From the NCBI RefSeq assembly GCF_963921235.1, contig NC_086107.1, forward strand, positions 93,994,001-94,058,000: a DNA stretch of 64,000 nt, given 5' to 3'. Under the pieces are notes generated by a model. The model did no database searches and had not been told where the DNA came from. It saw only the letters and a list, made by a program, of their open reading frames with translations. Positions 1 to 64,000 of the stretch are shown one piece after another (position 1 is the first letter of the stretch; each line of letters starts with the position of its first letter). The translations under genes were made by a program, and so were the position numbers. This stretch comes from Mobula hypostoma (lineage: Eukaryota).

Positions 1-158
1 GTTAGATATGGCCCTTGTGGCTACGGGGATCAGGGGGTATGGAGGGAAGGCTAGTGCAGGGTTCTGAGTTGGATGATCAGCCATGATCATAATAAATGGC
101 GGTGCAGGCTTGAAGGGCTGAATGGCCTACTCCTGCACCTATTTTCTATGTTTCTATG
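1..158 (+). mobile_element. 3' end of CR1 (HER1-like) LINE
   Basis: gatcagccatgatc...gaatggcctactcctgcacct followed by (TTTCTATG)n tail; the same tail type recurs dozens of times in the window. Confidence 0.75.
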
Positions 159-447
159 ACACTTGCAGGCTGCCCCCAGCACATCCTCTACCCAAATGGC
201 GCATTCCACTCTACGTTTTCATGTACATGTGATGAATAATGCTAATCGTTCTTTATATATGGGTGGGTAAATGGGACTGGTTCAGAGAGGCATCTTGGTC
301 AACATGGATGAGTTGGGCCAAAGTGTTTGGTTCTGTTTGGCCCACAGCTCTACATCACAAAAAGAGTGAGGAAAATGTGATCGGGTGAACATGGGACGGT
401 GCATAAAATCTTCACTTACCAAGCCGTTGCAATGCACAGAAAGCACC

Positions 448-458
448 TTACTGGGGAA
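448..458 (-). CDS. MYBPC2: MyBP-C last coding segment (V)PQ* within 39-nt exon V (420-458)
   Basis: Long polypyrimidine tract and ttccag, then TT CCC CAG TAA, completing the VPQ* terminus seen in MYBPC2/3; a gtaagt donor follows at 414-419. Confidence 0.9.
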
Positions 459-3400
459 CTGGAAGAGAATCAGAGACAGAAAACACAAATATTAGAAGTG
501 TTTTTGGTCATTGTGAACTTCTTCTGTCCTATTCCAAGAGCACAGATCAAATTTAAGATCAGAGGCCGGAGTTTAAAAGAGGCAGCTTCTTCACCGCCAG
601 AAGTAGTGGCTGAGGTGGGCATATCAGCAACATATAAGCACCGTCTAGTTAGACAGGAGAGGCTTAGAGGGCTCTGGGCCAAACGCGAGCACATGGGACA
701 AGTTTAGATGGGAGCCGTTCAGTTCATTCAGCACGGAGAGGTTGGGCCAAAGTACTTATTTCCAAGTTGTATGCCTCTATGACTCTAAGTTCAAAGATTC
801 AGAGGTTCAAGCTGCATTTATAATAGAAGCATGCATACAGAGTGCCACTGCGAGATTCACCCTTCGGCTGGCAGCCATAAAACAAGGAAATACCATGGAA
901 CCCGTTCAGGAAAACATCAAGTATCCAATGCACGAAAAAAGAAGAAATTAATCGAATGGCAAAAAGTGAGCAAACATTAAATGTCAAACCAGGAGTCCAG
1001 GAGTATTCAGTTTACTTCAGTTCGGTGTTGTGCTGCTAGCCGGCTGCAGGACACGGGGCAAAGCATTCTTCGCTGAGGTGCCTCACACCATATCAATCAC
1101 CCTGATCAAACCCCTCAATAACAGCAGAGAAAAAACAGTAACCAGAATCCAGGAACACATGCGACATAGACCCCAAATTCCCCCCCCCCCAAAACAAGTA
1201 CACAGCCTCTCTGATCAATCCATGCAATATGGATCCCAAGACTCCTGCACTTTCCTCGGACAGCAGCTAACGAGAGTGAGAGGAAGGCAGGCAGGCAGCA
1301 GCGAACATCCTCCACTCTCGTCCTCATCGACTTCAACCTTGCCTGACGCCTCAACTGAAGAAAAGCAGTGGAGTCCATTATGGGCTCGCACCCTCGATGC
1401 CTCAGTCAGAGCGAAGCAATGGAGTTGATCGTGATCCCTGTTGCCAGGCCGCGCACTCCACTCCAAACCTCACCGTTTTCCCTCGGAGACAGAAAAGCGC
1501 CAGATCTCCCAATCAGCCCGAAAACACACCATCAAATTACAAATCACAGGTTCCAGTCACACGCAGCTTTGTCATAGAATCACAAAGAAGAAGAAGTGAA
1601 AGAGAAATTTTTTGAACTACCTGCAGGACATTGGTCGCTTTGTTCACGGGCGCCATCTTGAACATGAATAGTTTACTTTGAAAGCTGAGTTTATTGTCAC
1701 TACATACTGTATGTATGGTACACTGAGGTACAGGCATCACAGACAGGAGCAAGGCCTTAATCCAAAAATAAAAACCACTATCAGAGGAAAGTCCATGGTC
1801 ATGCAAGAAGTGGTCCGTAATGTCCTGTTGCTGAGGTATCGTTAGGGTTGTGCAGGTCAGTTCAAGAATCTGATGGTTGAAGGGTAGTAGCTGTTCCTGA
1901 ACCTGGTGTGGTAGGACTTTGGGTTTCTGTACCTCCTGCCTGACAGTGGCAGTGAGAAGAAGGCATGAGCCAGACGAGTACAGGTGCCATATTCTTAATA
2001 TGGTGGCTTGTGTAGATGTTATCAGTGAGATCTTCCTGCCTGAACCCCTCTGATACCGGATCACTGCCTTAATCCCCACAGGACTGGTACGGAATGGGTT
2101 GTCCTGGTATGGAAACACCAACGCCCAAAAGCAGAAAAGCCTATAAAAATGGTGGATGCAGCCCAGTCCATCACCATTCATCACGTTCATGAGGAGCAAT
2201 GCCCCAAGAGAGCAGCATCCATCATCAAGGGCCCCCACCACCCAGCCCATGCTCCCTTCCTCCTACAGGCATCAGGAGGAACAGGAGGTTGAGCGGATTA
2301 TCGGCACCCAAATGCCCACCATTGAGAACATCTATCATAAACGCTGCCTGGGCACAGCGAAAAACATTATCAAGGATGCATCTCACTCTAACCATAGACT
2401 TTTTACTCTCCTCCCATCCAGTAAGTGCTACAGGAGCCTCCGCTCCTGCACTAGCAGGTACGGGAAGAGCTTCTTCCCTGAGGCTGTGACCCTGCTGACC
2501 CTCACATCACAGCGCTAAGCAGTATTGCACCCATATTGTACTGTCTCAGTACTTTTATATTTGTGTGCTGTAGCACTTACTTTTTATTCAGCTATTTTGT
2601 AAATAACACTATTCTTTGCATTTCTGGTTAGATGCTAACTGCATTTCATTGGCTTTATATCTGTACTCGGCACAATGACGATAAAGTTGAATCTAATCTA
2701 ATCTAATCTAATTTATTATCCTGAACATTTATTACCCTTCAACCATCAGATTCCTGAACCAGCATGGATAACGAATAATTTAGAGATACAGCACAGAACA
2801 GGCCCTTCCAACGCTTCAAGCCACTCCACCCAACAACCCACAAGTTAACCCTAAGCCCAAGCACAGGACAATTTATAATGACCAATTAACTTACTAACCA
2901 GTATGTCTTTGGACTGTGGGAGGAAACCAGAGCACCTGGAGGAAACCCACGCACACACAGGAAGGAACGTACAAACTTGCTTACAGAAGATGCCAGAATT
3001 TCCAGGGTGGGGTTGAAGCGCTCAGCAGAGGATGGTGCCTGGAGAGGCAGTGTGGGAGGGCTGGTCAGAGGCTCGAAGTTTTCGGACGGAGTCAGAGTCG
3101 GCTGCGGTCGGGTGCTTCCAATGGTGCTGCATCGCAAGTTTGCGGCGCTTGGAGGTTCATGGCGGGGAGAATTTCTCCCTTCTGCCGCCTGCGTGAGATG
3201 ATGAGGCTATCGGGACTTTGAGTCTTTTTTTTACCGTGCCCATGGTCTGCTCTTTATCAAATTACGGTATTGCTTTGCACTGTTGTAACTATATGTTATA
3301 ATTATGTGGTTTTGTCAGTTTTAGTCTTGGTTTGTCCTGTGTTTCTTGTGCTATCATTCTGGAGGAACGTTGTATCATTTTTTAATGCATGCATTTCTAA

Positions 3401-6400
3401 ATGACAATAAACGAGGACTGAGTGTCCTCATAATCTAATCTAATTGAACTCCAAACTTCGACAGCCCGAGCTGTAATGCCGCCGCACTAACCGCTACGTG
3501 CACTCACCTCAACTCTGAACCATTTCAGCCGTGACTCTTCAACTCAAGTCCTTGGTATTACTTATTATTACAAGTTGGGCACCCCTCATCTGAAAACCTC
3601 CAAAATCCAAAATTTTTTTGAGCGCTGGCATGACATTACAAATGGAAAATTCCACAAGGTGCTGCGAAGGTTCGCAGGCACTGGGCATGTCTCCGAACAG
3701 CACAGGCAGTTCTAAAGAGTGACCTCACATAACCTGAGTGGGGCCCTGTTGGCGACAGTTTGTCTTCAGCAGTCATCAGAGCCAGACCTTCGTGCATCAC
3801 TCACAGTGATTACCATGTGGTTTGCGCTTGTTCTCCGCTCATTGCTGTGAAGATATTGTTGAAAATGTCACAAAAGCTTGCAGTTTCCCCTACAGGTAAT
3901 AGTGAAAAGAAAAAGAGGAAACATTTTGTCGCGATGTTTATCTATAACACAGAAAGTCAAGTTGTTGGGCAAACTTGACAGCAGTGTAAGTGTGAAGCAT
4001 CTGACAGAGGGGCATGTTGTTGGAACAACCACCATCTACAACCTGAAGAAACAGAAGGACAAACCGTTGAAGTTCTATGCTGAAAGTAATGAACAGAAGT
4101 TAATGAAAAATAGGAAAAAACAGCATAAAGCAAAAAGTGAAGATCTCGAACGTGTATTGAAAGAGTGGATTCGTCAGCGTCGGAGTGAACATGCCACTTA
4201 ACAGTACGCTGATCATGAAACAAGCAAAGATCTATCACGACGAACTGAAAATTGAAGGCAAGTTTGAATATTCAGCAGGCTGGTTGCTGAAATTTGAGAA
4301 AAAGCACACATTAAGTTTTTAAAGATTTCTAGTGACAAAGCATCTGCTGATCACAAAGCAGCGGGGAAATTGAAGGTCTAGAGCAGCAAGCATTCATAAC
4401 AGAACAAAAAAGCATGTAATTTAAAATCAAAGAAAGATCGCTATGACAAAAACCATTGTTAATGAGGCAGGTGACACTGGAGGAAACATTTTAAAATGTC
4501 ATCCAGCGCAGCGCCTCCTCATCCTGACAGCATCCTCTTCCAGGTCCCTCAGCCACTTCTGATATTCCTCCTCACAATGATGTCAACGATGATGTACCTG
4601 CTCCATCAGGTTTCTCAGAACTGATGTACTTGCAGTGTTTGGAGCTGCACTTACCTTCTTTTGTAAGCGAAGAACACCACGATTTTTTGGTACTTACAAA
4701 GCATATTATTTTTGCATGAAATCTGAATTTCATCTCCACCTAAAATCCAATGTTTGAGTGCAACATGACCAGCATCATTACAGCGTTAAAAGTAAAATGT
4801 TGGCTCCCCCCCCCCCACAGTTTTCATGACATTTGCTTGTAATTAAATTTAATCCTTTGTTTTTATGTCCCACTTGGTGGCGCAATAATATCAGCGCCGG
4901 ACTCTGGAGCGAAGGTTCCCAAGTTCGAATCCTAGTCAGGTTGAGCAACTCGAGCTAGCAACTCGGCCTCGTAAAAACAAGAATAGCTTGCTACGGAAAC
5001 ACCGTCACGACGGTGCCCCGATAACTCCACTGCCAAGTTAAGGGCTATTCTTCTTCTTCTTCTTCTTCGTTTTTATACTTTCCATAAACCCTAGGAAAAT
5101 GCAAATCCAGTGTACTGTAAACTTTAATCAAAACACAGCATCGTAGGTGGAGACTGAAAGCCTGCTGACTCCCGATGCTGTTGTGCTGCTTTTGTTATCC
5201 AGCACACATTATACTCACGGCATGTAATCACTTTTACTGTACATATATGTATTGAACAAGTGTAAGGCTTTCCGGTAGCATATAAATTCAGAATTGGGAA
5301 TGATGGCAATGCCAAGCAGCCACTAGTTAGTCCACCTAGGTGGCCGAGGTAGTGATAGCTTGCCTTTCTGATGATTCAATGTGCATGTTATTGTTTCGTG
5401 CACAAATTTACTATATAAAAATACCTTCAGGCTGTACGTGTAAGCTGGATACGTCATATAATGGATTTTGCATTTAGACTTGGTCCCATCCCCAAGTTAT
5501 CTCATTACATTGATGCCAATATTCCAAAATCCAAACCCGAAATACTTCTAGCCCCAAGCATTTTGGATAAGGGGGGCTCAAACCTGTATTGTTATTAATA
5601 TTAATATTATAATTTATTTGCACAGTTGCCTCCTTTTGCACATTGGTTTCTTGTCGGTCTTTGTTTGAATAGTTTTTTTTCATTGATTCTATTGTATTTC
5701 TTTATTCTACTGTGAATGCCTGTAAGAAAATCAATCTCAAGATACTATGTCGTGACATATACAGTGAATTCTAGTTAATTAAGCCATCAAATAATTAGGG
5801 CAGCTGCTTATTTGGGATAATTTGGAAAAACTAAGCGAGAAAGTAGCAGGGATTCCATACATTTATATGGGACACTATGCCGCTTAATTGGGACATGAGG
5901 TTGTTGCCAAATAGTTTCTAACTAGCATTGATTGTGTGCAATTGCGTGGCCTCTAGACCTTACACCATGCTAAGAACAAACAGTTTTTAAATAGCATCAG
6001 TTGCATGTGTGTTCAAAAAGCAGTGATTTTGTCACCGAGAGTTGGTGAGACATAAGCAGTAAGACAATTCAGAACTGTTTTGCTCACTGCAGCTTTAAAT
6101 ATTCAGGCTTCAAGATGCCAGATATGGCTGTGAGTGAAAATCAGATGATTTCACAACCCAAAACAAGTGAGGAGCTATGAGGAATTTGAAGGTATCGACA
6201 GTTACCTTGAATGTTACAATGAAAATGAAGATTTTGAAGATGCAATCATTGAAAGCTTTGTATAAAGGCAGTCCATTATCAGCACTGGGTGTTTAATTGG
6301 GCCAAAATGTGCTGGTCCCGAAATGTCCAAATTAACCAGAATCCACTGTATATACTTTCATATTTAAATTTCCTTTGAACTTTGAACTGTATTTATCCAA

Positions 6401-9400
6401 TGGAGCTAATAGAGAACAGCAACGAGAGAAACTATTCGTACCTCTCACTTCAAGTTTGCATTCCACTTCATCTTCTCCCAGTTCGTTGACGGCCTTGCAA
6501 GTGTAGTTTCCACCATCAAAGGAACTAGGTTTGCGGATTTGAAGCGTCAGGACACCTTGGTTGTGTTTCATCAGGAATTTTGGGTCATCTCCAATCACCA
6601 TCTTGTTCTTCATCCAGATAATCTTCGGCTGCATTGAGGAAAGTGAGTTGTGAAGACAGATCTAACAAAGCGAAGGAGTAGGCAGCAAGGCAGGATGGGA
6701 AGAAGGAACCACGGCAACCAATCAACCAACCAACCAGGCCCCTTTCATAGCCTCACACCACCCAAATATTTCCCTGCCAGTCCTGCATCCCTTCTCCCAT
6801 TGGCCCAGTATATACTCAGTGGCCATTTTACTGGGTGCGGGACGTGCTGGGGAGGCTAGTGCCCGTGATGGAGCTGGGTGTGTTTGCAACTTTCTGCTGC
6901 TTTTTCCAATCCTGTGCTGTGCAGCCCTTTACCAGATGGTGACGCAACCAGTTAGAATGCTGTCCATGATACATCCGTAGAAACTCGCGAGAGTCTCTGG
7001 TGACATACCAAGTCTCCTCAAACTCCGGAGGAAATATAGCCACTGTCATGCCTTCTTTGTAACTGTATTGATATGCTGGGCCCAGGATAGATCTTCATAA
7101 ATGTTGACACCCAGGAAGTGGAATCTGCTCACCCTTTCCACTGCCGATCCTTTGATCAGAGACTGGTGTGTGTGTTCCCTCAACTTCTTCTACCTGAAAT
7201 CCACAATCAACACTTCTGACCTCTCATTAACAAGCCATTTTCACCCACAGAACTGCCACTCACTGAATGTCGCACCATTCTCTGTAAACTCTAGAAACTG
7301 TTCTGCGTGAAGATCCCAGGAGATCAGCAGTTTCTGAGATACTCAAACCACCCCATCTGACACCAACAATCAAGGTCACTTAGATCACATTTCTTCCCCA
7401 TTCTGATGCTTGGTCTGAACAACAACTGAACCCCTTGACCACGTTTGCATGTTTTTATGCATTGAGTTGCTGCCACGGGATTGGCTGATTAGATTGGCGT
7501 TAACGAGCTGGAGTACTGGTGTTCCTAATAAAATGGTGACTGAGTGTAGTATTCTCAGTTCACCTACTCCAATCTTCCCAAGTGCACCAGCCCCATTGAC
7601 CAGCACCTGGACCACAGTCCTCCATAACTCTCCCATCCATTTACTTATCCAATCTTCTCTTAAATGTTGCAATCAAACACCACATCCACCACTTCCACTG
7701 GCACTCCCTTCCACACTCGTGCCACCCTTCTAGTGAAGAAGTTCGCCCTCAGGTTCCCCTAAAATATTTCACTTTTCACCCTTGGCCTTTGACCTCCAGT
7801 TCTAGTTTTGCCCCAACCTTGGTGGATAAAGTCTGCTTGCATTTACCCTTATACCCCTCATAATGTTGTATACCTCTATTAGATCACCCCTCATTCCCTT
7901 ACATTCCAAGGAATAAAGTCCTTAACCTTTTCAACTTTTCCCTCTAACTCAGGTGTCAAGTCTGAGCAGTAAATTTTCTCTATACTCTTTCAAGTTTATT
8001 GATATCTTCATACATCCTGATGGTAGAAAAAGAGACCTTGTGGCCCATTGAGTCTATCCTAGCCCATTCCCTATACTTCTGCCACCCACCTACACAACAG
8101 GGGCAAATTACAGAGGCGAATGGATCTACTAACCATGCGTCTGAGAGAAAACCAGGGGTCCTAAGAGAAACTCGCATGGTCAGAGGGAAAAGGAGAAGAC
8201 GGGTGAGGGAGAGGGACAGTGGGCGTGATGTGAGATGCTAGGAGGTGATGTGTCTCTATTAAAGAGCCCTCTCCCTCACCTGTCTATCACCTGGATTCAC
8301 CTCCCACCTGCCAGTCCCTGCTCCAGCCCTCCGTGCTTCCCGCGGCACGGTAGCGTAGTGGATGGTGTAACGCTTTACAGCACCAGCAACCCGGGTTAAG
8401 TTTCCTCTGCTGGGCGCAAGGAGTGTCTATGTTCTCCCCGTGACGGTGTGGGTTTCCTCCCACTTTCCAAAGATATATGGATTAGGGTTTGTAAGTTGCG
8501 GGCATACTATGTTGGCAACGGAAGCATGGCGACACTTGCGGCTGCCCCCAGCACATCCTTGGACTGTGCTGGTCATTGATGCAAATGACACATTTCACTA
8601 TACGTTTCGATGTACAGGTGACAAATAAAGTTGATCTTTCTCTTCTTTCTTTCACCTATTTATACCATCCATCTCCCAACTTTCTTTTCAAAGACGTATT
8701 GGTCAGTGGGTTATTTGGTCACATGGGTGTAATTGGGCGGTGCGGGCTCGATGGGTCAGAAGGGGCTGGTACCTAAATAAAATAAAAACTCCAATTGCTG
8801 GAAATACTCAGCATGTCAGTCAAGATCAAAGTAAGGCAGGTCAAGGTTTCAGGTCCGAACTGGGAAGGAGGCAGAAGAGGTTGACTAAGACTGGGGCAAG
8901 GGGGTTGTCTCTGATAGGGTAAACCTGGGAGTGACCATGGGGATAAACTATAAACAGGGTTCTCTGGTCCGTAAGTGAAAGGGAGCAGTTAGCGAGCGAG
9001 AACACGGACGAGTGAATGTGGAAGGTGGTGAAATGCGGAGCAGTAACCTTCCTGTGTGCTCACAGCAGATGGACGGGTCAAGAGGAAGAATGTTGTGCCG
9101 TGAATGAGTGCTGGGGCTTCCAAAATACATTTACAGAGACAGTAAATTGGCCCCCTGAAATTCTTAGATACTCCATCAACCTGCAAATTCTTTTCCAAGT
9201 CCATAAAAAAATAAGACACAGGAGCAGAATTAGGCTACTTGGCCTATCGAGTTGGCTCCACCATTCCATCATGGCTGATTTATTAACCCACTCAACCCCA
9301 TTATCCTGGCTTCTCCCCGTAATCTTTGACACCCTTACTAATCAAGAACCTATCAACCTCCGCTTTAAATATACCCAGCGACTTGGCCTCCACAGCTGTC

Positions 9401-12400
9401 TGTGGTAGTGAATTCCACAGACTCTCCACCCTCCAGCTAAAGAAATTCCTACTCATCTCTGTTCTAAAGGTATATCCTTATATTCTGAGGGTGGACTCCC
9501 TCACTATTGGAAACATCCTCTCAAAGCCCACTCTATCTAGGCTTTTTAATATTCAATAGGTTTCAAAGATATTATGCATCCAACATTGTCCTGAAATCTA
9601 CTTACCTCTGTTCCTTTTCCATTGCAAGATCTTAGAGCTCCTTCCCCAACAGCACTGTAGGAACACCCTCACCACACAACCTCAGCAACTCAGGAAGGTG
9701 ACAAATCTCAGAAAAGAAAGTTGGCCTTTCCTTAGCCCGGCCGTATCCACAGATCACAAGGAGTGCAACAGTCGGATGGCCTAATTCCGCTCTTGTGTCT
9801 TATGGTCTCACTAACGCGTGATTCTCAGACAAGAGGGCATAGTTTCACGATAAGGGGCCAAAAAAGGTAGAAATTTTCTTCCTGCAGAGTACTGAAACTC
9901 TGGAACTCTCCACTCCAGAGAGGCACGGAAACAATATAATCAGAAATAGTTAAAGAGGAGGTAGATTCATTTTCAGAACATTGGAGAATTGAGGACTACA
10001 GGGACCAGACACAGAGATGGTTCAGCCATGGTTGTATTGGAATGATCGGGGGGGGGTGGGAGGAGGCCTAATGGACCAAGAGGGCTACTCCTGCTCCTAT
10101 TGAATTGTGTTCTGGTGAAAATACAGGAAGGAATTTAATACAAATGACTCTGCACAATAGGAGTATGCAGAAGCATGCTTAAACCAATATGTTTTACACT
10201 AAAGGCTGATTTATACTTCTGCGTCAAATCGACACCATAGGTACGGCGTAGCCACGAACCCTACACAGAGCCCACGCAGATCCCTACGCCGTAGCCTGAC
10301 GCGCACCTCTCCCAAAAATGTAACAACGCGTTGCGGCAACACAGACCACAACAACAGTGATTGGTCCGCTTGGTAGCATCGCATTTCCTCCTACGCTGCA
10401 ATAGCTTCCCATTGGGCGACTGAAGGGCAGGGAAGGAACTCTGGCTGCAATGCTTTCCATAAAGCTTTACAGACCTCCGAAATTATGGAGGACACATTTC
10501 GCTTTTATGAAAAAAGACGCTCGCTTTAAACTTGTTTACCCCGAGAAAGACTACCATGACCATGAAGCCTTGCGCGGGCAGGTGTGCGGGCATGCAGAGT
10601 GACGCAGACACACCAACGCTCAAGTATAAATGCTCGCAACGCTCATAGGCCACTTGCGTACGTTACGGCGTCCATCTGACGCAGAAGTATAAATCAGCCT
10701 TAAGACTCTCTTTACATGGGGCTCATTTTAACTGGTCCGTTAAACATGCCTTTTGGACTATTGCAGAGGCGGTATTGTTAGAATAAATAAGGTACTCACC
10801 TTGGGAAAGCCTCGAACCGAGCAGCTCAGCTTCGTCGTGTAACCTGCTACAACTGAACGATCCAGCAGAGGCTGGGTGAACTTGGGCGCGTGGCTAAAAT
10901 CGTGCTCCTTGTACTCCGGCCTTATGTAGCTCTTGGCTGTGCCGCAAAATAGGAGAGAGTTAGGATCCAACTAGATATGTTTTTTTCACGCTCTCCAGTA
11001 CTTTTCCACTCGCTGGGTGCCTGCTGCAGGGCTGGAAGTGGACGCTAACTCACAACACTAGGGTGGCACGGTAGCGTAACAGTTAACATAATGCTATTAC
11101 AGCCCCAGTGATCAGGAATCATTTCCTGCCACTGTCTGAATTGAACAGAGTAGAACAGAACGTTATTGTCTTTGCTCAAAACAGTGAGATTTTGCTGCTA
11201 CTCTTACAATACATGCGGGACGGCTTAACTTAAAAAACAACGTCCCATATTTACATGCAACAAGAGCCTTTCATAGTCCATAACTCTCAAAGGCGATTAC
11301 CAAGCCAGGGTCTAACATTATTCAGCTGCACAGCAGCCCTTGGGTAGAAGCTGTTTTTAAGCCTTACTATCTTGACTAATAATCCCATTGATGTGGGCAC
11401 GTGGCCAAGTGGTTAAGGCATTGGACTAGCGACCTGAAGGTCGTGAGTTCGAGCCCCAGCCAAGGCAATGTGTTGTGTCCTTGAGCAAGGCACTTAATCA
11501 CACATTGCTCTGCGACGACACTGGTGCCAAGCTGTATGGGTCCCAATGCCCTTCCCTTGGACAACATCGGTGTTGTGGAGAGGGGAGACTTGCAGCATGG
11601 GCAACTGCTGGTCTTCCATACAACCTTGCCCAGGCCTGCGCCCTGGAGAGTGAAGACTTTCCAGGCGCAGATCCATGGTCTTGCAAGACTAACGGATATC
11701 TTTATTATCTTGACTAATATGTTACTATATCTCCAACCAGGTGGCAGGAGATGAAACAGACAGCATCTGGGATGGGATGAGTCTTTAACGATGCACTGAG
11801 AGTTGTAGATTGTCTCCCGGTCCGGTAGTTCAGTAGTTCAGTCCCATTGATGAGCTGAGCCATCCTAATCACCTCTCCCCATTTCCTCCCACTTTCCAAA
11901 GATGTACGGGTAGTGTTTTAAATTTAATATTTCAGCAATATTTGCGTAATCATGTTTATATATTGTTTGTTTAAGCATTCTCATTCATTTAAATAATTCA
12001 TTATGGGTTATATGTAAAAAGACTTGAAGCGTATGCGTCATGATGCTACCACACGATATGTGGGCGCCTCGCTTAAAGTAAACCCAAGGTTTTACTCACA
12101 TTTCAGACTCCTGTGTCGTCCTTTGTTTAATGTTTTGAAGTTACAGGACAGGGCAGGTCTGGGTTAGTAAGTTGCGGGCCTGCTGTGCTGGCACCGTTGG
12201 CATGGCAACACTCGCAAGCTGTTCCTCCCCCCCCCCAGTGCATCCTTGGACTGTGTTGGTTGTTGACGTAAAACAATGCATTTCACTGTATGTTTCGATG
12301 TACAAGTGACAAGTAAAGCCGATCTTTCTATCTTTAAATCCATGCAATTCATTATGGTGGTCAGCTACCAGAGGGACAACCGTGACACTTACATTCTTTC

Positions 12401-15400
12401 TGGATGAAGGCCGTGTCCTTTGAGACGCGGGGGCTATCACTCAGGCCACAGATATTCTCACTGAAGACACGGAAGTAATACTCATTACCCATGATGAGAT
12501 CAGAGATGGTGCAGCCGGTTTTACGATTGTGCTCGTACACCGTGAACCATTCCTAAACGCAAAGGGTGGAAATATTTTTACTGTTTGTGCAAACCATCAG
12601 ACCTGAAAAGGAGTTCAAAGTTCACTCAAGGTTTCCCCTCGACTGATTCACCTGTGATCTTCTTGAACAGATCTTGTGGACATTAAAGATGAGCTTTTGA
12701 TCTCTCAGTATACCTCGCCATGTCCTTTACCCTTTACTGTCTACCTGCACTGAACTCTCTCCGTTACTGTAACATCCATACCTTTATGCGTTGAGTTGCT
12801 GCCACATGATTGGCTGATTAGATATTTGCATTAGAGAGCAGGTGTACCTAATAAAGTGACTGTTCCGTGTATATTCTGCACTCTGCAACTGTTTTCACTC
12901 TTGTACCAACTGATGTACCTGCAGCTCAGCACATTTCAGAAACTAGCCGCCCCTCTAACACTTCCTGCTACCACAGTAAAGCAGCCAGCATATTCAAAGA
13001 CCCCACCCTCCCCAGACATTCGCTCTTCTCTCCTTTCCCATCGGGCAGAAGATACAAAAGCCCGAAAGCACATCCCACCAGGCTTTAGGACTGCTTCTAA
13101 CCCACTGTTATAACACAATAGAACACAACAGTTTGATAAGCTGGACGATTGACTTCACAATCTACTTTGTCATGGGCTTGCAACTTAACGTCTGCCAGCA
13201 CTGCACTTTCTCTGTAAGTGCAACAGTTTATTCTGCATTCTTTCACTGTTTTCCCTTGTGCTACCTTGATACAATGATATGATGAAATGATCTATCTAGA
13301 GGCCATGCAAAGCTAAGTTCTCCACCATATCTCGGTACATATAACAATTACAAACCAGTTTCCCAATTAGACCCATAGGGTTATACAGCACAGACACAGG
13401 CCCCGTAGCCAGACTGGCCCCTGCCACAGAGCAACACACACTAAAAAGCTAAAGGAACTCAACAGGTCAGTCAGCATCTATGGAGAGAATAAGCAGTTGA
13501 CATTTTGATCCAAGACCCTTGCCCTGTGCCTTATTCTGATTGTCGAAAGCCATTTCCATTGTGATTGGTTAGTTTAGAAGCTGCAGCTGCTTTTCCCATT
13601 GGATAGAAGCCTGGTGCCCAGTTTCAAATATCCTGAGTATATAAAATTGTACATGGAAGGGGATTTCTCTCTTGGGAAGTTATGCTCTGCGCGCACTTTC
13701 AACCAAGTATGTTTGTTGAGTATTCCACTTTGTAGTGTCTGTAGCTTGGGGAACATGAATGTTTGATTGAATTTTTACTGTTTGTAAATAAATGGTTAAT
13801 ATATCTATTTGAAATCAGTGCATTTCCTGTCTCACTTGCCTAGACCCGCGGATCTGATTCAACATTACAACCCTTCATCGGGACATCTGTGTATCACTGC
13901 GTCTTTGTGCAGACAAGTGTCTGTGTCCTTGGGTTTGCGTGTCTGACTGTGTCAGTGTGTGCATGTGTATTATGACTGTTTGTTCTTCTCCGTAGATGCC
14001 ACCTGACCTGCTGAGTTTCTCCAGCATTTTGTGAGTGTTGCTCTGGATTTCCAGCATCTGTCGATTCTCTTGTGTTTAAGCCATGGCTGTAATGGATGGC
14101 CATTCCCGGTACCCCAGACTCACCATGGTTTTCTTGTCAGCTTTCTGAATGGTATAGCCAATGATTTCAGAGTTTCCATCATCCTTTGGTGGTTTCCACT
14201 CTATGCCAGCATTGAATCCCCAGACATCTGTGATCTTCAGGGACTCCGGCGGTCCTGGCTTCTCTGAAATAATTTATGCAAAAGGGAATTCAAGGAAAAA
14301 CTGCAGGCTGCTTCCGGGAATTAAATCTAAATTTCAAAGTGAAATTATTATCAAAGTATGTACAGTATGCGTCACCATGTACTACCTTGAGATTCATTTT
14401 CGTGCAGGCATTTGCAAGAAAATAAAGAAATACTATACAATTTATGAAAAACTCTACATAAACAAACCCTGACAAACAGCCAAGGTGCAAAAGAAGACAA
14501 ATTGTGCAGATAATAAAAAAGTGAATAAATAATACTGAGAACATGAGTTGGTGAGTCCCTTGAGAGTGAGTGTGTGGGTTGTGGAATCAGTTCAGAGTTG
14601 TGGTGTGTGAAGTTCTCCACACCAGCTCAGCAGACTTAAGGTTGTAGGCTAAGGGCTGTTCCTGAAACTGGTGGCTCATTGTTGAATTAAAGCTGGCAAG
14701 CATGATGATCATCATATGGCCATTAGTGAGAAATCCCTCTACTTTCTACCATAACTCCTTTCATTGCATGTCTGACAAAGTACGAAAAGCCAAAGGTCAT
14801 GATAAAACAGGTTGATGAGGTTAATGAGGCCAAGTTAGGAGTAACACACATCAAAGTTGCTGGTGAACGCAGCAGGCCAGGCAGCATCTCTAGGAAGAGG
14901 TATGGTCCATGTTTCGGGCCGAGACCCTTCGTCAGGACTAACTGAAAGAAGAGCTAGTAAGAGATTTGAATGTGGGAGGGGGAGGGGGAGATCCAAAATG
15001 ATAGGAGAGGACAGGAGGGGGAGGGATGGAGCCAAGAGCTGGACAGGTGATTGGCAATTTGGATATGAGAGGATCATGGGACAGGAGGCCCAAGGAGAAA
15101 GAAAAGGGGGAGGAGGGGAAAACCCAGAGGATGGGCAAGGGGTATAGTGAGAGGGGCAGAGGGAGAAAAAGAAGTGTATTGCTTGAATTTCCAGCATCTG
15201 CAGAATTCCTCGTGCTTCCAAGTTAGGAGTATTGTGTGCAATTTTAATCACCTACCTACTGAAAAGTATTAAGAAGATTCAAAGAGTACAGATAAAATTG
15301 ACAAGGATGTTGCCAGGACTCGAGGACCTGAGTTCTAGGGAAAGGCTGACTGGGTTAGGAATTTACTCCCTGGAGCTCAGGAGAATGAGTGGAGATTTGA

Positions 15401-18400
15401 TAGAGGTGTATAAAATTATGAGTGGGATAGAGTACAGTAAGGTGGGTGAGACTAGAGCCAGAAGTCATGGGTTAACGGTGAAAAGTGAAATATCTAAAGG
15501 GACCTGAGGGGGAACTTCTTCATTCAGAGGATGGTGTGAGTGTGGAACAAGTTACAAGTGGATGTAACGGATATGGAGCCACACACATACAACTAGATCT
15601 TACTAGCTCTTCTTTCAGTTAGTCCTGACGAAGGGTCTCGGCCCGAAACGTCGACTGTACCTCTTCTTCGAGATGCTGCCTGACCTGCTGCATTCACCAG
15701 CAACTTTGATATGTGTTGCTTGAAATTCCAGCATCTGCAGATTTCCTCGTGTTTGCGTAACAGATATGGGTTCATTTTCAACCTTTAAGGGAAGTTTGAG
15801 CAAAATGGGAGGTGTATGGACAGCTATGGTCCAGTGGTTGATGGGACGAGGGAGATTAATACTTTAGCATGTACTGTTTCCATGATGGACAATGCATTCC
15901 TGAGGTACCTCCTTCCCTCCGCTAACCTGCAGGTCACCCTGGGCAATGTGCAGCATGAGACCAGGTGCTGGACGGTCGTATGAGCAGCTGGTGCATATCC
16001 CAAGTCCTGGTTATGTTTGTGTTGTTGTTGTTGTTGGATGCTTGAATTTGGATGCATTAGTCTACTTTTTTCTTAGCCGTTGGGTGGTACGTCTGTAGGA
16101 TTCATTGTTACAGACAGCTGTGGAGAGCAAGTCATTGGGTATATTTAAAGTGGAGGTTGATTAGTCAGGACATCAGAAGGTGATGGGTAGAAGGCAGGAG
16201 AATAGGATTGAAGGGGATAATATATCAGCCATGATGGAATGGGAGAAAGGATTTGATGGGCTGACTGGCCTAATTTCTCCCCTATGTCTATCTGAAAGTC
16301 CCCATTGTCAGGTCATCTTCACTCATGTCTGCATCCTTCCTGATGGATTCAGCCAAAGGCTCTATACAACACCCGTACAAGACAGGGGAGAGAGGACAAC
16401 CTTTTGTGACTCTTGTTCTTGCCAGGAAATTCAAGCATCCAACAACAACACCTGCTGGAGACGGAGCAGCAAATTCTAAAATGACAAGCAACTGTAACAC
16501 AACCAGTCACCTGATCCATCATCCTCATCTGCTGTGCCAGTAAATCATCCTCTGGCCTTTTATGAATTTGACCTTTGGTGTTTAGATATCGTATAGATAT
16601 GTATAGGTCACATTTTGCAAGGGTTATTGGAAATTGGGACTTGTCCTTTAAAGATCTTTGAATTACTCTGAAATATCCTTATAGGGAAAAGGAGGAGGTT
16701 CCTTTAAATGAAGATCTCACACCCCAGGCATTCTCTCCTCTCCCCCCTCCCATCAGATAGAAGATACAAAAGCCTGAAAGCACATACCACCAGGTCTTTC
16801 ATTGGTGTTGTGAGCTGAACTTTACACATTGGGCTCAGTGCACAGGGAGGGGATGGAATTACTGACAAATTTCTGTAAGGTTATCTTGACAGAAAGAACA
16901 TCAGAAGCCTGGCATCAGCCACGTTCTCTCGCGGGAGACAACGTGCTTACTGGAGACAGGGATTGTACAATTTTAACAGATGTGTGAATCAAAGAGTTTC
17001 TGCTCTAGAGACAGAATCTTATCTCAGATTTTAAGTAACAAGTCATTACAGATCAAAGAAACATTCTGATCCCTAAGATCTTTTACTTCCAAGTTTAAAG
17101 ATTAAAGATTAGCTTTATTTGTCACATGTACATCGAAACATACAGGGAAACGTGTCGTAGGCGTCAAACCAAATCAACGGGGATTGAGCTTGGCAGACCG
17201 CAAATGATGCCAGGCTTCCAGTGCCAACATAGCATGCCTGTTACGCTAATCCATACATCTCTGAAATTTGTGAGGATACCGGAGCACCCTGATGAAACAC
17301 AAGAGTGTCTTCCAAGAGGAGGTAGAGAGCTGGAGAAATATAGGGTGGAAATTCAGAGCTTAGAGCTTGGACAGCTGAAGTGTCCGTGTGGTAACGTACA
17401 AACTCCTTACAGTCAGCAGTGGTAACTGAACCCCAACCTTATAGCTGGCACTGTAAAGCACTGCACTGGCTGGTACCCTACCAAGCTATTCCACTTCAGA
17501 CCACAAGACCATAGGCTACAGGAGCAGAATTAGACCATTTGGCCCATCAAATCTGGTCCACCATTTCATCATGACCGGTTCATTTTCCCTTGCAGCCCCA
17601 ATCTCCTGCCTTCTCTCCATATCCCTTCAGTCCTGACCAATCAAGAACCTATCAACCTCTGCCTGAAGTATACGTAAAAACTTGGCCTCTCTGGCCGAAT
17701 GTGGCAACAAATTCCACAGGTTCACCACTCTCTGGCTAAAGAAATTCCTCCTCATCTTCATTCAGAAAAGACACCACTCTATTCTGAGGCTGTGTCCTCT
17801 GGTCCTAGACTCTCCCACCACAGGAAACATCCCCTCTACATCCACTCTATTGAGGCCTTTCAATATTCGATAGGTTTCAACTATGTCACCCCTCATTCTT
17901 CTGATTTCCAGTGAATAGAGGTCCAGTGACATCAAACGCTCTTCATATGACATACCGTTCAATCCTGGAATCATTTCCATGAACCTCCTTTGTGCTCTCT
18001 CCAGTGTCAGCATTTCATTTCTGAGATGAGGGGCCCAAAACAGCTCACAGTACTCCAATACTGTTGTCCAACCAATCTTCAGCTGTCCAACCTCTCTCTG
18101 AAATCCCTCCCTATATCTCCCATCTCCTATTCCAAGTCACTCGGAACATTGTAAGCAGTTTTGGGTCCCTTATCTAAGAAAGGAGGTGATGGCATTGAAG
18201 AGAGTCTCGAGTAGGTTCACAAAAATGATCCTGGGCACAAAAAGCTTAACATTTGAGAAGTGTTTGATGGCTCTGGGCCTGTACTTGCTGAAGTTTAGAA
18301 GAATGAGGGAGGACCTCATTGAAACCTATTAAATATTGAAAGGTCTAGATAGAGTGGATGTGAAAAGGATGATTAATACTGAAGGAGTCTAGGACCAGAG

Positions 18401-21400
18401 GGCACAGCCTCAGAATACAAGCACATCCCTTCTGAACAGAGATGAGGAGGAATTTCTTTAGCTGGAGGGTAGTGAATCTGTGCCCAAGTCATTGGGTGTA
18501 TTTAAAGCAGAGGTTGATAGGTTGTTGATTAGGCAGGATGTCAAAATTATAGGAAAAAGTTAGGTGCATCCTTTTGAAATGGAGATGAGGAAGAATTTCT
18601 TTAGCCAGCGAGTGGCAAATCTGTGGAATTCATAGCCAGAGATAGTGGTGGTGGTTAAGTCTTTATGTATATTTAAGGCAGAGATTGATAGATTTTTGAC
18701 TGGCCAGGGCATGAAGGGATTCAGAGAGAAGGCAGGAGACTGGGTCTGAGAGGAAATGGGAGAGCAGACTCAATGGGCCAAATGGCCTAGCTCTCCTCCT
18801 ATATCTTATGGTCTTACAGAAAGTGTGGTTGAGAGGGATAATAAATCAGCCATGATAGAATGGCAGAGCAGGCTCATTGGGCTGAAAGGCCTAATTCTGC
18901 TTCTATGTCCTACACTCCTTAAAATCTTCCTTCTGGTCAAGTGTACCTATATTCCCATCTTCAAATCAGTGTCTATTTTTATCTGATGAATTGCCTCTCT
19001 AGCATCTTGGGGTGTTGACTAAGATGAGGGTCCTGAGTAAATACAAGTGGTTATTATTATTCCACAAGAAATGCAAAGGTGTCCTTGGCAAGTGTGGAGT
19101 GCGGGAGCTTTAACAGAGATCGGCATGCAGAAATTATGTCAACTTTACATAAGCCACAGGTTTTGCGGCCTTGGGCAGTGAGTGTGTTGTCAGACACTGA
19201 AATAGCTCCAATTTTACTTAATCAACATTCCGCACATTTGATCCCTCCCTTTGGGTCTGGCTGTCCTTAAATCAATCCAGAGTTTTACATTCAATTACTT
19301 CATGTAAACAAATCCCTCCTGGCACCAATGTTCTGTCTTTGCCCTTTCAATTAAAGAGTCCTTGTGTCCTTAATAGAAGGTTAAATTTCCTCAAATACCT
19401 GACCTGCCCTCACATCTACCGCAGTTTTATTCCTTTCCAGAACATTTCACTTTTATCGGAACAGATCCAAGCCCAGAACAGTATTGTCAGTGATTGGGGT
19501 TCATTTCCCACTGCTGTCTACAAGGAGTTCGTATGTTCTCTCCATGATCTTGTGGACTTTCCCAGGGTGCTCTGATTCCTTTCCATGTTCCAAAGATGTG
19601 CGGGTTTGGGTTAATAAGTTGTGGACGTACTATGTCGACACCAGAAGCATGGCGCCAATTACAGGCTGCCCACAGCACATCCTCAGACTGCGCTGATAGT
19701 TGACGCAAAAATGTCTGGATGTTTCAACATACATGTGACAAATCTTTCATCTGTTTTCAAAAAAAAGGTCCTCATAAAAAATCAGCTCAAACATTTGATC
19801 TAGATTCTCTAATGCACCAAGTTCCTGACACAGCCACAACAAATAGGTGAGGAATAACTGAGGCTTCCCCAAGTAGAAGGGAGGGTCATCCCAGAACACC
19901 TGAATGTGTTCTTCACGTAGTTCCACACCTCTCCCTCTTCAAAACACTTCTCCATCCTCACCAACTCCCATTCGATCCCAGCCAGGGAACATTGGCTCCC
20001 AGATGGGAGCATTGCTTATATAAAATTGCTCTGCCAGCTTTTAGACCCCGCGACATCCACAGTCTTCATCATCTTCACATTCCCTGCTAATCTCCAGTCT
20101 TCATCACTTCAGGTTTGAAAGCAGATACGACAGTGGTGTGTAAGAGGCATTTAGACAGATAAATGAACATGCAGGGACTGGAGGGATATGAATCATATAC
20201 AGGCAGTTACTGTAGATTCAGTTTAATTGGGCTGGCACAGACACCGGAATTGGCACCGATACTGTGCTCCAACTGTGCTGTACTCCTCAATGTTTTCATA
20301 TTGCCCTGAATGGCCTAATTCTGCTCCTATGTCTTATGGTCTTACGGAACTGAAATAATATAATAAAGAAGTTAATTCTCTGTATGGGGTAGAGAGTCAT
20401 GAAGTATCAACCACTCTGGTTTGTTGGTGGACTCACACAGATCTGCCCCTCCATCCCTTTATTTATGTGGGTTCAGAACCCAGTTAGGTGACAGGTCTCC
20501 AATTGCCAGTACTCCCACTATTGAACCTGGAAGGTCCCCCCATTGCGTTCCATAACAAACCGCTCCTGCCCAGTCGGAGGTACTCACCAACAACCCGAAT
20601 TTTGATATTCGCCTTGTCAACGAGGCCTTCAATCTGGACGCTGAGCTCGTAGGTCCCCGAGTGGGCGCGCTCTGCGTGCCGGATGAAGAGGATAGTGTCC
20701 ACGTCGCTGTTGCGGATGCTGATCTGGCTGGAGTCCAGTGGCTGCCCTTCCTTCAACCATGTGACCACAGGTCGCGGCTTCCCCTGGGGAGGTTCAAAGT
20801 TCAAAGGTTAATATAATTCAGGCAGTGAAGTTGCTGGAGTTCAGAAGAATGAGGGGGATCTCATTGAAACCAATGGATATTGAAAAGCTTAGACAGAGTT
20901 GGGGAGTCCAGGACTTCAGAAGACTAGAATGTTCCTTTGGGACAGACATGAGGAGGAATTCTTTAACCAGAGGGTGGTGGATCTGTGGAATTCATTGCCA
21001 CAGATGGCAGTGGAGGACAAGCCTCTGGGTGTATTTAAGGCAGAGGTTTTTGCTCAGCAAGGGTGTCAAAAGTTACAAAAAGAAAGCAGGAGAATGGGGT
21101 TGAGAGGGAAAATATGGAACAGAATGTGGAGAAGACTCGATGGGCTGAATGGCCTAATTCTGCTCCTTTATCTCATGATCTTATGAATGGGCTCAACTAA
21201 CAAGGAACTATTTTGTTCCCCTAACCCAGTCCATCAGGAAAAACAGCCACCTCTCCACTGACACTGCTTCAGGAAAGCAGCCAGCACAATCAAGGACTTC
21301 TCCTACCCCTGACGTCCACCTCGATTGTTTAGAAGTTTATTGTCAGCAATAAAATTCCTTGCTCATGCGAAGCTCGCAGAGTAAACAGTAAACATGGTGA

Positions 21401-24400
21401 TAAAAATACAAACAACAGTTTTGCAGGCTGCACCAGAGAGATCATCTAACCCCAGTGCATCATTGCTTGGTCTGGTAAAAGACCACAAGAAATTTCAGAA
21501 GGTTGTGGACAGAGGTCAGTTCATCACAAAGAGCAGCCTTCCCCTCGTGTCTCTGTCTGCTCTTTGAGCTGTCTCAGCAGAGCAGCTACGTAATCAAGAA
21601 TCCCAGATATTCTCTCTTCTTCTCCTCTCCCATTGGGCAGAAGATGCAAAACCTTGAGAATATGTACCACCAAACTCAAAGGACAGCTTCTACCCCATTT
21701 TGATCGGACTCTTGTGTGACAAAGATGAACTCTTGATCTCCCAGTCTACCTCCCTATGGCCCTCGCACCTCGATTGTCTGCCTGCACTGCACTTTCCACA
21801 GTACCTGGACCAAACTACAAGAACAAGGACAGTTAGGCTGGAAAACAGCTTCTTCCCTCAGGCTGTGAGACTCCTAAACACCCTGCTACCACCCAGTCCT
21901 CATTGTTTATGACAGCGTCAGTAGCAGTAAAACTGTTGTGCATTTAACTTTATGATACGTGCAGTTAGGTACATCTACAGAAAACCTTTACTATCTGTTA
22001 ATATTACTTTATGTGTTATTTGTAATATACGTTCTGTGTTTTACACCTTGATCCCTCAGGAACACTGTTTTCAACTGCACGGTTGATTGATAATAAACTT
22101 GAACTTGAACAATAGCTTTACTAATCAAACTATCTTTCCTTCAGCCCCCATTGTCTCATGGTAGAGTTACACCCGGACAGGTGCGGCATTGTACCGCTGC
22201 ACATTTAACTTTATGTCCAAATGTACATCTGCAGAGTATTTTCATTTTCTTTTTTTCACTTATTTAGAAAAACTATTATTGTTGTGTTAATATTATTTAA
22301 TGTCCTCTTCCTTTCCTGAAGCCCATCACCCCTACTGGGGCATAGGCTGCCGACAGCAGCTCGTCAGAGTCCCCTGCCCTGGGCCAGTCTTTCAAGGTGA
22401 AGCCCACTGAAGGTCCTGCCTCCTCCTGGGATGAGGTCTCTGCAGCTTCAGTTGGTGTTTCTGTACCGCTGAGCTTTCATAGGATGGGGTTGCTAGCTCT
22501 ATGCCTCAGCCTCCTCCTTCCCAGCTGGGCTAGGGAACCGTTCATACTTAATGTGCTGTATGTGGAATATGTTCTGTGTTTAGCACCTTGGTCCCAGAGG
22601 GTCATTGTTTCATTTAGCTATATACCTCTGTACAGTTGAATGACAATCAACTTGAATGTTCTCAGTAACTGGAACAGCATTCTGCTTTCTTTTTACTACA
22701 TTTTTGCTTATTTATTTATTATTATTTCTTTCCTTCTATATTTGCAGTTTGTGTCTTTTGCATATTGGTTGAACGCCCAAGTTGATGCAGTCTTTCATTG
22801 ATTCTATAATGGTTATTATTCTATTATGGATGCCCACAAGAACATGAATCTTGGGGTTGTACATGGTGACATATATGTACTTTGATAATAAATTTACTTT
22901 GAACTTTGATGTACTGATGTATGGAATGATCTGTATGGATGGTACACAAAGTTTTTCATTGACGATAACAAACTAGTTAGCAATTACTGCTCAGTTTTCC
23001 TGTCCTGATCCAGACTGGGTTAAGCTGGCATTGTTAAATCTAGCCTCTCATCCGAATGACATAAAGTGAAAGCTTAAGCAACTGCAGCTGGAGGAGGCAT
23101 CTTGGCTCCTGTGGACCTCTCCAATACTGGATGAGGACATGGTTGATCTTCTACAAAACTGCTGTTTACCATCCCTCTGCCCATTTCCTTAACGCCCAAT
23201 GTCAATCTCACTTTTTCCACAACTGACGACTGAGTGATATTTTTGGGTTGACCATCAACCTCCACAAAGCACTACCGTGAAGTGCTCCAAAGATTCGTCA
23301 GCTTCTGCACGAAGAAATTCCTCCCCATTTCAAGCTTAAATGGCCCACCCTCCATTTTGAAACTGTGACTCTCCAGAAGTGGAGTCTTTTTGAGAGGGTG
23401 CTGGAGAGGTTCACCAGGATGATGCCTGGATTAGAGGGCATGTGCTATCAGGAGAAGTCGGGAGTATTCTCTGCAGCAGTAGAAACTGGGGTTAAGATTA
23501 TAAGATTATGAGAGGCACAAGTAGAATAGATAGCTAGTATCCTTTTCACAGGGTTAAAATGTCTAATATTTGAGGAACGCACACAAAATGCTGGAAGAAC
23601 TCTGCAGGCCAGGCAGCATCAATGGAAAAGATTTAACAGTCGATGTTTCAGCCCAAGACCCTTTATTCGGACTGGGAAAAAAAAGATGAGAAGTTAGAGC
23701 AGGGATTCCAATTTTTTTTATATATCATGGGCCAATACCATTAAGCAAGGGGTCTGTGGACCCGAGGTTGGGAAACCCTGAAGTAGAGCAAGAAGGTGAG
23801 GCGGAGGGGAGGAAGAAGTACAATGTAGGAGGTGATAGGTGAAACCGGGAGAGGGGAGGGGTGAAGTAAAGTGCTGGGAAGTTGATAAGTGAAAGAGAAA
23901 AAGGGCTGGAGAAGGGGGAATCGGATAGGAGAGGGTTGAAGACCATGGGAGAAAGGGAAGGGAGAGGAGCACCAGGGGGAGGTGATGGGCAGGTAAGGAG
24001 ATGAGGTGAGAGAGGGAAACAGGAATGGGAATGGAGAAGGGCAATTGCCATAAGGTCATGCCATCAGGTTGGAGGGTGCCCATAAACTTTCCATAGATGC
24101 TGCCTGGCCTGCTGAGTTCCTCCAGCATTTTGTGTGTGTTCCAGCATCTGCAGATTTTTTCATCTCAATATGAGAGGGTCTGCATTTATGAAGGGAGGGG
24201 ATAAGTCTAAAGGAAATGGGTGGGACAAGTTCTTTACACAAAGAGGGTGAGTGACTGGAATGCGCTGCCGGGGTGGTGGTAGATACGACAGAGATGTTTA
24301 AGAGGTTCTTAGACAGGTGCATGGATGTGCGGAGAATGGATGGACATGGACACTGTGTAGGTAGAAGGGTTTAGGTTAATTAGTTCGGCACAGCATTGTG

Positions 24401-24789
24401 GGTTGAAGGGCCTTTTCCTGTGTGGTACTATTCTATGTTCTAATACATTCCCAGGATCATTGCCAGGAAAACCACCTTGCTCTGGAAGGTGACTGTTCTT
24501 TGCCCTGAGCCTTCCCTCCCTTTGAGAGCATGTCAGAGGCATGGGACCTCCACTCCCTACAGCCCACTCACCATGCAGACCTCAGTACCCCACACAAGGA
24601 TACGGAGAGTGGATGAGACCCGGGCAAGTCTGGGCTGTGCTGGGCCAGAGCCAGCACGATCAGTCCAAAGTGATCATCGGTCTTCACATCAGCAAGGTCT
24701 TCGCCAGCTTCAGTGATGTAAAGGAGTTTACAATGATAGACCGTTCTCAGACACACACACACGAACATAGACACACACAGATGCACAAG

Positions 24790-24835
<46 letters not shown>

Positions 24836-27800
24836 GTTGACTCTTGAACCCTGGTTATTTGTCAGTCCTGTTGGGTGCGGTCTTTCATTGCTTCTATTGT
24901 GTTTTTGGGGTTTACTGTGTACGCCTGCAAGAAAACGAACCTCAGGGGTGTATGTGGTGACATGTACGCACATTGATACTAAATTTACTTTGAATTTTGA
25001 ACATAGACACACAGACAAACACACAAGCTCACGCACAGATTACCCACCTGGAATGGGATCATAATATTTATTTGCTCACCCACTTTCTTAATGAGCGTGT
25101 GTCTCAGTACCCGCGGCAGCCAGATCTTGGGATGCTCTACAGAGTAAAACAAAAACAAATGAGGAGGGGTCAGCAATTCTGAGCAGCAACAGCTCAGTCC
25201 GGCCAGCAACACCATCGGTGATCAGACAGAACTCAAGCTTAACCAAAATCTCCACCCTCCACTGCCCAGTGGAGTCTCTCTCATCACTTGGTTCTCATTT
25301 TGCCTCCTGCAACTATCCTGTCGCTTCTAACATTCATTATTAACACTGCCAGTTCGGTGGGTTAGCGCGCACTCAGAAAATCGTGAGTTCGCGCTCCACT
25401 CCCAGTGTAATACTGAGGAATGCCACACTGGCTGAGGCTCCAGCCTTCAGATTAGACATTCGACTGAGACCTTTCCAGCTGGAAGACCATAAGATATAGG
25501 AGCAGAATTAGATCATTCAACCCATCGAGTCTGCTCCGCCATTTGATCGTGGCCGAACCATTTCCCTCTCAGGCCCATTCTCCTACTTTCTCGCTGTAAC
25601 CTTTCACGGCCTGACTTATCAAGAATCTACCAGCCTCCACTCAATGATACACTCAATGACCTGGCCTCCACAGCCGCCAGTACCAACAAATTCCACAGAT
25701 TCGCCACCCATTGGCTACAGAATTTCCCTCCCATCTCCATTCTAAATGGATATCCCTCATCTGTTCTGAGGTTATGCCCTCTTGTCCTAGACTGCTCCAC
25801 GATAGGAAACATTGTCTCCACATCCACTCTATCTAGGCCTTTCAGCATTCAATAGGTTTCAATGAGATCCCCCTTCATTCTCCTAAATTCCAGTGAGTTC
25901 AGGCCCAGAGCCATCAAACACTCCTCATATGATAAGCCTTTCAATCCCAGAATCATTTTCGTGAACCTCCTTTGAACCCTCTCCACGTCAGCACATCCTT
26001 TCTTAGATAAGGGGTCCAAAACTGCTCACAATACTCCAAGTGAGGCCTCAAGACTAGAACGGGTGTAACGCTGAGGCTTTATAAGTGACTGGTCCAACCA
26101 CGCTTATTGTATTGTGAGCAGTTTTGGACGCCACATCAGATGTGCTAGCATTGGAGAGGATCCAGGGGAGCTTTATGAGAATGATCCGAGAATGAAAGGG
26201 TTAACGTATAAAAGGAGCATTTGATGGCTCTGGTGCCTGCACTCACTGGAGTTACGAAGATTGATCAGAATCAGAATCAAGTTTAATATCACCAGCATAT
26301 GTCATGAAATATATGCCATGAAATGCGAGGGGAACTCATTGAAACCTAACAAAAACTGAAAGGCTTAAATGAAGGGGATGTGGAGAGGATGTTTCCAATA
26401 GTGTTCACCACTATTGGAAACACCCACTGGGGGGGGGGGGAACGGTCTAAGATCTGTGGGCACAGCCTCAGAATAGAAGAACGTCCCTTTCGGAACAGAG
26501 ATGAGGAAGAGTTCCCTTTGCCAGAGGGTGGTGAATCTGTGGAATTCATTGCCACAGATGGCTGTGAAGGCCAAGTCATTGGGTGTATTTAATTGGAGGT
26601 TAATAGGTTCTTGATTAGTAAGGGTGTCAAAGGTTACAGGGAGAAGGCAGGAGTACAGAGTTGAGAGGGAAAATAAATCAACCATGATTGAACGGCAGAG
26701 CAGACTCATTGGAGGTTGGCACTGGGTCCACCACTTTTCACATTATATGTTAATGATCTGGACAAAAGAATTGATGGCTTTGCAGCCAAGTTTGCAGATG
26801 ATATGTAGATAGGTGGAGGGGTAGGTAGTGTTGAGGAAGCAGGGAGACGGTAGAAGCACTGGAATAGATTGGCTGAATGGGCCAAGAAGTGGCAGATGGA
26901 ATACAGTGTAGGAAAGTCTGTGGTCATGCACTTTGGTGGAAGGAATAAAGGCGTAGACTATTTTTAAAAAGGGGAGCAAATTCAAAAATCAGGGGGTGAA
27001 AAGGAACTTCGGAGTCCTAGTGCAGGATCCCTTAAAGGTTAACTTGTGATTGTGCCGGGATGAGGAAGACAAATGCAACGTTAGCATCCATTTCAAGATG
27101 GTTAGATCCTTCGGAGTTCGCTGTCCAGGATGGTGTCGGTGGCAAGGCAGAGGTATAAGGATGAAGAGTCTCAGCCCAAAACATCAACTCTTTATTCCTT
27201 CTCCATAGATGCTGCCTGATTTGCTGAGTTTCTTCACGTTTAGTGTGCGTCGCAGACACCAAGATAATTAGCAAGTCACCAAAAGCAGATTTTTAAAATC
27301 TTTTTCAGTGATTCCACCAGCATACATCCAAGGCAGAGACATGGGAGTATGTTATGGATCATGGAGCAGGTTGAGGGGCTTTCTAGACGGCAGCACTTGC
27401 GTTTGGAGAGAGATGGTCTAAAGGAGATGTGTGGGACTAGGTTTTTTCTGCTCCCCACTCAGTGAGGAGCAGGTGCCTGAAACGGGCTGCCAAGGGAGAG
27501 TGGCGGAGGCCAATGTGATCTTCGTGTCGAAGAGACTGTCAGACACATGATTAGACGGGGAGTAGAGGTGACTTTTATGAGGGATTTGGACAGGCAGATC
27601 AACAGGGACGGAAGGGATTATAAACCATGTGCAGACAGAAGGGAGTAATCAGACTGGCATCAAGTTCAGAAATGGCATGGTAGGTCAAAGGCCCTGTTCC
27701 TGTGCGGTCATATTCCATGATCTTATCAGCTTACACCTAGTGTACCACACCACACAAATGTAACCTTGCCAATAATGTAAAAGCCAATCCCAAAATTTTT

Positions 27801-30800
27801 TTTCAGATATAACTATAAATAAAAGGGGAGGAGAAGATGGCGGCGCGATGCAGCGCACGCGCCCGCTCTGAATTGATATCGTATTTGTTAAATAGGGATC
27901 GTGCACAATCCTGATTTGATGGAGACGGACATGAGAAGCACGGAGGAACATCTGGAGAAACTTCTGAAGTGCCTGCTTCACTGCCGTTGCTACTGTGCGA
28001 TCGAGAATCTCAGGAGGGGAAGGCCCCAAATCCTCAGCTTTGCCTATTGCCTGTTGCTGGGGCCGGGTCGAAGCGCTCGGCAGAGATGGTGCTCGGTGCT
28101 CGGTGTCGGAGGGTTGGTCAGAGGCTCGAAGTTTTCGGACAGACTTGGAGTCGGACTGTGGTCGGGTGCTTCCAGGATGCTGCATCGGCAAGTTTGTGGT
28201 GCAGGAAGCTCATGGCAGGGAGAGTTTTTCTTCCTTCTACCATCTGCATGAGATGATGGGACTTTTGAGAGACTTTGTGACTTTTTTTACCATGCCCATG
28301 GTCTGTTCTTCTATCAAATTACAGTATTGTTTGCACTGTTGTAACTATATGTTATAATTATGTTGTTTTTGTCAGTTTTTTTTAGTCTTGGTTTGTCTTG
28401 TGTTTCTGTGATATCATTCTGGAGGAACAAATTGTATCATTTCTTAATGCATGCATTACTAAATGACAATAAAAGAGGACTGCATGTCCTCATAATCTAA
28501 TCTAATCTAATCTAAAATATAGAAATAAATATATATATATATGGGGTTGAATATATATGGGAATGAACAGGGTTGACAGGAATAATAAATCAGCCATAAT
28601 GGAATGGCGAAGCAAACTCGATGGTCTGAATGGCCCCATTCTTCTCCTTTGCCTAATGGTCATACGGTCCCCTCACACAGCCGCCCCGTGTACCAACTAC
28701 AGCGCACGTCAACGACCAGCTGAGTACCCTCCTGCCGCAGCTCCCACGGGACCACCCCCGCCAGCCCGCAGGGTTAGAGCCACACGTGCATGGGGTGTGG
28801 CGCCACCCACGAGCTCTGGCCCAGAACGCACGCCCCTCTTGGCTTTGGATGAGTCCTTGGCTCCAGGTAACGGAGGCGCCCTGCCCGGCTGTTTCTCTGC
28901 AAACACCACTTACGGACAATCTCGCGGATGGTCACCGGCTGAGACAGCAAAGCCGGCGGACTCTTTCCAGCGATGTTCACCGCCCGCACACGGAAGAAGA
29001 TTTTCTCCCCTGTAGGAAGGTCCTTGACTGTGTAACTCAGGCGCTCCACCAATTCCGTGTTGGCGGCAATCCACACATCGGCTGCAGAGAAGCACAAGGT
29101 CCAAGATGAAAGTTTATCAGTTTACTGTCAGATGCACCAGGGTGCAGTGAAATTCCTTGCTTAGAGTGAATGATATAAGACATTGGTATAAGATGGCTTA
29201 AGACATAGGAGCAGAATTAGTCCACTTGACCCATCAGGTGCTCCGCTATTCCACCATAACGGATTTAATTTCTCTCTCAACCTCATTCTCCAGTCTTCCC
29301 TCTGAACGTTTGGCTTTCTTACGAATCAAGAACCCATCAAGCTCTGCCTTAAATATACTAAATATTGGTGATAAAAAACAACAAAACTTTTACAGATGCA
29401 TCATAGAGAACATCCTATCTGGATGCATAACTTTATTTGTTTATTTACAGGACGTCGGGGTCACCAGCTATGCCAGCATTTATTGCCCATCCCTAATTGT
29501 CCTTGAGAAGGTGGTGATGAACTGCCTTCTTGAACCACTGCAGTCCCTGAGGTGTAGGTACACCCACAGTGCTGTTAGGGAGAGACTTCCATGATCTTGA
29601 CCCAGCGACAATGAAGGAACGCCGATATGTTTCCAAGTCAGGGTGGTGAGTGACTTGGAGGGGGATTTCCAAGTGGTGGTGTTCCCAAGTATCTGCTGTT
29701 CTCACCATTCTAGCTGGTAGTGCTTGTGGGTCTGGATGGTGCTGCCTTAGGAACATTGGCGTGTTGTTGCAGTGCATCTTGGAGATAGTACACACTGCTG
29801 CAACTGTTCATCGATGGTGGAGGGACTGGATTCTTGTGGAAGGAGTACCAATCAAGTGGGCTGCCTTGTACTGGATGCTGTCAAACTTCTTGAGTGTTGA
29901 TCGAGCTGCACTCATCCAGGTGAGTGGCGAGTATTTCATTACACTCCTGACCTGAGCCTTGGAGATGGTGGACAGGCTGTGGGGAGTCAGGAGGTGAGTT
30001 ACACACCACTGGATTCCTAGCCTCTGGCCTGCTCTCATAGCCGTGGTGTTTGTATGGCTAGACCAGTTCAGTTTGCTATCAATGGTAACCCCCAGGATGC
30101 TGGATTATACTGTAAAATTATTTTTCCTTCAGTTTAGCTCTCCTACGCTTGCTTGTATTTTTACATAATTATTGAGTAAATTTTTTTATGAGACCAAGCT
30201 TGCCTGCATCATAGGACACAATGATCTGGGGTGAAGATACTTCTCTACCAAAGGAGGTGTAAGGTGGTTCTTCCCTCCGCTAGCCTGCAGGTCACCCTTG
30301 GGCAAGATGTAGCACCTGCCTAGCCCCCTGATCAGGGTCACGTGAAGCCACGGAAGCAGATGGTGGATGGTCGTACGAGCAGCCGGTGCACATCACAAGT
30401 CCTGGTTATGCGACCACTGACGCCAGGCAGACAGTTTCTGAAGAGTACTGACAGTGGCTGGAGTCACCTGTCTTGTAAAGACACTGCCCAGAAGAGGCAA
30501 TGGGATGACAAACCACTTCTGTAGGAAAATTATATATGTCTGGGATTCCTGATGATATTGGCTGCTTTTCAGAAGCAGTGGGAAGTATAGAGGGGTTGCC
30601 GAGAAGATTTACTAGAATGCTGCCTGGATTAGACAGCATGTCTTATGAGGACGGGATGAGCGAGCGAGGGCTTTTCTCTAGGAGAATGAGAGGCAACTTG
30701 ACCGAGGTGGTACAAAATGATACGAGGTATGAGTGGACAGCCAAAGAGTAAACAAAGACTGACAAACATCTAATATACAAAAGAACACAAATAATGCAAA

Positions 30801-33800
30801 TATAAATATATAGATAAATAGATACATACAAACAACCTAAGCACATGAGTTGCAGGATCCTCGAAATTGGGTCAGTAAGTTGCAGAGTAGCACACAGAAA
30901 ATGCTGGAGGAACTCTGCAGGTCAGGCAGCATCTGTGGAGAGGACTAAACAGTCGATCCTCTCAGCCAAAACGTTGACTGTTTATTCCTTTCCATAGCTG
31001 CTGCCCGGCCTGCTGTGTTCCTCCAGCATTTTGTACGTATTACTCTGGATTTCCAGCATCTGCAAAAACCTCTTGTTTTTCTGTAGGTTGCAGAATCAGT
31101 TCGGAGTTGAAGTGAGTGAAGATTTCCACGCTGGTTCAGGAGCCTGATGGTTTGAAAGGTAATAACTGGTTGTGTGTGTTATAATTACAGGAAAAATGCA
31201 GCATAGATACACAATAATGTGCAAGGGCCACAACGAGGTAGACTGGGGGGGATAAGGAGTTCATCTTTTAGCATATCAGAGTCTGATAACGGGGAGATTG
31301 AAGCTGCCCTTGAACTTGGTGGTTTGTGTTTTCAAGGATGAATTAATTTCAGGAGCTCGGCTCTGATTTAATGGAACAAATCAGTAGTTTGGTACTTACA
31401 GCCTTCCTTTGCATATTCAATCAGGTATCCGTCCAGCCCACCAGGACCGACCTTCTCCGGCATTCTCCACTTTAGCGTGGTGGTGGTGTCAGTCACATCC
31501 TCGACCACCAAGTGCGTTGGCTCACTGGTGGTGCCTTAAGACAGGGAACAGATACTTAGTGCCCGATTCACTGTGGTCACTTGCCATGGGCATCAAGCCA
31601 TGGGACATATATTCATATCACGAAAACCAATTTTCCCCAGGATCAATAGAGTATGACTATGACTATTATATAGAACACAGAACAGTATAGGCCCTTCGGC
31701 CCACAATAGGGTTGCCAACTGACCCGTATTAGCCAGGACATCCCATATATTGGGCTAAATTGGTTTGTCCCATACGGGACTGCCCTTGTCCCGTATTTCC
31801 CCCGCTAAGGTAGAGCGTTCCTATGAAACCATTCATAAGCCGAAATGGCATAAAGCGAAGAAGCAATTACCATTAATTTAATTGGGAAAATTTTTTGAGT
31901 GTTCCCAGACCCAAAAAATAGCCTACCAAATCATACCAAATAACACATAAAACCTAAAATAACACTAACATATAGTAAAAGCAGGAATGATGTGATAAAT
32001 ACACAGCCTATATAAAGTAGAAATAAAATGTATGTACAGTGTAGTTTCACTTAACAGAATTGGGAAGATTAAGCCAAAACCAATTTGTAGAAAAAAATCG
32101 GCAAGTACATGCATACGCACATCATGTATGTGCACATCACGCATGCGCACACAGGTGCCCGCGCAAGGTTTCATGGACATGGTAGTCTTTCTCGGGGTAA
32201 ACACAAGTGTCCCGTATTTGACTGCTACTTTTGTCCTTTATTTGGAAATGAAAAAGTTGGCAACCCTAGCCCACAATGTTCTGCTAACCTAGATATATCT
32301 ACTCCACTATCAATCTAGCCCTTCTCTCCTATACAGCCCATGAACTATCAATTTTTCTACCATCCATGTGCCTAGCTATGAGTCCTGTAAGGCCCCTAAT
32401 ATACTTGCCCCTACCGCCACCTCCAGCACTCATGCACCCTTCACTCTCTCCTTAAAAAAAACCTCCTTCTGACATCCCCCCCACCATACTTTTCTCCGTT
32501 CAACTTAACAGAATGTCCTCTGGTCCAAGCAATACTGTACGATACAGGCCCTTCAGCCCATGGTGATAACCTAGCTCATCCCAATTTTCCGCATTCGGCC
32601 CTTATCCCTCATATGTCTTTCTTAAATGTTACTATTATACCTGCCCCAACCACTTCATCTGGTAGCTTGTCCCACATACTCACCACCTTCTGCCTCTCAG
32701 ATCCCTTCTAAACCCTTCCCCTCTCACTCTAACCTAATACCCTCTAATATTGGACTCCCCTACCCCGGGGAAGGCTGTGACCAAGCACCTTATCAATGCC
32801 TCTCATATTTTTAAACATTTCTAAAAGATCACACCTACGTTTCAAGGAATAAAGAGCAAGCCTGGCCGACCTCTAACTCAGGCCCCCTAGTCCTGGTGAC
32901 ATTCTTGCAGGGGTGCAGTGCTAGCTGGAGCACACCGGAGCGCGTCCGGCACATCTTTAAGAAGAAAGCCGAAATAAACAAGCTAATTAATTAGGTGCCA
33001 CCCAGGGTGATTTGAGTATCTCAGAAACTGCTGATCTCCTGGGATTTTTACGCACAACAGACTCTGGAGCTTACAAAGAATGGTGCTGAAAACAAAAAAA
33101 CATCCAGTGAGTGGCTGTTCTGTGAGAGAAAAAATCTTGTTAAATCAATTGGTGGATTTTTTTGTTTGTTTTCAGCATCATTCTTTGTAAACTCCAGAGC
33201 CTGTTGTGCATAAAAATCCCAGAAGATCAGCAGTTTCTGACATACTCAAATCACCCTGGGCGGCACCTAATTAAATAGCTTGTTTATTTCGGCTTTTCTC
33301 TAAAACATGTGCCGGATGCGCTCCAGTGCGCTCTGGCTAGCACTGCACCCCTGCATTCCTGTAAACCTCTCTGCCCTCTTTCCAGTTTAACCATGCCATT
33401 CCTGCATCAGGATGACCAGACTGTGCACAGCACTACAAGTGTGGCCACTCAATGCCTTACAGTGTCTGTCCTTATACAGGATGACCGGAACTCTACACGG
33501 TACTCCAAAAGTGCATCCTCACAAACGACTTGTGCAACTGCAACATGATCTCCTAGCTGCTGTACTCACTTGGTGCCAACAGTGGCCCAAAGCCACAACT
33601 CATGAACTCCGCCAGAATGAAAACTCTTCCTGAACCACATAGAAGTTGTTCCACTTCATCACCAGATGCAGCCACAAAGAGACTGCAGATGCAGGAATCT
33701 AGAGCAGCAGACACATCCTGATACGGAGTTCCACAGAACACACAACAGTACGGCACTGTACAGGTCCTTCAGCTCACTGGCCTGTTAACCTACATTCACA

Positions 33801-36800
33801 TCAATCTAACCCATCCCTCCCACATAGCCCTCCATTTTTCTTTCATCCATGTGCCTACCCAAGAGCCTCTGAAATGTCGCTAATGTATCTGTCTCTACCA
33901 CCTCCCCAGGCTAAGAACTTCTTAAATGTCCCTAATGTATCTGTCTCTACCACCCTCCCAGGATAAGAACTTCTTAAATGTCCTTAATGTATCTGCTCCT
34001 ACCACCTCTCCAGGATAAGAACTTCTTAAATGTCCTTAATGTATCTGTCTCTACCACCTCCCCAGGCAGGGTGTTCCATGCACCCACCACTCTCTGCGTA
34101 TAAATCGTATCTCTGTCATCTCCCCTATACTTTCCTCCAACCACCTTAAAATTGTGCCCTCTTGTATTAGCCATTTCTGCCCTGTGAAAAAGGTGCTGGC
34201 TGTCCACTCTACTTACAGCTCTTCCCATGTTATACACCTCTATCAAGTTGCCTCTCATCCTCCTTAGCTCCAGAGAGAAAAGACCCAGCTCACTCAACCT
34301 TTCCTCATAAATCATGCTCTCTATTCTAGGCAGAACCCAGGTATTTTCCTCTGCACCCTCTCTAAAGTGCCCACATCCTTCCTATAACGAGGCAACCAGA
34401 TCTGAGCACAATATTCCAAGTGTCATCTGACCAGAGTTTTATAGAGCTGCAACATTTTGTTACGGCTCTTAAACTCAATCCCCTGAATAATGAGGGCCAA
34501 CACACCATATGCCTTCTTAACCACCCTATCAATTTGTGCGGTTACCTTCACACTGTTCCTCCACACTGCTAAGAAACCCGCCATTAACCCTGTACTCTTC
34601 CTTCAAGTTCAACCTTCCAAAGTTTCTCACTTCACACTTTTCTTGATTAAATTACGTCCACCACTTCCTATAAGACATTTGTTTGCCCCATCAGACACAG
34701 CCAGCCACCACTGAGATTCCAGCCCTTCACTCACCAATGGGCATGAATGGCCTTGAAGAAATACTTGGCGGAGAGATACCGATCCCGTTCATGGCAAACA
34801 CTCGCATCTCATACAGACAACCCTCTATCATCCGCGTGGCCGTGAAGGTCAGCTCTTCCAAGGGATCGAAGTTTAACTTCATCCATCTCGAGCTGGTCTT
34901 CTTTTTCCTTTCCAGTAAGTAACCTGCAGGAGGAGAAAAGGAAGAAAAAATGTCCCTTTGAGGCTGGGGAGGATTTATGTCACGATGCCTCTCCCTTGCC
35001 CTCCCTGTAGAGCAATAAGATGGACCACTTGCTATGAAAGCTGGAGACCCTCCTCCCTTAGAAAATGGAGAGGCTCCTGTGTACCCATAAAGCTCGTGGG
35101 AATCTTTCTTTGACCAGTAAAGAGAAAGATAGAGAGATAAAGATTGGCTTTATTTGTCACATGCTCAAAGTTCAAAGTACATTTACTATCCATAAGACAT
35201 AGGAGCAGAATTAGGCCATTTGGCCCATCGAGTCTGCTCTGCAAAGTATGTATACTATTTACAACCTTCAGATTTGTCCTCTTACAGACAGCCACGAAAC
35301 AAAGAAACCCATGCAACCCATTAAAAAGACCATCAAGCACCCAAAAATAAAAGTACTTTTTGTTGAGTTCACTCAACAATAAAAAGTAAGCAAATAACAT
35401 TCAAAACTAAAGTTATACCCACCACCCTCTGTATGAAAAAGGTGCTCCTCTGGTCCCTTTTAAGTCTTTCCCCTTTCACCCCAAATACCTGCCACTTCTT
35501 TTGGACCCCCCCCCCCACTCTGGGCAAAAGACTATTACCATCCACTTCATCTGTGCCTCCCATAATGTTAAACACTTCTATATAACCACACAAGCCTGTT
35601 CAACCTTTAGCTGATGATAGTTTACTGGTCATCCATCTGCACAGCCCCACCATCAGACCTGGTTACTGGTTAGAAAACTAATCATTGCAGAAATGGGTGC
35701 TTTATCTTCAGCTGTCTTTTCCATTGCTGGGAGACATCCCAAGGCCTTGCTCATCAAAGTGCACAAAGGCAATTGCTCGCAACTTATAGTCCACTGAAGG
35801 AAGGCAATTCCTAGCAACTTCCCAGTTCTTCATTGAAGTGGCGGGAACCTGGGCCACGTCTGTACCTGTAACGGGCTGACCACCATCGTACTTCGGAGCG
35901 TCCCATGTTGCTGTGCACCAGTCGTCTCCAATGCCAGTGATCCTGACGTTCTCAGGAGGATCGGGGATATCTGCAACAGAAAGGTATAATGCAGGAGGCC
36001 ACGCACACACCAGTGGAAAATCATAAATGTTAAAGATTACCTTTGTTTGTCACAGGTACATCAAAACATACAGTGAAATGCTCACGTCAACAACCAACAC
36101 AGTCCGAGGCTGTGCTGGAGGTAGCCCGCAAGTCTCGCCACACCTCTGGCGCCAATGCAGCGTGCCCACAACTTACTAACCCTACATGTACACCTTTGAA
36201 ATGTGGGAGGGAACTGGAGCATCCGGAAGAAACCCATGTGGTCACGGGGAGACAGACGTACAAACTTCTTACAGACAGTGGTGGGAATTGAACCCTGATC
36301 TCATAGCTGGCTCTGTAAGGCGTTATGCTGAACGCTACTCGACTGTGCTGCCCCAAGAGCCCCGGATCACAACTGGGTAGAAGATACAGTACTGTGCAAA
36401 ACTCTTAGGCACATATATATAGTTAGGGTGCTTAAGGCTTTTGCACAGTATTGTAGTAATTTTATGTATTGCACGGTACTGTTGCCGCAAAGAAAACACA
36501 AATTTCAAATAAACCCGATTCTGATATGGGTCTCTAACGTGGACTGAGAGCGGGAAGGGGGTAGGGAGAGGGGAGAGAGCAGAAAGCACCAGAGAAATAT
36601 TCTGTTTTGGAATCAAATGACCTTGCTGGTGTCTCAGAGCTGGGTGTATCTGTACCTGGCATTTCCCCCCTACCAACTGCCCCACATCCCTCCCACCACT
36701 CCCAGCATCATTTGCTCCCGACAGATTTACAAAGTCACTCTCCACTCCACATTGACCAACAGTAGTGTGCAAAAGTCTTAGGCACCCTAGCTATATATGT

Positions 36801-39800
36801 ATAGCTAAAACTTTTACAAAGTAATGCAGGTCGGCACAGATTATTTTATTTTTATTTAAAGACACAGAACAGTAACAGGCCCTTCTGGACCAATGAGCTG
36901 CCCCAATTACACCCATGTGACCAATTAACCTCTTCACCCATCCATCTTTGTAATGTGGGAGGAAACCAGAGCACCCAGAGGAAACCCACATGGTCATGGG
37001 GAAAATGTACGAACTGCTCTCAGAAAGCAGTAGGAATTAATCCGGAGTCACTAGTACTGTAATAGGGGTACAGTAACCACTATCCCATGGTGCTGCCCCT
37101 GGTTATTATCCTCACTGGAATAGATTTCAAAGCCCTGTTAACAGCCACATCCATGAGTCAGCATTGTGTTCTTGGGTTAAAGATAGTTACCGATTCATTT
37201 TAACAATCGCATACAAGCCAGGCATAGGACAAGATGCAGAGGAGGGCTGGCTCGTGGTTTAACCTCAGAGATTGCCAATGAAACAAATTTGTCAACAGTG
37301 GGAGTAATTAATAACCCTTTATGAGTGGAAAACTCTCAATTTTCATTCCAAAATTATCCTCCTGCTTCCAAAAAAACAAGCAAGAAATGGTTTGATTTGC
37401 TGGTCAATTTCACCCGTTTCCCTACCAGACATCGCAGCTTTTCGCCAAACCGACCCCGCCCCCTCGTGGTTGACAAGACGTACCAACAACTTTGAGGTAG
37501 AGGGTAGCTTTATCTTCGCCTGCTGGGTTCTTGACCAAAATGTTGTACTTTGCCTCGTCCTCCCTCAGGGCTCCTTCCAAGATAAAGCTGCTATGGTTCT
37601 CCTTGGTCTCAATACGGCAGCGTCCGTCTGTCTCTGTGAATTCCTGGGTGGAGATTAGGGAGAGGTTTACTTCAAATTCGGAATCTCGCAAACAGGTTTG
37701 TCATCACTGTCTAATATGGAACCACAGGAACAAGGAGTCACAGAGTTGGAGAGTCATAGAACATAGACATGGTCTTATGTTATACATACTTCAGCCCACA
37801 ATATTGTGCTGATCTTTTAATTTATTCTAAGATCAGTCTAACCCTTCCCTTCTACTAGCCCTCCATTTTTCTACCATCCATGTGCCTATATGCTCCCGAT
37901 GTATCTGCCTCTACCACCACCCCTGGCAGGGTATATAGAGTAACACAACACAGAATGAGGCCCTTCGGCCCAACTGGTGTATGCTGACCACAACCTCCTC
38001 TCTGCCGGTTGTGGTTGCCTGTGTTGAGCTCATAACCAAGCCCCTCCCCTCCATGTACCTCTCCAAATGCCGGCTTAAATGTTGTAATTCTACATGAAGC
38101 AAACTTTGTTACCAAGGGCAAGGTTACTGTCCATTACAAAACGAATCAATAAATAGTCCCCTCGATAGTGTAGCGGTTAGCACAAGAAGACCACAACCTC
38201 ATCGTAGGATTTGGAGGCTTGCATGCCTCAGTGACCCAGAGAGCTACACTGGCTGGAGACAAGGCCTTGCACTTTGGCTCTTGGTAGGGTCACCCATGCC
38301 AAACAGGTCAAAGGGTAGAGGCCAGACTAAGAGTGGTCCACCGGTCCTCCAGGTTCGGGGGTTCAGCTCAGGGCTAACAACCCTGACTGGTAATATAAAA
38401 TACTTACGGAAACAGAAATGGAGAATTCTTCTAATTTGAGTGCGACAGTATTCCTGAGTCTCCACCTGGGACTTGCATGACTGACAGTAGTGAAAACCGA
38501 GAGGAAGCTACTGACATGATGAAGGAAGCCCTGAACACCACCAGAGACGGAGGACCTTCATCGTTGCCCTAAACGCCAGCGGCGTATCGGGTAGTGAGCA
38601 AGTAAAGCTTGGGGCATCGGACTTCGGGGATCAATTCCAGCTGCTCGGTAAGAAAGTTTCTACGTTCTTCCTGTGCGTGTGTTTCCTTCCACAGTCCAAA
38701 GACGTATCGGTTAGTAGGTTAGTCAGTCATTGCAAATTGTCCTGTGATTAGGTTAGGGTTAAATCGGTGGTTTGCTGGGCTGAGAGGCTCGCTGGGCCGG
38801 AATGATCTATTCTGCACTGTATTTCGGAATAAGTAAATAATAGTGACAGAAGGGAACGACCGGGTAGTGTTCATAGGCCCATGGACCATTCAGAAATCTG
38901 ATTGCGGAGGCAAAGAAGCTGATCCTGAACTGGTGAGTGTGGGTCTTCAGTCTCCTGTACCTCCTCCCTGATCCAGACCATATCCTCATTGTTGCAGGAG
39001 ACTTCAATCATGCTTTTCGTTGTGTTGGCTTTATTTTGTTTATCTTTGATTGTGGTCTTTATGCTAATTGTGTGTTTTTTTTAAATGCTGCATTGGATCC
39101 GGAGTAACAATCACGTTGTTCTCCTTTATATTCGCGTACTGAAGAATGGCAATAAATGAGTGGTGAGTGCTCGTGGACGCTGCATTCTTGAGCCAATTGT
39201 GGCCCCTTGAAGATGTCCTCGATGCCGGGAAGGGCTGCGCCCATGATGAAGCTGGCTGTGACTACAACTATTCTCTATAGTTCAGTAGTCCAACTTAACA
39301 TCAGAGAATTGTATACAATAAACACCCTGAAATTCTTTTTCTTCACAGGCATCCACGAAAGACAGAAGTGTGCCCCAAAGAATGAGCGACAGTTAAAACA
39401 TAAGAGCCCCAAATACCCTTCCCTCCACTCCCTGTTACTCCGCTGTAGTGTGATTGACAGCGTCCGGTCACCAGCTCAGTCGCACTGTGCCACGGTGTTC
39501 GGGCACTACAGATTAAAACTTGCTCTTGGGACCTGGCTGGTGCCAGACCACAGAAACTGTCACCCATCACCTTGTTCTGAGCGAGAGAACTGTTGTTTTG
39601 AAGTGCAGACTGATTAGGGCACGTAAGGATTCCAAGAAACGTCAGTAACCCAGTTTTAGAGATGCTGCTGGTTGAGACTACAAAAACTACTTCGGTACGT
39701 TAACAGATTAGCACAGATCGCAGTTAACGTTGGATCTTAGTTAAACCTCATTTAGAATTCAAAGTTCAAAGTTCAAAGTAAATTTCCTATCGAAGTAATG

Positions 39801-42800
39801 TACATGTCACTATATACCACCCCGAGATTCATTTTCTTGCGAGCATTCACGGTACAACAAAGAAATACAATAAAATCAACAAAGGGGGGGGTCGTTGCTC
39901 GCTGCCGCTTACGCGCCGGGGGGGGAGCTGGGGAGGCACTTTGGAGTTCTCACGTTTAACTGTCGTTCGTTTTTTGGGGTATGTCTCTGTTTTTGTGGAT
40001 GTTTGCAAAGAATAAGCATTTCAGGATGTATATTGTATACATTTCTGTGACATTAAATTTGACCTTTGAAATGCAAAACACTTTCAAACGACCAATGTGC
40101 AAAAGAAGACAAACTGTGCAAATAGAAAAAAACTAAGAATAATAAACGACAACATGAGGTGTTCAGTCCTTGAAAGGAAGCCCATCAGTTGTGGAATCAG
40201 CTCAGTGTTAAGGTGACATTATCCACTCACCTTAAATTGGCTTCTTCCCCTTCACCATCAGATTTCTGAATTGTCCATGAACACTACCTCACTGTTCCTT
40301 TTCTTTCTGCACTGTACCCACAAAATAATAAATTAGTTTACTGGTACAGATCTGTATTGCAGATTGAAAACCCATTGGACCGCGGAAGTGCTGGACAGCA
40401 GAATGCAGACTGCAGAGTTACCGAACCTCGCATGGAAACCTTCAGTCCAGCTCGTCCAATTTGAAAGAGTGCAGAGAAAATTTACAAGGATGTTGCTGGG
40501 ACTTGAGGACCTGAGTTATGGGGAAAGGCTGAAGAGTGCGATGTCACCGGTAAATAAGGTCGTAGAGAGAGGTTTTTGGCACATAAATCAAAGTACTGAG
40601 TACAGGAGTTGGGATGTTATGTTGAAGTTGTATAGGACGTTGGAAAGGCCAGATTTGGAGTACTGTCAGCAGGCCAGGCAGCATCTATTTAAAAGAATAT
40701 TGTCGACTTTCAGGCCAAAACCCTTCAGCAGGACTGAAACATCAGCAGAGTTTTGGCCCGAAACGTCGACTGTACTCTTTTCCATAGATGCTGCCTGGCC
40801 TGCTGAGTCCCTCCAGCATTTTGTGTGTGCTGCTTGGACTTCCAGCATCTGCAGATTCTCTCTCGTTTGAGATTGGGTTCGGTTAGAACCTAAAGTTATA
40901 GCTTAAAGGTGAATGGTAAATTATTTAAGGAAACCTTTGGGAGAACATCTTCACTCAGGAGCTGGTGCGAGGGTGGAATAAGCTTCCGGTGGAAATGGTG
41001 GACGTGGGTTTAATTTCAACACTTAAGAGAAATTTGGATAAGTGCTTGGCTGAGAGGGGTATGAAGGACCCTGGTCCAAGTGCAGGTCAATGATTCTAGG
41101 AAGATGAACAGTTTAGCATGGATTAGTTGGGCCAAAGGGCCCATTTGTGCTGTAGCACTCTAGGACTCGATGAATACAGATACTATTTGTGGAAATATTA
41201 TATTCGGTTTCAATCATTTAACTGAGTTAAGGTGGCAGACCAGAACTTTCAAAAGTCTTGTCGGAAATGGCCAAGAGTTGATTCAGACATGGTTACAAAA
41301 CTACTTTTGGCTGACCAGCTCAAATTTCTTTCTCTTCCCCTTGATGCACATTATAAACTTTGAGGGAAGTTCCACTCGCATTGCAGGCTTGGAGATTTCC
41401 CCGATCAGCCTGATGCAGCCACAGTGGTCAGTCAGGAGAATCCCCAGGGTAAGTCCCAGCGCGCTGCAATCTCGATGGCACTGCAGCGTGGTGGATAGCC
41501 TTCAACTTTGCGGCACCTGTGGTCGGGCTTCAAATCCCATCACTGCCTGTAAGGAGTCTGTACATTCTCCCCGAAACCACGTGGGTTTCCTCCCAGTGCT
41601 CTGGTTCCCTCCCACATTCCAAAGGCGTATGGGTTAGGGCATGCGATGTCGGAGCTGGAAGCGTGGCGTCACTTGCGGGCTGTCCCCGGTGACTGTGTTG
41701 AAACCACACGTTTCACCGTATGTTTCGATGTACCTGTGACAAATAAAGCTAATCTTTAGATCCTTAATCTTTGAAAATTGGCCCTTCAGTTGTGCCAGAC
41801 AGGGCCATCCTAGGCCTACAAGTGGTATGAACAGTGGTCCATTCTGGACAAGCTGATTCGTGTGGTAGCAACTCCAGCTCCGTGTTACTAGCCCTCGGAT
41901 TTGAGTCCCTCTTTAACGTCCCGAGCAGAGACGGTGATCTATTGGGAAGAATGTGTTTAAGCAAGACAGGCAGCATCTATGGAGGGGAATAAATTGTCGA
42001 CGTTTTGAGCCATTATCAGTTAAGGAAGGAAAGGGGGAAGAAGCTGGGGGAAGGGACGGAGTACAAGCTGGCAGGTGATAAGGTGAGTCCAGGTGAGGGG
42101 GGAAGTTGGGACAGTGGGGAAGAGGGGTGAAGTAAGAAGCTGGGATGTGATAGGTGGAAGAGGTAACGGTTGCAGGAGAAGGAATCTGATAGGAGAGGAG
42201 AGTGGACTGTGAGAGAAAGGGAAAGGGGGTGGGGCACCAGAGGGAGATGATGGGCGGGCGAGAAGAGAAGAGATAAAGGGGGAGCCATAATGGGAAATGG
42301 AAGAGGAGAGAAGGAGGAGGGGAGAGAAATTAGCAGAGGTTAGAGAAATGAATCCCCACCCTAATGAGGTTTTTTTGTTCTCCCTCCCAGCTCGGATGAA
42401 GGGTCTCTGACCTGTAACGCTGACTCTGCTTTTCTTCCCGCTGATGCCGCCAGACCTGCTGAGGGTTTCCAGCATTGTCAGTTTTAAACACGAGGGATCC
42501 TGCCAATGCTGGAAATCCAGAGCAACACACACAAGATGCTGGAGGAACTCAGCGGGTCAGACAGCATCTACGGAGAAAAATAAACAGTCAGCATTTCGGG
42601 CAGAGGCACTTCAAGTCAAGTCAAGTCACTTTTCATTGACATTTCAACCATAACTGCTGGTACAGAACACAGTAAAAATGAGACAACCTTTTCCAGGACC
42701 ATGGTGCTACATGAAACAATACAAAAACTACACTGAACTACGTAAGAAAAAACACAAAAACTACGCTAGACTACAGACCTACCCAGGCCTACATAAAGTG

Positions 42801-45800
42801 CACAAAACAGTGCAGGCACTACAATAAATAATAAACAGGACAATAGGCACAGTAGAGGGCAGTAGGTTGGTGTCAGTCCAGGCTCTGGGTATTGAGGAGT
42901 CTGATGGCTTGGGGGAAGAAACTGTTACATAGTCTAGTCGTGAGAGTCCGAATACTTTGGTGCCTTTTTCCAGATGGCAGGAGGGAGAAGAGTTTGTATG
43001 AAGGGTGCATGGGGCCCTTCATAATGCTGTTTGCTTTACGGATGCAGCGTGTGGTGTAAATGTCTCTAATGGCGGGGAGAGAGACCCCGATGATCTCCTC
43101 ATCACAACATCATCCGGACTTTGGGAAAAGACCCTTCATCAGAACATCTGGATGTTAAGACCTTTCACCAGGACATTATCAGGACTTTGGGCAAAAACCC
43201 TTCATCAGGACATTTGGACAATAAGACCTTTCATCAGGAGCAGACTACCTACCTGGTCAGACTTGAACCAGGTAACCACCGGACGAGGTTCACCACTGGC
43301 ATCAACGTCCAGCCTCAGCTTGTTACCTGCTACCACGATGATGGTGTTCTGGGAAACCACGCTGCCCGTGCAGTCAAGGTGGATCTTGGGGGGCTCTGTG
43401 TCGGACAGGAAATAAATTTAGAAGTCACCGGAAAGAGAGAATGTGAGACAGAAGAGAGGCGACCACTCGGTGGGATAGGGGGGTGTGAGGTGGAAGGGGA
43501 GTGAAAGAAAGCCAAGTAGGAGACAGGAGAGTAGGAGAAGGAAAGGGGGAGGGAGAAAAGGCAGGTGAGAGAGAGAGAGAGAGAGGAAAAGGGGAGTTAG
43601 TGAGTGAGTGAGAGAGGAGCAGAGAGAGAGTGAGAGGGGGAGCAGAGAGAGTGTGACTGAGAAAGAGAGAGTGATGGGGGGGAGAGAGAGGGACCGAGTG
43701 AGTGAGAGAGAAGGGGCAGAGATAGAGGGATGGAGAGAGAGACAGGACTGAGAGGAGAGAGTGAGTGAGAGAGAGGGGAGTAAGAGGAGAGGAGCGAGTG
43801 AGTGACAGAGAGGGAGAAGAGAGGAGAAGGGGATAGAGAGGAGCAGAGCGAGTGACAGAGAGGGAGTAAGAGAGTGAGTGAGTAAGCATGAGGGGAGGAG
43901 AGAGAGTGGAGAAATAGGAGATGAAGGGGAGAGAGGGAAGAGAAGGAAAGAGAGGAAGAGAGAGGAAGTGGAAGAGCGAGAAAAGGTCAGCACAGACACA
44001 CGGAGCCAAATGCCTGTTTCTGTACTGTATATCTCTATCAGTAAACCGCTGAAAAGGAAAGGGGAGAGAGAAGGGTGAAAGTGAAAGAAACCATGATTCT
44101 CCTGTGTAATGACAGGATACAGAGAAGAGAAAGAGATGGGAGAAAGAGGAAGGAACGTCAAGGGAGATGCACACGAGGGGAGGTGAGTGATGGCGGGCAA
44201 GGGACGGACACCATGAAGAGAGACATCAGGAGGCAACCAACAGGAATACATATACAAGTATCAGATAAGCAGAATAGAGGTCTTGTTGCACCAGATAGAA
44301 CAATTTGCATCTTTTTCAAATTAAAACTGCAAACCCAAAGTTTAAAACAAAGGATTTCAGCACCAGATTTAAAAATATTCAAACCTTACCTTGCCGGGGG
44401 ACGTAGTCAATTTTAATCTCTGGAAAAGAGGAGAGTAAAACAAAATGGTCAGATAGTGGAAGGAACAGGGATTATTACAAGGAATGTTAGGGAAAAGATA
44501 AGGCTATTCTGACCACTAAGCCTGTTCTATCACTGAATGAGATTTATGACATGGGGCATGACTGCATCCACTTGCCTCAGTTCCAGATCCCTTGGTGAAC
44601 AAATATCATCAATCCCAATTTCAAACTGGGCCAGGGCCTCGTGACCGCAGTGGGATGATGTTCCACACCAACCAGCTTTTGCGCAAAGTGGTTTTCCAAA
44701 AGCCCAGGTTTTATTGTAACATTACATCCCATTGTGTTGGATTTCTACAATAACTGGACTTCTCTCTATAACCTTACCTAACAATTCTTTTCTCTCTGTA
44801 ACCTTCCCTACCAATTCTTTTTTCTCTATAACTTTACCTAACAATTCTTTTCTCTCAATAACCCTATCTATCAGTTCTTTTCTCTCTAACCTTCCCTATC
44901 AGTTCTTTTCTCTCTATAATCTTACCTATCAGTTCTCCACCAGAGTCATTTTGAGATGGTTGAACTTGATTAAGTAAGCATTTATTGCCCTTGGACAGAG
45001 AGGCTAGCTGGGCCATTCCAGTTCAATGTCAACTATACCACAGGGGACTTGAAGCCATAACTAAGCCACATCAGGAGATTGAAAGGACATTATTTCTGAA
45101 TTGACTACTTTGACTCAATTACAGCCCATTATATTCAGTGAGTATTAAACCATAATACTGAACATTCTGCACATACCTAATTAAGAATCCCGTACAATCT
45201 TCATACATTATATTCTTGTTATATTATTTATCACATTATTAATAATTTTATTAATAAATTATACTATGTATTGCATAACGTCTTGTATGTATCAATATAT
45301 TGCATACATAAAAGTATATAATTGTATATTATATCTCTATAATATTACATATTTATCATGCATCAATCCAGTTGTGGAAATATTAGATATTCACAATTAC
45401 AATCCCATAAAGACAACATGAATTAATGTGGACAATGAAAATTACATATACCAATTACATATACCCATTACATATATCTATTACATATACCCATTACATT
45501 ATTTTTTTTGTGTGCCATACTCTGCCAGAGCCTCGGCAATCACTTTTCAAGTTGTCTTGGAGGAAAGATTCTGTGAGTGGTCCCCCACAGCACAGTCTTT
45601 TTTTTTTACGAGGCCGAGTTGCGAGCTCGACACTCAACCTAGCACGGATGGAAAGCGTGCCCGGGAGTGGCCCAACTGGGTTCGAACTCGGGAACCTTCG
45701 CTCCGGAGTCCGGCGCTGATGTCACTGTGCCACCAGCCAGCCAGCCATTACATATACCCATTACATATACTCATTACATATACCCATTACTTATACCCAT

Positions 45801-48800
45801 TACATATACTCATTACATATACCCATTACATATTACATATATCCATTACATGTACCCAATTACAATCCCATGTAGACTGTGTGAGTGAATGTGGACAAAG
45901 GAAATTGTGAGAGTGATCCGCCTACCCAGGAAGTTGAGCTTGGCAGAAAGAGAGAGAGCGTAACCATCTGGAATAAAGGTGTAATCAGCTTCATCTTCTG
46001 GAGTGACACTGTCGATGACCAATTTATGAATCCTGGAGATGGGAAAAATCCGAGTCAGAGTGAATAATACAGTACCTGAGATCGAGTGGTGAAAGAGAAG
46101 TCACAGAGAGGCACTGATCCACAAACCCACAGCTCCTACTACCTCACGCATGCTTGTCAAATCCACGTGGCACTTTGTACTTGCCCAGTATGTGAGCTCT
46201 CTGCCTGGCTAGTGGGTGTCACATATGGGCAGTCAATCCAAGCTTAGCTGACAACAGTCACCAACTGAGACGAGTACGGCCACTGCTCTGCCCAAGACCA
46301 CAAGAAATTGTAGAGACTGACAGACGCAGCTCAGTCCATCACAAAAAAAAGGACACCAATTATGCTTCCATTGCCTAGAATCAAAGACCCACCACAACCC
46401 AGTTGCTCTCTCTTCTCCCTCTCTCCTGTCAGGAACAGATACAAAAAGCTTAAGAACACATAACACAACTTTACGGTCTCTGTCTCCACTTTACACCGCC
46501 TAAGTAAAGCGGCCAAACATGATGAAAGACCTCCCCCACCCCCAATCCACCCACCATGGGATTTCTCTCTTCTCTCTCCCATCGGGCAGAAGATACAAAA
46601 GCTTGAAAGCTCATACCACCAGGCTCAAGTACAGCTTCTATCCCACTGTTATAAGACTCTTGAATGGACCTCGAACAAAATAGGAGCTCTTGATCTCTCA
46701 ACCTACCTTGCATCTTACTGTCGGCACTGTGTTATTTATTTACTTACTGAGATACCGCGTAGAACAGGCCCTTCTGGCCCTTTGCGCTGCACCGGCAAGC
46801 AATCCCCCGAATTAACCCTCGCCTAATCACAGGACAACTTACAATGACCAAGTAACCTATCAACTCGCATGTCTTAGGACTGTGGGAGGAAACAGGGGCA
46901 CCCGGAGGAAACCCACGCGGTCACAGGGAGGACGTACAGGCAGTAGCAGGAATTGAACCCAGGTCGCCGGGACGGTAAAGCGTTGTGCTAACCACTACAC
47001 CACCGTGCCACTGTAACATAATGCTTTGCCTGTAACTTCATTCTGCATTCTTCGCACTACCACAATATGCTGCTGAGATGAAATGACCTGCCAGGGCAAC
47101 ATGCAAAGCTATTTTTTTTACTGTATCTCAGTACATGAGGCACTAATAAAACAACTTACCAATATATATAGTACAGAAGTATCCCTCTGGCCTACTGTGT
47201 CAAACATGATGGTGAATTAAACTAATTAAACTAAATTAAACTACCTGTATTTGATCCCTCTCTCTCCAATCCCCATATATTCACATGTTTCTCTAACAAC
47301 TTCTTAATCACCACAATTGTATTTGCTTCCATTTATCTGTTGTAATGATTTGGATTTTTAGAAGCACCACCCCCCCCCCGCGACCTCAGTGGGATTTGAA
47401 CCCTTAACATCGAATATTACAGCACAACGATGCTTTGCCGAACTTTTAACCTACTCTTAGCAACCTAACCCTTCTCTCCCACATAACCCTCCATTTTTCT
47501 ACCACACATGTGCCTATCTAAGAGCTTCTTAAATCCGTCTGGACCTACCACCAGCTCTGGCAGCGCGTTCCACACACCCACCGCTCTCTGAGTGAAACAA
47601 AATTCCGGCAAGAATGCAGAGATTGCCACTGGTGGCGAACTTACCGGCCGACATGAGTGATGTGGATGCGTTTACTGGGAATCACCTCCACTCCGTTCTT
47701 CAGCCACTTGCCTTTCACCTTCTCGTCAGACACCTCACACATGAAGACAGCCTGCTCCTGGGCTTTCAATGTGAGGTCGGCGAAGCTCTGCAGTACCTTC
47801 AGGACCTTGTCTAAAGATTGAAGAGAGATTACCTTCATTGGTCACTCATGGTCATGGCGAGAACGTTTAAGCTCCTTACGGACAGCGACGGGAAGTGAAC
47901 CCGGATCGCTGGTGCGTTAAAACGGTAAGCTAGCCTCTGTTCTACTGTGCAACCAGACAAAAGTACACAGGCTTGCTCCACCTACAGCCCTCTATAAAGA
48001 AAAAGCATTCACTTTTACTCATCCTGTCGAGGGGTATGAGAGAGGCTGTAAAGAGATACAGTGCAGAAACAGGCCCTTCAGCCCATTGAGCCCAGACTAT
48101 CACTCATTGACATTAATTCTGCATTCACCCCACTTTATTGTGCCCAGAATCTACATACCAATTAACCCACAAACCTGCACGCCTTTGGGATGTGCAAAGA
48201 AATCCATACAGGAAGAACGTGCGAACTCTACAGGGACAGCACCCAAGGCCAGGATCGAACCGGGATCTCTGGAGCCGTGAAGCAGCAGCAGCCACCGGCT
48301 GCTCCACTATACTCTGGCCATCAGACCCGATGTGCAAATCAGTCAGCCCACAGAGGAGATTATGTCTTTTCTCACTGCTGTGGTTTGACTTGGTGGAAGC
48401 AGGTGTATTATCAACGGAGTTACATAAGACCATAAGACCACAAGATGTAGGAGCAGGAGTAGGCTATTCGGCCCATTGAGTCTGTTCCACCATTCAATCA
48501 AGGCTGAACCAATTCCTCCAGTCTTCCCCACTCTCCTGCTTTCACCCCATACCCTTTGATGCCCTGGCTAAACAAGATCCTATCTATCTCTGCCTTAAAT
48601 ACACCCAATGACTTGGCCTCCACAGCCGCTCGTGGCAACAAATTCCTCAGAGATGCCACCCTCTGACTAAAGTAATTTCTCCCCATCTCTGTTCTAAATG
48701 AACGTCCTTCAATCCTGAAGTCGTGCCCTCTTGTCCTGGACTCCCCTACCATGGGAAATAACTTTGCCATATCTAATCGGAGTACTTATTGGGAGTTCTT

Positions 48801-51800
48801 TATATTCAGAAGATCAGATCCTCGGGCATAGATAGTCCACAATCTAAATTAGAATGTGCTTAAACATACGCTACGGTAGTGTGGCGGTTCGTGCGACACT
48901 ATTACAGCTCGGGGCGCCAAAGTTCAGAGTTCAATTCCGGTGTCCGCTGTAAAGAGTCTGTACGTACTCTGGGAGAACATGTAGGTTTCCCATGGGTGCT
49001 CCGGTTTCCCCCCCCACGGTCAAAAGACGTTGCGGATAGTACGTTAATTAGTCATTCTAGATTGTCCTGTGATTGAGGATGGGGTTGCTGAGTGGTGGGG
49101 TGGAAGGGTTTGTCCTGCATTGCATCTCAAAATAATATCAAATGATTGATACCTGGGAGGGAATTAGAAGCTCGAATCTACTCAGGTGATTAACACTAGC
49201 ACTTAGGAATGAGTTACAGGCTAGAATCTGATCCAGGGTTCGGATGGTTAATACGAAAGGGTTGGGCTGGTTAATGCTGAGGACAAGTGCTTGGGAGTGA
49301 GTTACACTCTGCAGTCTAACCAGGAGGTTCAAATGGTTGATGTTAATAACAAGGGCTTGGAAGTTAGTTACAGCCTGGAATCTGTCTACATGGTTGAAAT
49401 GATTTAAAACTACCACTGAGTGCTTGGGAGTGAGTTATAGGCTGGAATCTAATGGACGATTTCAGGTGGTTAATGTGACAAAGAAGTGCCTGGGAGTAGG
49501 TTACAAACTGGGATCTAATCACGCCTCTCGGGTTATTTATGTGTAGACAATGGAATGTGCAGTAGAGTTACAGATAGGGCCATATTAGCACTGGTCTGAG
49601 TGCTCTGAAGATCATAAGAGAAAGGAGTGGAATTAGATCATTTGGCCCCTCGAGTCTGTTCCCCCATACCACCATGGCTGAGTTACTATCCCTCTCAACA
49701 CCATTCTCTGCCTTTTCCCCATAACCTTTGACACCTTTACCAATCAAGGACCTATCAACCTCCACTTTAGATATACCCAATGACCTGGCCTCCACAGTCA
49801 TCTGTGGCAATCGATTCCACAGACTTACCATCCTCTGGATGAAGAAATTCCTCCTCATCTCTGTTCTAAAGGGACGTACTTCTATTCTGAGGCTGTGGCC
49901 TCTGGGTCCTAGGCTCTCCCACTAATGGAAGCATCCTCTTCCATGTCCACTCTATCTAGGCCTTTCAATACTTGATAGGTTTCAATGACATACCCCACCC
50001 CAATTCTTCTAAACTCCAGCGAGTACAGACCCAGAGTAATTAAAAACTTCTCATATATAAACACACTCATTCTCGCAAGCCTCCTCTGGACCCTTTCCAT
50101 TGACAGCCTATCCTTTCTTAGAAGAGGGGCCAAAACTGCTGACAATACTCGAAGCACAGTCTGATCAATGTCTCTTATTAATAATTTGTGGTACCAATGG
50201 AAACTACCTTCCCAAAATGTCCTCTTAATTTTGAACCTTCTATAAATCCCTAATTCACCAGCCCGAGGAAAAAGGTGTTTTTGAGTTTGTGATCCATGAT
50301 TTGTTAAATGAAGGAACCAGCAGGAATGAACCAAGTAAATGAGGTGTACAAATTTCCCTTCCTGTGGTCCAGACCCCCGGCTGCCCAATGTTTAATTTTC
50401 CCATACCTTCCACGATCAGATCAGCCTCAGATTCGCCCCCATTGGTCTTGATCTTGTAGCGGCCACAGTGCTCTTTGGTGGCCTCGTTGATGATCAGGGT
50501 GTGCTTCTTCCCGTCCTTCTTCATGCGATATTTCAGGGCATCTTCTCGAGTCAGATCAACTCCGTCCTTCGACCTACAAAAAGCGACCAAGCAAGAAAAG
50601 AGGAGAGTTATGGGTTTTGGAAAGGCCATATACCCCTATTCACCACATCCCTCCCAAACTGCTTCCCACTCCCTTTGACCAATATGTTTCACTTGTCCCT
50701 ATGTAACTTGGTTCCAAATTGGTTTATTAATGTCACGTACCACGATCCAGTGAAAAAGTTTCATAGCCACAAAACTACACTCAGTGGCCACTTTATTTGG
50801 TACGGGAGTGGAACTCAGTGTGATCTTCTGCTGCTGTAGCCCATCCACTTCAATGTTGTGTGTTCTGAGATGATGTTCTGCGCACAGCCGTTGTAACGCA
50901 TGGTTATTGAGTTGCTGTCAGCTTGAACCAGTCTGGCCATTCTCCTCTGATCTTGCTCATTAACAAGGCATTTTCACCCACTCAATTTATTTTTGGTTTT
51001 CGCGCCATTCTTTTGCAAATTCGACAGGCATACAAATCCCAGGAGATCAGCAATTTCTGAGATACTGAAACCACCCCATCTAACAGCACTTTACAGTACC
51101 AGTGATCAGGGTTCAATTCCTGCGCTGCCTGTAAGGAGTTTGTTCATCCTCCCCGTGACTGCCTGGGTTTCCTCCAGAAGCTCTGGTTTCCTCCCACAGT
51201 CCAAAGACGTACCAGTTGGTTGGTAACTTGGTCATTGTAAATTGTCCCGTGATTAGGCTAGGATTAAGTAGGGAGACAGCTGGGCGGCGCAGCTCAAAAG
51301 GCCAAAAGGGACTATTCTGCACTGTAAGTCAATAAATACCAGTAATAATTCCATGGTCAACATCAATTAGATCACATTTCTTCCCCATTCTGATGTTTGG
51401 TCTCAGCAACAACTCAACCTCTTGACCATGTCTGCATGCTTTTATACATTGATTGGCTGATTAGATATTTGCATTACTGAGCAGGTGTTCAAGTGTATTT
51501 CATGAGATAGCCACTAAGTGTATATTACTAACCTTGTCATTAATAATTCTGGTATAATTCATGTTCTTTCTTTGTGAGTGCTGCTTATCTGACACTCTGT
51601 GCCTGTGAAGCTGCAGCACGTAAGCTTTTCATTGCTTCTTTGCCCATGTGGACACTATGCAGTACTGTACAGAAGTCTTAGGCACATATCTATAGACAGG
51701 GTGCCTAACACTTTTGCATAGTACTGTAGTAATTGTATGCATTGCACTGTAATGCTACCACAGAAAAGTAAACAAATTTCACGACCTATGCGAGTGATGA

Positions 51801-54800
51801 TAAACCTGATTCTGATTTGGGTCTCTGTTGTGGACTGAGAGTGGGAAGGGGGCAGGGAGAGGGGAATCACGGTTGGGAAAAGGGGAAGGGAGAGCGAAGC
51901 ACCAGAGAGACATTCTGTAATGATCAATAAACCAGTTGTTTGGAATCAAATGACTTTGCCTGGTATCTCAGGGCTGGGTGTGTCTGCACCTGCACCAACC
52001 CCCACCTGCCCTTGGCACTCCTTCTCTGCCATCTGTCCTTCTGTGGCACTCCACCCTCACCAATCCCAACATTCTTTGCTCCCGCCAGATTTACAAACTC
52101 ACTCTCCACTCCACATTGACAAATACAATACTGTACAAAAGTCTTAGGCACCCTAGCTACGCAGTATGTATCATGTTCCATAGTCTTTCACTTTCCTCTT
52201 TTAATTCACCATTTTATTGATTCCTGTATGTTGTGTGCATTTGAAATGGCTATATCTATTAAGTAATTTGCTCTTGCTTGTTTAAGCTGTAATATTATAT
52301 CAAGACCGGACAGTTATTATGGATCATCCTGTCTGTAATAATGGATCAGTCATAATATAATTTGTAGGGCCCTGACTCGAAGACCAGATCAGGCTTGTAT
52401 TTATAGTAAGGAATGGTGCCTTTTTTTAAGATTGTATCTTAAAGCAGGATTTTGGTGAATGATGTTTGCCTCTTGACTGGGCCTGTATAAGTAATCAGAT
52501 TGAGTTAGATTGCTACAGGATCATGTAATATTATAATTCAAAAAAGTACTGTACTATTATTATTTTGTTTCTCTGCGCTAAATTTGTGTCTCTGTGGTTA
52601 CTGTTCCTCCAACTCATATGGAAGCTTTCCCTTCATTATGACACAAAACCTGTCTATACTTCTTGTTGCCTCGGTTAGTAGTCAGCAGGATCAAAGACCC
52701 CACCCACTTCAGACACTTTCCCTTCTCTCCCCTCTCATTGGGCAGAAAATATGTTGCTTGAAAGAACACACACCAGGCTCAGGGACAATTTCTACCCCAC
52801 TAAAACGATTCACAGTCCTCTACTACAATAAAATTGACTTGACTCACAATCTATCTTGTTTTGACCTTGCTCTTTAACATTTACCTGCACTGCATTTTCT
52901 CTGTAACTGTAGTTTATTCTGCATTGGTACATTGTTTTACCTTGTTCCAGCTCAATGCATTGTGCTAATGATCTGATCTGAATGAACAGTATGCAAGTCA
53001 AGCTTTTCTCTGTATCTCGGTACGTGTCCCTAATAAATCAATTACCAATACTTCTACTCAATTGCCCATGACTTTCTCTGTGCAGTACTGGTCCCTCTTG
53101 CGTGCAGTCACAGATGATTAGATTAGATTAGATTATGAGGACACGCAGTCCTCTTTTATTGTCATTTAGTAATGCATGCATTAAGAAATGATACTATGTT
53201 CCTCCAGTATGATATCACAGAAACACAGGACAAACCAAGACTGAAAAACTGACAAAAACCACATAATTATAACATATAGTTACAACAGTGCAAAGCAATA
53301 CCATAATTTGATAAAGAGCAGACCATGGACACGGTAAAAAAAAGTCTCAAAGTCCCGATAGCCTCATCATCTCACGCAGACGGTAGAAGGGAGAAAACCT
53401 CTCCCTGCCATGAACCTCCAGTGCTGCAAACTTGCCAATGCAGCACCCTGGAAACACCCGACCACAGCCAACTCTTGAGTCCATCCAAAAACTTCGAGCC
53501 TCCGACCAGCCCTCCGACACCGAGCACCGAGTACCATCTCTACCGAGCGCTTTGACCCCGGCCCCAGCAACAGGCAATAGGCAAAGCCGAGGATTTGGGG
53601 CCTTCCCCTCCGGAGATTCTCAATCGCACAGTAGCAGCAGCAGCGCAGCAGGCATTTCAGAATTTTCTCCAGATGTTCTTCCGTGCTTCTCACGTCCATC
53701 TCCATCAAATCAGGATTGTGCACAGTACCTACTTAACAAATACCGATATCATTTCGGAGCGGCCATGCGCGCTGCGTCACACTGCCGTCTTCTCCTCCCC
53801 TCCATAGATGATACTGCAAACCCTGACACTATGACCCCCGCACCCCCCCAACTGCCCCTCCCACCAACACACCACCCCAGGATGGCAAGCAGAGAGAAAG
53901 AAAGCTCCCTTACCAGACAACCACAGCTCCGTCTTCTGACACCTCACATTCAAACTCAACCCGGTCATCCACGTACACATGCTGGTCGTCCAGGGGCACG
54001 ACGACGGTGACAGGCGGTTCTGAGAGAGAAACAGTGTTTACAGAGGGCACTGGGATCTCAGCTTCCGTCTCCGGGAACTGAAGAACCAAGCTGAGCAGCA
54101 AGGGAAAGGCATTTAAAGTTTCTTTAAAAAATCTTTAACAGACAGCACCTTAAGGACCCTCACTATCTGTCAAGTTGAAGGAGCAACACCTCATATTCTG
54201 TCTGACTAGCCTCCAACCTGCTGGCATGAAAACCAACATCTCAAACTTCCAGTAATCTCTCCCCCCTCCCTCCCTCTCTCTTGTTTCATTCACCAATCTT
54301 GTTCCCCTCTCTCCCCTTCCCTCTCCTCCCCTGTCCATGTCGTCCCACTGGTGCCCTTGTCCCTTCCTTTTCTTCCTTGGTCTACTTTCCCCTCCTATCA
54401 AATGTGTTCTTCTTCAGCCCTTTACCTCTTCCACCTATCACCTCCCAGTTTCTCACTTCATCCCCCTCCTCCACCCATCCACCTTCACCACCATGCCCCA
54501 AACCTGGTCTCACCTATCACCTACCAGCTTGTACTCCTCGTCCTCCTCCCCCCAACTTCACTTCTGGCTTCTGCCCCATTTCTTTCCAGACTCTGAAGGG
54601 TCTCGGCCTGAAACAACAAATATTTATACCCCTCCGTAGATGCTGCTTGACCTGCTGTGTTCCTCCAGCATTTTATGTGTGTTGCCTGCCACGGCCGACC
54701 GTCCAATTCACCACCCACTCTCAATTTCTCTCCACAATCCTCAATTCCTTAAGCATTACACCTTCTTCCTGACTTCCTCAGCTGACATCCACTGGCCTCC

Positions 54801-57800
54801 ATCCCATTTTTAATCAACAGTCTGAGATTCTAGGACCAGAGGGCACAGCCTCAGAATAAAAGGACGTCCCCTTACAACAGAGATGAGGAGGAACTTCTTT
54901 ATCCAGAGGCTGGTGAATCTGTGGAATTTATTGCACGGACACCTGTAGAAGCCAAGTCACTGGGTATATTTAATGCGGAGTTTGATAGGTTCTTGATTAG
55001 TAAGGGTGTCAAAGGTTATGGGTGAAGGCAGGAGAATGGGGTTGAGAGGGATAATAAATCAGCCATGATGGAATGGCAGAGCAGACTCGATGGGCCAAAT
55101 GGCCTAATTCTGCTCCTTTGTCTGATGGCCACCCCATTTCCTTTTCCCATTTTGCCCATCTCTTCCGATATTAAATTTCCAGCCCTTGTCACCTTGCAAG
55201 CACCTCTCTGTAAGGTCATTTTGATCATGACCTTTAATATGCCCACCATTGCCTCATTCCAAAGCTTGCGTGCATTCTCAGTTTTGTTCTTTCACCATTT
55301 ATTCCTGCCGTGTCACGAACGGGGGGACACTGGCTCAGTTGTGTGCACTTTCCCTTCCTGACGCACTCACTACCCACATCATGATTGGCCTGACTTTCTT
55401 TTCCTTAGCTTCCCACAAAGGAGACAGAGCGTGGCCACTTGTTTCGATCTGCTCTCAGCAGATCTATTCATTATGAGGTCGACTGACAGTGATTTATTGA
55501 ATAGACCTTGTCAACCAAAGCCAAATCTTCCTTCTGAGGTCTCGTCCCAGTCAAGCATTTCAGTAAAAAGCAGAGCAGTGTGCTGGCTTTCATTAGTCAA
55601 GGGACTGCTTTGAAGAACTGCACGGTAATGTTGCAGCTCTAAAAAAATCTTGATTGGACCAAAATTGGAATATTGTGTTCGGTTCTGGTCACCTCATTAT
55701 AGGAAGGATGTGGAAGATTTAGAGAGGGTGCAGAGGAGATTTACAAGGATGCTGCCTGGATTAAAGAGCATGTCTAATGAGGATAGTCCAAGTAAGCTTG
55801 GGCTTTCTTCTTGAGAGGTGAATTGACAGAAGTGTGCTAGATGACACGAGGCACAGATCAGGTGGCTATCCAGAGACTCTTTCCCAGGGCAGAAATGGCT
55901 AATACAAGGGGGCATAATTTTAAGGTGATTGGAGGGAAGTATGGGGGGGGGGACATCAGTAGTTTTACTTTACATGGAGATTTTATAGGCGCTGGAAAGT
56001 GGTGGTGGTAGAGGCAGATACATGAGGGACATTTAAGAGACTCCTAGATAGGACAATAGAACAACGGAGGGCTATGTGAGGGAGAAGAGTTAGACAGATG
56101 TTAGAATAGGTTAAAAGATCTGCACACCATCATGGGCTGAATGGTCTGTACTGGGCTGTAATGTCCTTCGTTCTTCCTGTTAATTATAATCATTCTATTC
56201 TTAAACCTCAATTCTACCACTCTAGGAATTACTGACAATATTCTCCTAAACTGGTTTACAGGTCTAGCCATCTTCTAACCACCTGAAGGGACCGACCTCC
56301 ATCACGAAAGCCAACCTCCCCTCCGCTGGCCTGGGGAAGCAGCCAACCTAATCCTGTCCCACACCGGCCATCCTCTCTTTTCTCCCCCGCCATTGGGAAG
56401 AAGACACAAAAGCTTCAGAGCACATACCAGCAGACCCAAGGGCAACTTCTACCTGCCGTTGGAAGACTCCTGAATGGATCTCTGATAGGCTAAAAGACCG
56501 TCTCTTGATCTCCCAGTTTGCTTCATAATGACACTCGCACCTTACTGTCCCTCTGCACTACACTTTCTCTGTAACTGTAACACTACAACCCGCATTCTCT
56601 TACTGTTTTCCCATGTGCTAACTCAATCAATTACCAAGCACCTCCCCAAAACCTGACAGTCCAAGCCCTACTGCAGGGCATTCGTTTAAAATGAGGTGGG
56701 GGGGGGTATGTTTAAAGATGAGCAGGGCAGTTTGATTTTTAAACACATAAAGTGGTAGGTGTCTGGAGTGTGTTGCCAGGAGTGATGGAACACAGAACAT
56801 CGAACAGTACCACACAGTATACGGCCCACCATGTTGTATCAGCCAATATAAACCTACTCCACAATCAATCTTGCAATTCCCTCCGACACAGCCCATCATC
56901 ATCATCATCAATATGTGCCATGTCATATGACATCATCATTATGTGCCATGTCATATGACCATAAGACATGGAAGCAGAATTAGGCCATTTGGCCCATCGA
57001 GTTTGCTCTGCCATTCCATCATGGCTGACTTATTATCCCTCTCAACCCCTTTCTCCTGCCTTCTCCCCGTAACTTTTGACATCTTTACTAATCAAGAAGC
57101 TGTCAACCTCTACTTTAAATATACCCAAAGACTTAGCCTCCACAGCCGCTGTGACAATGACTTCCACAGATTCACCATCCTCTGGTTGAATTAGTTCAGC
57201 ACAGCTCTACGGGCTGAACAGCCTGTCCCTGTGCTGCAGAGTTCTACGTCTGGAACACTGCTCGAGTTCTCAGACTCTGACTGTTATGTGGAGAACTGGT
57301 GACAGTTCTACCTGCCCACCGCTCACAAAGCGCCTCCCACCAGCCCCGGCTACTGAAGATTACAATGAAGCTTCACTAACCCCTTACAAAAAGCTCAGCG
57401 GTACACTTATCTTCTCCGATAATGCACTCGTATTCTGCGTCGTCAGCCAGGGTGCAGTTCTTGATGGTCAGAACTCTCTTCAGCCCGATAACCTCAAAGA
57501 TGTACCTGTCGACGGCAGGAAAAGAGCAAGTGAGGAAATGTGCGAAGAATCAGAATTAGAATCATGTTGTACATCATGAAATTTGTTGGGTTTTGGCAGC
57601 AGTACATTAAAATTATGATAAATTTAGAGTTATATAACTCTATGATTTTAAATTATAATGAAAATGAATAGAAAATAAATACATATAAATATATAAAAAT
57701 AGAAAATATAAAAATAAAATGTTAAAATTTCTATGATCTGTATACAATACCATGCAAATTTCTTTGGCACATGTATCGTATATAGCGAGAGTGCCCTAAG

Positions 57801-60800
57801 ACTTTTGCACAGAACTGTAGTAATTTTATGTTTTGAACTATACTGCTGCCACTAAAAGAAAATAAATTCATAGCATATGTGAGTGATGATAAACCTGATT
57901 CTGATATGGTTCTCTATTGTGGACTGAGAGTGGAAATGGGGAAGGGAGAGAGAAGGGAGCGGGAAGCACCTGAGAGACATTCTGTAATGATCAATTAAAC
58001 AATTGCTTGGAATCAAATGACCTTGCCTGGTGTCTCGGGGCTGGGTGTGTCTGCACTTGCGCCAACCAGCCCTGGCGCTCCTTCTCTGCCACCCGTCCCA
58101 CACGCCTCCCATAGCACTCCAGCCTCGCCACTCCCAGTATCCTTTTCTTCCTCCAAATTTACAAACTTGCTCTCCACTCCACGTTGACAAATACAGTACT
58201 GTGCAAAGGTCTTGGGCACCCTAGCTGTATATATATGCCTTAGACTTTTGCAGAGTACTATTTATATATATTCTAATAAAAAATCAGTAAATTATATGTA
58301 TATAGTCCATTCAGAAACCTGATGGAAGAGAAGAAGTTGCTCCTGAAACATTGTGTGTGTCCCCTCAGGCTTCTGTACCTCCTACCTGATGGTGTTACCA
58401 CATGATGTCAAGACGATGTCTAAATTGGATGCCTCAGTGAGACAACAGGTAGATCCCATGCCTCATAATAACCCAGGTTGAAGCCCAACCTCCAGTGCTG
58501 TCTGCGTGGAGTCTGCAAGTTTTCGCCGAGACCGTGCAGATCTCCCCCCACACCCCCCCCCCGGTTTCCCCCCACATCTCAACGATGTGAAAGTTGGTGG
58601 TTTAATTGGCTGCTGTAACTTGCCCCTTGGGTGTGGGTTGAGGGGTGGAATCTGGGAAGAAGGGATGGGGATGTGATTACGGGTAAATAACTGGGGGATC
58701 AGGACTAATGGGATTGCTCTGATAGCCCCACAGATTCAATGGGCTGAATGGCCTCCCTACATTTTGGAGGTGTGAAATATGAGAGAGAAGAATCACTGAA
58801 CTGAATACGCTCAGTCCTTTTGCCAAGGTTGGGGAACCAAGAACCGGCGGGCATAGGTAGAGATTGAAAGGGGATCCATGGGGCGACTTTTTCACCCAGC
58901 AAACAGTCAGAGAGTGGAACAAGCTGCCAGAGAAAGGTGCTTAAAACAGGTACAATAGCAATATTTAAAAAACACTTGGATAGGAACATGGAGAGGAAGG
59001 GTTTCAAGGGATATGGGCCAAATGTGGGCAAGTGGGACCGGCTTAGATGGTCAGCATGGATCAGAGGGGCCGAAGGGTCTGTTTCTGTGGTGCATTACTC
59101 AATGACTTCAGACAAATGGATGTTTATGAGACCATAAGGTACAGGAGCAGAATTAGGCAACAGTATGAGGAACAGAAACTATGGCTGGGAAGACTGAAGG
59201 CCGAGGTTATGTTTGGAACAAAATGGAAGGAGACAGGTTTAGGATTGAAGGCCGAGGTTATGTTGGGAACAAAATGGAAGGAGACAGGTTTAGGATTGAA
59301 GGCCGAGGTTATGTTGGGAACAAAATGGAAGGAGACAGGTTTAGGAGGGGCAAACAATCTTCTTGGGGAAGTCAGCGGATAAAGGAGGAAAGGTATTGTT
59401 AATATTTTGGGTGAAAAGCGTTCAGTTCTGAACAAAACCATTAACCCTCTATCCCCCAACAAATGCCACTCAACCCACTGAGTTCCTCCAGCAGATTGTG
59501 CGTTGTTCCAATTTCCAGCATCAAGTTCAGGATCTAGTCTATCATCACTTCAATCATATCACATATACCGCCAAACAAAACAACGTTCCTCCAGACCAAG
59601 GTGCTCAAAACAATACATGTAACTCACACACACAACATGAAGTAATATTACCACAAAGAAATTAACAATCATAGGTACAGTTGTCAACAGTATAACTGGG
59701 GCTTCATGGTGAGACCTGGGTGGGAATAGGGAGTCCAGTAGTCTCATAGTGTCACAACCGTGGATTCAGCGGTGCAGTAGATACTGCAATTGCACTTGTG
59801 AATTTGCACATGTCAGCTAATTATTATTTAATCGTAATAGTATTTAACTCTATACTTGTCCTCGTAGTGCTTGTCGAGACTTGGACAGAGCACAGCAACG
59901 CTTCGCTGCCTGTTTGCGTTCGGCCTTGCCTGAGAAAGTGGACTGTCGAATCAACTGACTCTGAAGACGAGCGGTATTCGTTTAATGTTTAGATTTTCTT
60001 TTCAGCCACAGTGTAGGCTTCGTTTCTCATTTGAGAATTTTAGTTAACAGCCCTATTTGGCCTAGGGTTTATTGTTTATTTTCCCTTTAACACTGTTCAC
60101 ATTGAAGTTTGTGAACTATTGACCTGCTTCAGTGTCTCTCACGCCGCACTTGGGCCATATCCGAACCTGGTAACACATGGCCTGGGAGAAGAAGCCGTTT
60201 CCCATCCTAACAGTCCTTATCCTAATGCTATCATACCTCGCACCTGATGGTAGAAGATCTAAGAGATTGTTGGATGGATGAGAGAGATCCTTGAGAATGC
60301 TAACACAGCGCTCCTGGTAATTAGCTCGGGTGGGTGGAAGACAGACCCCCCCACCCCCCTTGATTATCTCAGTAGTCCTCACAGTCCTTTGTAGGGTCTA
60401 GCAGTAATCTGCAGTATCTTGTACCCCATGTGTAGGAGGGAGTTGGGCTGCTGGTTGGGTTCTGAAACTGGAATTTTGTGACTGCCACGACAGTGAAGGT
60501 AGAACCATTCCTGCTGAATCTTAATAATCAGGTCAAAAATTCAGAATCCCAAGCAAAATGCAAAAATTTGTACAAGTAAGGATTCAAAAGGCTGTAGACA
60601 CTGGGATCTGGATTAACAAATATACCTCTGGAGGAACTCAGCTCAGCAGGTAGCATCTATGGAGGGAAATGGACAGTCAAAACATTTCCAGATGAAGGGT
60701 CATGGCCAGAGACATTGACTAGCCATTTCCCACCACAGATGCTGCCTGACCTGCTGAACTCCTCTAGGATCGTGCCTGTTGATACAATGTGTTGGACCTT

Positions 60801-62684
60801 GTGAAGGGCATTATTTCACCACCTGGTGGTAGAGGTCTGCCAATGCAGTGACAGGGAAAGGTCGACATAGGAGTTTCCATTATAGAGTCATTGAGCAAAA
60901 AAACAGGCCCTTTGGCCCATCTAGTTCATGCCAAGCTGTTATTCTGTCTAGTCCCATCGGCTTGCACCTGCACCATAGTGTTCCACACCCTTTTCATCCA
61001 TGTATTTATCCAAATTACTGTTAAATGTTGAAATCGAACCCACATCCGCCACTTCCTCCAGCAGCTCATTCCACACTCTCACCACCGGCAGAGCGAAGAA
61101 GTCCCCAACTACCAGGAAATCCCGACACGAAAATCTGAACCATCGGCAACAGAGTTAGAATTTTAACAGGGTGCTGATGAAGATCTGGGCTATCACAGCA
61201 GATAATCATCTCCAGAGCACTGTCACGCCAACGTACCTGCCACTTGGCCGGATTTCCTTTCCATTCTTCAACCACTTCACCTCCAGGTTGGGCCCTGCTA
61301 TCTCCACCATCATTCGGATTTTGTTGCCTTTGTCCACCTGGTACTGACTCTCCAGCCTCTTGGCGAAAGCTGGATGGCGTCAACGAAAGAGAAAGAACAG
61401 AAATAAAATAACTAACAGGTAATCAGTTCTGCAAGCATTTTTGTAAACTAGGCACAAAAAGACGAAGTACGAGGTCAATGGCAGGATTAATAGGAACAGA
61501 GGAACGTTGCGGGGTTCACTTCCATAGATCCCTCAAGTTGCCAAGCAACCTGGTTGTTAAGGAGGTGTATGGTTGGGCCGGCTGGTGGCGCAACGACATC
61601 GGCGCCGGACCCAGGAGCGGAGGTTCCTGGGTTCAAAACTAGTCAGGTCCACCCCCGAGCACGCTTTCCATCCGTGCTGGGTTGAGTGTCAAGACCGCAA
61701 CTCGACCTTGTAAAACAAAGGGAAAATACTGTGAAGATGTCTGTGTGAGGAGTAGCACGCCACACCGTCTCTCTCTCGCTCAGCGCCTTGGAAAAAAAAG
61801 CCATGAAAAATCCACCACCACGGATGCACGCAGGCACACGCAGACGCAGACGCACAGACTCGCACGCACGCAGGCACACACCAAAAAAAAAGAAGGCGTA
61901 TGGTGCGCTGGCCTTCATTAGTAGGGGGATTGGGATCAAGAGCAGCAAGATAATGTTTTAGTAATTTAGACATACAACGCGAAATTGGCTCTTCCGGTCC
62001 AATGATCCACTCTGCCCAACAACCTACCTACTTAACACTAGCCTGATCACAGGACAGTATACAACGACTGATTAGCCTACTAACTGGTGCGCCTTTGGAC
62101 TGTGGGAGGAAACCAGAGGACCTGGAGGAAACCCACGCAGTCACACGGGGAGAACGTGCAAACTCCACGCAGGTGGCGGCAGAATGGAACTCCAAACTCC
62201 GAAACACCCCAAACCATGATAATGTCGCGCTAACTGCTACGCTACCACAGCGCCCCTATCGGCAGCTCCATAAAGCTCAGGTTAGACCACACTTGGGAGT
62301 ATTGCATTCAGTTCTGGTCGCCTCATGATAGGAAGGATGTGGAAGCTTTAAGAGTGTGCAGAGAGGATATTTTGTTTCCATACACTCAGAGTCACAGAAC
62401 AATACCACACAGAAAACAGGCCCTTCAGCCATGCTGATGAAGAGCAAGTCCCATTTACCAGTGTTTGGCCCATATTCCTCCAAATCCTTTTCTACCTAAT
62501 TAGTTATCCAAATGTCTTTTAAATGTTGTACTTCCCTCAACCGGTTCCTCTGGCAGCTCATTCCATATATTCAGCACCCTCTGAGTGAAGACTTGCCCCT
62601 CATATTTTTGTTAAATCTTTCCTCTCTCACCTTCAGCCTATGCTCTCTAGATCTCAGTTCCCTTCCCTGGGAAAACGAGTGTGA

Positions 62685-62728
<44 letters not shown>

Positions 62729-63852
62729 AGAGTGTACATGTGTAGCTGTGTTGGCCCCCAAATAATGCAGTCCCCCCCCCCACCCTCCAACGATGTAGCC
62801 CTCCTCTGCCCCCGAGCAACGTGGCCCTCCTCTGCCCCGAACGACGCAGCCCCCACTCTGCCACCAAATGATGCAGCCCTCCCCCACTTCTCCAAGGGTG
62901 AAGATTCACTCACCGTCACTCTTCTTCTGCACCTTCTTCTTCTTCTTCAGTCTCTTCAACATGCCCCGAAGGTCAGTGATACCATACTGGAAGGCGATTT
63001 TCTCGTAGTCACACGGCTTGGCATTCTTCAGGATTTCCCAAACATCAACCTCTTCCTTTGAAGGAGCCTCAGTTTTGGCCTCTCTGGTTTAAAAGTGACA
63101 AAAGCTGGTGAAGTAAATCAGTCTCTCTCTCTCTCTCTCTACTTCCCTCCTTCCCTCTTTCTCTCTCTCTCCCCTTCCCTCCTTCTCTATCTCTCTCTCT
63201 CTACTTCCCTCCTTCCCTCTCTCTCCTTCCCTCCTTCCTTCTCTCTCCTTCCCTCCTTCCCTCTTTCTCTCTCTCTCCCCCCTTCCCTCCTTCTCTCTCC
63301 TTCTCTCTCCCTCTCATCACAAAAGACTGCAGACACTGGAATCTGGATCAACGAAAAACAAGATGAGGAACTTAGTGGGTCTGGCTGCATCTGTGGAAGG
63401 AAGTTCATTTTTCAGTCAATTGAGTTGAGGGATGTCAACCCAAAACATAGACTATTCTTTTTCCAGTCATTTTAAGAGAGAAGGTCCAATTACGAGTTGT
63501 TTCTCCTTAAGCTCCTCTTGTCTCTTTATCTGGCTCAGCATCGAAGTGCGTATAAGAATTCGATCACAGCACAGAGCCAAGCCCATTGGCCCAGGGCGTC
63601 TGTGCTGAACACGGTGAACACATTAACATCATGCTTTACAGCACCAGTGATCAGTAAAAGAACCCTTAGGGGAAAGTGATCATAATATGATCAAATTCTC
63701 CCTGAATGAGGACTGTGGTGGGTTAGTGGGTGGAGGTTTTGATCAGCCTTACTGCTTGGGGAAAGCACCTGTGTTTGTGACTACCTATCACCTACCTTTT
63801 CTTTAGAAGTCCACTGAAATCCAGCTCGCCTGCGTCCTCTTTGGTCTCTCCC
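448..63852 (-). CDS. MYBPC2: Myosin-binding protein C, probably fast-skeletal type; 22 coding exons (M-motif, Ig C2-C5, FN3 C6-C7, Ig C8, FN3 C9, Ig C10); 5' end outside window
   Basis: Manually spliced exons are all GT-AG and phase-consistent, totalling 2881 nt with an open frame ending VPQ*. MyBP-C identity is secure. The paralogue call rests on [38 protein letters not shown] and the absence of the cardiac C5 insertion. Confidence 0.8.
765..1663 (-). mobile_element. Non-autonomous LINE-derived element starting CAAGATGGCGCC
   Basis: Minus-strand start GTTCAAGATGGCGCCCG, GC-rich body, and TTTGAAC-type 3' tail near 770; boundaries approximate. Confidence 0.45.
2280..2712 (+). mobile_element. 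5'-truncated Rex1/L2-like LINE 3' end with (TAATC)n tail
   Basis: ORF2 C-terminal remnant [20 protein letters not shown]...[16 protein letters not shown]...SFFPEAV, then 3' UTR and (TAATC)x4. Confidence 0.7.
2778..3500 (-). mobile_element. V-SINE (HE1-like) interrupted by a 5'-truncated (TAATC)-tailed element at ~3001-3443 (+)
   Basis: V-domain complement tgtgggaggaaaccagagcacctggaggaaacccacgc; the SINE resumes after the insert. Further V-SINE copies at ~8343-8640, 19490-19750, 36030-36350, 36850-37100, 38160-38840, 41475-41760, 46735-47010, 48870-49135, 51085-51340, 61960-62255. Confidence 0.7.
3865..4575 (+). pseudogene. Frameshifted Tigger transposase (HTH_psq and CENP-B HTH retained, DDE domain deleted)
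   Basis: [20 protein letters not shown] / [11 protein letters not shown]...[10 protein letters not shown] / [35 protein letters not shown] across frameshifts, then a jump to C-terminal [12 protein letters not shown]. Confidence 0.85.
4867..5068 (+). mobile_element. tRNA-derived SINE with (TTC)n tail nested in the Tigger element
   Basis: A-box-like TGGCGCAATAA, B-box GTTCGAATCC, perfect 8-bp TSD GTTTTTAT at 4859-4866 and 5069-5076. Confidence 0.8.
5762..6348. mobile_element. Tc1/mariner-pogo type MITE
   Basis: TIRs CAGTGAATTCTAGTTAATT / AATTAACCAGAATCCACTG, flanked by TA. Confidence 0.75.
6442..6628 (-). CDS. MYBPC2: MyBP-C exon U (187 nt), Ig C10 second part: [62 protein letters not shown]
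   Basis: atgcag/gtacga boundaries; lies in ORF 6332..6634. Confidence 0.96.
6813..7546 (-). mobile_element. Tc1-like non-autonomous element interrupted by a LINE fragment (~6840-7215)
   Basis: TIR (C/T)ACTCAGTGGCCA...ACTGAGTG with TA TSD; minus strand encodes the Tc1 HTH remnant [12 protein letters not shown]. Confidence 0.7.
10203..10700. mobile_element. PIF/Harbinger-type MITE (498 bp)
   Basis: Perfect 24-bp TIR AGGCTGATTTATACTTCTGCGTCA; TAA TSD at 10200-10202 and 10701-10703. Confidence 0.9.
10800..10936 (-). CDS. MYBPC2: MyBP-C exon T (137 nt), Ig C10 first part: [46 protein letters not shown]
   Basis: gcacag/gtgagt boundaries; lies in ORF 10758..10970. Confidence 0.96.
11382..11701 (+). 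mobile_element. Full-length tRNA-derived SINE (CORE-like domain, RTE-type tail)
   Basis: A-box TGGCCAAGTGG, B-box GTTCGAGCC, gtgtccttgagcaaggcactta core; 18-bp TSD TTA(C/T)TATCTTGACTAATA at 11364-11381 and 11702-11719. Confidence 0.85.
12393..12552 (-). CDS. MYBPC2: MyBP-C exon S (160 nt), FN3 C9 second half: [53 protein letters not shown]
   Basis: gtttag/gtaagt boundaries; [16 protein letters not shown] signature. Confidence 0.96.
14124..14263 (-). CDS. MYBPC2: MyBP-C exon R (140 nt), FN3 C9 first half: [47 protein letters not shown]
   Basis: tttcag/gtgagt boundaries; DVWG.N and QKADKKTM signatures. Confidence 0.96.
14843..15215 (-). mobile_element. Penelope-like element 3' region / pseudo-LTR fragment
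   Basis: Same pyrimidine-rich body and CTGACGAAGGGTCTCGGCCCGAAA motif as the GIY-YIG-linked copy at 54160-54685. Confidence 0.7.
15598..15757 (+). mobile_element. Penelope-like pseudo-LTR fragment, inverted relative to 14843-14962
   Basis: 111/120 identity to the reverse complement of 14843-14962 by manual alignment. Confidence 0.75.
15620..15657 (+). ncRNA. Minimal type I hammerhead ribozyme motif (Penelope-associated)
   Basis: Stem I TAGTC/GACTG, core CTGACGA plus extra A, stem II GGGT-CTCG-GCCC, GAAA, palindromic ACGT stem III, GTC cleavage triplet (predicted cut after 15652). Confidence 0.7.
16320..16425 (-). mobile_element. Old L1/Tx1-like reverse transcriptase fragment
   Basis: Translates to [27 protein letters not shown], resembling the RT QGCPLSP motif. 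Confidence 0.6.
17500..18910. mobile_element. Cluster of CR1 LINE 3' fragments (17500-18060 minus; 18140-18910 plus)
   Basis: [12 protein letters not shown]...LERAQRRF...[25 protein letters not shown]1 ORF2 C-terminus. Similar pieces at ~15225-15580, 20830-21185, 25490-27100, 32280-34600, 40460-41170, 48430-48780, 49610-50170, 54830-55125, 55560-56170. Confidence 0.8.
20588..20783 (-). CDS. MYBPC2: MyBP-C exon Q (196 nt), Ig C8 second part: [65 protein letters not shown]
   Basis: ccccag/gtgagt boundaries; lies in ORF 20484..20804. Confidence 0.96.
23700..23780. mobile_element. 81-bp hAT (Charlie-like) mini-MITE inserted in a Penelope fragment (~23575-24165)
   Basis: CAGGGATTCCAA...TTGGGAAACCCTG termini, degenerate 8-bp TSD agttagag/aagtagag. 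Confidence 0.6.
24750..24830. repeat. (CA)n microsatellite
   Basis: Direct reading; perfect run ~24791-24830. Confidence 0.95.
25048..25136 (-). CDS. MYBPC2: MyBP-C exon P (89 nt), Ig C8 first part: [30 protein letters not shown]
   Basis: ctgtag/gtgggt boundaries; lies in ORF 24985..25215. Confidence 0.96.
27825..28515 (+). mobile_element. Full-length non-autonomous retroelement, GGAGAAGATGGCGGCG start and (TAATC)n tail
   Basis: Alignable end to end with the minus-strand copy at 53119-53802 and the truncated copy at 3001-3443. Confidence 0.8.
28914..29081 (-). CDS. MYBPC2: MyBP-C exon O (168 nt), FN3 C7 second half: [56 protein letters not shown]
   Basis: ctgcag/gtaagt boundaries; lies in ORF 28774..29097. 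Confidence 0.96.
29455..30105 (-). mobile_element. CR1-clade LINE ORF2 3' fragment (second family)
   Basis: [38 protein letters not shown] and [10 protein letters not shown] remnants. Confidence 0.7.
30224..30530 (+). mobile_element. RTE-related non-autonomous element fragment
   Basis: Shares cttccctccgcta.cctgcaggtcacc...aagtcctggttatg with 15900-16015; ends in an RTE-like caaaccacttctg motif. Confidence 0.5.
31400..31534 (-). CDS. MYBPC2: MyBP-C exon N (135 nt), FN3 C7 first half: [45 protein letters not shown]
   Basis: cttaag (AAG) acceptor, gtaagt donor; in phase. Confidence 0.95.
31707..32268. mobile_element. hAT-type MITE (562 bp) inserted in a CR1 tail
   Basis: Perfect 14-bp TIR TAGGGTTGCCAACT; perfect 8-bp TSD GCCCACAA at 31699-31706 and 32269-32276. 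Confidence 0.9.
32908..33353. mobile_element. hAT-type foldback element (446 bp, ~200-bp inverted arms) containing Tc1-derived sequence
   Basis: CAGGGGTGCAGTGCTAGC termini; 8-bp TSD CATTCTTG/CATTCCTG; arms 32908-33106 and 33153-33353. Confidence 0.85.
33860..34066. repeat. 52-bp tandem repeat x4 inside a CR1 fragment
   Basis: TAAGAACTTCTTAAATGTCC recurs at 33912, 33964 and 34016. Confidence 0.9.
34735..34923 (-). CDS. MYBPC2: MyBP-C exon M (189 nt), FN3 C6 second half: [62 protein letters not shown]
   Basis: ctgcag/gtgagt boundaries; RWMKLNF and MIEG..YEMRVFA signatures. Confidence 0.96.
35866..35970 (-). CDS. MYBPC2: MyBP-C exon L (105 nt), FN3 C6 first half: [36 protein letters not shown]
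   Basis: ttgcag/gtacag boundaries; FN3 W..P.YDGG motif. Confidence 0.96.
36387..36826 (+). mobile_element. Tc1/mariner-type composite MITE with hairpin termini, copy 1
   Basis: CAGTACTGTGCAAAA.TCTTAGGCAC hairpins at both ends; core shared with 51660-52170 and 57745-58260. Confidence 0.75.
37484..37643 (-). CDS. MYBPC2: MyBP-C exon K (160 nt), Ig C5 second half: [53 protein letters not shown]
   Basis: acccag/gtacgt boundaries; lies in ORF 37422..37691. Confidence 0.96.
38185..38605 (+). mobile_element. RTE-type bipartite non-autonomous element nested in a V-SINE
   Basis: RTE 5'-UTR-like ggtagggtcacccatgccaaacaggtc...gggctaacaaccctg followed by a 3' end ttgccctaaacgccagcggcg; interrupts a SINE head. 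Confidence 0.5.
43110..43240 (-). repeat. Tandem array of degenerate Penelope/hammerhead-derived units
   Basis: Four CTG(A/G)TGAA(G/A)GGT units on the minus strand in a ~67-bp dimer period. Confidence 0.6.
43253..43395 (-). CDS. MYBPC2: MyBP-C exon J (143 nt), Ig C5 first half: [48 protein letters not shown]
   Basis: acacag/gtaggt boundaries; EPPKIHLDC and [11 protein letters not shown] signatures. Confidence 0.96.
43490..44230. repeat. GA-rich low-complexity tract (CT-rich in the pre-mRNA)
   Basis: Direct reading; source of the spurious 279-aa and 249-aa ORFs. Confidence 0.9.
44390..44419 (-). CDS. MYBPC2: MyBP-C exon I (30-nt micro-exon), C4-C5 linker: [10 protein letters not shown]
   Basis: ttccag/gtaagg boundaries, symmetric phase 1-1, conserved linker sequence. 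Confidence 0.93.
44760..44937. repeat. 30-bp minisatellite x6 (TTCTCTCTATAACCTTACCTAACAATTCTT)
   Basis: Direct reading of the periodicity. Confidence 0.9.
45440..45865. repeat. 13-bp minisatellite (CATATACCCATTA)n split by a SINE
   Basis: Units at 45440-45499 and 45747-45865. Confidence 0.85.
45500..45746 (-). mobile_element. tRNA-derived SINE, same head as 4867-5068
   Basis: Minus strand GGCTGGTGGCACAGTGACATCAGCGCCGGACTCCGGAGCGAAGGTTCCCGAGTTCGAACC; poly(A) end. Confidence 0.8.
45926..46032 (-). CDS. MYBPC2: MyBP-C exon H (107 nt), Ig C4 second half: [35 protein letters not shown]
   Basis: ctccag/gtaggc boundaries; [13 protein letters not shown] is typical of the fast isoform. Confidence 0.96.
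47645..47810 (-). CDS. MYBPC2: MyBP-C exon G (166 nt), Ig C4 first half: [56 protein letters not shown]
   Basis: ctttag/gtaagt boundaries; lies in ORF 47641..47838. Confidence 0.96.
49150..49555. repeat. Degenerate ~66-bp tandem repeat, 6 units
   Basis: CTTGGGAGTGAGTTACAGGCTGGAATCTAA-like core at 49153, 49202, 49290, 49356, 49423 and 49489. Confidence 0.8.
50407..50573 (-). CDS. MYBPC2: MyBP-C exon F (167 nt), Ig C3 second half: [55 protein letters not shown]
   Basis: ttgtag/gtatgg boundaries; lies in ORF 50255..50629. Confidence 0.96.
50778..51520 (-). mobile_element. Tc1-like non-autonomous element with a nested V-SINE
   Basis: TA|CACTCAGTGGCCACTTTATT ... GCCACTAAGTG|TA; same family as 6813-7546. 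Confidence 0.75.
51660..52170 (+). mobile_element. Composite hairpin-ended MITE, copy 2
   Basis: Left hairpin arms 51660-51685 and 51701-51726; right hairpin partly deleted. Confidence 0.75.
53119..53802 (-). mobile_element. Full-length (TAATC)-tailed non-autonomous retroelement
   Basis: Reverse complement of the 27825-28515 family; TSD CA(C/T)AGATGAT at 53109-53118 and 53803-53812. Confidence 0.8.
53914..54019 (-). CDS. MYBPC2: MyBP-C exon E (106 nt), Ig C3 first half: [36 protein letters not shown]
   Basis: tctcag/gtaagg boundaries; lies in ORF 53910..54101. Confidence 0.96.
54160..54685 (+). mobile_element. Penelope-like element 3' end (GIY-YIG C-terminus plus pseudo-LTR)
   Basis: 54172-54255 reads [27 protein letters not shown], matching the GIY-YIG C-terminal E...I..L..L.P.G.N pattern, then a pyrimidine-rich UTR and a decayed hammerhead motif. 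Confidence 0.75.
57381..57505 (-). CDS. MYBPC2: MyBP-C exon D (125 nt), Ig C2 second half: [41 protein letters not shown]
   Basis: cgacag/gttagt boundaries, Ig DxxxYxC motif. Confidence 0.96.
57745..58260 (+). mobile_element. Composite hairpin-ended MITE, copy 3
   Basis: Right hairpin 58194-58260; core alignable with copies 1 and 2. Confidence 0.75.
59195..59346. repeat. 51-bp near-perfect tandem repeat x3
   Basis: TGAAGGCCGAGGTTATGTT(T/G)GGAACAAAATGGAAGGAGACAGGTTTAGGA starts at 59195, 59246 and 59297. Confidence 0.95.
59750..60175 (+). mobile_element. Solo LTR (426 bp) inserted in a LINE fragment
   Basis: TGTCAC...GTAACA termini, 5-bp TSD CATAG/CATGG; flanking LINE sequence is continuous across it; strand tentative. 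Confidence 0.75.
61237..61369 (-). CDS. MYBPC2: MyBP-C exon C (133 nt), Ig C2 first half: [44 protein letters not shown]
   Basis: atccag/gtacgt boundaries, in phase with neighbours. Confidence 0.96.
61574..61890 (+). mobile_element. tRNA-derived SINE, same head as 4867-5068, inserted in a CR1 fragment
   Basis: GGCTGGTGGCGCAACGACATCGGCGCCGGA head, poly(A) end, degenerate ~15-bp TSD AAG(G/A)AGG(T/C)GTATGGT. Confidence 0.8.
62678..62725. repeat. (TG)n microsatellite
   Basis: Direct reading. Confidence 0.95.
62914..63083 (-). CDS. MYBPC2: MyBP-C exon B (170 nt), M-motif tri-helix bundle: [56 protein letters not shown]
   Basis: aaccag acceptor, gtgagt donor; [21 protein letters not shown] signature; missed by the ORF track. 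Confidence 0.97.
63122..63315. repeat. CT-rich low-complexity tract
   Basis: Direct reading. Confidence 0.9.
63796..63852 (-). CDS. MYBPC2: MyBP-C exon A (57 nt), M-motif: [18 protein letters not shown](R)
   Basis: ttgcag acceptor, gtaggt donor; [14 protein letters not shown] is the skeletal MyBP-C M-motif. Confidence 0.95.
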
Positions 63853-64000
63853 CTGCAAGTGAAAGGAGCAAAGGTTCAGCCAACAGTCTACATCATCCCT
63901 GACGCAACGGAATGTGGAAATCTGGAGCAGCGCGCACAAAACGCTGGCGGAACTCAGCAGGTCAGGCAGAGGCAGAATCAGGTTTACTATCACTGGCGTG

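What the first reader, a model, noticed from the sequence alone, without database searches (positions are those of the whole stretch)
15620..15657. Structurally intact minimal hammerhead ribozyme in a Penelope repeat
Seen: UAGUC-CUGACGA-A-GGGU(CUCG)GCCC-GAAA-CG-UC-GACUG has all conserved core nucleotides, a 5-bp stem I, a 4-bp stem II and a GUC cleavage triplet. Stem III is reduced to the self-complementary ACGU. Established: Penelope-like elements carry such minimal type I hammerheads, thought to cleave as dimers, and an extra A after the CUGANGA box is a tolerated natural variant. The repeat is tied to Penelope by the GIY-YIG remnant at 54172-54255. About a dozen fragments of this repeat family occur in the window, implying a very large genome-wide ribozyme-motif family in this lineage.
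Basis: partly seen in the sequence, partly recalled or inferred. Interest (0 to 1): 0.75.

Follow-up and report, generated by a model that had tools for sequence, protein, structure and literature searches.

The report
Penelope-element minimal hammerhead, relic copy
The motif is a genuine minimal hammerhead ribozyme sequence sitting in a short, broken-off tail of a Penelope-like jumping gene, a kind of element and ribozyme already described in 2014, so the catch is correct but ordinary.

Summary
Window 15620-15657 (+) reads exactly as written. It is the only site in 64 kb that passes my minimal-hammerhead descriptor (0 hits in 100 shuffles).

It carries every invariant core base. It also has the three traits Cervera and de la Pena (2014) list for Penelope-element minimal hammerheads: an unpaired base between A9 and G10.1, a G10.1-C11.1 pair, and a palindromic 15.2-16.2.

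The Penelope link is also right. In full-length tandem copies elsewhere in this 3.48-Gb genome, the same motif lies about 60 nt upstream of the first ATG of an open frame. That frame gives weak Pfam matches to reverse transcriptase and GIY-YIG.

The 31-nt core occurs 7,580 times exactly. A G10.1-U11.1 variant occurs 43,114 times.

Copies of this family show no stem covariation. Five different hammerhead families in the same genome do covary.

The window copy is a 180-nt, 5'-truncated insertion with a target-site duplication, nested in a LINE-like fragment. It is a lone monomer predicted to fold into an inactive hairpin, so it is probably inert. No RNA evidence could be obtained.

This is a known kind. 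The scan has noted the same on other shark genomes.

The parts
15620..15657 (+). Minimal type I hammerhead motif. Stem I 15620-15624 with 15653-15657; CUGACGA 15625-15631; bulged A 15632; stem II 15633-15636 with 15641-15644; loop CUCG 15637-15640; GAAA 15645-15648; C15.2 G16.2 at 15649-15650; U16.1 C17 at 15651-15652. Predicted cut between 15652 and 15653.
   Evidence: Identical 38-mer in 15 of the 42 copies found in 189,796 bases of window plus loci; many of those loci were picked by the motif itself.
15577..15756 (+). 5'-truncated Penelope-like-element insertion, about 180 nt. It has 21 nt of unassigned or possibly inverted sequence (15577-15597). Family homology starts at 15598 and runs to 15721. 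An optional 35-nt 'tail' follows (15722-15756), which in full-length units is the start of the next unit.
   Evidence: Loose ends of contigs at 15598. Tail concept from PMC11167929.
15564..15576 (.). Left copy of the 13-bp target-site duplication, GTAACGGATATGG.
   Evidence: 12 of 13 bases identical to 15757-15769.
15757..15769 (.). Right copy of the target-site duplication, GTAACAGATATGG.
15267..15547 (+). LINE-like coding remnant (...[22 protein letters not shown]...) into which the insertion is nested. It appears to continue after 15770.
   Evidence: my reading of the frame; 68% match to 7709-8004. The resemblance to the C-terminus of CR1/L2-type ORF2 is recalled, not tested.
14842..15217 (-). 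Independent copy of the same element's 3' part, 376 nt. Its hammerhead (14903-14940) is disabled: GUC is ATG and stem I is broken. A 39-nt inverted copy of the element's terminal sequence lies at its 5' end (15179-15217). Perfect 12-bp direct repeats CTCCTAACTTGG flank it (15218-15229 and 14830-14841).
54165..54255 (+). Last ~30 codons and the stop of the Penelope-like endonuclease frame, decayed.
   Evidence: compared.
54582..54622 (+). Decayed hammerhead of that older copy, about 330 nt after the stop. The CUGANGA box is damaged and GUC is lost.
40667..40869 (.). Head-to-head inverted pair of decayed copies that meet at the hammerhead. A similar pair lies at 30886-31078.

Best explanation
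The 38-nt motif is the minimal hammerhead ribozyme (min-HHR) of a Penelope-like retrotransposon family that is hugely amplified in this genome. Here it survives in a short dead-end insertion.

Shown:
- In the parent element, units of about 3.5 kb lie head to tail.
- In each unit the hammerhead lies about 330 nt after the stop of the frame that gives the reverse-transcriptase and GIY-YIG matches.
- Its predicted cut site lies about 60 nt before the first ATG of the next unit's frame.

Inferred from published work on other Penelope-like elements:
- Helix III is only the palindrome ACGU, so one motif cannot close the three-way junction.
- Two motifs in a multi-unit transcript would pair through ACGU/ACGU as a double hammerhead and cut after GUC. 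That would trim read-through transcripts to unit-length RNA with a short leader.
- Insertion itself uses uncleaved 3' ends. Reverse transcription starts at either of two internal sites downstream of the hammerhead. This explains why copies end either at ...TGTGTTGCTT or about 35 nt further, the 'tail'.

The window copy (15577-15756) is such an insertion. It is 5'-truncated 22 nt upstream of the motif, has the tail and a 13-bp target-site duplication, and sits inside a LINE-like fragment. It has no same-strand partner. Its only neighbour is an inverted, disabled copy about 690 nt away, and alone it is predicted to fold into an inactive hairpin. It is therefore most likely an inert relic, intact only because it is young.
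For: Motif and significance.

Features matching the published description of these motifs (PMC4209133):
- a bulged base between 9 and 10.1
- G10.1-C11.1
- a palindromic 15.2-16.2
- a 5-bp open helix I
- dispersed single and inverted copies

Link to the retroelement:
- In L001, L003, L004 and L008 the motif follows a frame ending ...GMNIDFSNFR*.
- L030 holds two units 99% identical over 3,205 bp, with hammerheads 3,512 bp apart. L029 and L031 have the same layout. Open frames of 935-936 aa are present.
- One 936-aa frame matches RVT_1 at aa 427-589 (E 2.4e-5) and GIY-YIG at aa 839-914 (E 5.4e-4).
- 1,038 homologues at E <= 1e-10 carry precomputed PF00078, and some PF01541. The best is 71% identical to a shark protein.

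Abundance:
- 7,580 exact 31-mers.
- 43,114 of the U11.1 variant.
- 134,398 first-look candidates for the RT fragment.

Lineage-level constraint:
- The two CpG-decay products of C11.1-G12 should arise equally. The pair-keeping CCTG form has 43,114 copies. The core-destroying CCCA form has 1,808.

Structure support:
- Nine hand-picked representatives of five min-HHR families in this genome pair at 70 of 81 stem positions.
- When a 5' strand is matched with another family's 3' strand, the fraction falls to 0.50.
- Stem II positions 2-5 show 3-5 pair types each.
- Family C has two double compensatory changes between its two subtypes.

Conserved block:
- Contigs of four coded organisms diverge from the window at 15621 (before) and at 15655/15658 (behind), the edges of the motif.

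Insertion anatomy.

Tail, and two reverse-transcription start sites: PMC11167929, passages.

Monomer fold: the hairpin is -12.9 kcal/mol and the hammerhead-like fold -8.9.
Against: - No cleavage was shown. No RNA run was on record and all runs were contigs, which cannot show ends.
- Within this family there is no covariation: score 0.139 against a shuffled mean of 0.137, with 207 of 500 shuffles as high.
- The between-family table rests on 9 representatives that I chose for intact stems, out of 40 fetched loci plus the window and L030. Of the 40, 17 had a contiguous stem II of 5 bp or more, and several were decayed. I did not test whether families B-E belong to Penelope-like elements.
- The CCTG against CCCA excess is a single lineage event and could be hitch-hiking.
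- Both Pfam matches are below their gathering scores (24.6 against 29.6, and 20.6 against 22.6 bits).
- The predicted double-hammerhead fold (-16.7 kcal/mol) is far less stable than a plain duplex of two copies (-34.1).
- Published min-HHRs cleave poorly in vitro.
- In the Anolis element, hammerhead mutants still inserted, and no RNA-seq ends were seen at the cut site.
- The 5' ends of long copies here do not pile up at the cut site. Of 20 regions fetched, 11 aligned: 2 read through the hammerhead and 9 began 36-601 nt downstream. Only L029, fetched separately, begins within 10 nt.
Confidence: 0.85

Rival explanations
1. The conserved block is not used as a ribozyme. It is kept as a hairpin or protein-binding element of the retroelement RNA, for example for packaging, translation control or recognition by the element's own protein. 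The hammerhead-like core would then be an inherited, now idle feature.
For: - The lowest-energy fold of the monomer is a simple extended hairpin that pairs G5-A6-C7-G8 with C15.2-G16.2-U16.1-C17.
- The commonest and apparently youngest lineage has G10.1-U11.1 instead of the usually conserved G-C.
- Min-HHRs show low activity in vitro (PMC4209133).
- Hammerhead mutants of the Anolis element still insert in vitro, and no RNA-seq ends were found at the cut site (PMC11167929).
- The 5' ends of long copies are scattered.
Against: - Five families in this genome differ in stem sequences. All keep CUGANGA and a base between A9 and a G at 10.1, none of which the search pattern forced. The pattern did force the 3' half, CGAAACGTC. 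A mere hairpin would not need the unpaired core.
- The core-destroying G12A variant did not spread, while the pair-keeping variant did.
- The Anolis hammerhead does cleave, and C3G/G8C mutations behave as expected.
Confidence: 0.12
2. The locus is part of a small non-autonomous 'retrozyme'. That is a tandem of short hammerhead-bearing units that gives circular RNA, not a fragment of an autonomous Penelope-like element.
For: - Animal retrozymes are reported to derive from Penelope-like pLTRs and to occur in one sampled chondrichthyan (preprint 10.64898/2026.07.22.740005, abstract and passages).
- The insertion is short and non-coding.
Against: - There is no tandem. The self-comparison finds a single + copy with its own target-site duplication, and the only neighbour is inverted with a separate duplication.
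- The sequence is collinear with the 3' end and tail of the coding element.
Confidence: 0.02
3. Chance resemblance: a GC-rich hairpin in a repeat that happens to contain CUGANGA and GAAA.
For: - Rfam finds no hammerhead here.
- The motif is short.
Against: - 0 hits in 100 shuffles; 0.02 expected for the simpler pattern.
- The motif is conserved in tens of thousands of copies.
- The same architecture, with other stems, recurs in four further families.
- The position in the element is the one published for all Penelope-like elements.
Confidence: 0.01

Closest known systems
Minimal hammerhead ribozymes (min-HHR) in the pseudo-LTRs of metazoan Penelope-like elements (Cervera and de la Pena 2014, PMC4209133; dimer cleavage: Lunse, Weinberg and Breaker 2016, seen only as a reference in PMC6765202)
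   Same: - Type I topology and a full catalytic core.
- An unpaired base between A9 and G10.1.
- G10.1-C11.1.
- Helix III reduced to a palindrome.
- A short helix I (5 bp).
- Location between the end of one RT-endonuclease frame and the start of the next.
- Thousands of dispersed single and inverted copies, most on truncated elements.
   Different: - Helix II of this family is only 4 bp. The paper describes 7-8 bp in Schistosoma; other families in this genome have 6-8 bp.
- N7 is C, which strengthens an alternative inactive hairpin.
- The majority lineage in this genome has a G10.1-U11.1 wobble.
- I did not see the paper's supplementary alignments, so I cannot say whether cartilaginous fish are already listed there.
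Poseidon-type Penelope-like element of Anolis carolinensis (PAc; PMC11167929)
   Same: - Tandem pLTR-ORF-pLTR layout with a hammerhead near the ORF start.
- Copies end at two alternative sites about 35 nt apart, the 'tail'.
- An RT plus a C-terminal GIY-YIG endonuclease.
   Different: - In PAc the ORF starts inside the hammerhead, with the cut site 26 bp after the start codon. Here the first in-frame ATG is about 60 nt after the cut site.
- Activity was measured for PAc and not here.
Canonical type I hammerheads of animal satellite and retrozyme repeats (Rfam Hammerhead_1 and relatives)
   Same: The same catalytic core and the same open helix I. Both depend on a second copy for a stable helix III.
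   Different: There is no helix III stem-loop and no loop-loop contacts between helices I and II. The motif is not detected by any Rfam 15 hammerhead model, even at E <= 10.

Membership tests
min-HHR of Penelope-like elements | Invariant hammerhead core: C3 U4 G5 A6 N7 G8 A9, G12 A13 A14, A15.1-U16.1, and H17 at the cut site | tested here: met
   15625-15631 is CTGACGA, 15645-15648 is GAAA, 15651 is T and 15652 is C.
min-HHR of Penelope-like elements | An unpaired nucleotide between A9 and G10.1 | tested here: met
   A at 15632. Feature as listed in PMC4209133. Representatives of the four other families in this genome also carry one base there, A or T in the nine tabulated; a few copies show C.
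min-HHR of Penelope-like elements | A G10.1-C11.1 pair closing helix II | tested here: met
   G15633-C15644. In the commoner lineage of the genome this pair is G-U (43,114 copies).
min-HHR of Penelope-like elements | Helix III absent or minimal, with palindromic 15.2-16.2, so that two copies can pair | tested here: met
   ACGU at 15648-15651. The double-hammerhead pairing is formally possible at -16.7 kcal/mol, but it is not the predicted optimum.
min-HHR of Penelope-like elements | Helices I and II supported by compensatory change | tested here: inconclusive
   Within the family there is none: 52 copies, 30 distinct, score 0.139 against a shuffled 0.137. Between five families of the genome there is support: 70 of 81 stem positions paired against 0.50 for mismatched partners, using 9 hand-picked representatives.
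min-HHR of Penelope-like elements | Lies in the repeat that flanks an RT plus GIY-YIG frame of a Penelope-like element | tested here: met
   Met for the family (L029, L030, L031). The window copy is only the truncated 3' end.
min-HHR of Penelope-like elements | Site-specific self-cleavage, as a dimer | not testable with these tools
   No RNA run was on record, and only contigs could be laid.
Penelope-like elements (the host repeat) | A single frame with a reverse transcriptase followed by a C-terminal GIY-YIG endonuclease | tested here: met
   L030:3-2810 (936 aa) matches RVT_1 at aa 427-589 and GIY-YIG at aa 839-914. Both are below Pfam cut-offs. Homologues carry PF00078, and some PF01541. 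In 5 of 6 copies examined the two parts are in different frames.
Penelope-like elements (the host repeat) | Head-to-tail (pseudo-LTR) arrangement, an optional 30-40 bp tail, inverted 5' partial copies, and target-site duplications | tested here: met
   - Tandem units.
- Tail present in 3 of 10 aligned copies.
- Inverted pairs.
- Duplications of 12, 13 and ~10 bp.
Rfam hammerhead families (Hammerhead_1, _3, _II, HH9, HH10) | A match to the covariance model | tested here: not met
   No match at the gathering score in the window, and none at E <= 10 in 15400-15900. This is expected, because those models include a helix III.

The most novel reading that the evidence does not exclude
The lineage that spread most in this genome has these properties:
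- 43,114 exact copies.
- Tandem units 99% identical.
- Open frames of 935 aa.
- A G10.1-U11.1 wobble at the otherwise conserved pair next to the A9/G10.1 metal site.
- C at N7, which favours an inactive hairpin.

If this variant turns out to be catalytically crippled, its success would be natural in-vivo evidence that hammerhead cleavage is dispensable for Penelope-like retrotransposition, as the Anolis in-vitro data hint. The motif would then be kept for another RNA function.
Probability: 0.12. Interest if true: 0.5.

Novelty: new member of a known kind. Interest (0 to 1): 0.2.

Why it matters
It adds one more vertebrate genome in which Penelope-like elements and their minimal hammerheads make up a sizeable repeat fraction: tens of thousands of intact-looking ribozyme cores.

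It also shows that Rfam-based annotation misses them entirely.

The useful by-product is a natural comparison within one genome. A C11.1 lineage and a far larger U11.1 lineage coexist with at least four other min-HHR families. That gives a ready-made panel for testing what these weak ribozymes do for the element.

The single locus in the window has no evident consequence for the host.

Tried and rejected
- **RNA evidence.** The look-up of sequencing runs listed no RNA holder and only Logan contigs. Laying four runs showed the repeat in four coded organisms, but contigs cannot show RNA starts or ends. The proposed check for ends at 15652/15653 remains undone.
- **Rfam.** Nothing at the gathering score. 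At E <= 10 only a chance miRNA-like hit appeared at 15721-15777 (-), E 0.49.
- **Covariation within the family.** None was found. The copies are too alike and differ mainly by CpG decay.
- **Do full-length copies start at the cut site?**
  - L029 starts 8 nt after it.
  - Of 20 further 5' regions fetched, 9 gave no alignment.
  - Nine began 36 to about 600 nt downstream.
  - Two ran on upstream through the hammerhead.
  - There is no pile-up, so this gives no support for a ribozyme-defined 5' end.
- **Tolerance of G-U at 10.1-11.1.** A literature search found four papers. The passages read in two of them did not address it.
- **Lunse et al. 2016** is not held.
- **A fuzzy-regex scan with indels** timed out. 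I replaced it with pairwise alignment.
- **One Pfam call** failed on a wrong frame and was repeated without that entry.
- **The LINE-like identity of 15267-15547** rests on recall. I ran no family search on it.
Full report
**1. The observation**

Window 15620-15657 on the + strand reads TAGTC CTGACGA A GGGT CTCG GCCC GAAA CG TC GACTG. In hammerhead numbering:
- C3-A9 are 15625-15631.
- An extra A is 15632.
- G10.1-U10.4 are 15633-15636.
- The loop CUCG is 15637-15640.
- G11.4-C11.1 are 15641-15644.
- G12 A13 A14 A15.1 are 15645-15648.
- C15.2 is 15649, G16.2 is 15650, U16.1 is 15651 and C17 is 15652.
- The 3' strand of helix I is 15653-15657. It pairs with 15620-15624: U-G, A-U, G-C, U-A, C-G.

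The simple pattern CTGANGA-N(8-30)-GAAACGTC occurs once in the window, against 0.02 expected. A fuller descriptor of my own asks for:
- a 5-position helix I with at least 4 pairs
- an optional bulge
- a helix II of 3-8 bp
- a palindromic helix III insert
- U, then H

It finds this one site and none in 100 shuffles. Rfam 15 has no match at the gathering score or at E <= 10 around the site. This fits a motif without a helix III stem-loop.

**2. What the repeat is**

*Copies in the window.* BLAST of 15590-15760 against the window gives 12 further matches at E <= 1e-3 that overlap the hammerhead part. All of them are decayed in the core.

*Copies in the genome.* The window is part of a 3.48-Gb assembly. 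The 31-nt core, with N at position 7, occurs 3,771 + 3,809 times exactly, against 0 for the reversed control.

*Link to a coding frame.* Eight loci around such matches were aligned. Homology extends upstream through about 330 nt of C/T-rich sequence to the stop of a frame ending ...LRLEEQHLIFRLGSLQPDGMNIDFSNFR*. That frame contains:
- ...IYCVRCSRCGLLYIGETRRRLGDHFAEHL... (GIY-YIG type; Pfam E 9.6e-4)
- further upstream, YIDD

*Abundance and frame length.* A search of the genome with the RT fragment gave 134,398 first-look candidates. Several copies have open frames of 933-935 aa.

*Layout of long copies.* Three such places were fetched.
- L030 holds two head-to-tail units, 99% identical over 3,205 bp, with hammerheads 3,512 bp apart.
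- L031 holds a partial unit plus a full one.
- L029 is a single copy with a ~10-bp target-site duplication.
- In each, the motif lies about 85 nt before the start of the long open frame. The first in-frame ATG is about 60 nt after the predicted cut.

*Protein families and relatives.*
- One 936-aa frame matches RVT_1 (E 2.4e-5, aa 427-589) and then GIY-YIG (E 5.4e-4, aa 839-914). Both are below Pfam's cut-offs.
- 1,038 relatives at E <= 1e-10 carry precomputed PF00078, and some PF01541.
- The nearest is 71% identical to an uncharacterised protein of the shark Chiloscyllium punctatum.

Three things together define a Penelope-like element: RT followed by GIY-YIG, head-to-tail units, and a hammerhead between units.

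A decayed hammerhead lies about 330 nt downstream.

**3. Anatomy of the locus**

*The + copy.*
- Family homology starts at 15598. Contigs of other copies diverge there, continuing into ...CCCTCCCACTTTCAAATC.
- The copy runs to 15721 (...TGTGTTGCTT), where 3 of 10 aligned copies stop.
- It then goes on for 35 nt (15722-15756). That stretch is shared with 2 of the other 9 aligned copies and is identical to what follows in tandem units.
- This is the optional 'tail' of Penelope-like insertions. In the Anolis element it is explained by two adjacent internal start sites of reverse transcription (PMC11167929, passages).
- Direct repeats GTAACGGATATGG (15564-15576) and GTAACAGATATGG (15757-15769) flank the insertion.
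- The 21 nt between the left repeat and the start of homology are unassigned.
- The host sequence on both sides looks like the C-terminal coding part of a LINE. That identification is from recall and was not tested.

*The inverted copy.*
- About 690 nt upstream, on the other strand, lies an independent 376-nt copy (14842-15217).
- It has its own perfect 12-bp duplication and a 39-nt inverted piece of the element's end at its 5' side.
- Its hammerhead is disabled: GUC reads ATG.

*Consequence.* The motif has no same-strand partner. A transcript through both copies would pair sense with antisense rather than form a double hammerhead. That is an inference.

**4. Does the structure have support?**

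*Predicted folds.*
- The monomer's minimum-energy fold (-12.9 kcal/mol) is an extended hairpin in which G5-A6-C7-G8 pairs with C15.2-G16.2-U16.1-C17.
- The two-stem hammerhead-like fold is -8.9 kcal/mol.
- The domain-swapped double hammerhead is -16.7 kcal/mol.
- A plain duplex of two copies is -34.1 kcal/mol.
- Thermodynamics alone therefore does not favour the active form. This agrees with the weak in-vitro activity reported for this class.

*Within the family.* I aligned 52 copies, 30 of them distinct. Many came from loci chosen by the motif itself. Covariation is nil: 0.139 against a shuffled 0.137, with 207 of 500 shuffles as high.

*Between families.* A looser genome pattern, CTGANGA-N(14-22)-CGAAACGTC, gave 371 matches against 84 for the reversed control. 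It revealed at least four other recurrent motifs. I fetched 40 of the first 100 listed rows, choosing those not derived from family A.
- 17 had a contiguous helix II of 5 bp or more directly after one unpaired base.
- Seven copies of family D had 3 + 3 pairs around a U-U.
- The rest were decayed.

Nine hand-picked representatives of families A-E gave these figures:
- 70 of 81 stem positions pair.
- The fraction is 0.50 when a 5' strand is set against another family's 3' strand.
- Helix II positions 2-5 show 3-5 pair types each.
- The two subtypes of family C (GGCUUC/GGAGCC and GUCACC/GGUGAC) differ by two double compensatory changes and one wobble-to-Watson-Crick change.

All families keep a base between A9 and a G at 10.1, which the pattern did not force.

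*Lineage-level constraint.* The CpG formed by C11.1 and G12 should decay equally to TG and CA. The pair-keeping TG form has 43,114 exact copies and is the form found in the 99%-identical tandem units. The core-destroying CA form has 1,808. This is one event, so it is suggestive only.

**5. How it most likely works**

*Shown here:*
- the position of the motif in the unit
- the tandem layout
- the two alternative 3' ends
- the truncated state of the window copy

*Taken from the literature (PMC4209133 parts 1-2; PMC6765202 passages; PMC11167929 passages):*
- Transcription reads from one unit into the next.
- Hammerheads with a palindromic mini-helix III act as dimers.
- Cleavage is thought to release unit-length RNA.
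- Insertion in vitro does not need cleavage.

*Inferred for this family:* cutting after C17 would leave an RNA starting GACUG... with a ~60-nt leader before the first ATG.

*Test of ribozyme-defined 5' ends.* I checked whether genomic full-length copies begin at the cut.
- One begins 8 nt after it.
- Of 20 other long copies sampled, 9 did not align, 9 began 36-600 nt downstream, and 2 ran through the hammerhead.
- This gives no evidence for ribozyme-defined 5' ends.

The window copy itself is best seen as an inert young relic.

**6. Comparison and novelty**

The motif meets every sequence feature that defines the min-HHRs of Penelope-like elements. Activity could not be tested.

Departures from the published picture are small:
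- a 4-bp helix II
- C at N7
- in the majority lineage of the genome (not in the window copy), G10.1-U11.1

Earlier notes of this scan report the same kind of element in other shark genomes.

On whether this is in print:
- My searches with 'hammerhead' plus 'Penelope-like' and related terms found the 2014 description, reviews, the Anolis biochemistry, and a 2026 preprint on vertebrate retrozymes that sampled one chondrichthyan.
- I found nothing specific to this family.
- I did not see the supplements of the 2014 paper.

Verdict: correct observation, correct interpretation, known kind, low interest.

Noticed in passing
L029 3395-6700, L030 3200-6500, L031 3309-6620, L003 124-1210, L008 1829-2711; exception L030 3-2810: In 5 of 6 copies examined, the RT part (YIDD) and the GIY-YIG part (YIGET) lie in different reading frames, even where the RT frame is open for 935 aa. 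One unit of the L030 tandem has both in one 936-aa frame. This could be a shared defect or a frameshift that the element uses.
   Followed up: partly
window 15598-15624; also L001-L031 upstream of each hammerhead: Helix I is preceded by about 300 nt of C/T-rich sequence ending ...TTCTTTCAG|TTAGTC (older copies: ...CCCAG|TCC). This looks like a polypyrimidine tract plus a 3' splice site. The 2014 paper notes that the Drosophila virilis Penelope intron ends at the 5' edge of helix I.
   Followed up: no
window 40667-40869 and 30886-31078; genome rows (e.g. C1:2546805/2546844): Head-to-head inverted pairs of copies are common, with the two hammerheads only about 40-75 nt apart. About 10 of the first 100 rows form minus/plus pairs within 2.2 kb. 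Transcripts through them would form long hairpins.
   Followed up: partly
genome-wide: e.g. L064, L043, L046, L059, L037: At least four further min-HHR families have different stems: helix II of 6-8 bp, and helix I UUGCA/UGCAA in one family. All have one unpaired base after A9. I did not examine their host elements.
   Followed up: partly
window 15721-15777 (-): A weak Rfam match to mir-2208 (18.3 bits against a gathering score of 70, E 0.49) falls on the tail of the insertion and the flanking sequence. It is almost certainly chance.
   Followed up: no
window 15267-15547 and 7709-8004: Fragments of a LINE-like coding repeat (...[22 protein letters not shown]...). The Penelope-like insertion is nested in one of them.
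   Followed up: no
position 15644: In the contigs of one coded organism (run X1), the U11.1 form holds 62% of the depth at that site. In the other three runs it holds about 10-17% (X19, X2, X20). The balance of the two lineages therefore differs between related organisms.
   Followed up: no
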